This document shows, in pieces, positions 1 through 64,000 of a DNA stretch of 64,000 nt (its first letter is position 1; each line of letters starts with the position of its first letter). The translations under genes were made by a program, and so were the position numbers. The notes beneath the pieces are model-generated. The model had not been told where the DNA came from. It saw nothing but the letters and a program-made list of their open reading frames with translations, and did no database searches. Source of the DNA: Dictyostelium discoideum (lineage: Eukaryota). The stretch lies in NCBI GenBank assembly GCA_000004695.1, contig CM000155.2:2080001-2144000 (forward strand), in the 5' to 3' direction.

Positions 1-1
1 T

Positions 2-742
2 GATTCACCAACTGAAGATACAATGAAAGTTATAAATATTCTTCCAAATAATTCTCAACATCCAATTATTGTTGACAGATGTCATACTTTTGCTGTTAAT
101 TTTAATTCACCACTTCAGTACCAACAACAACAACAACAACAACAACAAAATTTCAATAGTGGATTTGCACCACCACCACCACCAATGATGTCATCAGGAC
201 CACCACCACCCCCAGGTTCATCTTTTGGTGCACCTCCACCTCCACCCCCAGGTGGAGCTTTCCCAACATCATCAATATCAGAAAAAAAATCATCATCACA
301 ATCATCATCATCATATTTACCACCAACAATGTCATTGTCAAGAAAATCATCATTGTCACCATCATCACCATCAAAAAATTATCCAAGCCCTAAACTCTCA
401 AGTCCTTCTTTATCGTATGGTTCAACTCAATCAGAAAGCACTCCATCAAATGATCCATTAATTTCTTTATTAGCTAAACAAAAAGCAAATGGTTCTTGGA
501 GTAAATCATCTATTCAAGATCAATTCTCTTCTGCTATTAGTAAAATACCAAATGAACTTTCTGCTGTTGAAGACGTTTGGGCAACTTTATTAGTTATCTC
601 AAAAATTATGAAAACATTTGCTTCTCAAAAATCAAAATGGGAACTTAGTGTTCAAAAATCAAATAAATGGGTTAAACAACAATTATTAAAATTAAATCTT
701 TCTTTTGATCAATTTTTAGAACTTGCAAAATCAAATGTATAA
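2..742 (+). CDS. C-terminal part (5' end outside window) of a Gln/Pro-rich protein with a VWA5A/PARP4-type C-terminal module
   Basis: Open frame runs from the window edge to stop at 740-742. Poly-Q and PPPPP tracts, then LISLLAKQKANGSW...VWATLLVISKIM...KWELSVQKSNKWV. This resembles the conserved C-terminal region of VIT/vWA proteins, recalled from memory and not searched. Confidence 0.5.
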   Translation, partial: DSPTEDTMKVINILPNNSQHPIIVDRCHTFAVNFNSPLQYQQQQQQQQQNFNSGFAPPPPPMMSSGPPPPPGSSFGAPPPPPPGGAFPTSSISEKKSSSQSSSSYLPPTMSLSRKSSLSPSSPSKNYPSPKLSSPSLSYGSTQSESTPSNDPLISLLAKQKANGSWSKSSIQDQFSSAISKIPNELSAVEDVWATLLVISKIMKTFASQKSKWELSVQKSNKWVKQQLLKLNLSFDQFLELAKSNV

Positions 743-1071
743 AATAAAATTTAAAAAATTAATTAAAATAATAAAATAATAAATATATTTAAAACAATTC
801 AATTGATTGTAACATAAAATATCTTATTTTATTTAAAATTTTTAAAATTTATTGATGAGTCAATATTTAAAAAATAATTTTTAAGATTTGCATTTAGATA
901 TTTTTTAATTTTTAATATCTTGATTTTTTTTTTTTTCTTTTTTTTATTTCTCGAAGCCCCATTTTATTTTTAATATATATTTTTTTTATTTAGAATATGA
1001 TTTGAGAATATGGTTTGAGAATAAGAAATATTATTTATCTTTTTCTAATTATTATTAAAATTTTTTTTATA

Positions 1072-1106
<35 letters not shown>

Positions 1107-1219
1107 ATAAAAAGAAAATTTTTTTTCTATTTTTAATTATAAAATAAATATTAATAAAAATTTAAAAACATAAAATTTATAAAATATTTTAAATAAAAAA
1201 AAAAATCAATAAAAGAAAA

Positions 1220-2119
1220 ATGTCAATTTTAATTACTGGTAGTACTGGCAAATTTGGAAAAAATTCAATCGAATTTTTATTATCAAAAGGTGTTGACCCA
1301 AAATCAATAATTGCATTGGTTCGTGAAGAATCAAAAGGTAAACAATTCCAAGAAAAAGGTTTAAATGTTAGAATTGGTGATTATACAAATGAAGAATCTT
1401 TAGTAAAGGCTTTCCAAGGTATTGAAAAATTATTATTCATTTCATCAAGTGATATTGAAAATAGAATTGATCATCATAATAATGTAATTAAAGCAGCTAA
1501 ACAAGTTGGTACAATTAAACACTTGGTTTATACAAGTTTCTTTAGAAAAGAAGAGGTTGAAAAAAGTGGTAATTCTTCAATTGGTTTTGTTGGTAAACCA
1601 CATATTATTGCTGAAGATTTGATTGAAAAATCTGGAATAAATTATACAATTCTTCAAAATATTCTTTATACCGATTTCTTAACAGAATTCTTTTTTGGTG
1701 AAAAGGTATTAGAGAATGGTATTTTTTTCCCAGCAGGTAATGGTATTGGTAACTATGCCATTAGAAAAGATATGGCTGAAGCTGCAGTAAATATATTATT
1801 GGATGAAAATCAACAAAAACATCTAAATAAAAAGTATATCATTTCTAATGAAGAAAGTTCATCATTTGAAGATGCTGCTAAAATTCTCTCTGAAATCAGT
1901 GGTAAAACTCTTTCATATACAAGTCCAGATGTTGCAACATTTGAAAACACTTTAACTGGTTTTGGTGTCCCTCCAGTTTACATTCAACTATCAGTTGCTT
2001 TTGGTTTGGCCATTCAAAATAATGAGTTTAATACCCTTAAAACTGATCTTTCAACATTGTTAAATAGAAAACCAACTACTTTAAAACAATTTTTATTTGA
2101 AACTTATAAAAAACAATAA
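1220..2119 (+). CDS. NmrA-like NAD(P)-binding oxidoreductase (YtfG-type quinone oxidoreductase-like)
   Basis: 299-aa intact ORF. N-terminal Rossmann motif ILITGSTGKFG followed by the NmrA-family pattern (LVRE..KG......G..V..GDY). Confidence 0.7.
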   Translation: MSILITGSTGKFGKNSIEFLLSKGVDPKSIIALVREESKGKQFQEKGLNVRIGDYTNEESLVKAFQGIEKLLFISSSDIENRIDHHNNVIKAAKQVGTIKHLVYTSFFRKEEVEKSGNSSIGFVGKPHIIAEDLIEKSGINYTILQNILYTDFLTEFFFGEKVLENGIFFPAGNGIGNYAIRKDMAEAAVNILLDENQQKHLNKKYIISNEESSSFEDAAKILSEISGKTLSYTSPDVATFENTLTGFGVPPVYIQLSVAFGLAIQNNEFNTLKTDLSTLLNRKPTTLKQFLFETYKKQ

Positions 2120-2139
2120 ATCCCATTGATTATAAAACA

Positions 2140-2305
2140 AATTAATTTGTTTTGTGTTTTGTCCACAATTTCGCTTCTTTTTTGTAGGCATTTGTATTAC
2201 TAAATATTTATGGTGTTGTTTGTAATTTTCATCTTATTTCTTTTTATTTTTTTTATTTACTTTGAAAAGTTAAAAATCTGGAAATTTTCTGATTAACTTG
2301 ATTCC

Positions 2306-2336
<31 letters not shown>

Positions 2337-2476
2337 AGTGTTAGTCAGAGAGTAATGAGTGAGTTGTTTTATTTTATGAGATGTTTGGGTAGTGGTATTG
2401 AGTATAGTGGTGAGTTCTATTGTCTTCTGAATTGCAATAGTTATAGCGAGATTAATGAGTCTAGTTTGTTTTGTTT
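2140..2476 (-). mobile_element. 5'-truncated remnant of a TRE5-family non-LTR retrotransposon (B-module-like plus diverged ORF2 3' end), about 55 bp upstream of tRNA-Leu
   Basis: 2150-2335 matches the B-module at 38050-38220 and 39775-39960 (tccacaatttcgct...aaaagttaaaaatctggaaattttctgattaacttg...cccaggttttt). 2336-2476 is about 75% identical to the ORF2 3' end at 3172-3310. Confidence 0.5.
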
Positions 2477-2529
2477 TTCATGAAAAAAACACTACGTATT
2501 ATGTTGTAATAATAATAATTTTCAAACAA

Positions 2530-2611
2530 GTAAGCTTGCCCGAGCTGGTTTAAGGGGTTGCATTAAGGCTGCAATATCATTGATACAAGGGTTCGAATCC
2601 CTTAGCTTACA
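2530..2611 (+). tRNA. tRNA-Leu (anticodon AAG), type II with long variable arm
   Basis: Acceptor stem GTAAGCT/AGCTTAC, anticodon stem TTGCA/TGCAA with loop TTAAGGC, long variable arm, T-arm AAGGG-TTCGAAT-CCCTT. Folded by eye. Confidence 0.85.
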
Positions 2612-2631
2612 ATAATTTTAAAAATTATTTT

Positions 2632-2642
2632 TCAGGATTATA

Positions 2643-2649
<7 letters not shown>
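2632..2649. repeat. Target-site duplication (left copy) of the TRE5-A.1 insertion: tcaggattatacgatcct
   Basis: Identical 17-18 bp string at 8945-8962, directly flanking the element termini (poly-T tail at 2650; ...ttcgatctc at 8944). Confidence 0.8.
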
Positions 2650-2675
<26 letters not shown>

Positions 2676-2776
2676 TGAATTGGATAACGCAATTATTATT
2701 TGCTTCTCCTTGAGATGCTAGATCTCATTTTATTTTATTTTTTTTTTTTTTTTTTACAGGGTCTCTAAAAGAGGGG

Positions 2777-3103
2777 TTACCTTCCTTTTTTTTTTTTTTT
2801 TTTTTTTGGGTTCGAATTTTGAATTGTATTATTACTTTGGATTAAAACCTTTTTTTTGCCCAAACTTTTTTCTAAATTTTTTTTTATTTTATCGCCGGGT
2901 TCGGGATTGAGGTTTATGACGTATTTGAATGGTTTTTTTTTTAATGGGGTTTTATCCACAATTTGGCTTTTTTTTTGTAGGCCATTGGGGTGGCTAAAAA
3001 TTGGGGGGGTGGTTGGGGAATTTCCATTTAATTTCCTTCCAATTTTTAAAATTTTCCTTAAAAAGGTTAAAAATCGGGAAATTTTTGGATTAACTGGGGT
3101 TCC

Positions 3104-3170
<67 letters not shown>
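2777..3170 (-). repeat. 3' B-module of TRE5-A.1, including a diverged duplicate of the ORF1 5' end
   Basis: Aligns to 7700-8040. The pseudo-ORF MDKTPLKKKPFKYVINLNPEPGDKIKK matches the ORF1 N-terminus MDKTHLKKKQFKYVININHEPDDKIKK, with many T>G differences. Confidence 0.7.
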
Positions 3171-3171
<1 letters not shown>

Positions 3172-6100
3172 TTATTTATAGAAAGTACTGAGTGAATTAT
3201 TGTATTTTTTGAGATGTTTAGGAAGTTCTATTGCGTGAAGAGGTGAGTTCCATTGTCTGCTAAATTGTAATAGCTTTAGCGAGATTAGTGAGTCTAATTT
3301 ATTTTGTTCTTCTGGCCGTTGCTTTGATTTGATTCTTAATGTTTTGTTTATAACCGCTTGTGTCCTGTCCCATGCAGCTCTTTGTGTTTTAATTAGTTCA
3401 CGTATGACTTGTTGTCTGTGAATTATTATTTCTTTTTCATCGTGAATGAGTTTATTTCTTTTGTGCCAGATTTTATCGAATATAATAGCTATTAAATTGG
3501 CTACTAGTGCAATTTGTAGATGGTTTAAAATCTTCACATTCCAGGTGTGAGTGGTGTGTCCACACTTAGTTAGGGTGTAGTTGAAGATTTCTTGTGTGTT
3601 TTTGATGTGGGCTTTGCAGTTGAAGAATATATGTTCTGAGGTCTCATCTTCCCCACACTGTTGGCATGGCATGTTGTATATTTTTGGTAGTGCTTTCAGT
3701 GTGTATCTCCATAATAGATCTCTACCTTTCATGTTTATTATTTTTTTGATTTCTTTAAATGGAAGGTGTTTGCTATTAATTTTGGTCATTATTTCTTTTT
3801 GGCCAGGAGTTGGTATGAATTTGTTGTGTTCAGGAGATTGAGTTGTCATCATATCCTCGTATATTTTTTTTAATTTTGGGAGGTGTTCGTAGTGTGTTTG
3901 TTTATTTTGTGGAGTTTTTAATTGGGTCCATGCTTGCTTGCATTGCCAGTGTAGTTGTAGTTGATTTTGTTTTGTTGTTGTTTTGTTGTTGTTGTTGTTT
4001 TTGAGTTCCTCTTCCCACAGTTTTATATATGAACTAGGAGTGTTACTTACTCTTTGGTGGAGGTATCTTTCGAATAACCATGCTTTCTGTGCTAGTTCTC
4101 TTGTCTTCAGGTTCCATAAGTTTAGGCCACCATTGATATAGTTGTTTTGTCTTCTTTGTAGTGAAAGAGAGTTTTTAGATTTTGTGTTGAAAACGAATTT
4201 TACGATGTTATTTTCAATACTATTGTGTTGTGGTGTGGTGTTGATGTAAGTGTGGAACGTTAACTGAGATAGTGCATATGTTTTTGCCATTATGAGTCTG
4301 CCCATATAGGTTGATGAAGTTGAGTTCCATGTTACTAGTTTAGCTCTGATGTTGTCTGAGATTGTATTGATTTTGGATTTGATACCCTTATTGTTGAAGT
4401 CAAAGCCGAGGTACCTTTCGTTTGATTTTATGACGGTGTATAGCGTTCTGGTGTTCCATTTGAAAGTGATACACGAGCATTTGGTTTGGTTTATTTTTGC
4501 GCTGGTTGCTTGGCAAAACTTCTTGATCCATTCATTCATGAGGAAATGGTCCATAAAGTTGTATGCTATTGTTGCTGTATCATCGGCGAACTGTAGTATT
4601 TTAATGGTTTCTTTGGTTACACCATTGATGCAGCGGTCATTTATTATAGTAGTTGCCATGCATTCAACCACTAATGCGAAGATAGTGGGAGAGATAGGAT
4701 CACCTTGTTTGGTTCCTCTTTTTGATGTAAAGCTTTTAGATAATGAGTTATTGATGTACACTGATGTTTCTGATTCATTGAGTAAGTTCATTATTGTGAG
4801 GACCATTTTGAGTGGTAGTTTTAGATGTGCAAGAGTACGTAGAATGGCGTTATGTGAGATTGAATCGAATGCTTTTTCAAAATCATAAAATGTTATGATT
4901 GGTTCCATATCCTCTTTTGTGTTAATCTCTCGTTTTATTATTTCTATTGTTGAGTTTAAGGTGATGATGTTATCGTGCAGTAGTCTTCTTGGTACGAATC
5001 CAGTTTGGAATGGTGAGATTATTTTGTTTAAGAACTTCAGGATCCTATTGTTGATTATTTTCGAATAGATTTTGTAATCGACATTTAGAAGTGTTATTGG
5101 TCTATAGTTATCCAGGTTGTTTGGGTCTCCTTTGTTTTTATATATAGTAATCAATATCCCTTGTTTGAAGTCCTTTGGGATTGTTGTGTTCCAGAAGTGA
5201 TTGTATAGTTTTGATATTATTGGTAGAATTTCATTAATGTGGTTTTTGTAAAATGTTGGAAGGAGTCCATCTTTACCAGGTGCTTTTCCTTCTTGTATTT
5301 TTTCAATGCCTAGTCTGATTTCGTATTCTTCTATTGGTTGATTAATTTCGTCCAATATCTTTTGATCAATCCTTTTATTGAATGTTTTTAGGAGTTCGTG
5401 GTGAGTGTCTTCGTTGCATTCTCTCTTCTGGTACAGGTTCTCGTAATATCTTCTTGCTACTTCGAGGATATCCTCGTTTTTTGTTACCAAACAATTGTTG
5501 CTTGGATCTAGAATTTGAGGGATTTCATTTGTCTTTCTTTGGACTTTTAACCTTCTGGTTAAGTATTTTGATGGTGTTTCTTTGTTGTTGATGTGGGTGT
5601 TGGTTTGGTTTGCTTGTTTTATTCTTACTTGTTCCTTTAGAATATTGTTGATCTCTTCTTTAAGGAAGATTGCTCTTGAATCTTTGGCTGTTTCGAGTTT
5701 TTCTGCGAGTTCTTTTAGTTTGTTTTTGGTTTTATTGCTTTCTCTAATTTCTATATTAATTGACAGTTTCTTTATTTCATCTTTTAGTTTCAACCATTGT
5801 TCGCAAATGTTTAATTTGTACCATTTGCTGGTGTTCTCTTCGAATTTTTTATTGTAGTATTTAATTGTTTTATTAATTTTGAGGCTGGTTGAATTCATTT
5901 TGAGAGTTTCTAGGTTTTGTCTCCATAGTCTTTCTCCTTTCTTTTGTTGCTCGTATTCTGGTATTTTTAATTCAATGATTACCATGTTGTGATCAGATTT
6001 TAATTTGATTTCCTTAGTAGTAACTATTGGGTTTAGATGGAGTATCTTCTTTGAGACAAAGACCCTATCGATGGTTGATTTGTTTCTTGGAAATGTGATT

Positions 6101-6393
6101 CCATTCTTAATTTCTGTAAATTCGAATTCGTCGAAGATTGTTTTAATATATTTGTTAAGGTTATTATCCACTGAACAGTCTACATTGAAGTCTCCAGTTA
6201 TAATATCGCTGTGTAGTATTTCTTCTGTGAGATTTTCCTTATACCATTCATGTCTTTCGTTTGACTTTGCTGGGGCATAAATGGTTGTGCATTTGATCTG
6301 TGTTTTTGCAATCATCCATTCGGAAGATATAATTCTTTCGTTTATTGTTTTTGTTGTTGTTTTTATTTGGGTGTTGATGATGATTTGTGACAC
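3172..6393 (-). CDS. TRE5-A ORF2 (AP-endonuclease + reverse transcriptase polyprotein)
   Basis: 1073-aa ORF. N-terminal endonuclease-like region, RT motifs including QFADDTATI (YxDD-type box), C-terminal Cys/His region. The frame is open upstream of the first ATG, so the true start probably overlaps the ORF1 end. Confidence 0.85.
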   Translation of the reverse strand: MSQIIINTQIKTTTKTINERIISSEWMIAKTQIKCTTIYAPAKSNERHEWYKENLTEEILHSDIITGDFNVDCSVDNNLNKYIKTIFDEFEFTEIKNGITFPRNKSTIDRVFVSKKILHLNPIVTTKEIKLKSDHNMVIIELKIPEYEQQKKGERLWRQNLETLKMNSTSLKINKTIKYYNKKFEENTSKWYKLNICEQWLKLKDEIKKLSINIEIRESNKTKNKLKELAEKLETAKDSRAIFLKEEINNILKEQVRIKQANQTNTHINNKETPSKYLTRRLKVQRKTNEIPQILDPSNNCLVTKNEDILEVARRYYENLYQKRECNEDTHHELLKTFNKRIDQKILDEINQPIEEYEIRLGIEKIQEGKAPGKDGLLPTFYKNHINEILPIISKLYNHFWNTTIPKDFKQGILITIYKNKGDPNNLDNYRPITLLNVDYKIYSKIINNRILKFLNKIISPFQTGFVPRRLLHDNIITLNSTIEIIKREINTKEDMEPIITFYDFEKAFDSISHNAILRTLAHLKLPLKMVLTIMNLLNESETSVYINNSLSKSFTSKRGTKQGDPISPTIFALVVECMATTIINDRCINGVTKETIKILQFADDTATIAYNFMDHFLMNEWIKKFCQATSAKINQTKCSCITFKWNTRTLYTVIKSNERYLGFDFNNKGIKSKINTISDNIRAKLVTWNSTSSTYMGRLIMAKTYALSQLTFHTYINTTPQHNSIENNIVKFVFNTKSKNSLSLQRRQNNYINGGLNLWNLKTRELAQKAWLFERYLHQRVSNTPSSYIKLWEEELKNNNNNKTTTKQNQLQLHWQCKQAWTQLKTPQNKQTHYEHLPKLKKIYEDMMTTQSPEHNKFIPTPGQKEIMTKINSKHLPFKEIKKIINMKGRDLLWRYTLKALPKIYNMPCQQCGEDETSEHIFFNCKAHIKNTQEIFNYTLTKCGHTTHTWNVKILNHLQIALVANLIAIIFDKIWHKRNKLIHDEKEIIIHRQQVIRELIKTQRAAWDRTQAVINKTLRIKSKQRPEEQNKLDSLISLKLLQFSRQWNSPLHAIELPKHLKKYNNSLSTFYK

Positions 6394-6605
6394 CCCTTGT
6401 CCTGTTTTATCAATTGGTGCGTGGTGTGTTATTTTGTTTTTATATTGTTGATTTATTGAGTAAATTTTATTTGTTTTTATATTTGTTTCAGTTAGAAGTG
6501 CTGCGTCCAGCTTGTTGTTGTCTAATACGGTGTTTATTATGCTGGCAGATTGGATGGTGTTGGATCCTTGGACGTTCCAAACACCTATTCTTATTGTGTT
6601 TTTCT

Positions 6606-7874
6606 TTATAGTTTTATTTGGGGTAGATTTTTATCTACCTTTTGAAGTTTCTGGTTTATTTTGTCTTCTAACTGATCTTTACTTTGTTCGTTGTGTTGTT
6701 GGTCTTGTGTGTTTGTGGGGTTTTTTGATTTACTGATTTGTTTTAGAATTTCCTTGTTGAAGTTGTCTATATCTTCATCCATTTTTGTTTTTATGCTTTT
6801 TTGTCCATATTCACCCAATTTTGGTTTGACTGGTGTTTTGTTGGTCCTGTTTGTTTTGTCTTGTTGTTTGTTTTTTGGTGTGTTTAACAATTTACTTGGT
6901 GAATCAATAATTTTCGATGGTGTACCATAGGTTGGGCTGAAACTCATGATATGTTTTATTGGAGAGGAGAAGAACCATTGATTTGAAGGGATTGAAAGTG
7001 GGAATTCTATTTTTCTTATTGCATCAGTGTTTGGGCTGGTGAAGTCGAAGATATCATTTACCTCTCTAAGTTTTTCTTCCGTTGTTAGTCTCTTTGTTTC
7101 GCCGTGTTGTTTTATTGGTGTATTGTATGGAGATGGTGGTTCAATAGGTTTTTCTGATTTTGTTTTAATTTCTTGATTTTTTATCGATTGGGTATTGATC
7201 TCATTCTCTATTCTTGTTAGTTCATCTACGTTTTCTAGTGATGCATCTATTACCTTTTGAGCTGTATCATCTAGGGCCATAAATGTTTTATCATTAGATG
7301 AGGAGGTGATTGGTGGGATAATGATTGTTCTTTTTCCTTGTTTTGGTATTTGTTCTGATGTAGATTTTGGTTGTTGTTCATCTGATTGTTTTTTATTTTT
7401 GTTTTCTTCTTGATTTTCTGGTAATGAGGTTTGATCTCTCCATCCTTTGTTGGAGTGACCAATTAATGTTAGATTGTCTAGTTCAATGATAGTATCATAT
7501 TCTTCTACGACTCTTTTCACTGTTTTGATAATTAGAGTTTCGCCTTTAATTTCAGATTTAATTAGTTTACATCCTTCATTTTCTATTACCCATTCTATTT
7601 CTGTGAGTGATTTATACCAATCGAAATCCGTATACATATTTTTTGGTCTTAGAGTGGTTATAAATTGTCCTTTTAATTCTGCATCGAACATATTTACAAA
7701 ATAGATTACTGTACTAATACTGTCTGTGAGAATTTTGAATGTATTATTACTTTTGATTAAAACATCTTTTTTGTCCAAACTTTTTTCTAAATCTTTTTTT
7801 ATTTTATCGTCTGGTTCGTGATTGATGTTTATGACGTATTTGAATTGTTTTTTTTTTAAATGAGTTTTATCCAC
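6606..7874 (-). CDS. TRE5-A ORF1 protein (start codon uncertain in this copy)
   Basis: 422 aa, 97% identical to the 444-aa ORF1 of the second copy (38513-39847). In this copy the upstream ATG used by copy 2 is destroyed by clustered substitutions, and the listed M is a GTG. Confidence 0.7.
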   Translation of the reverse strand: MDKTHLKKKQFKYVININHEPDDKIKKDLEKSLDKKDVLIKSNNTFKILTDSISTVIYFVNMFDAELKGQFITTLRPKNMYTDFDWYKSLTEIEWVIENEGCKLIKSEIKGETLIIKTVKRVVEEYDTIIELDNLTLIGHSNKGWRDQTSLPENQEENKNKKQSDEQQPKSTSEQIPKQGKRTIIIPPITSSSNDKTFMALDDTAQKVIDASLENVDELTRIENEINTQSIKNQEIKTKSEKPIEPPSPYNTPIKQHGETKRLTTEEKLREVNDIFDFTSPNTDAIRKIEFPLSIPSNQWFFSSPIKHIMSFSPTYGTPSKIIDSPSKLLNTPKNKQQDKTNRTNKTPVKPKLGEYGQKSIKTKMDEDIDNFNKEILKQISKSKNPTNTQDQQHNEQSKDQLEDKINQKLQKVDKNLPQIKL

Positions 7875-8019
7875 AATTTCGCTTATTTTTTGTAGGCCTT
7901 TGGGGTGCTTAATATTTGGGGGGGTGGTTGGGAATTTCCTTTTATTTTCCTTCTATTTTTTAAAATTTTCTTTAAAAAGTTAAAAATCTGGAAATTTTTT
8001 GATTAACTTGGGGTCCCCG

Positions 8020-8077
<58 letters not shown>

Positions 8078-8080
<3 letters not shown>

Positions 8081-8944
8081 TCTTTTTTATATGAAAAATG
8101 AAATAATCAAAAAAAGAGATTGTTGTTGTTGTTTGTTTTTTTTCGATCTGATTATTTTTTGCTTTTTTTTGAAAATTTTGCTACGCAAAATTCTCAAAAC
8201 GAAACAAATAATAAATTACAATAAAGTAAAAAGATGGCTTTTTAAGATAGTTTATTTATTTATTTATTTGTTTTTTAAGTCTTTTTTATATGAAAAATGA
8301 AATAATCAAAAAAAGAGATTGTTGTTGTTGTTTGTTTTTTTTCGATCTGATTATTTTTTGCTTTTTTTTGAAAATTTTGCTACGCAAAATTCTCAAAACG
8401 AAACAAATAATAAATTACAATAAAGTAAAAAGATGGCTTTTTAAGATAGTTTATTTATTTATTTATTTGTTTTTTAAGTCTTTTTTATATGAAAAATGAA
8501 ATAATCAAAAAAAGAGATTGTTGTTGTTGTTTGTTTTTTTTCGATCTGATTATTTTTTGCTTTTTTTTGAAAATTTTGCTACGCAAAATTCTCAAAACGA
8601 AACAAATAATAAATTACAATAAAGTAAAAAGATGGCTTTTTAAGATAGTTTATTTATTTATTTATTTGTTTTTTAAGTCTTTTTTATATGAAAAATGAAA
8701 TAATCAAAAAAAGAGATTGTTGTTGTTGTTTGTTTTTTTTCGATCTGATTATTTTTTGCTTTTTTTTGAAAATTTTGCTACGCAAAATTCTCAAAACGAA
8801 ACAAATAATAAATTACAATAAAGTAAAAAGATGGCTTTTTAAGATAGTTTATTTATTTATTTATTTGTTTTTTAAGTCTTTTTTATATGAAAAATGAAAT
8901 AATCAAAAAAAGAGATTGTTGTTGTTGTTTGTTTTTTTTCGATC
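8078..8944 (-). repeat. Tandem array of 199-bp A-modules (4 complete units plus a 71-bp partial unit) at the TRE5-A.1 5' end
   Basis: Identical 199-bp period (8078, 8277, 8476, 8675, 8874). Each unit yields the same spurious 69-aa ORF. Ends ...ttcgatctc at the element terminus. Confidence 0.85.
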
Positions 8945-8962
8945 TCAGGATTATACGATCCT
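8945..8962. repeat. Target-site duplication (right copy): tcaggattatacgatcct
   Basis: Identical to 2632-2649. Confidence 0.8.
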
Positions 8963-8993
8963 AATAAAGTGATTTAATTGAATTTTCATCAAA

Positions 8994-9076
8994 CCGGCTT
9001 TGGCGCAATGGTAGCGCGATTGACTGTAGTTATATAAGTGATCAATCGGTTGCTAGTTCGAATCTGGCAAGCCGGA
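8994..9076 (+). tRNA. tRNA-Tyr (anticodon GTA) with 11-nt intron (about 9030-9040)
   Basis: Acceptor CCGGCTT/AAGCCGG, D-arm GCGC-AATGGTA-GCGC, anticodon stem ATTGA/TCAAT, loop CTGTAG followed by intron ttatataagtg after position 37. Eukaryotic tRNA-Tyr genes canonically carry an intron there. Confidence 0.85.
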
Positions 9077-9100
9077 CTTTTTTAATGTAAATCAATATAT

Positions 9101-9116
9101 CGCTGGTTCGATTCTT
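9101..9116 (+). promoter_or_regulatory. Candidate external B-box (exB) downstream of tRNA-Tyr
   Basis: cgctGGTTCGATTCttgg, about 30 bp downstream of the tRNA 3' end. Dictyostelium tRNA genes frequently carry an extra B-box-like element at this distance. Confidence 0.5.
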
Positions 9117-9506
9117 GGTCAGAAATGTGTCTAAAATTAGTCTCCTTTGACCAATTCTTTTAATAAGAATAATTACTTTGGATCTTAAAACACATATAAA
9201 ACTACTAGTTATTGTTTATTTCTTATATTGGATATACACTCAAAAAAAAAAAAAAAAAAAAAGAAATATATTTCCTAAAAACCCAAAGAAATAAAATCAA
9301 AAATAAAAAAGGTATTTCCCATAATTGTTTAAAAAAAAAAAAAAAATCTAAAGGTCTAAATTTGTATTTTTTTTTTTTTTTTTATCCAAATTTGATTTTT
9401 TTTTACATTTTTTTTTTTCTGTATATTTTTTATTTTTTTTTTTTTTATGTATTTTTTATTTTGTGGATGTTGAGAGTTTACCCTATTATTTCATACTTTA
9501 AATTAT

Positions 9507-23858: not shown

Positions 23859-25652
23859 ATGAAATTAATATTAATATTAATTTTTTTATTTAGTTGTATA
23901 TTATTTATAAATTGTGAAAATTTAATAAAAGTTTTAGATGTTAGATTAGCTCAAACTCATGTCATACCAGTTGAAGGTAAAACATGGAATCTTAATAATA
24001 ACATTCAACATATGTCAATTGTTGGAAATAGAAGAGCATTCTTATTAGCAAGTTTTGATGATCCAACTCAGACTTATTATACTACTATTTGGTTTAATGA
24101 TAAATTGGTTGGCCCTCTTAAATTAAATGATCCAAGTCAATTACCACCAACTGAAGATAAAGGTGAAAAGTATTCAACAGTTCACCATTCCATTATGCTT
24201 TCAAAGGAATGGGTGAAAGTAGGAATGAAAATTCAATTCTTCACAATTGGTAATGATGGAAATGGTTCATCAGTTGTAAAATCCTCTGATTTCTTTTATC
24301 CAGATGTTGGTCAAGATTATACTTTGAAAATGTGGACACTCCCATTTTACTTATTTGGTGCAAATGATACCAATACTCAACCATTCTCAAAGACAAAAGG
24401 AATTGATTCTGAAATTACTAAAGAATTAATTGAAAAATGGTCATGTTCTGATTTACAAGCAATAAATCATCCAATACAAAAAATTGATTGGTCATACTTT
24501 GTAATGGAACCAAGAAATGGTAATCCAGCAATGGTAATTACAAATTCTGATCAAAAGAAAGATGGTTATGCAATTATGAGTGGTGTTTTGAATATCTTAA
24601 CTCAAATTAGAAAAGTTTTTGGTGAATCATCTTCATCAATTCAAATTTATTCACCACTTTTACATTTGGATTCAAAAGGTAAATATGCAGATCCTTATGG
24701 AGGACTAGGTGGTGGTTCCAGGGGAACAGGTGACTATACATATAAGGGTATCTTTATCCACGAACAAGGTCATGCTATGGGATTGCCTCATGCTGGCGAG
24801 GCTTTTGACAAAGGAACTTTCCCATATCAAAAAGGAAGCTTATCAGGATCAGAGTGGGGTTTCGATGCAAATCATAATGAATTTTTAGGTAATTTTCTTC
24901 CTCCAACTGCTGAATATTATAGAAATTGTCAAAAATCATTTTTAATTGATAACAAAGGTCGTTGCATTAAACAAAGTGTAATGCAAGGAGGTGCTGGCGA
25001 TCAATCGTCAAAATATAGATTTAGTATGTTTGCAGATTATGAAATGACAACAATTCAAAATTATTTTAAAAATTCAATTTACTATGATGAAACAAATGGC
25101 ACCTATAAAAAATGGAATGATACATCTAAATCTTATTATGATTACAAACCAATTACTCAAAATAAAGGATTATGGGGTATTGATGATGGAACACCAATTG
25201 AAAGAGATATTGATGTATATACAATTTTATTCACACACAGTACAGTTGGACCAAAAGAATTATCACAAATCTATCCATTACTTAAATCAAAAGGTAATTT
25301 AATGAGACAATTCGATCCAACTAATAAAACTGAAATGGCAATTATAATTCCAAATACTGGTGCTATTCCTTGGTATTGTCATGACAGTGGTTGTGACTAT
25401 ACAGTTAGAGTTACATTTGATGATAATTCATTACAACATGTACTCTTACAACAAGGTAAACGTAAATATTGGAAACCAATGAGTGATTTAAAAGATAATA
25501 TAATGGATCCAAAAAGTTCTGATAGTTTCATGTTAGGTGGAATTAATGTCAAAGCAAATAAAAAAATTAACAAAGTTGAATTATTAGAAACTCTCTTGGG
25601 ATGGAATGGTATTTCAAATAATGCAACTGTTTTAGCCTCAAAATCATTTTAA
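23859..25652 (+). CDS. Secreted metzincin-like zinc metalloprotease, paralog 2
   Basis: 597 aa, signal peptide MKLILILIFLFSCILFINC, FIHEQGHAMGLPHAGEA. Colinear with paralogs 1 and 3. Confidence 0.75.
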   Translation: MKLILILIFLFSCILFINCENLIKVLDVRLAQTHVIPVEGKTWNLNNNIQHMSIVGNRRAFLLASFDDPTQTYYTTIWFNDKLVGPLKLNDPSQLPPTEDKGEKYSTVHHSIMLSKEWVKVGMKIQFFTIGNDGNGSSVVKSSDFFYPDVGQDYTLKMWTLPFYLFGANDTNTQPFSKTKGIDSEITKELIEKWSCSDLQAINHPIQKIDWSYFVMEPRNGNPAMVITNSDQKKDGYAIMSGVLNILTQIRKVFGESSSSIQIYSPLLHLDSKGKYADPYGGLGGGSRGTGDYTYKGIFIHEQGHAMGLPHAGEAFDKGTFPYQKGSLSGSEWGFDANHNEFLGNFLPPTAEYYRNCQKSFLIDNKGRCIKQSVMQGGAGDQSSKYRFSMFADYEMTTIQNYFKNSIYYDETNGTYKKWNDTSKSYYDYKPITQNKGLWGIDDGTPIERDIDVYTILFTHSTVGPKELSQIYPLLKSKGNLMRQFDPTNKTEMAIIIPNTGAIPWYCHDSGCDYTVRVTFDDNSLQHVLLQQGKRKYWKPMSDLKDNIMDPKSSDSFMLGGINVKANKKINKVELLETLLGWNGISNNATVLASKSF

Positions 25653-25740
25653 AATCTTTAAAAATCTTTAAATAAATAAATAATAAATCTTTAAAATTTT
25701 TAAACAAATATATAATTTGTCTTTTAATTAATATTTTAAA

Positions 25741-26525
25741 TTTTAAATTAATTCTTCTAGTCAACCTTATTTATTATTGACATAGATTTTTTTTTCTTCT
25801 TAATTCTTGTTTGAAAATCTTTTTTTATTATCATTTTAATAAAATAAAAATTACAAAATTTGATTGGGATAAGGGAAGTTTTTTATTTGACCCCCCCCCC
25901 CCCCACACACATATAAAATAAATTTAGATTTTAAGGAAGTTTTAATAATATGAAAGTTTGAAAATAATATTAATTAAATGTTTTATTTTTTTTAAAATTT
26001 TTAATTAAACAAAATGAAATTAGTATTAATATTTTTAATTATTAATTTTTTTTTATTTATAAATTGTGAAAATTTAATAAAAGTTTTAGATGTTAGATTA
26101 GCTCAAACTCATATAATAGTCCACCTTATTTATTATTGACATAGATTATTTTTTTCTTAATTCTTGTTTGAAAATCTTTTTTCATTATTATCATTTTAAT
26201 AAAATAAAAATTACAAAATTTGATTGGGATAAGGGAAGTTTTTTATTTGACCCCCCCACACACACATATAAAATAAATTTAGATTTTAAGGAAGTTTTAA
26301 TAATATGAAAGTTTGAAAATAATATTAATTAAATGTTTTATTTTATATTTTTTATTTCAAATTTGAAAAATTATAAATAATAATAATTTATAAATTATTT
26401 TTTTAAAAATTTTTAATTAAACAAAATGAAATTAGTATTAATATTTTTAATTATTAATTTTTTATTGATTATAAATTGTGAAAATTTAATAAAAGTTTTA
26501 GATGTTAGATTAGCTCAAACTCATA
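25741..26525. repeat. Partial tandem duplication (about 375-bp unit x2) covering the promoter and first about 33 codons of protease paralog 3
   Basis: 25741-26113 is near-identical to 26114-26525 (the second unit carries a 65-bp A/T insertion). Includes the (c)n-cacacacatataaaataaatttag motif and the atgaaattagtattaatattttta start. Confidence 0.8.
26014..26113 (+). pseudogene. Truncated duplicate of the 5' end of protease paralog 3 (signal peptide + first mature residues, then stop)
   Basis: MKLVLIFLIINFFLFINCENLIKVLDVRLAQTHIIVHLIYY*. It ends where the duplication unit ends. Confidence 0.7.
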
Positions 26526-28210
26526 TAATTCCAATTGAAGGCAAAACATGGAATCTTAAAAATAAAACTCAACATATGTCGATAATAGGGAATAGAAGAG
26601 CATTATTATTGGCAAGTTTTGAAGATTTAAATAAAAGTTATTATGTTTCAATTTGGTTGGATAATAAAATAATTGGTTCACTTGAATTAAAAGATCCAAG
26701 TCAATTACCACAAACTGAAGACAATGGAGAAAGGTATTCAACAAAACATCATTCAGTATTACTACCAAAGGAATGGATTAGACCAAACATGAAAATTAAA
26801 TTTACTTTAACCGAAAGTAAAGATAATAGTTCATTAAATATTGATAGTTCAAATTTCTTTTATCCAGATGTTAGTCAAGACTATACATTGAAAATGTGGA
26901 CATTACCATTTTATTTATTTGGTGCAAATGATACAAACACGCAACCATTCTCCGTTACAAATGGAATTGGTTCTGAAATTACAAAGGAACTAATGGAAAG
27001 ATGGTCATGTTCTGATATTATTGCTGTAAATCATCCAATACAAAGAATTGATTGGCCATATCTTGTAATGGAACCAAGAAATGGTAATCCAGCAATGTTA
27101 ATTACAAACTCTGATCAAAAGAAAGATGGCTACGCAATTATGAATGGAGTTTTGAATATTTTAACAGAAATTAGAGAAGCTTTTGGTGAATCAACATCAT
27201 CAATTCAAATTTATTCTCCCCTTTTACATTTGGGTGCTAATGGTAAGTATACTAATCCTGGTGGAGGTTTAGGAGGAGGTTCCAGGGGAACTGGTGATCA
27301 TAAATACACATTTACCTTTTTCCATGAACAAGGCCATGCAATGGGATTGCCTCATGCCGGTGAAGCTTTTGCAGCTGGATCGTACCCCTATGTAAATGGT
27401 AGTCTATTGGGATCAGAATGGGGTTATGATGCGAACCACAATGAGCTATTGGGAACTTTTATTCCTCCAACATCTGATCAATTTAAAAATTGTAGAAGAA
27501 ATTCTGTTTTTGATAGTAAAGGTCGTTGTGTTAAACAAAGTGTTATGCAAGGAGGTGCAGGTGATTATTCGTCAAAATATAGATATAGTATGTTTGCAGA
27601 TTTTGAAATGACAACAATTCAAAACTATTTTAAAAATTCAATTTATTATGATCAAACAAAAGGTACATATAAAAAATGGAATGATACATCTAAATCTTAT
27701 TTTGAATATATTCCTTCAACAAAAAACAACGGTTTATGGGGACTTGATGATGGAACACCAATTGAAAGAGATATCGAAGTATATACAATTCTATTTACAT
27801 ATAGTACAGTTGGACCAAAAGAGTTATCACAAATCTATCCAATATTAAAATCGTCAAAAGGTAATTTAATGAAAAGATATGATCCAACCAATAAAAATGA
27901 TATGAAATTAATTACACCAGGTTCAGGTTCATGGTACTGTTTTGCAAGTGGTTGTGATTACACAGTAAGAGTTACATTTGATGATGATTCACTTGAACAT
28001 ATACTATTAAGACAAGGAAAACGTAAATATTGGAACCCAATGGGTGACTTTAAGGAAAATCTTTACAATGCAACTAGTTCAAATAGTTTTATATTGAGAG
28101 GTATAAATGTTAAAGCAACCAAATCAATTAAAAAAGTTGAACTTCTTGAAACTTTAATGGCTTGGAAAGGAATTTCAAATGCAACTGTTTTAGTATCAAA
28201 AGATTTTTAA
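26426..28210 (+). CDS. Secreted metzincin-like zinc metalloprotease, paralog 3
   Basis: 594 aa, signal peptide, FFHEQGHAMGLPHAGEA. Confidence 0.75.
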   Translation: MKLVLIFLIINFLLIINCENLIKVLDVRLAQTHIIPIEGKTWNLKNKTQHMSIIGNRRALLLASFEDLNKSYYVSIWLDNKIIGSLELKDPSQLPQTEDNGERYSTKHHSVLLPKEWIRPNMKIKFTLTESKDNSSLNIDSSNFFYPDVSQDYTLKMWTLPFYLFGANDTNTQPFSVTNGIGSEITKELMERWSCSDIIAVNHPIQRIDWPYLVMEPRNGNPAMLITNSDQKKDGYAIMNGVLNILTEIREAFGESTSSIQIYSPLLHLGANGKYTNPGGGLGGGSRGTGDHKYTFTFFHEQGHAMGLPHAGEAFAAGSYPYVNGSLLGSEWGYDANHNELLGTFIPPTSDQFKNCRRNSVFDSKGRCVKQSVMQGGAGDYSSKYRYSMFADFEMTTIQNYFKNSIYYDQTKGTYKKWNDTSKSYFEYIPSTKNNGLWGLDDGTPIERDIEVYTILFTYSTVGPKELSQIYPILKSSKGNLMKRYDPTNKNDMKLITPGSGSWYCFASGCDYTVRVTFDDDSLEHILLRQGKRKYWNPMGDFKENLYNATSSNSFILRGINVKATKSIKKVELLETLMAWKGISNATVLVSKDF

Positions 28211-29064
28211 ATAATTTTTTTTTTTTGATAAATTTTTAAAAAATAAATAATAATAGAGTCTTAATTTTAAATTAATTTTTAAAAAACAAATATTATAATA
28301 TTTAATATATTTTTATATGTTGGTTTATTTTAAATTACATGAAATTTAAATGGGGGTATGAATGAATTTAAATAATAATAATTTGTTTTTGGAAAAATTT
28401 ATTTTTAATAATAAATAAAAAATAAAAAAAAAAGATTTATTTTTTATAATTGAACAAACAAAAATTATAATTTGTTTATTATTATTTTAAAATAATTTAA
28501 GTGTACTCTATACTATAATCTGTTTAATCTAGATTATTAAAGTAAATTGTTTGTTTTTCGTTATTTTTTTTTTTTGTTTTTTTTAATTTTTTAAAAATGA
28601 GTTTTATCTAAAGGTAATCTACCACATTCTAACCTTAATACTGGTAAATTAATATTGATTATTTTTGTGTAATTTTCTGACTTTGTAATGGGAAAAGATA
28701 AAAATCTAATTTTAGAAATAGTGGATAATAAGTTTAATATATTATTATTGTAATTTTAAAAAAAAAGGAGTTTGTTTATTTTTTTTTTTTTTTTATTCAC
28801 TTTTTTTTTTTTTCCTTTTTTTTTTTTTTCTATTCACATTTTTATTATTTATTTATTCAATTAAAAAACAAAAACACAAGCACAGAAATTTTATTTTTAA
28901 GTAATTTTAATATAGAATAACCATTTAACAATATTGTAATATGAATTTATTAACACATATATTTTAACCCCTTTTTTTTTTTTTATTTATAATTTTTCAT
29001 TTAAATAATGGTATAAAAAAAAAAAATAAAAAAAATAAAAAAAAAATAAAAAAAAAAAAAACAA

Positions 29065-31089
29065 ATGAAAATATTTATTATAAAAATAATATTAGTACTC
29101 TTTAACTATGTATTATTAAGTTATTCAATAAATCAAGATTTAAATATTTTAAATGTATATGATGTTAGATTTGCACAAACTCATGTTATACCAATTGAAG
29201 GTAAAAGTTGGATACTTAATAATAAAACCTATACATTAACGATTGTTGGTAATAGAGATTCATTGTTATTAGTTAAATTTATTGATATATCAATAACAGG
29301 AACATCATCAATCAAAACAGTAACAACAAAAACAACCAAAGAAGAAATAAAAGCAACAATATTAACAAACACATATAATGTAATGGTATGGAATAATGAT
29401 ATAGTAATGGGAACACGTTTATTAAATGATCCAAATCAATTACCACCAACAGAATCAAATGGAGAACAATATTCAAATGAACATCATAGTATAATGATAC
29501 CAAAAGAATGGGTAAAACCTGGTATGAAATTGCAATTTTTTGAAAATTCAAATAGTTTTATAAAGAGTTCAAAATTTATATTTCCAAATGTTGGTCAAGA
29601 TTATACATTAAAAATGTGGACATTACCATTTTATTTATTTGGTGCAAATGATACAAATACAAGACCATTCAATCAAACTAAAAACATTGATGATAGTATA
29701 AGTGCTGGTTTAAGTCAAGTTTATTCATGTTCAAATATTTTATCATTAAATCATCCAATTCAAAGGGTAGATTGGCCTTATTTAGTATTAGGACCTAGAA
29801 ATGGTTTACCTGGAATGTTAATTACAAATTCAGATCAAAAAAAAGATGGTTATGCAATAATGGAAGGTGTATTAAATATTTTAACAGGAATTAGAGTTGC
29901 ATTTGGTGAATCAACATCATCAATTCAAATATATGCACCATTATTACATTTAGGTGCAAATGGTAAATATGCTGATACCTATGGAGGTTTAGGGGGAAGT
30001 TCCAGAGGTACAGGAGACTATAGGTATGTAGCTCAATTGAGTTTTCTATTATAATAAACTCACTTTCAAATATTAAAACCAAATTAAAAAAAAATTAAAA
30101 ATAAACCTAAAATTTAATTCTGAATCTAATGGTATATTTTTTAATAATTTATAACCAAATTAAAATATTTATATAGATATTCTGATACATTTGTACATGA
30201 ACAAGGCCATGCTATGGGATTACCCCATGCAGGGGAAGCTTTTGCATCTGGCTCATACCCCTATGTAAATGGTAGTCTACTAGGATCAGAATGGGGTTTC
30301 GATATTAATCATTATGAATTCCTTAGTATTACCCTTTCAAATACATCAAAAAACTATAAAGGATGTGAAAAAAAGAATGTTAAAGATACACAAAATCGTT
30401 GTGTTAAACAAAGTGTTATGCAAAGTGGTGCAGGTGATAGATCATCAAATTATTTATTTAGTATGTTTTCCGATTTTGAAATGTCAATTATTCAAAATTA
30501 TTTTAAAAATTCAATTTACTATGATGAACAAATTGGAAAATATAAAAAATGGAATGAAACTATTGGTTCATATTATGAATATAAACCAATTACAAAAGAT
30601 TATGGATTCTATAGGCTAGATGATGGTATACCAATTGAAAGAGATATTGATGTCTATACAATTGTATTTACCTATAGTTTGGTTGGACCTGAACCATTAT
30701 CACAAATTTATCCATTACTTAAATCAAAAGGTAATTTAATTAGACAATTTGATCCAACTAATAAAACTGAAATGAAATTAATTACACCAAATACCGGTTC
30801 AATTCCATGGTATTGTTTTAATAGTGGTTGTGATTATACAATTAGAGTTACCTATGATGATGATTCAATTAAACATATACTCCTTCAACAAGGTAAACGT
30901 CAATATTGGAAACCAATGGGTGATTTTAAATTAAATTTTAATGATCCAACAAGTTCTGATAGTTTCTTATTAGGTGTAATAAATGTTAAAGCAATAAAAA
31001 CAATTAAAAAGGTTGAATTATTAGAAACTTTAATGGCTTGGAATGGAATATCTAAAAATTCAAAACTATTAACATTTAAATTATTTTAA
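29065..31089 (+). CDS. Secreted metzincin-like zinc metalloprotease, paralog 4. 2 exons: 29065..30023 and 30177..31089
   Basis: Exon 1 ends ...GTGDYR with donor gtatgt at 30024. Acceptor tatatag at 30176. Exon 2 continues YSDTFVHEQGHAMGLPHAGEA in phase, restoring colinearity with paralogs 1-3 (...GTGDYTYKGIFIHEQGH...). Signal peptide present; extra about 35-aa insert (ISITGTSSIKTVTTKTTKEEIKATILTN). Confidence 0.7.
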
Positions 31090-31175
31090 TTTAAAAAAAA
31101 AAAAATAAAAAATAAAAAATAAATAAATAAAAAAGATATATAATAATAAAAATTATAGTTTAATATTTTAATTTT

Positions 31176-31216
<41 letters not shown>

Positions 31217-31313
31217 CAAAAAAATTTATTTATTTATTTATTTTATTATATTATATAATTTATATAATATTATTTATTTTACTTAATAACTATACAACAT
31301 ATATTATTATTAA

Positions 31314-31343
<30 letters not shown>

Positions 31344-31348
<5 letters not shown>

Positions 31349-33591
31349 CCATTTGAATTGCATCTGGATCTTCATCATTACATTTATTACTACCACCAAC
31401 AGCATAATTATTATCATCAGCTGCTTTATTATAATCTAAACCTGATAAATTTGTATAACTTGAACTTGATTTAAGTGATGGATCTAATAAAGAATTTGAT
31501 GGATGAACTATTAATAAAGAGACTTGAGTATTATTAATTAATTTCTCTTGTTTGGTAGCATCTTCACGTGGTACACCAACAACAACACACCAATATTCAG
31601 CGTCTGGGTTACTTGATCTTTGGAGAACTTCTTGGTATGGATCATTTGATTGAATGATGTTAAAGCTATCAATATTAATCTTTGGATTATTACCAATTCT
31701 TTCCAAGAGTTTCTCTGGATTGGTGGCCAATACTGTGATTTTGATATTTTCACGTCTAGCCATTTTGATGACGACTGTGAGAGCATCATTTTCATAGATT
31801 TCACCAGAGAATCCGAATAAAATATTATGTTGTCTATGGAATCTTTCTAAACCTTTATCAACGACTACACCAACACATGATTTACAAGTTTGTAAAACTT
31901 TGACAATAACTTTACCATAGAATGCTTGGCCATCACTGCCACCACTACCACCACCACCAAAGAAACCACCAGATTGACCAAGTGAAGAAATACCTTCGTT
32001 AGCAACCTCACTTCTAGTATAACCCAATAAAATGAGATCTGGCCATTGATTCTTTTTAGCTACAGAGGAAATATCTTGAGCAGGATCAGTGGAATTAATA
32101 AAGATTGGTTTAAATGGTAAACCAACTTCTTGTGAATCGTTTTGAATTGCTTCAACTGCTTCTCTCTTTTGAGCTGGTAAATTCTTGATATTATTTGAAG
32201 TGCTATAGAAATAGGATGATGGTCTATCAGAGATTGGATGTAAGAACAATGATTTTACTCTATATTTCTTTTTGGATTCCTCATCGGATGGAGTGATAGC
32301 TGCAGCGATATTTGTAAGAGCTGTACCAACTCTTGTGTTTGAAATGTATAATAAAATATTGAAACGACCTTTTTGTCTTGTCTCCATTGGAACTGTATTT
32401 TGTCTTTCTTCCCATTTGGTCCAAAGGAAATGTACGATTGGTGTGGTCATAAATGTGGTGACCAAAGCCATAATGACAAACATGGTGAATGTGGTTTTAT
32501 CCAATACATGAATATCCAAACCAATGTTTAATACGATTAACTCTACCAAACCTTTAGTGTTCATAAGGAAACCAATGGTTAAAGATTCTCTCCATGATTT
32601 CTTTGTGAATCTACTTGCGAGTGTTGCACCACCAATTTTACCAAGACATGCAATGAAAATGATGAAAACTGTTAAACCACCAGCAGCACCACTATCAATT
32701 GAACTGAGATCTGTACGGAGACCAGAGTAAGTGAAATACAATGGCAATAAGATGATTGTAACGAAATCTTCAATACTTTCTGTGACATGGATGTGGAAAC
32801 CGTTGTGTCTTGGTGTGATGATACCCATTACGAATGCACCGAAAATTGAATGGACACCAATTACTTGAGTAAAGAAAGCGCAAACTAATGTGAGAATAAG
32901 GATAACGACCAACATGTTATGTTTTTGTGCTTCGGTTCTAACAAAACGTTTGTAAAGAAAATCAATTCCAAATCTACCAACGGTACCCATGAATATTAAG
33001 AACCCAATTAACATGAGGAATGTCCAAAGGGCTGAAAGATTTACACCTTCATCACTACCGGATTTGATATTGTTACCCCATGAAACTACAATAGCCAACA
33101 AGATCCATGCAATTACATCATCAACTGAAGCAGCGGCAATTGAACTAATACCGACTCTTGTACCCATTAAATTACGTTCATTTAAAATACGAGCCAACAC
33201 TGGAAAAGCGGTAATGGAAATGGCAACACCAACGAAAACACAAAATAACCCGAAATTTGGTACAGTAACTGTGTCCTCATGGAATGGCATAAATTGATAT
33301 AATGTAGCGGCAAGACCAATACCCATTGCAAATGGAAGAATAATCGATGACAAAGAAATGATCATTGAGGCTTTAAGATTCTTTTTAAGAATGGATGCAT
33401 CAACTTCTAAACCAATCATAAACATAAAGAAAATTAAACCAATATTGGCAATAACATTCAATGTTGTGATTGATGAACCTGATGGGAAAACATTTACTGA
33501 AAAAGCAGTTGCTTTACTTAATACTGAAGGACCTAATAAAATACCAGTAATAACTTCAGAAATTACTGGTGGTTCTGTTTATAGGAGAGAG

Positions 33592-33640
<49 letters not shown>

Positions 33641-33864
33641 GTGGAACAGGGGGATAAGAATAAAAAAAAAAAAATAATAATAAACAGTTAATAAATTTTA
33701 TTATTTAAAAAAAAAAAAAAAAAAATTAACTTACGTTTTACAAAATTTAAAAGATAGCCTAATGCTCTTGAAATAATAACAATTAAAAGTACTTGTACAA
33801 TAAATAAACACACTGGATCTGTTAATGGATTTAAACCAGTTGCAATTGAAACACCTTCAGCCAT
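31344..33864 (-). CDS. CPA2-type monovalent cation/H+ antiporter (Na+/H+ exchanger family, KefB/CHX-like). 2 exons: 33864..33735 and 33574..31344
   Basis: Exon 1 is MAEGVSIATGLNPLTDPVCLFIVQVLLIVIISRALGYLLNFVK, then a GTAAGT donor. Acceptor aaacag. Exon 2 is QPPVISEVITGILLGPSVL..., matching the CPA2 N-terminal consensus (L..L.QP.VIGEI.AGILLGPS). Twelve or so TM helices, then a soluble C-terminal domain. The listed ORF M at 33461 is a TTG. Confidence 0.7.
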
Positions 33865-34084
33865 GATTATTTATTTAATTTTTTTTTTTTTTTTTTTTTT
33901 TTTAACTCTTTTTCTTTATTTTATTTTATTTTTTTTTTTTTTAATCGGATTTGTGATTTACAAATTTAGTTTTTTTTTTTTATTTTGTTTTATTATATTT
34001 ATTTAAAAAAAAAAAAAAGTAGAAATAATATATATATATGTGTGTATTTATTAAACAAATAGTGATTTATTGTTTTAAATAATT

Positions 34085-34115
<31 letters not shown>

Positions 34116-34425
34116 GAATACTTCTTGTGGTGAATAATACACTTTAAAAAGGGGAATACACTAAAAAAAAAAAAAAAAAAATTTGGTGCGGCGGGTGAAA
34201 ATTTATATTCAAAAATTATTTTTAAAAAAAAAAAAATAAAAAAATAAAATAAAAAAATAAAAATTAAATAAAATTTTTTTTTAGAACACCCAACATGTGA
34301 TAGGGGAGCCTTACACGTTAACCCCTAACATTTTTTTAAAAAAAGATTTTCCAACCGACAATTTTTTTTTTTTGTACACCCCTGGTTTAAAAACAAAAGT
34401 TATCGACGGAATAATTTTTTTTTTG

Positions 34426-34479
<54 letters not shown>

Positions 34480-35874
34480 ATGAACAAACTCATCGCAAAT
34501 AAAATTATTTTATATTTATATATATATATATTTATATTCAATTTTAATAATACACCCCCCCCCCCTAAAAACCACAAAAAAATATTAATATTAAAATTAC
34601 CGGGCCATTTGTTATTTTTAATTTTTTTTTATATGACTATTAATAGTTTTATTTTATTTTTTTTATTTTTTTTATTTTTTTTTTTTTTTTGGGAACATCT
34701 ATTTTTAAAAATGTCCAAGTGAGAAAAATGATAAATACCTATTATTTTTTTTAATTCACAAAAGAAAATAATAATAATAATAATAAATAAAAAAAAAATA
34801 GATTATCTCAAAAAATAATTTAATTAATTTAATTAATACAAAATGAATTCATATAAAATTTTTTATTTATTTTTATTTCTTTTTTTTTTTTTTCTAAAAA
34901 AAATAAAACAAATACGCTCATAAAGCTATCACCCCACCAGAGTGTTTAATTTTTTCACCAGTCGCACTTAGTGTCTGGTGGGAAAGGTGTGAAAAACTGA
35001 AAGTTTGAAAGTTTTTTGGGGGCGAGAAAGAAATCAAAAAAAAAAAAATCAAAAAAAAAAAAAATCTAATCAAAAATACTAAAGTGCACCAAAAATCCAA
35101 TCAAAAACGAAAAGTTACACTAAAAAACACCAATAATCCAATAAAATTAAGTTCTAGAATAAAAGAATTTATTTTTAATTTTTATTTTTATTTTTCCTAA
35201 ATTTTATTTTTAACTTACACACATTATTTTTTCCCACCCTTTTCTATAATTAAATTATTAATAAATCTATGAAAACTAAATAAAATAAGGTTTGTGATCT
35301 TACTATTTCTATTCATTTTATTTACTTTCGAATTTTCATAGTTTGAGTTAAATAAACTATTTTACCACTATTTAATAATTGTTGATTTCTTTTTTTTTTT
35401 TTTTTTTTTAACTCATGGGTAACTTTAAAAAATAATTATCGGGATTGTGTTAGGAAGGATTATTGAATTTTATTTTTTTTATTTTTTTTTTTATTTTTTT
35501 ATTTTTTTTTTTCTTCACAAATTTTAAAATAAGGTCAAATTTTTTCATGCTCAGTATCATGTAAATTATCATTGTGTAGGATTAATTAAACCAGATTAGA
35601 AACTTCAATTCAATATGTTTAAAAAAAAAAAAAAAAATATAAAATAAAATAAAATAAAATCAAACCAAATAAATTAAATCAAAAATAGTGTCTTGTGGAA
35701 AAAAAAATAAAAAAAAAAATAAAAAAAAAAATAAAAAATTTATTAAATTAATCAGAAATTTCAGTTTGACATGGGGTTGAAATTGAATACTATGAATTAA
35801 ATAATTAATTGCTATTTTAGGTATCGTTTTAAAACTCATTCGTTTTATATAATTTCCAAAAAAAGGTATGAAAA

Positions 35875-35907
<33 letters not shown>

Positions 35908-36152
35908 AAAATTTTTAAAAAAAAAATAAAATAAAAAATGAATTGCCATATAAAATTAAACAAATGCATAAACATCCAAAGCCAATAAAAAAAAAAAAAA
36001 AAAATGAAAAATTCCATTTTTATAATTCATTATTATTATTTTTAATTGTTTTGTTAAAGTAAGACAAAAAAAAAAAACAAAACTAAATAAAATAAATTAT
36101 ATGAAAAAAAATTTTCTGTAGCCATTTTTTTTGGGTTTTAAAATTTTTCTAA

Positions 36153-36187
<35 letters not shown>

Positions 36188-36341
36188 TTTTTTTTAATTT
36201 TTTTTTTTTAAATTTTTTTTTTTTTTTTTTTATTGAACAAATTGATCAATAGATTTTTTGTATTTTATATTTTTTTTTTTTCATATATTTTCTTTATTAA
36301 ATTTTATTTATTTGTATAATTATTAATAACCAAATCATAAA

Positions 36342-37076
36342 ATGGTTTATCACTCACAATTCAACGACGAAAGTGCTGGTTTCAGATTAGTTGGTAATGT
36401 TCCAATTTTACCACTCAAAACTACACACAAAGGTCCAGCACCAAAAGGAGGTATGTTCATTTTAATTTAATTAAATATAATAAAAAAAAAAAAAAATAAA
36501 AAAAACAATAAAGAAAAGAAAAAAACGAAAATAAAAATTAAACTACAATATCCAAAAATTATATATTAACTCTTTTTTTTTTTTTTATTTTTTTAATTTA
36601 ATTATTGTCTTTTGATATTTTTTTTTTTTTTTTAATTTTTTTAATAATCAAAAACTTTCAAATAATGAAAATAAAATTATAATTGAAATAATCAAATTTA
36701 TTTATAGATGCCAACTCAGTTGATATTATCGATGAAGCACTCGATCTATTCAAAGCTAACATTTTATTCAGAAATTTTGAAGTTCAAGGTAATGGTGATC
36801 GTGTTTTAATTTATCTTACTCTTTACATTACCAAATGTCTTTTAAAGATTGCACCAATGAACAAAGCTGATGCTGAAAAAGCATTATTTTTAATTGCTCA
36901 AGAACAATTCTCAATTCCAGGTGAATCTGCTTTCCCATTAGGTGGTTTAGTAACTGTACCAAATACTCGTGATGGTAAGTTTAATCAAATATTCATTATT
37001 AATACAAGCAATAAGTGGTGTAATATGGAAGAGTATTTGTGCCATTGGATGTTTAGGAATAAGTTATATATTAAGG

Positions 37077-37137
<61 letters not shown>

Positions 37138-37180
37138 GCAATCACATGCAACATATTGGGATCCAGCAGTTTATTAAAAA

Positions 37181-37211
<31 letters not shown>

Positions 37212-37495
37212 AAGAAAAAGAGAGGATAGTGATAACAAGTACTTAATTATAACGCATTCACACCACTCTTACTTTAGATTTTTTACAACTTTGATATTTT
37301 TCATTCACTAACCTTTTTATCATCATCATTATTAATATTATTTTAGCTGCTGATACATTACGTCAATACTTCACCCAATTAAGATTGGAGCTCGGTGTTC
37401 GTCTCTGCCAACGTGTATATGCTGTTGACCCATCAAAAGCCAACAAATGGTGGATTTGCTTCTCAAAGAGAAAATTCTTAAACAAAGCCTTATAA
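36342..37495 (+). CDS. arcC: Arp2/3 complex subunit 3 (ARPC3, p21-Arc). 3 exons: 36342..36450, 36708..36974 and 37347..37495
   Basis: MVYHSQFNDESAGFRLVGNVPILPLKTTHKGPAPKG | DANSVDIIDEALDLFKANILFRNFEVQGNGDRVLIYLTLYITKCL...IPGESAFPLGGLVTVPNTRD | AADTLRQYFTQLRLELGVRLCQRVYAVDPSKANKWWICFSKRKFLNKAL. Colinear with human ARPC3. All junctions are GTAAGT/GTATGT...AG with consistent phase. Confidence 0.85.
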
Positions 37496-37833
37496 AAAAT
37501 CAAACACCATTAGTAAGATAGACTGAAATTAGTGATCGATCATCACTATTTTTTTAAAAAAAAAACAAAAAAAAAAAAAAAAAAAAACCAAACAAAACCC
37601 AAAATAAACTTGCAACAATAATAAAACAACTATTTAATTAATCATTAACCTTTGTACTTGTTCATAAAAAAGAAAATAAAATAAAAAAAAAACAAAACTG
37701 TTTTAAAACATATTGTTTGATAAAATTTTATTTTTTTGAGAATCAACTGGCCATTAAAAATATCCATTCAAATAAAAAAAAAAAAACTGATAATAAAAAA
37801 ATTCAAACAGTTTGAATGGATTTTTTTGATGGC

Positions 37834-38160
37834 TTTTTTTTTTTTTTGAATTGGATAACGCAATTATTATTTGCTTCTCCTTGAGATGCTAGATCTCATT
37901 TTATTTTTTTTTTTTTTTTTACAGGGTCTTTTTGATTAAAACATCTTTTTTGTCCAAACTTTTTTCTAAATCTTTTTTTATTTTATCGTCTGGTTCGTGA
38001 TTGATGTTTATGACGTATTTGAATTGTTTTTTTTTTAATTGAGTTTTATCCACAATTTCGCTTATTTTTTGTAGGCATTTGTGTTGCTTAATATTTGTGG
38101 TGTTGTTTGTGATTTTCATTTTATTTTCTTTCTATCTTTTTTATTTTTCTGATTAACTTG

Positions 38161-38216
<56 letters not shown>

Positions 38217-39925
38217 TTATAGAAAGTACTGAGTGAATTATTGTATTTTTTGAGATGTTTAGGAAGTTCTATTGCGGGTGTTGATGATGATTTGTGACAC
38301 CCCTTGTCCTGTTTTATCAATTGGTGCGTGGTGTGTTATTTTGTTTTTATATTGTTGATTTATTGAGTAAATTTTATTTGTTTTTATATTTGTTTCAGTT
38401 AGAAGTGCTGCGTCCAGCTTGTTGTTGTCTAAAACGGTGTTTATTATGCTGGCAGATTGGATGGTGTTGGATCCTTGGACGTTCCAAACACCTATTCTTA
38501 TTGTGTTTTTCTTTATAGTTTTATTTGGGGTAGATTTTTATCTACCTTTTGAAGTTTCTGGTTTATTTTGTCTTCTAACTGATCTTTACTTTGTTCGTTG
38601 TGTTGTTGGTCTTGTGTGTTTGTGGGGTTTTTTGATTTATTGATTTGTTTTAGAATTTCCTTGTTGAAGTTGTCTATATCTTCATCCATTTTTGTTTTTA
38701 TGCTTTTTTGTCCATATTCACCCAATTTTGGTTTGACTGGTGTTTTGTTGGTCTTGTTTGTTTTGTCTTGTTGTTTCTTTTTTGGTGTGTTTAACAATTT
38801 ACTTGGTGAATCGATAATTTTCGATGGTGTACCATAGGTTGGGCTGAAACTCATGATATGTTTTATTGGAGAGGAGAAGAACCATTGATTTGAAGGGATT
38901 GAAAGTGGGAATTCTATTTTTCTTATTGCATCAGTGTTTGGGCTGGTGAAGTCGAAGATATCATTTGCCTCTCTAAGTTTTTCTTCCGTTGTTAGTCCCT
39001 TTGTTTCGCCGTGTTGTTTTATTGGTGTATTGTATGGAGATGGTGGTTCGATAGGTTTTTCTGATTTTGTTTTAATTTCTTGATTGTTTATCGATTGTGT
39101 ATTGATCTCATTCTCTATTCTTGTTAGTTCATCTACGTTTTCTAGTGATGCTTCTATTACCTTTTGAGCTGTATCATCTAGGGCCATAAATGTTTTATCA
39201 TTAGATGAGGATGTGATTGGTGGGATAATGATTGTTCTTTTTCCTTGTTTTGGTATTTGTTCTGATGTAGATTGTGGTTGTTGTTCATCTGATTGTTTTT
39301 TATTTTTGTTTTCTTCTTGATTTTCTGGTAATGAGGTTTGATCTCTCCATCCTTTGTTGGAGTGTCCAATTAATGTTAGATTGTCTAGTTCAATGATAGT
39401 GTCAAATTCTTCTACGACTCTTTTCACTGTTTTGATAATTAGAGTTTCGCCTTTAATTTCTGATTTAATTAGTTTACATCCTTCATTTTCTATTACCCAT
39501 TCTATTTCTGTGAGTGATTTATACCAATCAAAATCTGTATACATATTTTTTGGTCTTATAGTGGTTATAAATTGTCCTTTTAATTCTGCATCAAACATAT
39601 TTACAAAATAGATTACTGTACTAATACTGTCTGTGAGAATTTTGAATGTATTATTACTTTTGATTAAAACATCTTTTTTGTCCAAACTTTTTTCTAAATC
39701 TTTTTTTATTTTATCGTCTGGTTCGTGATTGATGTTTATGACGTATTTGAATTGTTTTTTTTTTAATTGAGTTTTATCCACAATTTCGCTTATTTTTTGT
39801 AGGCATTTGTGTTGCTTAATATTTGTGGTGTTGTTTGTGATTTTCATTTTATTTTCTTTCTATCTTTTTTATTTTTCTTTAAAAAGTTAAAAATCTGGAA
39901 ATTTTCTAATTAACTTGGGTCCCCG

Positions 39926-39979
<54 letters not shown>

Positions 39980-40447
39980 TCTTTTTTATATGAAAAATGA
40001 AATAATCAAAAAAAGAGATTGTTGTTGTTGTTTGTTTTTTTCGATCTGATTATTTTTTGCTTTTTTTTTGAAAATTTTGCTACGCAAAATTCTCAAAACG
40101 AAACAAATAATAAATTACAATAAAGTAAAAAGATGGCTTTTTAAAATAGTTTATTTATTTATTTATTTGTTTTTTAAGTCTTTTTTATATGAAAAATGAA
40201 ATAATCAAAAAAAGAGATTGTTGTTGTTGTTTGTTTTTTTCGATCTGATTATTTTTTGCTTTTTTTTTGAAAATTTTGCTACGCAAAATTCTCAAAACGA
40301 AACAAATAATAAATTACAATAAAGTAAAAAGATGGCTTTTTAAAATAGTTTATTTATTTATTTATTTGTTTTTTAAGTCTTTTTTATATGAAAAATGAAA
40401 TAATCAAAAAAAGAGATTGTTGTTGTTGTTTGTTTTTTTCGATCTCA
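37834..40447 (-). mobile_element. TRE5-A.2-like internally deleted (about 2.6 kb) copy of the TRE5-A retrotransposon, upstream of tRNA-Glu
   Basis: On the minus strand: about 2.4 A-modules (39977-40447), B-module (39848-39976), intact ORF1 (39847-38513), then ORF2 reduced to a short 5' stub joined at about 38270 to its last about 60 bp, 3' B-module with ORF1-start duplicate (38230-37926), C-module (37925-37848), T-run tail (37834-37847). TSD (t)n-gatggc at 37822-37833 and 40460-40471. Confidence 0.8.
38513..39847 (-). CDS. TRE5-A ORF1 protein (444 aa, with ATG start)
   Basis: Intact ORF, 97% identical to copy-1 ORF1. N-terminal extension MKITNNTTNIKQHKCLQKISEIVDKTQLKKKQFKY. Confidence 0.75.
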   Translation of the reverse strand: MKITNNTTNIKQHKCLQKISEIVDKTQLKKKQFKYVININHEPDDKIKKDLEKSLDKKDVLIKSNNTFKILTDSISTVIYFVNMFDAELKGQFITTIRPKNMYTDFDWYKSLTEIEWVIENEGCKLIKSEIKGETLIIKTVKRVVEEFDTIIELDNLTLIGHSNKGWRDQTSLPENQEENKNKKQSDEQQPQSTSEQIPKQGKRTIIIPPITSSSNDKTFMALDDTAQKVIEASLENVDELTRIENEINTQSINNQEIKTKSEKPIEPPSPYNTPIKQHGETKGLTTEEKLREANDIFDFTSPNTDAIRKIEFPLSIPSNQWFFSSPIKHIMSFSPTYGTPSKIIDSPSKLLNTPKKKQQDKTNKTNKTPVKPKLGEYGQKSIKTKMDEDIDNFNKEILKQINKSKNPTNTQDQQHNEQSKDQLEDKINQKLQKVDKNLPQIKL

Positions 40448-40505
40448 TTTTTTTTTTTTTTTTTTGATGGCCAGTTACTTCTAAAAAAAAATAATTTTAT
40501 CCAAT

Positions 40506-40577
40506 TCCTCATTGGTGTAGTCGGTAACACTCTAGTCTTTCACACTGGTACCTCGGGTTCGATTCCCGAATGGGGAG
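40506..40577 (+). tRNA. tRNA-Glu (anticodon TTC)
   Basis: TCCTCATTGGTGTAGTCGGTAACACTCTAGTCTTTCACACTGGTACCTCGGGTTCGATTCCCGAATGGGGAG. Anticodon loop CTTTCAC, acceptor TCCTCAT/ATGGGGA with one G-U pair. Confidence 0.85.
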
Positions 40578-40603
40578 CTTTTACAACGATTCCCCAAAGA
40601 TCA

Positions 40604-40619
40604 ATGGATCGATTCCCAT
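40604..40619 (+). promoter_or_regulatory. Candidate external B-box downstream of tRNA-Glu
   Basis: atGGATCGATTCCCat, about 30 bp after the tRNA 3' end. Confidence 0.45.
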
Positions 40620-41499
40620 GGGCTCTTTAATTGAATAAGAGATACCGAATTAGTATACTATATTTTTTAAAAAGTGTAAAAATCAGCCACACAAGATTAC
40701 ACATATAAAATCAAAAATTTAAAAAATCTTTGGTGAAAGACCCTCAGTTTATTCACAATATAAATGACTAGATAATAAAAATAGTAATTGTATTACTACA
40801 ATAATTCAACAGATCAGAGCACCAACCAATGAAACCACACGAAATCCACCAAGGTCCAAACGATTTCCCTAATAATATAAATAAATTAAGAAAATTAACT
40901 CTCAAATAAGCTTATTGTATTCCAGAATCATTCCTAACAATTATCTTTCCACCAATTCATTTAGCTGATTCCAATTCTATTATTTTGTTTCTTTAAATAC
41001 AAGCATATTTTAAAATGGATATCTTTAAAAAAAAATATAATTATAACTATAATTAAAATTGTTTATTTGATATTTTAAATTTTAAAAAAATAATTTCCTT
41101 TAACGGATAAACACTGATTAATATTACTTTAAATTTGTTTCTATTCAATTCCAACAATCCATTTTTCAATTTTTTCTATCCAACTAAGTTTTCATTCCTA
41201 ACAAAGATAATTCACAACTGGAAAAAAAAAAGTTGGATGCCATAACCTATAACTTATAGGTTAAAAATTCTGTCAGACTAATATCAAAAATAAAATAATA
41301 CAAATTAACCTATGGTCCAAGAAAATCTGAAATAAAAAATCCAAGAATAAAAAAAAAAAAAAAAACAAATAATATGTATCATACAAATAAAATAAAACTA
41401 ATCCAACAAACTTGAAATTTAAACATTATAAAAAAAAAAAAAAATTCAATAATTAAATTAATAATTATTGGTATTTTATTATTTTTATTATTTTTATTT

Positions 41500-43946
41500 T
41501 TATTGTTTTCTAAATAAAGTTCTTTTTTGATTTCTAAATTCAAATTCATCTCTACCAACTAAAATATCGACAGCCTTTAAAATTGTAAAATGATCTAAAC
41601 CAGAACGAGATAATTGAAAACGAACATCTTTAATTCTAATACTTGAACCAATGGGTACTCTATCTTTAAGGTATTTTTCAGCGGTTCTAATATTTTCTAA
41701 ACGTTCAGGTGTTAAAGTTTCATTTACAGTATTATTGGTAGTGATTGCATCAAATGTTGAGATATCGAATAAACGAATTGCCTCTTTTGCATGTTCATTC
41801 GTAGCAATTGGAGATAAGGACATTTTTGCCAATGATTCAGAGATACGAATGATAGCTTCTAATTGACGAACAGTGATTGGAATTGCATTTTTTCTTTTCT
41901 TTCTTTCAGTTTCAACTGAGTTTTTTGAACCACCACCACCATAACTACCATTATTAATCATTTCTTGTTCTTTTGATTTTGCACGTACTGAAACGTAATG
42001 ATTTTTTAAAGTTGTAACGGCATCTTCAGATAAACGAGGACTAATTCTTGAACGAGCATATGCAATATATTTTTTCAAGTATTGAATTGTAACTTCATTC
42101 TCACCGATGTGACTATCATCAACGACAGTATTTGAAAGGTCATAAGTATTATTACCAACACTACCACTACCACCACTACGACTTGATTTCTCGTGAATAT
42201 TAATGACATGTTTTGAGATGATGAAATCACGTTTCTCATTCTTTGGATCTTTTACAATGAAAATTAAATCAAAACGTGAAAGAATAGTAGATTGAAAGTT
42301 AATATTGTCATCTGCAGCATCATTATAACGACCATAGACGGGATTTGCAGCGGCCAATACTGAGGTTCTACTATTTAAAATGGTGGTAATACCTGCTTTT
42401 GCAATTGATATGGTTTGTTGTTCCATAGCTTCATGAATTGCAACACGATCATCAACATTCATTTTATCAAATTCATCAATACATACTACGCCACCATCAG
42501 CAACCACCATTGCACCACCCTCCAAATAGTACTCACCAGTGGAGGGTTCACGAATTACCGATGCTGTTAAACCCGCAGCACTACTACCTTTACCACTTGT
42601 ATAGACTGAAATGGGTGCAACCTTCTCTACGAATTTCAATAGTTGTGATTTAGCAGTACCAGGATCACCCAATAACAAGAGATTAATATCACCTCTTAAT
42701 CTCATTTTATCGGGTAGTTTCTTTGAACTTCCACCAAATAGTTGACAACTAATTGCACGTTTAATATCTTCATGACCATAGATTGAAGGTGCAATTGAAC
42801 TTGCTATAATATTTCTTAGATCTTGTCTTCTTGAGAATACCTTGAAAGATTGTTCCTCAGAAGGTGTGAAATGCATTGAATCACGACCTGCATTATCAGA
42901 GGTAATACCCAACACTCTTAGATAATTGGTACGAATTGTACCACCTGCAATCTCTCTTCTTTTACCTCCACCCTCAAATATACCTAAAACACCCAACACC
43001 TTTATACGTGTACCTGGTGTAATTTTATCTGCTAAACTTTTATCCAATGATAATATAATATGACGTGGCATTTCACCGGTTGGAATTGTTTCAGGTGATT
43101 CTTGAAGTTTTAAAATCTGTTGATTTACAAATGTAGATTGATCCGATAATACCACATATGGATTGTTTGGACATGGTTTACCTGCATCATTTGATCCTCT
43201 CTCACATTGTTGTGGAAGTACAGATGATACAATGCCCGGTCTAATATGTAAGGTTTGGGTATGTTGACAATTTTTACATTTTACTACCATCGTCGATGGT
43301 TTTGGTTGAGTTCTACTCGCTGAAATAACTATACCTTGAACTTTTACCAATTTACTAATTAATCCTGCCCTTAAATATCTAATTGGTTCAGGATTAGCTG
43401 AACTCTTAAATAATATTTGAATATCTTCATCAACTTGTTCTTTATTATAATTCATTTCTTTAATAATATCTTTAATTGCATCTTCAAACTTTTTTTTTTA
43501 ATTAATAATATAAAAAAAAAAAAAAAAAAAATTAGTAAAATAAAACTTAAACATATAATTAAGGAGTAATTATTATTATTTATTTATTATTATTATTTAT
43601 TTATTATTATTATTTATTATTATTACTATTATTATTATTATTTTTATTGAATATACTTTACTGATGGCATTAATTCATTTGGTGAAGAAATAAAACGACC
43701 TGATAATTCTTGATTAAAATCTGTTAAATGATCAATACTAACTTCAATATAATGCCATCCTAAATTATAATGTTGTCTTAATTGTTCTTTATATATAAAT
43801 ACATTATCTTGATCCTTCCATTCATTTATAAATCTTTTAAATAAATCTCGAACGCTTGTATCTTCAACGAATCCATTGTTTTTTTTAAATCCACCTTTAC
43901 CTCCACCACCACTAACTGTTACATTTCCTTCATCAAATCCTGACAT
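41500..43946 (-). CDS. mcm5: DNA replication licensing factor MCM5. 2 exons: 43946..43662 and 43488..41500
   Basis: Exon 1 is MSGFDEGN...RQHYNLGWHYIEVSIDHL...NELMPS (compare human MCM5 MSGFDD...RHYNLGEYWIEV), then donor GTAAAG. Acceptor aaaaaaaag. Exon 2 is FEDAIKDIIKE...; MCM box LLLGDPGTAKSQLLKFVEKVAPISVYTSGKGSSAAGLTASV, arginine finger SRFDLIFIV. About 757 aa in total. Confidence 0.85.
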
Positions 43947-44128
43947 TCCTCTATATATATATATTTTATTTATTTTTTATTTAAAAAAAAAAAAAAATAA
44001 TAAAAAAAATAAAAATAAAAAAAAAAGAGAGATATTATTTGCGCCTTTTCTTTTTATTTAAAAAAAAAAAAAAATTAAAAAAAAAAAAAAATAAAAAAAA
44101 AAAAAAAAAAAAAGCGGCAAGTGTTTAG

Positions 44129-44166
<38 letters not shown>

Positions 44167-44227
44167 TTTTTTTTTATAAACTTAATAATCCCAAATTTGT
44201 TAATTTGTTAATCAAGAAAAAAAAAGG

Positions 44228-44280
<53 letters not shown>

Positions 44281-44293
44281 TTATAATTTTAAA

Positions 44294-44325
<32 letters not shown>

Positions 44326-44834
44326 TTATAATTTAAATAAATTATATTTTAGTTGTATATATTATTTTTCATCCCTAGTTTTAATTTGAATTCTTGTAAA
44401 CAAATATTGATCTTTAAAAAACTAAAATGGTAACCATATTGGTATATTATTTTTAAAAAAAAAAAAAAAGAAATCCGTTGTAAATTTTTTTTCAAAATTA
44501 AAAATATCTGAAAAATTGCCAGTTTCTTAGAAAGAAAAATTTTTATTTTTTTTTTTTTTTTTATTTTTTTTTATTTTTTTTTACACAATTTTTTTTTGTT
44601 TAGAAAGAAAACTATTTTTTTTTATTTTTTTTTATTTTTTTTTTTTATTTTTTTTTCTTTCGTTTATTCACTAAAACAAATTTAATTGTAAGTTTATACT
44701 TATTTTATATATATATATTTATTTTTTTGTTTGTTTTTTTTTATCTCCACACTAACATCTCTTAACTTTTTTTTTTTTTATTCAACTTTTTTTTTTTTTT
44801 TTTTTCAATTTTAGAAACTCAATTTTTAAAAAAG

Positions 44835-47096
44835 ATGCCACCAAAGAAAAGACAATTATCACAAAGTGATGAAGATGTAAAAACCACTACAACCACTACT
44901 ACTTCAACATCAACAAAACCACTCACTGAAATTTTCGATGGAATTGTATTTTGTTTTTCAGGTACATTTTCAGTAACACAAACTGAATTAACAAAAAAAG
45001 TTGAAGGTTGTGGCGCATCAACCTCAAAAACATGCACTGCTAAAGTTACACATTTAGTATCAACTGTAGATGATTTTAAAAAGAATGGTACAGCAGTTTC
45101 AAAAGCTCTCAAATCTGGTATTCCAATTGTAACCGAAGGTTTCATTACTAAATCAATTGAAGCATCAAAGAAATTGGAAGAAAAAGATTATTCACTTTCA
45201 TCTTCAAACGATGACGAAGAGGAAGAAGAAGAAGAGGAAGAAGAAGAGGAAGAGGAAGAAGAAGAAGAAGTTGCCAAACCAACTAGAAGATCATCAAAGA
45301 AAGCACCAGCTAAATCTGAAGAAAAAGGAGAAGATAAAAATAAACTTACAACTCGTCCAACTAAAAAAACTAAAACCAATACAAGTGAAGCTGAAACCAA
45401 AACAGCTGCATCAGATCTTGATGATAGCAGTAGTGAATCTGAAGATGAAAAAAATCAAATCAGTGTTAAAATTAAAGGAAGAGCTGCAAATGATCCACAT
45501 TTCCCAGATTCAAGAGTAAGTTTTTAAACTATAGTATAGTAAAAAAACACTATTTTAAAACTATTTTAATTAACTAATTTTCTTTTTATTAATAACAGTT
45601 TCATGTTTATGAAAATGGTAAAGATGTTTATGATGCAACATTAAATCAAACAGAAATTTCACAAAACAATAATAAATTTTATATTATTCAACTTTTGGAA
45701 GCAGATGATGGTAGTTCATATTCAGTTTGGAATCGTTGGGGTAGAGAAGGTTTAAAGGGACAAAGTTCAAGAAAAGATTTTGGTAAAGGTGGATTAAATC
45801 AAGCCATTTCATTGTTTTGTAGCAAATTTTATGAAAAAACCAAAAATACCTTTACTGATAGAGCCAACTTTAAAAAGGTTGCTGGTAAATATGATATGAT
45901 TGAATTAGATTATAGTACTGATTCAAAGCCAAAGAATGGTGCCTCCACCACTGCTACCACCACCACCACCAAAAAAGTTGTTGAACATAAGAAAGAATGT
46001 TCATTGGATGAAAGAGTACAAGAATTGGTTAAATTAATATTCGATGTTAAAATGATGGAGAGAACAATGACTGAAGCCAAATATGATCTCAAGAAAATGC
46101 CATTAGGTAAACTTTCAAAGAATCAAATCACCAAAGGTTATTTGGTATTGAAACAAATTGAAGATGTTATGGGTGGTAAAAGTGGTGAAAGTTTATCAAC
46201 TCTCTCAAGTAGATTCTACACAATCATTCCACACGCATTTGGTATGTCTGTTCCACCAGTAATCAATACCAATCAAATGTTGATTGAAAAAATGAATATG
46301 CTTCAAAATCTTGCCGATATCGAAATCGCTACCAACATTATCAAGGATAGTGAATCTGATGAATCAAACATTTTGGAATTACATTATGCAAAATTAAAAA
46401 CAGATATTCAACCACTCGATGAAAACTCTTGTGAATATAAAAATATTTTATTATATGTTAAAAACACTTATCAAGGTGGAAAGAAACCAACCATTGTAAA
46501 CATTTTCAAGATTGATCGTGATGGTGAAGCAGATCGTTATAAAACTAAAAAACATCTTGGTAATAGAAAACTCTTATGGCATGGTTCTCGTTTAACAAAT
46601 TATGCTTCCATCATTTCACAAGGTTTAAGAATTGCTCCACCTGAAGCTCCAGTTTCTGGTTATAGATTTGGAAAAGGTGTTTATTTTGCTGGTAAGTATT
46701 AAATTATAATAATAATAATATTAATATTTATATAAATTTATACTAATTTAATTTATTTATTTTATAGATTGTATGTCACTTTCTGCAAATTATTGTAGAA
46801 CAGTTGGATCTAATGATTTTTGTATGTTATTAGGTGATGTTGCATTGGGTAAAACTGCAGATTTGGCTAGAGATACTTATATGGAGAAACCACAACCAAA
46901 TTCTCATTCAACTTGGGCTTTAGGTACTGTTGAACCAGATCCAAAAGTATTTTTCCAAGATACTGAAGGTTGTATCACTCCATACGGCCAAATGATTCCA
47001 TCTCAACATAAAGGTGTTTCTTGTTATGAACATCAATATGTCGTTTATGATGTTGCTCAAGTTCATTTGAAATATCTTTTGCAATTAAGAAATTAA
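44835..47096 (+). CDS. Poly(ADP-ribose) polymerase with N-terminal BRCT domain (BRCT-WGR-PARP regulatory-catalytic). 3 exons: 44835..45515, 45599..46691 and 46768..47096
   Basis: BRCT-like FDGIVFCFSGTFSVTQTELTKKVEGCGA...; poly-E tract. Exon 2 has the WGR domain KFYIIQLLEADDGSSYSVWNRWGREG and the catalytic core LLWHGSRLTNYASIISQGLRIAPPEAPVSGYRFGKGVYFA. Exon 3 is DCMSLSANYC...LLGDVALGK. The summed exon length is a multiple of 3 and all junctions are GTAAGT...AG. Confidence 0.85.
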
Positions 47097-47295
47097 TAAA
47101 CTATATTTAATTGTATAATAATAATAATAATAATAAAATAAAAAAAATAAAAAAATAAAATAAAAAAAATAATAAAAAAAATAATAAAAAAATAATAGAA
47201 AAAAAAAATTAAATAATTATTAATTTATTTAAAACATATATTTAAATAGTTTATTATTTTATTAAATTTAATAATAAATTATTTTAATTTTTATT

Positions 47296-48523
47296 TTAAA
47301 CTTTAATTTCTTCTTGTCTACTTGATTCAGTTTCTTCGGTTGAAGATACTAATGTATTTGAAGAAGCAGCTGCAGTATTATTACTATCTTTATTTTCAAT
47401 ATTAATAGTTGTTGTTAAAGTTGTAGCAGTTTGTGTTGATACTACTGCTGAACTTGAGCTATTTGCATTATTTTCAATATTAATTGAAGTTGTTGTTGAA
47501 ATTGCAGTTTCAGTTGTGGTTGTTGTTGTGGTTTGTTCTTGTTGTTGTTTCTTTACTTCTTGCTCTTTAAGAATTTCTTCTCTATATAATTCAATCATTT
47601 TTTTATCTAACTCACGTGACTAAACATTATTAAAATTAATTATTTTTATTTTTTTTTAATTCCAAATGAATAAATAGTTAGTAAAAAAATCATAGAAATA
47701 ATTTAAAATTTTTGAAAAAAAAAAAAAAAAACAAGTATGAACTCAATAATATGATTTTCAAATAAAAAAAAAAGAAAAAAAAAAAGAAAAAAAGATATTT
47801 TTTTTTTGAAATTTTTTTTGAATTTTTCCTTGAAAATATCTTTTTTTACACCCATGAAAAAATTGTGTTGATCAAAAAAAAAAAAAAAATAATAATAATA
47901 ATAATAATAATAAAAAGATAGGGTTTAAACTTACTTCATCATATCTACTCTTATATAAATCTAAAACATATTTTTCAATTTTCTTTTGGAAACCTAATAC
48001 TGATACCAATAGTTCAACAGTACCAGTTTGAGTGAATTGACACCAATTTGGGTTCTCTGGATGAACTTCATAAACTGTAATATCAATCATCTTTGCTTTG
48101 CTACTTAATGTTTCATTAGTTGTTTTAATAGTAATTTTTCTATTAGCTTTATCATGATATGATTCTTCAATAAATACTGAATGTTTAATATCAAAAAGCT
48201 ATATAATATTATTTATTAAAAAAATATAAAAAAAATAAAAATATGTAAGAATGTAATGAGTTTATTTTTTTATTTTTATTTTTATTTATAATAAAATTTT
48301 ATTAAATAATTACAGTTTTAAACCAACCTGGTGCATCAACTTCTAATTTTGTTTTTCTAATTCTTTTTTCATTGCCATTTTCTTCTGTAATTTGTTCAAC
48401 AATTTCAGAATCTATGATGAATGGAAATAACGGATGATTTGGAAATCTTTTATTATAAACTTCCCAATAGAATTCTAATGGGCATTCGTATGTATAGGCT
48501 GGAAATGTATGGGATGCTGGCAT
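47296..48523 (-). CDS. PRELI/MSF1 (slowmo) domain protein. 3 exons: 48523..48314, 48198..47935 and 47619..47296
   Basis: Exon 1 is MPASHTFPAYTYECPLEFYWEVYNKRFPNHPLFPFIIDSEIVEQ..., compare PRELID1 [31 protein letters not shown]. Exon 2 is LFDIKHSVFIEESYHDKANRKITIKTTNETL...YKSRYDE. Exon 3 (lower confidence) is SRELDKKMIELYREEILKEQE... with a T/S-rich tail. Confidence 0.65.
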
Positions 48524-49206
48524 TTTATTTATTATTTATTTAAATATCTAGATTTTTTTTTTTTTTTTTTTCTATGGGGGGGTTTTTTTATTTTTATTTT
48601 ATTTTATTTACAAATTATAATTTATACAAAGTATTTTATATTTAAAAAATTATTATTTTAAAGAAAAAAAAAAAAAAAGTGAAAATAATGATAATAATAA
48701 AATTATATATAAAATATGGTAATAATAGAAAGGTAATAAATAATTAATGGTTTGGTTATGGTGGTGAAAATAAAAAATTATTTTGAATTTTTTTTTTATT
48801 TTTTGTTTTTTTTTTTTTTTTAAATTTTTTTTTTTTTTATTTTAAAATAATTTTAATTTTTTTTTTTTTTTTTTACCATGATTTTTTTTTTTTTTTTTTT
48901 TTTTTTATTTTCGTTTTTGTCAGATTCCATAATTTCCCCCAACATTTTTGTATAGATATTTTTTTTAACTTTTGATTTTTTTTTTTTTTTTTTTTTAGAT
49001 TACAAATTTGTTTACTATTTAGGAAATAGATAATATAGAAAATAAAAAATATATAATAAAATATTATAAAATATAATAAAATATTATAAAATATAATAAA
49101 ATATAATAAAATAATAAAATACAATAAAATATAATGAAATATAATAAAATATAATAAAATAAATAAAATAAAATAAAAATAATTAATATTAAAAACATAA
49201 TACACA

Positions 49207-49278
49207 ATGACAAATACTAAAAAATCAAAACAAAAGAATACTGTTGGAAATAAAGTAAAAAAAACAAATACAAATAAA

Positions 49279-49313
<35 letters not shown>

Positions 49314-50379
49314 TAAACAAAATAAAATCAATAATAAAAATAATAAAAATAATAAAAACAATGATTCAAATAATAAAAATAATAATACAAATAATAAAAA
49401 TAATATAAATATTAAAAATAAAAATTTAAAAAAAGTTGAAAATAATAAATCATTAAAAGTTATTTCATCAAATAAAAATAAAAATATATTAAATAATTTA
49501 AAAAAAGAAGAAAAAGTAAATAGTAATGATATTTTAATTCAACAACAACAAAATAGAGAAAAAGAAGATATAACAAACGAAGATGATGATGAAAAATATA
49601 ATTTATGGAATCCAAAACCAACTTCTTCAGTATCAGTATCATCATCAAAATCATCAAAATCATTAAAAACAACAGATTTACAAAATGAAATGAGTGAAAA
49701 ACTTAAAGGAAGTAGATTTAGGTGGTTAAATGAAACATTATATACAACACATAGTAAGGAAGCATTTAAAGAGTTTTCAGAAGATAGATCATTATTCGAT
49801 CAGTATCATAGCGGATTTAAATCACAAGTTGAATCATGGCCAATCAATCCATTGGATTTAATCATTGACGATTTGTCATCGATTAAACAAAGAAAGAGAA
49901 TTGCAGATTTAGGTTGTGGTGAAGCAAAATTAGCCGAACGTTTACAACATAAACATACAATTCAATCATTTGATTTGGTTGCTGTCAACGAGCGTGTAAC
50001 AGCTTGTGATATCTCAAATCTACCATTAAAGAATGAGTCAATTGATATCGCTGTATTCTGTCTAAGTTTAATGGGTACCAATTTCATTGATTTCATCATT
50101 GAAGCAGAACGTGTTTTAGTTAAAGGTGGTTTATTAAAAATCGCTGAAATCGAATCAAGAATCACCGATATCAATGCTTTTACAAATGAAATTCAACAAC
50201 ATGGTTTCAATTTAATTAAAAAGAATGAACAAAATCAATATTTCACTTTATTTGAATTTTCAAAATTACAAAAAAAAGATCAACAATTTATGAGAAGTTT
50301 AAAACAATATCAAAAATTAAAAAAACAACAAGCTACAAATGAACCAGTTTTAAAACCATGTTTATATAAAAAAAGATAA
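49207..50379 (+). CDS. Rrp8 / nucleomethylin-type rRNA-processing methyltransferase
   Basis: K/N-rich N-terminus, then RFRWLNETLYTTHSKEAFKEF...LFDQYHSGFKSQVESWPINP...IADLGCGEAKLA...SFDLVA...CDISNLPL.NESIDIAVFCLSLMGTNFIDFIIEAERVLVKGGLLKIAEIESR. This is the Rrp8 SAM-methyltransferase pattern. Confidence 0.75.
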
Positions 50380-50561
50380 ATAAAAAAAAAAATTAAAAAA
50401 AAAAATAAAAATTAAAATAAAAATTAAAATAATATATATTTTCCTAAAAAAAATAAAAAACTATTAATAGTAATTGTTTTATTTATTTTTTAAATTATAT
50501 TTTAAATATATATATATACAATAGTGGTTATTTTTATTATTATTATTTTTTTAAATTTTAT

Positions 50562-52271
50562 CTAATAAAATTTATTAATTTGAACTTTTGAATCTGATAA
50601 ACCACACATTAAAATTGAATTTGTAAATTGTAAACAACTAATTGAACTATTGAAAGAGAATAATTCTTTACTTTGATCAGAATCATAATTTAAATTCCAC
50701 CAACGTACTGATTGATCATTTGAACCAGTGATTAAGGTAGTGCCATCCCATTGAAGGCAACGTACTGAACCATTATGACCACGAAGTGTTGAAATATTTG
50801 AATTCTTTGAACGAAGATCCCAAACTCTAACAGTTGTATCATCAGAACCAGTTACTAAAACATTTCCATTGAATTGTAAAGCTCTAATACCTTCATTATG
50901 ACCAGAGAGTATTTGGATAGGTTGAGATGTATTTAAATCCCAAACTCTAACAACACGATCACTACCGCCACTCATTAAAATATTACCATAAACTTGAAGA
51001 CATGTTACACATGATTGATGCTTGAATGTATGAGTCGATGAGAGATTATGGTTTCTATAACGTGTTGAAGTCTTATCATTTACCGATACAATATTGGTAT
51101 GAACATGATCGGGTTCATTAATATCTGGTAAACTTGTGAATGAATTATTTACAGCGAATGGATCATTCATAACATTATCTTGAAGTGCTTCCTCTTCCTC
51201 CTCTTCAGTATCGGGGATTTCAATGCTATCATTAATTATCTCTGCAATATTCCAAACTTTAACAGTTGAATCGGAACTTCCGGAAATAATTTGGTCACCA
51301 ATTTGTTGTAAACAGAAAACATCGAAATTATGAGCACGAGTTGTAAGTATACCTTTTGATTTACCTTTCTCCAAATCCCAAATTCTAATTGAATTATCTA
51401 AACTACCAGTTGCCATAATGTTATTGTTTACATCCAAACATTGAATTGGATAATAGTGACCGGCCAAAGTGAAACGACATTTCTTGGTTTTCGTATCCCA
51501 AACTTTAGCGGTTTTATCGAATGAACCAGTGTAAACTCTTTCATCATCTAAATGCAATGCCCAGACAGTACCAGTGTGACCAATCAAATGGGCCTCTTTA
51601 AATCTATCACCTTTCCATCTTGATTCTCTTTCATGTTGTTGTTTGAAAATTTCTCTCCAATGTAATTGACATGATTTCTCGGATTTCTTTAATAATAATT
51701 CACGATTTGGATAAACCTGGAAATAATTTTGATAAATTGATTTCCATAAAATCTCTTCACATGTAATTAAAAACCATTCGGAACAAACATATTGAATTGA
51801 TAAAACATCTTGAAATGGTAAATATGATATGATCTTCATTGTAATTTCAATTGGTAAAATACTAATAAATGTAATTCTTTTCATTGGATTAAATTTATTT
51901 GGTAATAATAAATTCTTTATAATTTCTTTTAACTTTTTTGAATCTTTCTTTTTATGTTGATAATGATTAATATTTTGATTATTATTATTTTTACAATTTG
52001 ATGATGATGATGATGATGATGACGATGATGAATATAATGTTGGTGATGATAATGGTGACCCAATCTTTTTTGAAACATTTCTTTTATTTGGTGCATAAAC
52101 TTGTTGTTGTTGTTGTTGTTGAATTGCATATTTTGGTCCCCATTTATCTCTAAACACAATTTCTTTATATTTATCTTGATATTCTTCCTCTTCGTATGAA
52201 TTTTCATATGGAAAACTATCAAAATGATAATTTGATTGATTTGAATATTTTTGGAAATCTGGACCTAACAT
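50562..52271 (-). CDS. F-box / WD40-repeat protein (FBXW-type substrate adaptor)
   Basis: F-box ISILPIEITMKIISYLPFQDVLSIQYVCSEWFLITCEEILWKS, followed by about 7 WD40 repeats (GHTGTVWALH...TGSFDKTAKVWD, LSGHNEGIRALQ..., LRGHNGSVRCLQW...). Confidence 0.75.
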   Translation of the reverse strand: MLGPDFQKYSNQSNYHFDSFPYENSYEEEEYQDKYKEIVFRDKWGPKYAIQQQQQQQVYAPNKRNVSKKIGSPLSSPTLYSSSSSSSSSSSNCKNNNNQNINHYQHKKKDSKKLKEIIKNLLLPNKFNPMKRITFISILPIEITMKIISYLPFQDVLSIQYVCSEWFLITCEEILWKSIYQNYFQVYPNRELLLKKSEKSCQLHWREIFKQQHERESRWKGDRFKEAHLIGHTGTVWALHLDDERVYTGSFDKTAKVWDTKTKKCRFTLAGHYYPIQCLDVNNNIMATGSLDNSIRIWDLEKGKSKGILTTRAHNFDVFCLQQIGDQIISGSSDSTVKVWNIAEIINDSIEIPDTEEEEEEALQDNVMNDPFAVNNSFTSLPDINEPDHVHTNIVSVNDKTSTRYRNHNLSSTHTFKHQSCVTCLQVYGNILMSGGSDRVVRVWDLNTSQPIQILSGHNEGIRALQFNGNVLVTGSDDTTVRVWDLRSKNSNISTLRGHNGSVRCLQWDGTTLITGSNDQSVRWWNLNYDSDQSKELFSFNSSISCLQFTNSILMCGLSDSKVQINKFY

Positions 52272-53994
52272 TTTTATTATTTTTTTTTTTTTTTATAAAT
52301 AATAATATATATATATATATATAAAAGGTAATAAAATTTGTTTTATAGTAATAAATAAAATTGATATATAGGTTTTTTTTATAGTACAGGAATTAAAAAA
52401 CAAAAAAAAAAAAAATAATTAAATGTTTTTTTTTATTTTTTTTTTTTATTTTTTTTTTTTTATTGTAATAATATAAAATTTATAATTATAAAATGAATGA
52501 AATAAAATATACTGAAATGAAATGAAATGAAAAAATAAAATAAAAAACAAATATCTGGGTTTTTAAATTATTATTTTTTTTTTTTTTTAAATTATTTTTT
52601 TTTTTTTTTTTTATTACTTGGAATTTTATTTGTTGGTTTTTTTTTAAAAAAACAATTGGTATACCGCTATGATGGAATACTGAAATTTTAAATTATGGTA
52701 GTTTAATTTTACTGTTTTTTAAATTAAAAAAAAAATAAAATAAAATAAAACCTTTTTTGCTCAAATAAAACAATTGTTTATTATATATGAGTAGGCACAG
52801 ATGTAAGGACGAGAATTGTGGTGTGTGGTTAAAAAAAAAAAAATAAATGTTTTTTTTTATAGATCTATTTTTTGTACTTTTTTTTTTTTTGAAAATGAAT
52901 AAAAATTGGAATAATTTAATAAATAATTGAAAATGAAATTTAAAAATCGTTATGTTGTTATAAAATTAATTATTTTTTTTTTTTTTTTTTTTTAAAATGT
53001 GTAGAGTTATTAATTAATAATGATAAAACAAAAATAAAAAAATAATTTTTTTAAATGGTTTTTATTTTAATAAAAAAAAAAAATATATTGAAATTTTGTT
53101 GGAAATTTCAAAGTAATAAATAGATTTAAACAAAAAATATATATTTTTTTTTTTAAAATAATTCTTTAACTGGTAAAAAAAAGATGAAATATTTTAATTT
53201 AAAAATATTTATTATTATTATAATTTTTTAAGTAAATAATTAAAAATGGTTAATCTTGTTTTGATTTTTTTTTTTTTTATTGTTTGGGTAATATTGTAAA
53301 AATTAATTTTAAAACACATTATAAAAAAAAAAAATTTTATTTTAATTTAAAGATACTTGAGAATAGTAAAATAAATACTCTTTTCTTTTAAAATGATGCT
53401 ATATTGAAATAATTAAATTAATTAATAAATAAATAAACAAATAAATAAATAAATAAATAAATAAATAGATAATATTCGGAAATGGAATAAATAAAAAAAA
53501 AGATGATTTTAATAAATTAAAAGAATTGAAAAAATTAATTATCCGAATTTTAAAAGTTTGTTTAATTCTTCGTTTTTTCACACTATTAGTAATCATAATA
53601 CCTTCGTTGGATTTTTTTTTTTTTTTTAACACACCTAATTAGTAATTTCCTTTTATTTTATTTTATTTTATTTTTTTTTTTTTTTTTTTTTCAAAAAGGG
53701 TTAAAATAAAAGATTACGTAAAAATAAATTGTTTGGATGCATATTAATCTTTAAAAATACTTTTTACTTTAGTTTTCAAACAATATTGTTTTTTTTCATT
53801 TTAAGGAAAGTACTTAATATTCCCTAATTGAAAAACATTTTTTTTTTTTTTTTTTTTCTCGAAATAAAGAATCATACTCTTTATATTACTCTTTTTGGGT
53901 TTTTTTTTTTTTTTTGTTTTTTTTTTAAAATTTATTTTATTATATTTATTATAACAATTTTTTTTTTTTTTTTTCCTTCTTTAGTTAGTTTTTT

Positions 53995-55530
<1,536 letters not shown>

Positions 55531-56059
55531 TTTATTTATTTTTAATACAAATATATAGAATTTTCAAATTAAAAATTTTGAAAATCACAAAAAATTAAAA
55601 AAAGAAAAAAAAAAATTAAAAATAAAAAAATAAAAAAATTAAAAAAAAAAGGATGAGCTGTTTTAAAAAAAAAAAAAATAAAAAAAAAAAATGAAAAAAA
55701 AAAAATAAAAAAATTAAATTGTCATGACGCACCAAGACTTTTTACATACACCCAGATTTTACCATTATTTTTCTCATCTGTTTTATAATTTTTATTATTT
55801 TTTTATTTTGTTTTTAATTATTTTTATTATAGGTCTATTTTTATTTTACAATCTTTAATATTTTATTTTATTGGATATTTTTAGTAATTTTTCATTTGTT
55901 GGATATTTTTAGTAATTTTTTTTTTTTTTCCCTAATTTTTAAATGGAAAAAAGAAAAAAAACTTGGACGGAAAGTTCACTTTTTTTTTTTTTTTTTTTTT
56001 TGAAAATTTATGTACATATTCTTTATTATCATTATTTTATCTTTTTTTTTTTTTTTTTT

Positions 56060-56513
56060 TTAAACATTTTCTTCCTCTTCAACATTAGTTTCATCAAAAG
56101 CTTTCTTTGCTTTCTTCAACTCTTCATTCATTCTTAATAATTCAATAACTCTGTAATATTTCTTTGGATCTTTTCTTACAAGAAAAACTAAATCCTCTGT
56201 TTGAAATTTACCTCTTTTATTTGAAACTTGAGCTGCTTTTAATGTCATTTCTTGTATAAATTCGAAAACTAACTCTTCTAACAAATCTATTGATTCATGT
56301 AATGGTTCTCTAACATCTCCAAAACCATACATCATATGTTTTACTTTATAAATATAATTTTTTTTTTTTTTTTATAAAAAATAAATTATTAGCTTTTTTA
56401 TAAATAAATAATAAAGAGTAAAAAAAAAAAAAAAACGTTTTCAATATATATAAATATATATATAAATATAACATACATTCTTTTGAAAACATTCTTTTCC
56501 TTTTTGTTGACAT
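56060..56513 (-). CDS. taf13: TFIID subunit TAF13 (histone-fold). 2 exons: 56513..56477 and 56343..56060
   Basis: Exon 1 is MSTKRKRMFSKE, ending on one extra nucleotide with a GTATGT donor; 133-nt intron. Exon 2 is LKHMMYGFGDVREPLHESIDLLEELVFEFIQEMTLKAAQ...DLVFLVRKDPKKYYRVIELLRMNEELKKAKKAFDE. Compare human TAF13 KRKRLFSKELRCMMYGFGDDQNPYTESVDILEDLVIEFITEMTHKA. Confidence 0.85.
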
Positions 56514-56816
56514 TTTATAGTTTTTTTAATCTTTTCAATAACCACTAATTTCGTTATTTGGATAATTTTATAAAAAAAAAAAAAAAAAAAAAAATGAAAA
56601 TAAAAAAAAAAATTGGGAAATGAATTAAAAAAGAAAAAAAAAAAATTAAAAAAAAAAAAAAAAAAAATTAAAAAAAAAAGGTTTTTTAATTTAAAAATAA
56701 TTATTTTCACCCCTATTTTAACGAAAACGAAGAAACAAATAAATAAATAAAAATAAATAAATAAATAAACAAATAAATTAATTAATTAATAAATAAAAAA
56801 TAAATATATAAATAAA

Positions 56817-57953
56817 ATGTTTTCCTCGATTTATGGCTATTTCAACTCTGAAGGTGATAGTAATCAACAACAAAATAATAATAATAATAGTAATAATAAT
56901 TTAAAAGAAAGTGTATTTCATTCAGGTATATCAAATGGTATAATTGAAACAGTTGGTAATACACCATTGATTAGAATTAAAAGTTTATCAGAAGCAACAG
57001 GTTGTGAAATTTATGGTAAAGCAGAATTTATGAATCCAGGTGGTAGTCCAAAGGATAGAGTTGCAAGAGAGATTATATTGGATGGTGAAAAGAAAGGATT
57101 ATTAAAGAAAGGATCAACCATTGTAGAAGCAACTGCCGGTAGTACAGGTATTTCTTTGACAATGTTAGGTAAATCGAGGGGATACAATGTACAATTGTTT
57201 ATACCTGATAATGTATCAAAAGAGAAAGTTGACCTGTTGGAGATGTTGGGTGCTGAAACTAAAATAGTGCCAATTGTCGGTATGAACAATGCCAACCATT
57301 TCATGCATTGCGCATATCAAAGATGTTTAGGTGACGATATGGCATTCTACGCCAACCAATTCGATAATCTCTCAAATTTCAACGCACATTATAATGGTAC
57401 AGCCAAAGAGATTTGGGAGCAAACTAAGGGTGATGTGGATGGGTTTGTCGCAGCAGCTGGTACTGGTGGCACAGTGGCTGGTATAAGTAGTTATTTAAAA
57501 GAGGTGAATCCAAATATTCAAAATTGGTTAATTGATCCACCAGGTTCAGGTTTGTATAGTTTGGTAAATACTGGTGTTATATTTCATCCAAAAGATAGAT
57601 TAGTTGTTGAAAAACTTGGACCACGTTCATTTTATGAAGGTGTTGGTGTAAATAAAAAAACTGAAAATTTTAATAAAGCCTCTTTAAATGGTGCTTTCCG
57701 TGGTACAGAAGAGGAAGGTGTTGATATGGCTCATTATTTATTAAAGCATGATGGTTTATTTTTAGGTGGTTCTTCAGCTTTAAATTGTGTTGGCGCAGTT
57801 AAATTGGCTCGTAAATTAGGTCCTGGTAAAACAATTGTAACAGTCTTATGTGATTCTGGTCATCGTTACACAAGTAGATTATATAGTAAATCTTGGTTAA
57901 ATGATCATAATTTTCAAGTTTCAGATTTATCAAATTTAAATTTTGTAAAATAA
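56817..57953 (+). CDS. PLP-dependent cysteine synthase / cystathionine beta-synthase family enzyme
   Basis: GNTPLIRIKSLSEATGCEIYGKAEFMNPGGSPKDRVAREIILDGEKKGLLKKGSTIVEATAGSTGISLTMLG (lysine-PLP site K.EF.NPGGS.KDR). 378 aa with an N/Q-rich N-terminal extension. Confidence 0.75.
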   Translation: MFSSIYGYFNSEGDSNQQQNNNNNSNNNLKESVFHSGISNGIIETVGNTPLIRIKSLSEATGCEIYGKAEFMNPGGSPKDRVAREIILDGEKKGLLKKGSTIVEATAGSTGISLTMLGKSRGYNVQLFIPDNVSKEKVDLLEMLGAETKIVPIVGMNNANHFMHCAYQRCLGDDMAFYANQFDNLSNFNAHYNGTAKEIWEQTKGDVDGFVAAAGTGGTVAGISSYLKEVNPNIQNWLIDPPGSGLYSLVNTGVIFHPKDRLVVEKLGPRSFYEGVGVNKKTENFNKASLNGAFRGTEEEGVDMAHYLLKHDGLFLGGSSALNCVGAVKLARKLGPGKTIVTVLCDSGHRYTSRLYSKSWLNDHNFQVSDLSNLNFVK

Positions 57954-58129
57954 AAATAAAAATAAAAAATAATAATAAATAATAATAATAACAATAACGC
58001 ATTTAAAATTATTTACTATGTAAAATTAGATCAAAATAATAATTAAAAATTAAAGAAAAAAGAATATTTTAAGAAAGAATAAAATAAAGAAACATATTTA
58101 TTTTTTAGTTTTTATTTATTAAAATTGTT

Positions 58130-58255
58130 CTGAAATCGATTATATTATTGTGTTTAAATGGTATTGATGTACATTGCAATACCACAAATTGAGACCATCA
58201 TTTGTTAAATAATTTGATACCTCATCAAATGATACTGTTGAATCCGCTTATTAAA
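58130..58255 (-). repeat. Exon-like paralogous block (STVSFDEVSNYLTNDGLNLWYCNVHQYHLNTII*), probably a pseudo-exon remnant
   Basis: About 80% nucleotide identity to 63669-63760 in the coding frame. There is no room for upstream exons before LRAT-like copy A ends at 58630. Confidence 0.4.
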
Positions 58256-58629
58256 CTTAATTTTGCTTCACATGTGCCTTTGACTACTGACACCACCAGT
58301 TGATGCAGTGGCTTCAACTTTATAACAAAGAGAGTTTAGTCGAATAATTGAACCTGATTCTTTCTTAAAATATTCTTACCAAATTCAATTACTCATCTTA
58401 AACTTTTTTCCACCATCTTTAACACACGTGTTAATAATTATAAATAAATTAAAAGTTTTAATTGAACCTTACCCATTTTCAAAATTACCAATAAATATTA
58501 TACATATATATAAATTAAAATAAAATAAATTTATAACATGTAATAATAAAAACAAAATTAATGAATTTTTTATTTATTTATTTATTTTTATATGCTAAAT
58601 TATAAAAAAAAAAAAATTTAATTGATTTA

Positions 58630-59349
58630 TTATGATTGGTTAGTTTGAATAGATGCAGATTTTTGAATTTTAAATATATGTAATAAGAATGGGTAATTAT
58701 CGCATGGTGATTGAACAGTTTCCGGCCATTTTAAATGTAATTCTTCTTCCAAACAGTATTTAGCAAAGTTGTGGCATTTATTCTTTCTACCCCATGCGTT
58801 GTCTCCACCACATTTTTCTTTAATGAAGATATAAAATGATTCATGGAAACGGTTACGGATATTCATGTCTCTATCACAGTTATCGCCTTCAGCATATTCT
58901 TTAGTTTAAGTCAACAATGTTATACCCACTTTTGCAGTCTTAGTCAATTTTGTTGAATTAGAACTTCTTTCAGTTACTTGGAAACCAGTTTCAATAGAAT
59001 TCATTGCATCCTTCATTGCCAAATGAATTTCTAAACCTACTGGGTGATCATCATCATCAGATTCACCATTTTTATCTATAATAATAGAATAGTGACCAAC
59101 ATTTGTACCAACGTATTCCTCAAATGCCCCTTTTGTAAATTCTGGCACCAATTAATTGATCATTGAATTTGAGTAGACGTTCGAATTATATATTTTTTTA
59201 AAAATCATTAATTTCTATTTATATTATTATATTTAAATAATATATTTCTAAAAAAATATACTTACTAAATAAACATCAAGTACTCTTTCTTGGTTTACTT
59301 AAACCAATGACATTTCTTTTTCTTTTTCTTTAAAAAAATAATTACCCAT
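58630..59349 (-). pseudogene. Disabled copy of the LRAT/NC-domain-like gene (array member A)
   Basis: Same two-exon layout as members B and C. It has an in-frame TAA in exon 1 (LVE>LV*), a 1-bp deletion early in exon 2 (SSDELIGA region) and an in-frame TAA (KALLIKT>GITLLT*T). Otherwise about 90% identical. Confidence 0.7.
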
Positions 59350-59604
59350 TTTTTTTTTTTATTTAAACTTTTTTTTATTATACAAATAATTAATAAAAAA
59401 AAAAAAAAAAAAAAAAAAAATTAAAAAAAAAAAAAAAACCTCATTCATTTTCAATATTACCATTTAATATTATTTAAATTTATTAAAATAAAATAAAATA
59501 AAATAATTACTATATAACATTTATTAATAAAAACAAAACCAATGATTTTTTCATTTATTTATTGTTGTAATTGATAAATTATAAAAAAATAATTTTTGAT
59601 TGAT

Positions 59605-60333
59605 TTATGATTGGTTAGTTTGAATAGAAGCAGATTTTTGAATTTTTAATATATCTAATAAGAATGGGTAATTATCGCATGGTGATTGAACAGTTTCCGG
59701 CCATTTTAAATGTAATTCTTCTTCCAAACAGTATTTAGCAAAGTTGTGGCAGTTATTCTTTCTACCCCATGCGTTGTCTCCACCACATATTTCTTTAATG
59801 AAGGTATAAAATGATTCATGGAAACGGTTACGGATATTAATGTCTCTATCACAGTCATCGCCTTCAACATATTCTTTAGTTTTAATCAACAATGCTTTAC
59901 CAACTTTTACAGTCTTAATCAATTTTGTTGAATTAGAACTTCTTTGGGTTACTTGGAAACCAGTTTCAATAGAATTCATTGCATCCTTCATTACCAAATG
60001 AATCTCTAAACCTACTGGGTGATCATCATCATCAGATTCGCCATTTTTATCTATAATAATAGAATAGTGACCTGCATTTGTACCGATGTATTCTTCAACT
60101 GTACCCTTTTTGTAAATTCTAGCACCTATTAATTCATCACTTGAGTTTGAGTAGACGTTCTATATTATATATATATATTTTATAAAACCATTAGTTTCTA
60201 TTTATATTATTAAAATTAAATAATATTTTTTTTAAAAAAATAAACATACTAAATAAACATCAAGTACTCTTTCTTGGTTTACTTCAACCAATGACATTTC
60301 TTTTTCTTTTTCTTTAAAAAAATAATTACCCAT
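59605..60333 (-). CDS. LRAT/HRASLS-like NC-domain (NlpC/P60 superfamily, His-His-Cys) protein, array member B. 2 exons: 60333..60250 and 60159..59605
   Basis: Exon 1 is MGNYFFKEKEKEMSLVEVNQERVLDVYL with a GTATGT donor; 90-nt intron. Exon 2 is NVYSNSSDELIGARIYKKGTVEEYIGTNAGHYSIIIDKNGESDDDDHPVGLEIHLVM...CGGDNAWGRKNNCHNFAKYC.... The HYSII...EIHLV and NCHNF motifs parallel the H-box (HWA.Y.G..VIHL) and NCEHF catalytic Cys of LRAT-like proteins. Confidence 0.6.
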
Positions 60334-60643
60334 TTTTTTTTTTTTTAATATATACTCCTTTTTTTTTTGTACAAATAAAAAAAAAAAAAAAAAAAAAAAC
60401 AAAAAAATAAAACAAAAATTAAAAAAAAAAAAAAAAAAGTAAAATATGTTTTACATATTTCTTTTTTAAATTTATAATATGAATCAACCATTGATAAAAA
60501 AAATATTTTACCACTTATAATTTTTTTTTAAAAAAAAAAAAAATTAAATAAAAACCCTTTTATTAATAAAAACAAAACCAATGATTTTTTTATTTATTTA
60601 TTGTTGTATATGATAAATTATAAAAAAATAATTTTTGATTGAT

Positions 60644-61377
60644 TTATGATGATTGGTTAGTTTGAATAGATGCAGATTTTTGAATTTTTAATGTATCTAA
60701 TAAGAATGGGTAATTATCGCATGGTGATTGAACAGTTTCCGGCCATTTTAAATGTAATTCTTCTTCCAAACAGTATTTAGCAAAGTTGTGGCAGTTATTC
60801 TTTCTACCCCATGAGTTGTCTCCACCACATATTTCTTTAATGAAGGTATAAAATGATTCATGGAAACGGTTACCGATAATAGCTTTTCTATCATAATCAT
60901 CGCCTTCAACATATTCTTTAGTTTTAATCAACAATGCTTTACCCACTTTAACAGTTCTAATTAATTTTGTTGAATTAGAACTTCTTTCAGATTCTTTGAA
61001 ACCAGTTTCAATAGAATTCATTGCATCCTTCATTACCAAATGAATTTCTAAACCTACTGGGTGATCATCATCGTCAGATTCGCCATTTCTATCTATAATA
61101 ATAGAATAGTGACCTGCATTTGTACCGATGTATTCTTCAACTGCACCCTTTTTGTAAATTCTTGCACCTATTAATTCATCACTTGAGTTTGAGTAGACGT
61201 TCTATATTATATATATATATATTTTATTAAATCATTAGTTTCTATTTATATTATTAAAATTAAATAATATTTTTTTAAAAAAAATAAACATACTAAATAA
61301 ACATCAAGTACTCTTTCTTGGTTTACTTCAACCAATGACATTTCTTTTTCTTTTTCTTTAAAAAAATAATTACCCAT
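60644..61377 (-). CDS. LRAT/HRASLS-like NC-domain protein, array member C. 2 exons: 61377..61294 and 61201..60644
   Basis: Same structure as member B (offset about 1044 bp), 92-nt intron. Sequence ...HYSIIIDRNGESDDDDHPVGLEIHLVM...NSWGRKNNCHNFAKYC. Confidence 0.6.
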
Positions 61378-62124
61378 TTTTTCTTTTTTAATATATACTC
61401 CTTTTTTTTTTGTATTTGTACATAAAAAAAAAAAAATAAAACAAAAATTAAAAAAAATAAAAAAAAAAGTAAAATATGTTTTACATATTTCTTTTTTAAA
61501 TTTAAAAAATGAATCAACCATTAATAAAAAAAATATTTACCACTTATAATTTTTTTTTGAAAAAAAAAAAATTAAATAAAAACAAACATGATTTATTTAT
61601 TGTATTATAATAAAAGAATTACTGTTATAACATTTGTTTGTATATTTTTATGAATATATCTCTATGAAACTGATCATTTTCTGTTTTTAAACATTGTAAT
61701 TTTGTTTTAATTATTTCAATACTGAAATAAATTACCAATTAACCATTTTCATTTAAGCAACCATTGAAATCTTAGATTTAATTACTTGTCCATTACCATA
61801 ACCAATACAATTATAATATTTAAAAATATGTAGGATCAGTGTTAATGGTTATTATGTTGATAATCTGTTATATATTTATATATTTTTATATGTAATATAG
61901 CACACCTACGAATATCCTTTGATGAATGAGGGATATTTAATTTTGAATCTTTATGATTTATCAATGAAAATGAAGTTGAAGCAGTAATTTCTTTATCATC
62001 TTCAATAGACGACGACAACAACAACAACAACATGATTGAAAATAATCAAAGCATCTAAGAATAACCATTGGATAGATTTCAAACCTTTCTTTTGGGTTGT
62101 TATTATTTAATTAATTAATAGCAT

Positions 62125-63225
62125 TTAACTAGACGAAACAACACCATAAAATGAAAAACCAATAACCATCAATGTTGATAATGTTATGATTACAATTGAG
62201 TAGATCGAAGGTTTCATATAACCTTTTTTAATATATTTTATAACAGTTCTACATCTTGTTAAACCAACAGCTATTAATACAAGACCAAATAAAAAGTAAG
62301 CTATTGTTACAATTATTGTTGAAGTTGTGAAACCTAATTTTGAGATTAAACCAACACCTAAACCAATGACAGCCATACCAGTTCTAGAATAACCAGCTAA
62401 TGATCTATCCACTGCACATATATCCTCCCTAATTAATTCGATATCATCCATTTCCATTAACAATTTAGGTGGTATTAAATATCTTTTAGCTTTTTCAATA
62501 TTTTTTGTTGATTTCTTTAATATTGATTTTATTGAACTTTCAGTTAATGATGATTTTAATGATGATGATGACGATGATGATTTTAATGATGATGATGACG
62601 ATGATGATTTTTTTTTTTTTTTAATTTTTGAAAAATCTTTTAATTCAATTCCTTCTTTTTTTTCAATTTTATTTTCTTTATTATCATAATTGTTAGCTTT
62701 TTCATGGCCTTCTTCTTTTTCAATGGTTGGAGGTGATATTGATGGTGGTTTTATAATTGATTTTGCTAATGAATGTCTCAAGACATCCCTATTTTGTTCG
62801 ATATCATCTTGCAAATCTTTATTATCAATTTCATCAATGAATGGAATTTCTTCACCAGTTGATGAGGATAGATCATAATCTGATTCATTTTCATCATCAT
62901 ATGATGATTCTGCTTCTTTTTTATTTTCATCATCACCATCATCATCGTCATCATTCCAATCCGATATTTCACTTCTTTTAATTCTTTTTAATGTTTTCCT
63001 TAAATCTTCTCTACTAGTATATTTTAAGAGTTGATTTAAAATATCATCCTCAACTTCATCATATAATTCATCATCCAATTTTTCATCATCATCATCATCA
63101 CTATTTCTGTCACTTTGTTCTTTTTCTCCTACTTCTTCTTTTTCTTCTTCGCTACTTGGTGGTTCTTCATTAAATTCATTATTTTCATTACCACTTTTAT
63201 AAAGTTTCCTTATCTCACGTTTCAT
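62125..63225 (-). CDS. Hypothetical acidic protein with C-terminal transmembrane helices
   Basis: 366-aa ORF with an in-frame TAG upstream of the ATG. D/E/S-rich N-terminal two-thirds (DDDDDEKLDDELYDEVEDD, SSSSSSSLKSS), then hydrophobic segments (GMAVIGLGVGLISKLGF, IIVTIAYFLFGLVLIAVGL, IYSIVIITLSTLMVIGFSFYGVV). No family recognised. Confidence 0.5.
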   Translation of the reverse strand: MKREIRKLYKSGNENNEFNEEPPSSEEEKEEVGEKEQSDRNSDDDDDEKLDDELYDEVEDDILNQLLKYTSREDLRKTLKRIKRSEISDWNDDDDDGDDENKKEAESSYDDENESDYDLSSSTGEEIPFIDEIDNKDLQDDIEQNRDVLRHSLAKSIIKPPSISPPTIEKEEGHEKANNYDNKENKIEKKEGIELKDFSKIKKKKKSSSSSSSLKSSSSSSSLKSSLTESSIKSILKKSTKNIEKAKRYLIPPKLLMEMDDIELIREDICAVDRSLAGYSRTGMAVIGLGVGLISKLGFTTSTIIVTIAYFLFGLVLIAVGLTRCRTVIKYIKKGYMKPSIYSIVIITLSTLMVIGFSFYGVVSSS

Positions 63226-63419
63226 AGTTAATATTGGTTGAGTTTTTATTGTTTTTTTTTTTTCTACATGAAAAAAAAAAAAAAAATAAAAAAAAAATTA
63301 AAAAAAATATAAAAAAAAATTTTTTTTTTCCTTTTTATTTATTTTTATTCATCTAGTCATAGTTTTCTAATTTTGGAAAATGAAAATAAAAAAATAATGT
63401 TTGAAATTATTTAAATCTT

Positions 63420-63461
<42 letters not shown>

Positions 63462-63668
63462 AAAATAGATAATATATATCTAAAAAATAATATTAGTTTT
63501 TTATCAATTATCTACTCTTTTTTTTAAAAATAGATAAATATTTTTTATAAAAATGAATTAAAACTAATTAATATTATTTTTTTTTTTTTTTTTTTTTTAT
63601 TGACAAACTGTTCTAAAATCGATAACAAATTGTGATTTAAAAATAAAATAAAATTTTGATGATAAGAT

Positions 63669-63760
63669 TTACCATGGGAATTTAACATCTGAATACCATC
63701 TATTGACACCATCAGTTGTTAAATAATTTGATACTTCATCAAATGATACAGTTGAATAGA
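63669..63760 (-). CDS. Terminal coding exon of a minus-strand gene whose upstream exons lie beyond the window end (...EDF-YSTVSFDEVSNYLTTDGVNRWYSDVKFPW*)
   Basis: tatatag acceptor at 63762/61 and TAA at 63671-63669. The preceding exon ends ...KEDF with a GTAAGT donor at 63850. A paralogous block lies at 58130-58255. Confidence 0.4.
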
Positions 63761-64000
63761 CTATATAATTATTAAAATTAGATTTTTGGAATTAATAAAT
63801 GTGTATTTTCCCAATATTGAAATAAAATTTTTAATCAATTTAATACTTACAATCTTCTTTATAGAGTTTGGTAAAACTAAATAATAAACACATATGAAAT
63901 AATAATAATAAAATAATAAATATTAGTTAATTGTAATAAATATAAAAGTTTTTTTTTTAAAATTAATAAATTAATATATTACCAATCATCTCTATAAACT

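Follow-up and report, generated by a model that had tools for sequence, protein, structure and literature searches.

Positions 58630-61377 of the window (the whole 64,000-nt stretch of AT-rich Dictyostelium discoideum AX4 DNA analysed here) hold three closely similar units. They raise the question of what kind of protein such an array encodes and whether all of its copies still encode it. The initial annotation had described three two-exon genes on one strand, spaced by about 1040 bp and encoding proteins of about 213 aa. We could confirm this layout and fix its exact limits: three head-to-tail units on the minus strand fill the interval, from the last base of the stop codon of copy A (58630) to the ATG of copy C (61377). 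The spacing holds for B and C (ATG-to-ATG distance 1044 bp) but not for A and B, which are 984 bp apart. B and C each consist of an 84-nt exon 1 encoding MGNYFFKEKEKEMSLVEVNQERVLDVYL, an intron of 90-92 nt (GTATGT...TAG) and an exon 2 of 555-558 nt, and their spliced translations of 212 aa (B) and 213 aa (C) match Q54CN5 (DDB_G0292844) and Q54CN4 (DDB_G0292962) exactly in an exact-sequence look-up for D. discoideum AX4. Copy A corresponds to DDB_G0292842 (Q54CN6). Including promoter and 3' flank, the units A, B and C align over approximately 900 columns with a mean column identity of 93%, a likeness far beyond chance. A tblastn search of B against the whole window found no further copy. The features of the locus are as follows.

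61294-61377, minus strand: copy C exon 1, codons 1-28 (MGNYFFKEKEKEMSLVEVNQERVLDVYL); spliced translation, exact match to Q54CN4
61202-61293, minus strand: copy C intron, 92 nt, GTATGT...TAG; copy alignment and spliced translation
60644-61201, minus strand: copy C exon 2 including the stop codon, bears H59, H82 and C165; translation, match to Q54CN4
60334-60643, minus strand: B-C spacer, the duplicated upstream (promoter) region of B and the 3' flank of C, part of the repeat unit; repeat families D4-D7
60250-60333, minus strand: copy B exon 1; spliced translation, exact match to Q54CN5
60160-60249, minus strand: copy B intron, 90 nt; copy alignment and spliced translation
59605-60159, minus strand: copy B exon 2 including the stop codon; translation, family alignment and predicted model
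59350-59604, minus strand: A-B spacer, the shortened upstream region of A and the 3' flank of B; repeats and alignment to the single-copy locus
59266-59349, minus strand: former exon 1 of copy A, with GAA>TAA at codon 17 (59301-59299); comparison with B and C
59182-59265, minus strand: former intron of copy A, acceptor AG changed to CG (59183-59182); comparison with B and C
58630-59181, minus strand: former exon 2 of copy A, with two deletions and AAA>TAA; comparison with B and C

Relative to B and C, copy A carries five lesions. The two in-frame stops and the 1-bp deletion of the initial annotation are all present, but that list was incomplete: a 2-bp deletion and the loss of the splice acceptor have to be added. 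In order of transcription, A shows a stop at codon 17, a splice acceptor that reads TCG in place of TAG, the loss of 1 bp after 59163 and of 2 bp after 59127, the second loss restoring the frame 12 codons later, and a second stop (AAA>TAA) at 58908-58906. The intron and the promoter region are kept despite these lesions, and A is thus an unprocessed (duplicated) pseudogene that died recently. Its youth, already proposed at the outset, is seen in the comparison with B, to which exon 2 of A is 94% identical and the intron only 83%. Together with an A-B dN/dS of 0.42, this difference indicates constraint on A through most of its history, followed by recent decay.

The reference annotation nevertheless lists DDB_G0292842 as protein-coding, and so does the annotation of a second assembly. 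A shortened but functional paralog of 145 aa could be argued from this, from the leftover reading frame, which still bears H59, H82 and C165, and from the dN/dS value. However, the 145-aa model requires a first exon of 4 nt (ATGG) that is joined across everything up to 59130, and a 66-nt GT...AG 'intron' (58964-58899) that cuts out the second stop together with 22 codons which are coding in B, C and every relative. For the second assembly, the pipeline worked around the same lesions in another way, with an ad hoc model of 162 aa, so that the two annotations disagree. Both products would miss strands 1 and 5 of the predicted fold and, with them, the invariant G115. With five independent disabling changes relative to the gene structure of the family, we regard a functional copy A as extremely improbable; the reference annotation disguises a pseudogene as a contrived 145-aa gene, and the model ought to be withdrawn.

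Copies B and C are intact, as noted before, although the earlier estimate of about 90% identity was slightly low. The two proteins differ at 14 residues (93% identity), and the nucleotide identity is 95.3% in exon 2, 96.7% in the intron and 89-96% in the flanks. Their dN/dS of 0.37 at a dS of 0.086 points to purifying selection on both genes. Judging from the alignment of the copies, B and C form the youngest pair and A is the oldest copy of the array. The duplications can be dated further with GCA_054859385.1 and GCA_054859205.1, two assemblies under the labels D. discoideum and D. cf. discoideum, in which the syntenic interval, flanked by a PALP-domain gene and a 404/430-aa gene, contains a single copy. 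The flanks of this single-copy locus are 86-92% identical to the window, and each of the three units aligns to the same stretch of about 1 kb (5740-6741 of the single-copy locus L001). Identity to the single-copy gene is 83-86% for each window copy, compared with 94-95% among A, B and C. With a single copy in both of these divergent assemblies, the tandem triplication postdates the split from them and is specific to the AX4-type lineage of D. discoideum. The differences between B and C are not spread evenly; they cluster in codons 97-100 and 131-138, where A equals B and C is the outlier. The copies are therefore mosaics, a pattern that suggests gene conversion or a locally fast-evolving surface.

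A search of the literature for the three gene identifiers found no paper. In UniRef, Q54CN5 and Q54CN4 carry the automatic name 'LRAT domain-containing protein', which suggests an automatic match to an LRAT domain profile (PROSITE PS51934), whereas other members are merely called 'Uncharacterized'. A word-indexed search returned Dictyostelium proteins only. When exon 2 of B was compared with 1.8 billion representative proteins by exhaustive phmmer, 20 proteins were found at E<=0.001. One of these 20, a protein of 1981 aa with 11 matched stretches, is a tandem-repeat galectin-like protein (FHFNPR repeats); we considered this cumulative match spurious and left it out of the alignments. The members belong to D. 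discoideum, D. firmibasis, Polysphondylium violaceum, Heterostelium album, Cavenderia fasciculata and Synstelium polycarpum, and all named relatives are labelled 'hypothetical' or 'uncharacterized'. No non-dictyostelid member was found among the 1.8 billion representatives, so that the family, as far as these searches reach, is restricted to dictyostelids and is not covered by Pfam.

We aligned 24 sequences of the family, which share 23-42% identity with B. Invariant or at least 90% conserved among them are H59, D65, G78, H82, L83, G115, F148, W159, N164, C165 and the pair W181-P182, and C165 sits in the motif NNCHNF. The three motifs quoted in the initial annotation (HYSIIIDKNG, HPVGLEIHLVM and GRKNNCHNFAKYC) are all present in the window copies. 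Its statement that the proteins have no signal peptide was borne out for all members: neither a signal peptide nor a transmembrane segment was found in any of them, and the highest Kyte-Doolittle mean over 19 residues reaches 0.43-0.46 in B and C and stays under 1.5 in all members. The predicted site of action is therefore cytosolic. Among the 22 complete N-termini 13 start with MG, and membrane attachment through this start is a weak, speculative idea. An N-myristoylation anchor was rejected for the D. discoideum clade, whose start MGNYFFK fails the classical pattern G-{EDRKHPFYW}-x(2)-[STAGCN]-{P}.

The motifs had been read as the His-His-Cys triad of LRAT/HRASLS enzymes within the NlpC/P60 superfamily. 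Sequence profiles do not recover this relationship. When B, C and each of the 24 members were scanned against Pfam with hmmscan at E<=10, we observed no match to LRAT (PF04970), PPPDE (PF05903), NLPC_P60 or any other recurrent family, so that the Pfam search proposed for an LRAT or NC domain came out negative. Single-sequence searches of Pfam and PDB with B and C gave noise only (Apocytochr_F_C, DUF3104, M6P receptor, EscN), and the family profile had no match at E<=10 among the PDB sequences. For direct comparison we used human PLAAT3 and DESI1 sequences that are exact matches to PDB entries. With hhalign the family profile aligned to PLAAT3 over 10 columns around the Cys motif with a probability of 0.2%, and to DESI1 over 23-24 columns around the Cys motif with a probability of 1.3-2%; both the single DESI1 sequence and a DESI1 alignment (2% over 24 columns) were compared, the latter comprising 14 sequences, all vertebrate orthologs of at least 72% identity, and the PPPDE profile is hence shallow. 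Both alignments place C165 on the catalytic cysteine (C113 of PLAAT3, C108 of DeSI-1). Greedily extended, they stay collinear without statistical significance: H59 is paired with H38 of DESI1 and with H23 of PLAAT3, H82 with H35 of PLAAT3 and with a Phe in DESI1, and the segment DVYLNVY with VKLYVYDL of DESI1. The global mode of hhalign gave a meaningless result. At the position of the Tyr in the PPPDE triad, seven residues before the Cys, the family has A158, with the conserved W159 adjacent. Thus, in the extended alignment the conserved His, His and Cys line up with the catalytic positions H23, H35 and C113, and a correspondence to the LRAT-type triad is possible and collinear, although it has no statistical support from the sequence alone.

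We then turned to the predicted structure. Prediction with AlphaFold from the 24-sequence alignment reached a pLDDT of 77.5 and a pTM of 0.76; the five models agreed with one another, and most of the core scored above 90. An initial prediction based on 13 close paralogs was discarded (pLDDT 38). In the model, a five-stranded sheet (strands 25-31, 59-65, 78-85, 93-101 and 108-116) is accompanied by a long helix at 130-152 and by the helix 165-176, whose first residue is C165. Strand 2 begins with H59 and strand 3 contains H82. Both strands precede the helix of C165, which is the arrangement of circularly permuted papain-like enzymes. The closest structural neighbour of the model is DeSI-1/PPPDE2 (2wp7; score 8.9 with 126 residues aligned), followed by TseH (7.0), CLN5 (6.0), the H-box/NC protein Aichivirus 2A (5.3), PLAAT4 (5.0), YiiX (4.5) and a C92-type peptidase (3kw0; 4.4). 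The Foldseek match to DeSI-1 was weak (E 0.32, TM 0.38/0.48), and a search of a viral library gave nothing significant. The fold assignment rests on a predicted model from only 24 sequences; within that scope, placement in the circularly permuted papain-like (NlpC/P60-type) superfamily is well supported, and the predicted shape is DeSI-1/DeSI-2-like. The superfamily membership claimed at the outset is thereby upheld. The parallel drawn to LRAT/HRASLS holds for the conserved H59, H82 and C165 and their collinearity with PLAAT3; it does not hold for the Pfam and hhalign comparisons, none of which is significant, and in the model the nearest solved structure is PPPDE and not LRAT/PLAAT, with LRAT-type matches at noise level.

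PPPDE (C97), C92 lipid amidases and LRAT together make up the permuted branch of the NlpC/P60-like cluster (PMC10318531). PPPDE1/2 and CLN5 have a His-Tyr-Cys centre, show Cys-dependent palmitoyl-thioesterase (S-depalmitoylase) activity in vitro and only weak isopeptidase activity (PMC9012467). Against this background the dictyostelid family is a divergent one, with a predicted shape nearer to PPPDE/CLN5 and a His-His-Cys order that is LRAT-like. From these likenesses we infer catalytic activity and substrate class: the B and C proteins are most likely soluble Cys-His thiol acyl-hydrolases or acyltransferases. C165 would be the putative nucleophile, activated by H59 as general base, and H82, as in LRAT, and/or W159, the neighbour of the PPPDE Tyr position, may act as the third, orienting residue. 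A thioester acyl-enzyme intermediate would form, and its acyl group could then be hydrolysed by water or passed to an acceptor. Since those permuted relatives that have been characterised (PPPDE/DeSI, CLN5 and PLAAT/LRAT) act on fatty-acyl esters, thioesters or isopeptides, the likeliest substrates would be lipid esters such as phospholipid esters, or cytosolic proteins that are S-acylated or carry an isopeptide modification. Taken together, we assign a probability of roughly 0.7 to the reading of the locus as a tandem triplication with two selected copies B and C and a pseudogene A, whose products belong to a permuted papain-like dictyostelid family with a predicted C165 chemistry.

Two narrower assignments of the proteins have to be weighed against this reading. 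Divergent enzymes of the PPPDE/DeSI or CLN5 type, that is cytosolic isopeptidases (deSUMOylases or deubiquitinases) or protein S-depalmitoylases and not phospholipid enzymes, would fit the nearest predicted shape, and yet we consider them somewhat unlikely. PPPDE/DeSI-1 proteins (Peptidase C97, PF05903; 2WP7, 3EBQ) reach significance neither in Pfam nor in hhalign, where the probability is just 1.3-2%. Their triad is His-Tyr-Cys (H38/Y101/C108), while the dictyostelid family has Ala at the Tyr position, a conserved Trp one position on, and a conserved second His (H82) that is absent from PPPDE. The dictyostelid proteins also differ by a longer strand 4-5 hairpin and the long helix (130-152), and their family comprises dictyostelids only. 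CLN5 (6R99), a lysosomal Cys-based thioesterase, is a secreted glycoprotein that bears a signal peptide and an additional C-terminal domain, whereas the dictyostelid proteins are much smaller and have no signal peptide. Genuine LRAT/PLAAT members, acting as phospholipase A1/2-acyltransferases on membrane phospholipids via a His-His-Cys triad, are in our view quite unlikely. The H-box/NC family (HRASLS, PF04970; 4DOT, 7ZOT), which includes picornavirus 2A (7ZV6), shares with the dictyostelid proteins the His-His-Cys order, the NC(E/H)xF motif and the permuted NlpC/P60 branch, and a forced alignment sets all three residues on the PLAAT3 triad H23/H35/C113, without statistical significance. The His-His spacing is 23 in the dictyostelid family and 12 in PLAAT3. 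PLAAT1-5 and LRAT bear a C-terminal hydrophobic membrane anchor, and no such anchor was found in any member by Kyte-Doolittle analysis over 19 residues.

The remaining structural neighbours, TseH (a T6SS effector of Vibrio cholerae, 6V98), YiiX (2IF6) and the C92-type protein (3KW0), are bacterial and target the cell wall or lipid amides; the dictyostelid family has no detectable sequence similarity to them and occurs in another taxonomic and cellular context. A coincidental motif likeness, with another fold or a non-catalytic role behind it, would agree with the lack of a statistically significant sequence tie to any known family, with Foldseek E-values above 0.1 and with fold evidence from a single predicted model of a shallow alignment. 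We judge it very unlikely. Our preferred reading, soluble permuted papain-like enzymes with C165 as the predicted nucleophile, describes a divergent family within a known kind of enzyme and not a new kind of system. That the genes exist in the reference annotation and that B and C carry the automatic LRAT name was known already. New are the independent fold evidence, the closer structural relation to PPPDE/CLN5 than to LRAT, the dictyostelid-only range, the lineage-specific triplication and the recognition of DDB_G0292842 as a mis-modelled pseudogene.

These results provide a structural and mechanistic hypothesis for the 'hypothetical' genes DDB_G0292844 and DDB_G0292962 and for their relatives across all dictyostelid groups, which lie outside the coverage of Pfam. 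The family takes a position between PPPDE/CLN5 and LRAT/PLAAT, groups whose true substrates are still debated (isopeptidase, thioesterase or acyltransferase). With tractable amoeba genetics and two near-identical, putatively active copies, it could be a convenient test bed; otherwise the locus is an ordinary case of recent tandem duplication followed by decay. Tandem arrays also recur elsewhere in the family. In a second subfamily, D. cf. discoideum has three adjacent genes of 216 aa (ACTFIZ_012825-27), of which AX4 keeps only a 69-aa fragment (DDB_G0285171), and such recurrent arrays and fragments point to birth-and-death dynamics. A tentative extension, which we hold to be rather unlikely, sees in the family a hitherto undescribed, dictyostelid-only branch of the permuted NlpC/P60 enzymes with a PPPDE-like scaffold and an LRAT-like His-His-Cys set that turns over rapidly and may have a conflict-type role. 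Its marks would be the tandem arrays, the strain-specific copy number, the repeated pseudogenisation and the variable surface patch at 97-100 and 131-138. For example, such proteins might have as their targets the lipids or lipidated proteins of prey bacteria or of pathogens, or might take part in strain-to-strain interactions, as opposed to housekeeping lipid metabolism.

The array of three tandem genes (copies A, B and C, with A a pseudogene) was compared with L001 and L002, the syntenic loci holding a single copy of the array gene in the assemblies GCA_054859385.1 (labelled 'Dictyostelium discoideum') and GCA_054859205.1 (labelled 'D. cf. discoideum'). The features in and around the array are as follows:

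56817-57953, plus strand: single-exon ORF of 378 aa, PF00291 (PALP) in its orthologs
58171-58243 and 63685-63757, minus strand: two copies of a 73-nt segment
62125-63225, minus strand: ORF of 366 aa, acidic and Ser-rich
59360-59440, 60375-60440 and 63415-63460, among other spacers: tracts of poly(A)/poly(T)

We observed that syntenic genes and spacers are 86-92% identical between L001 or L002 and the window at 54.7-58.1 kb and 62.1-64.0 kb. This is far below what is expected for strains of the same species, and both assemblies therefore probably represent cryptic lineages. On its downstream side the array has a conserved neighbour, the 378-aa ORF, which has an Asn-rich N-terminus; the orthologs of this ORF in both L001 and L002 carry PF00291, which makes its product a PLP enzyme of the cysteine-synthase or cystathionine-beta-synthase-like type. 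The 366-aa ORF is the conserved upstream neighbour, with poly-D/E and poly-S runs, a strongly acidic composition and hydrophobic C-terminal segments, and no Pfam match was found in its orthologs of 404 and 430 aa.

The 73-nt segment flanks the array on each side; its two sites are 86% identical and encode the peptide STVSFDEVSNYLT(N/T)DG(L/V)N.WY. The copy at 63.6-64.0 kb forms the 3' end of the neighbouring gene; in L001, the ortholog of that gene contains a PF18063 BB_PF domain. The copy at 58.1-58.5 kb lies between the PALP gene and copy A and appears to be a paralogous exon or fragment that the annotation lacks; it is found in L002 and mostly missing from L001. Each intergenic spacer also holds long poly(A)/poly(T) tracts (20-45 nt), which are typical of Dictyostelium and make up most of the repeat-finder output.

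Outside the window, a second subfamily (216-aa proteins, MGNYFFKQQEKEMS...) is present in D. cf. discoideum as three intact adjoining genes (ACTFIZ_012825-012827), whereas AX4 has it only as DDB_G0285171, a truncated 69-aa model elsewhere in the genome. Thus, expansion and decay of the whole family differ between strains. The phmmer search with exon 2 of B also returned P0022, which we rejected as a relative: this protein of 1981 aa consists of about 11 near-identical galectin-like repeats of ~180 aa (…FHFNPR…), and its E-value of 3e-22 arises solely from summed weak repeat matches. As this example illustrates, phmmer matches with many 'stretches' call for caution.
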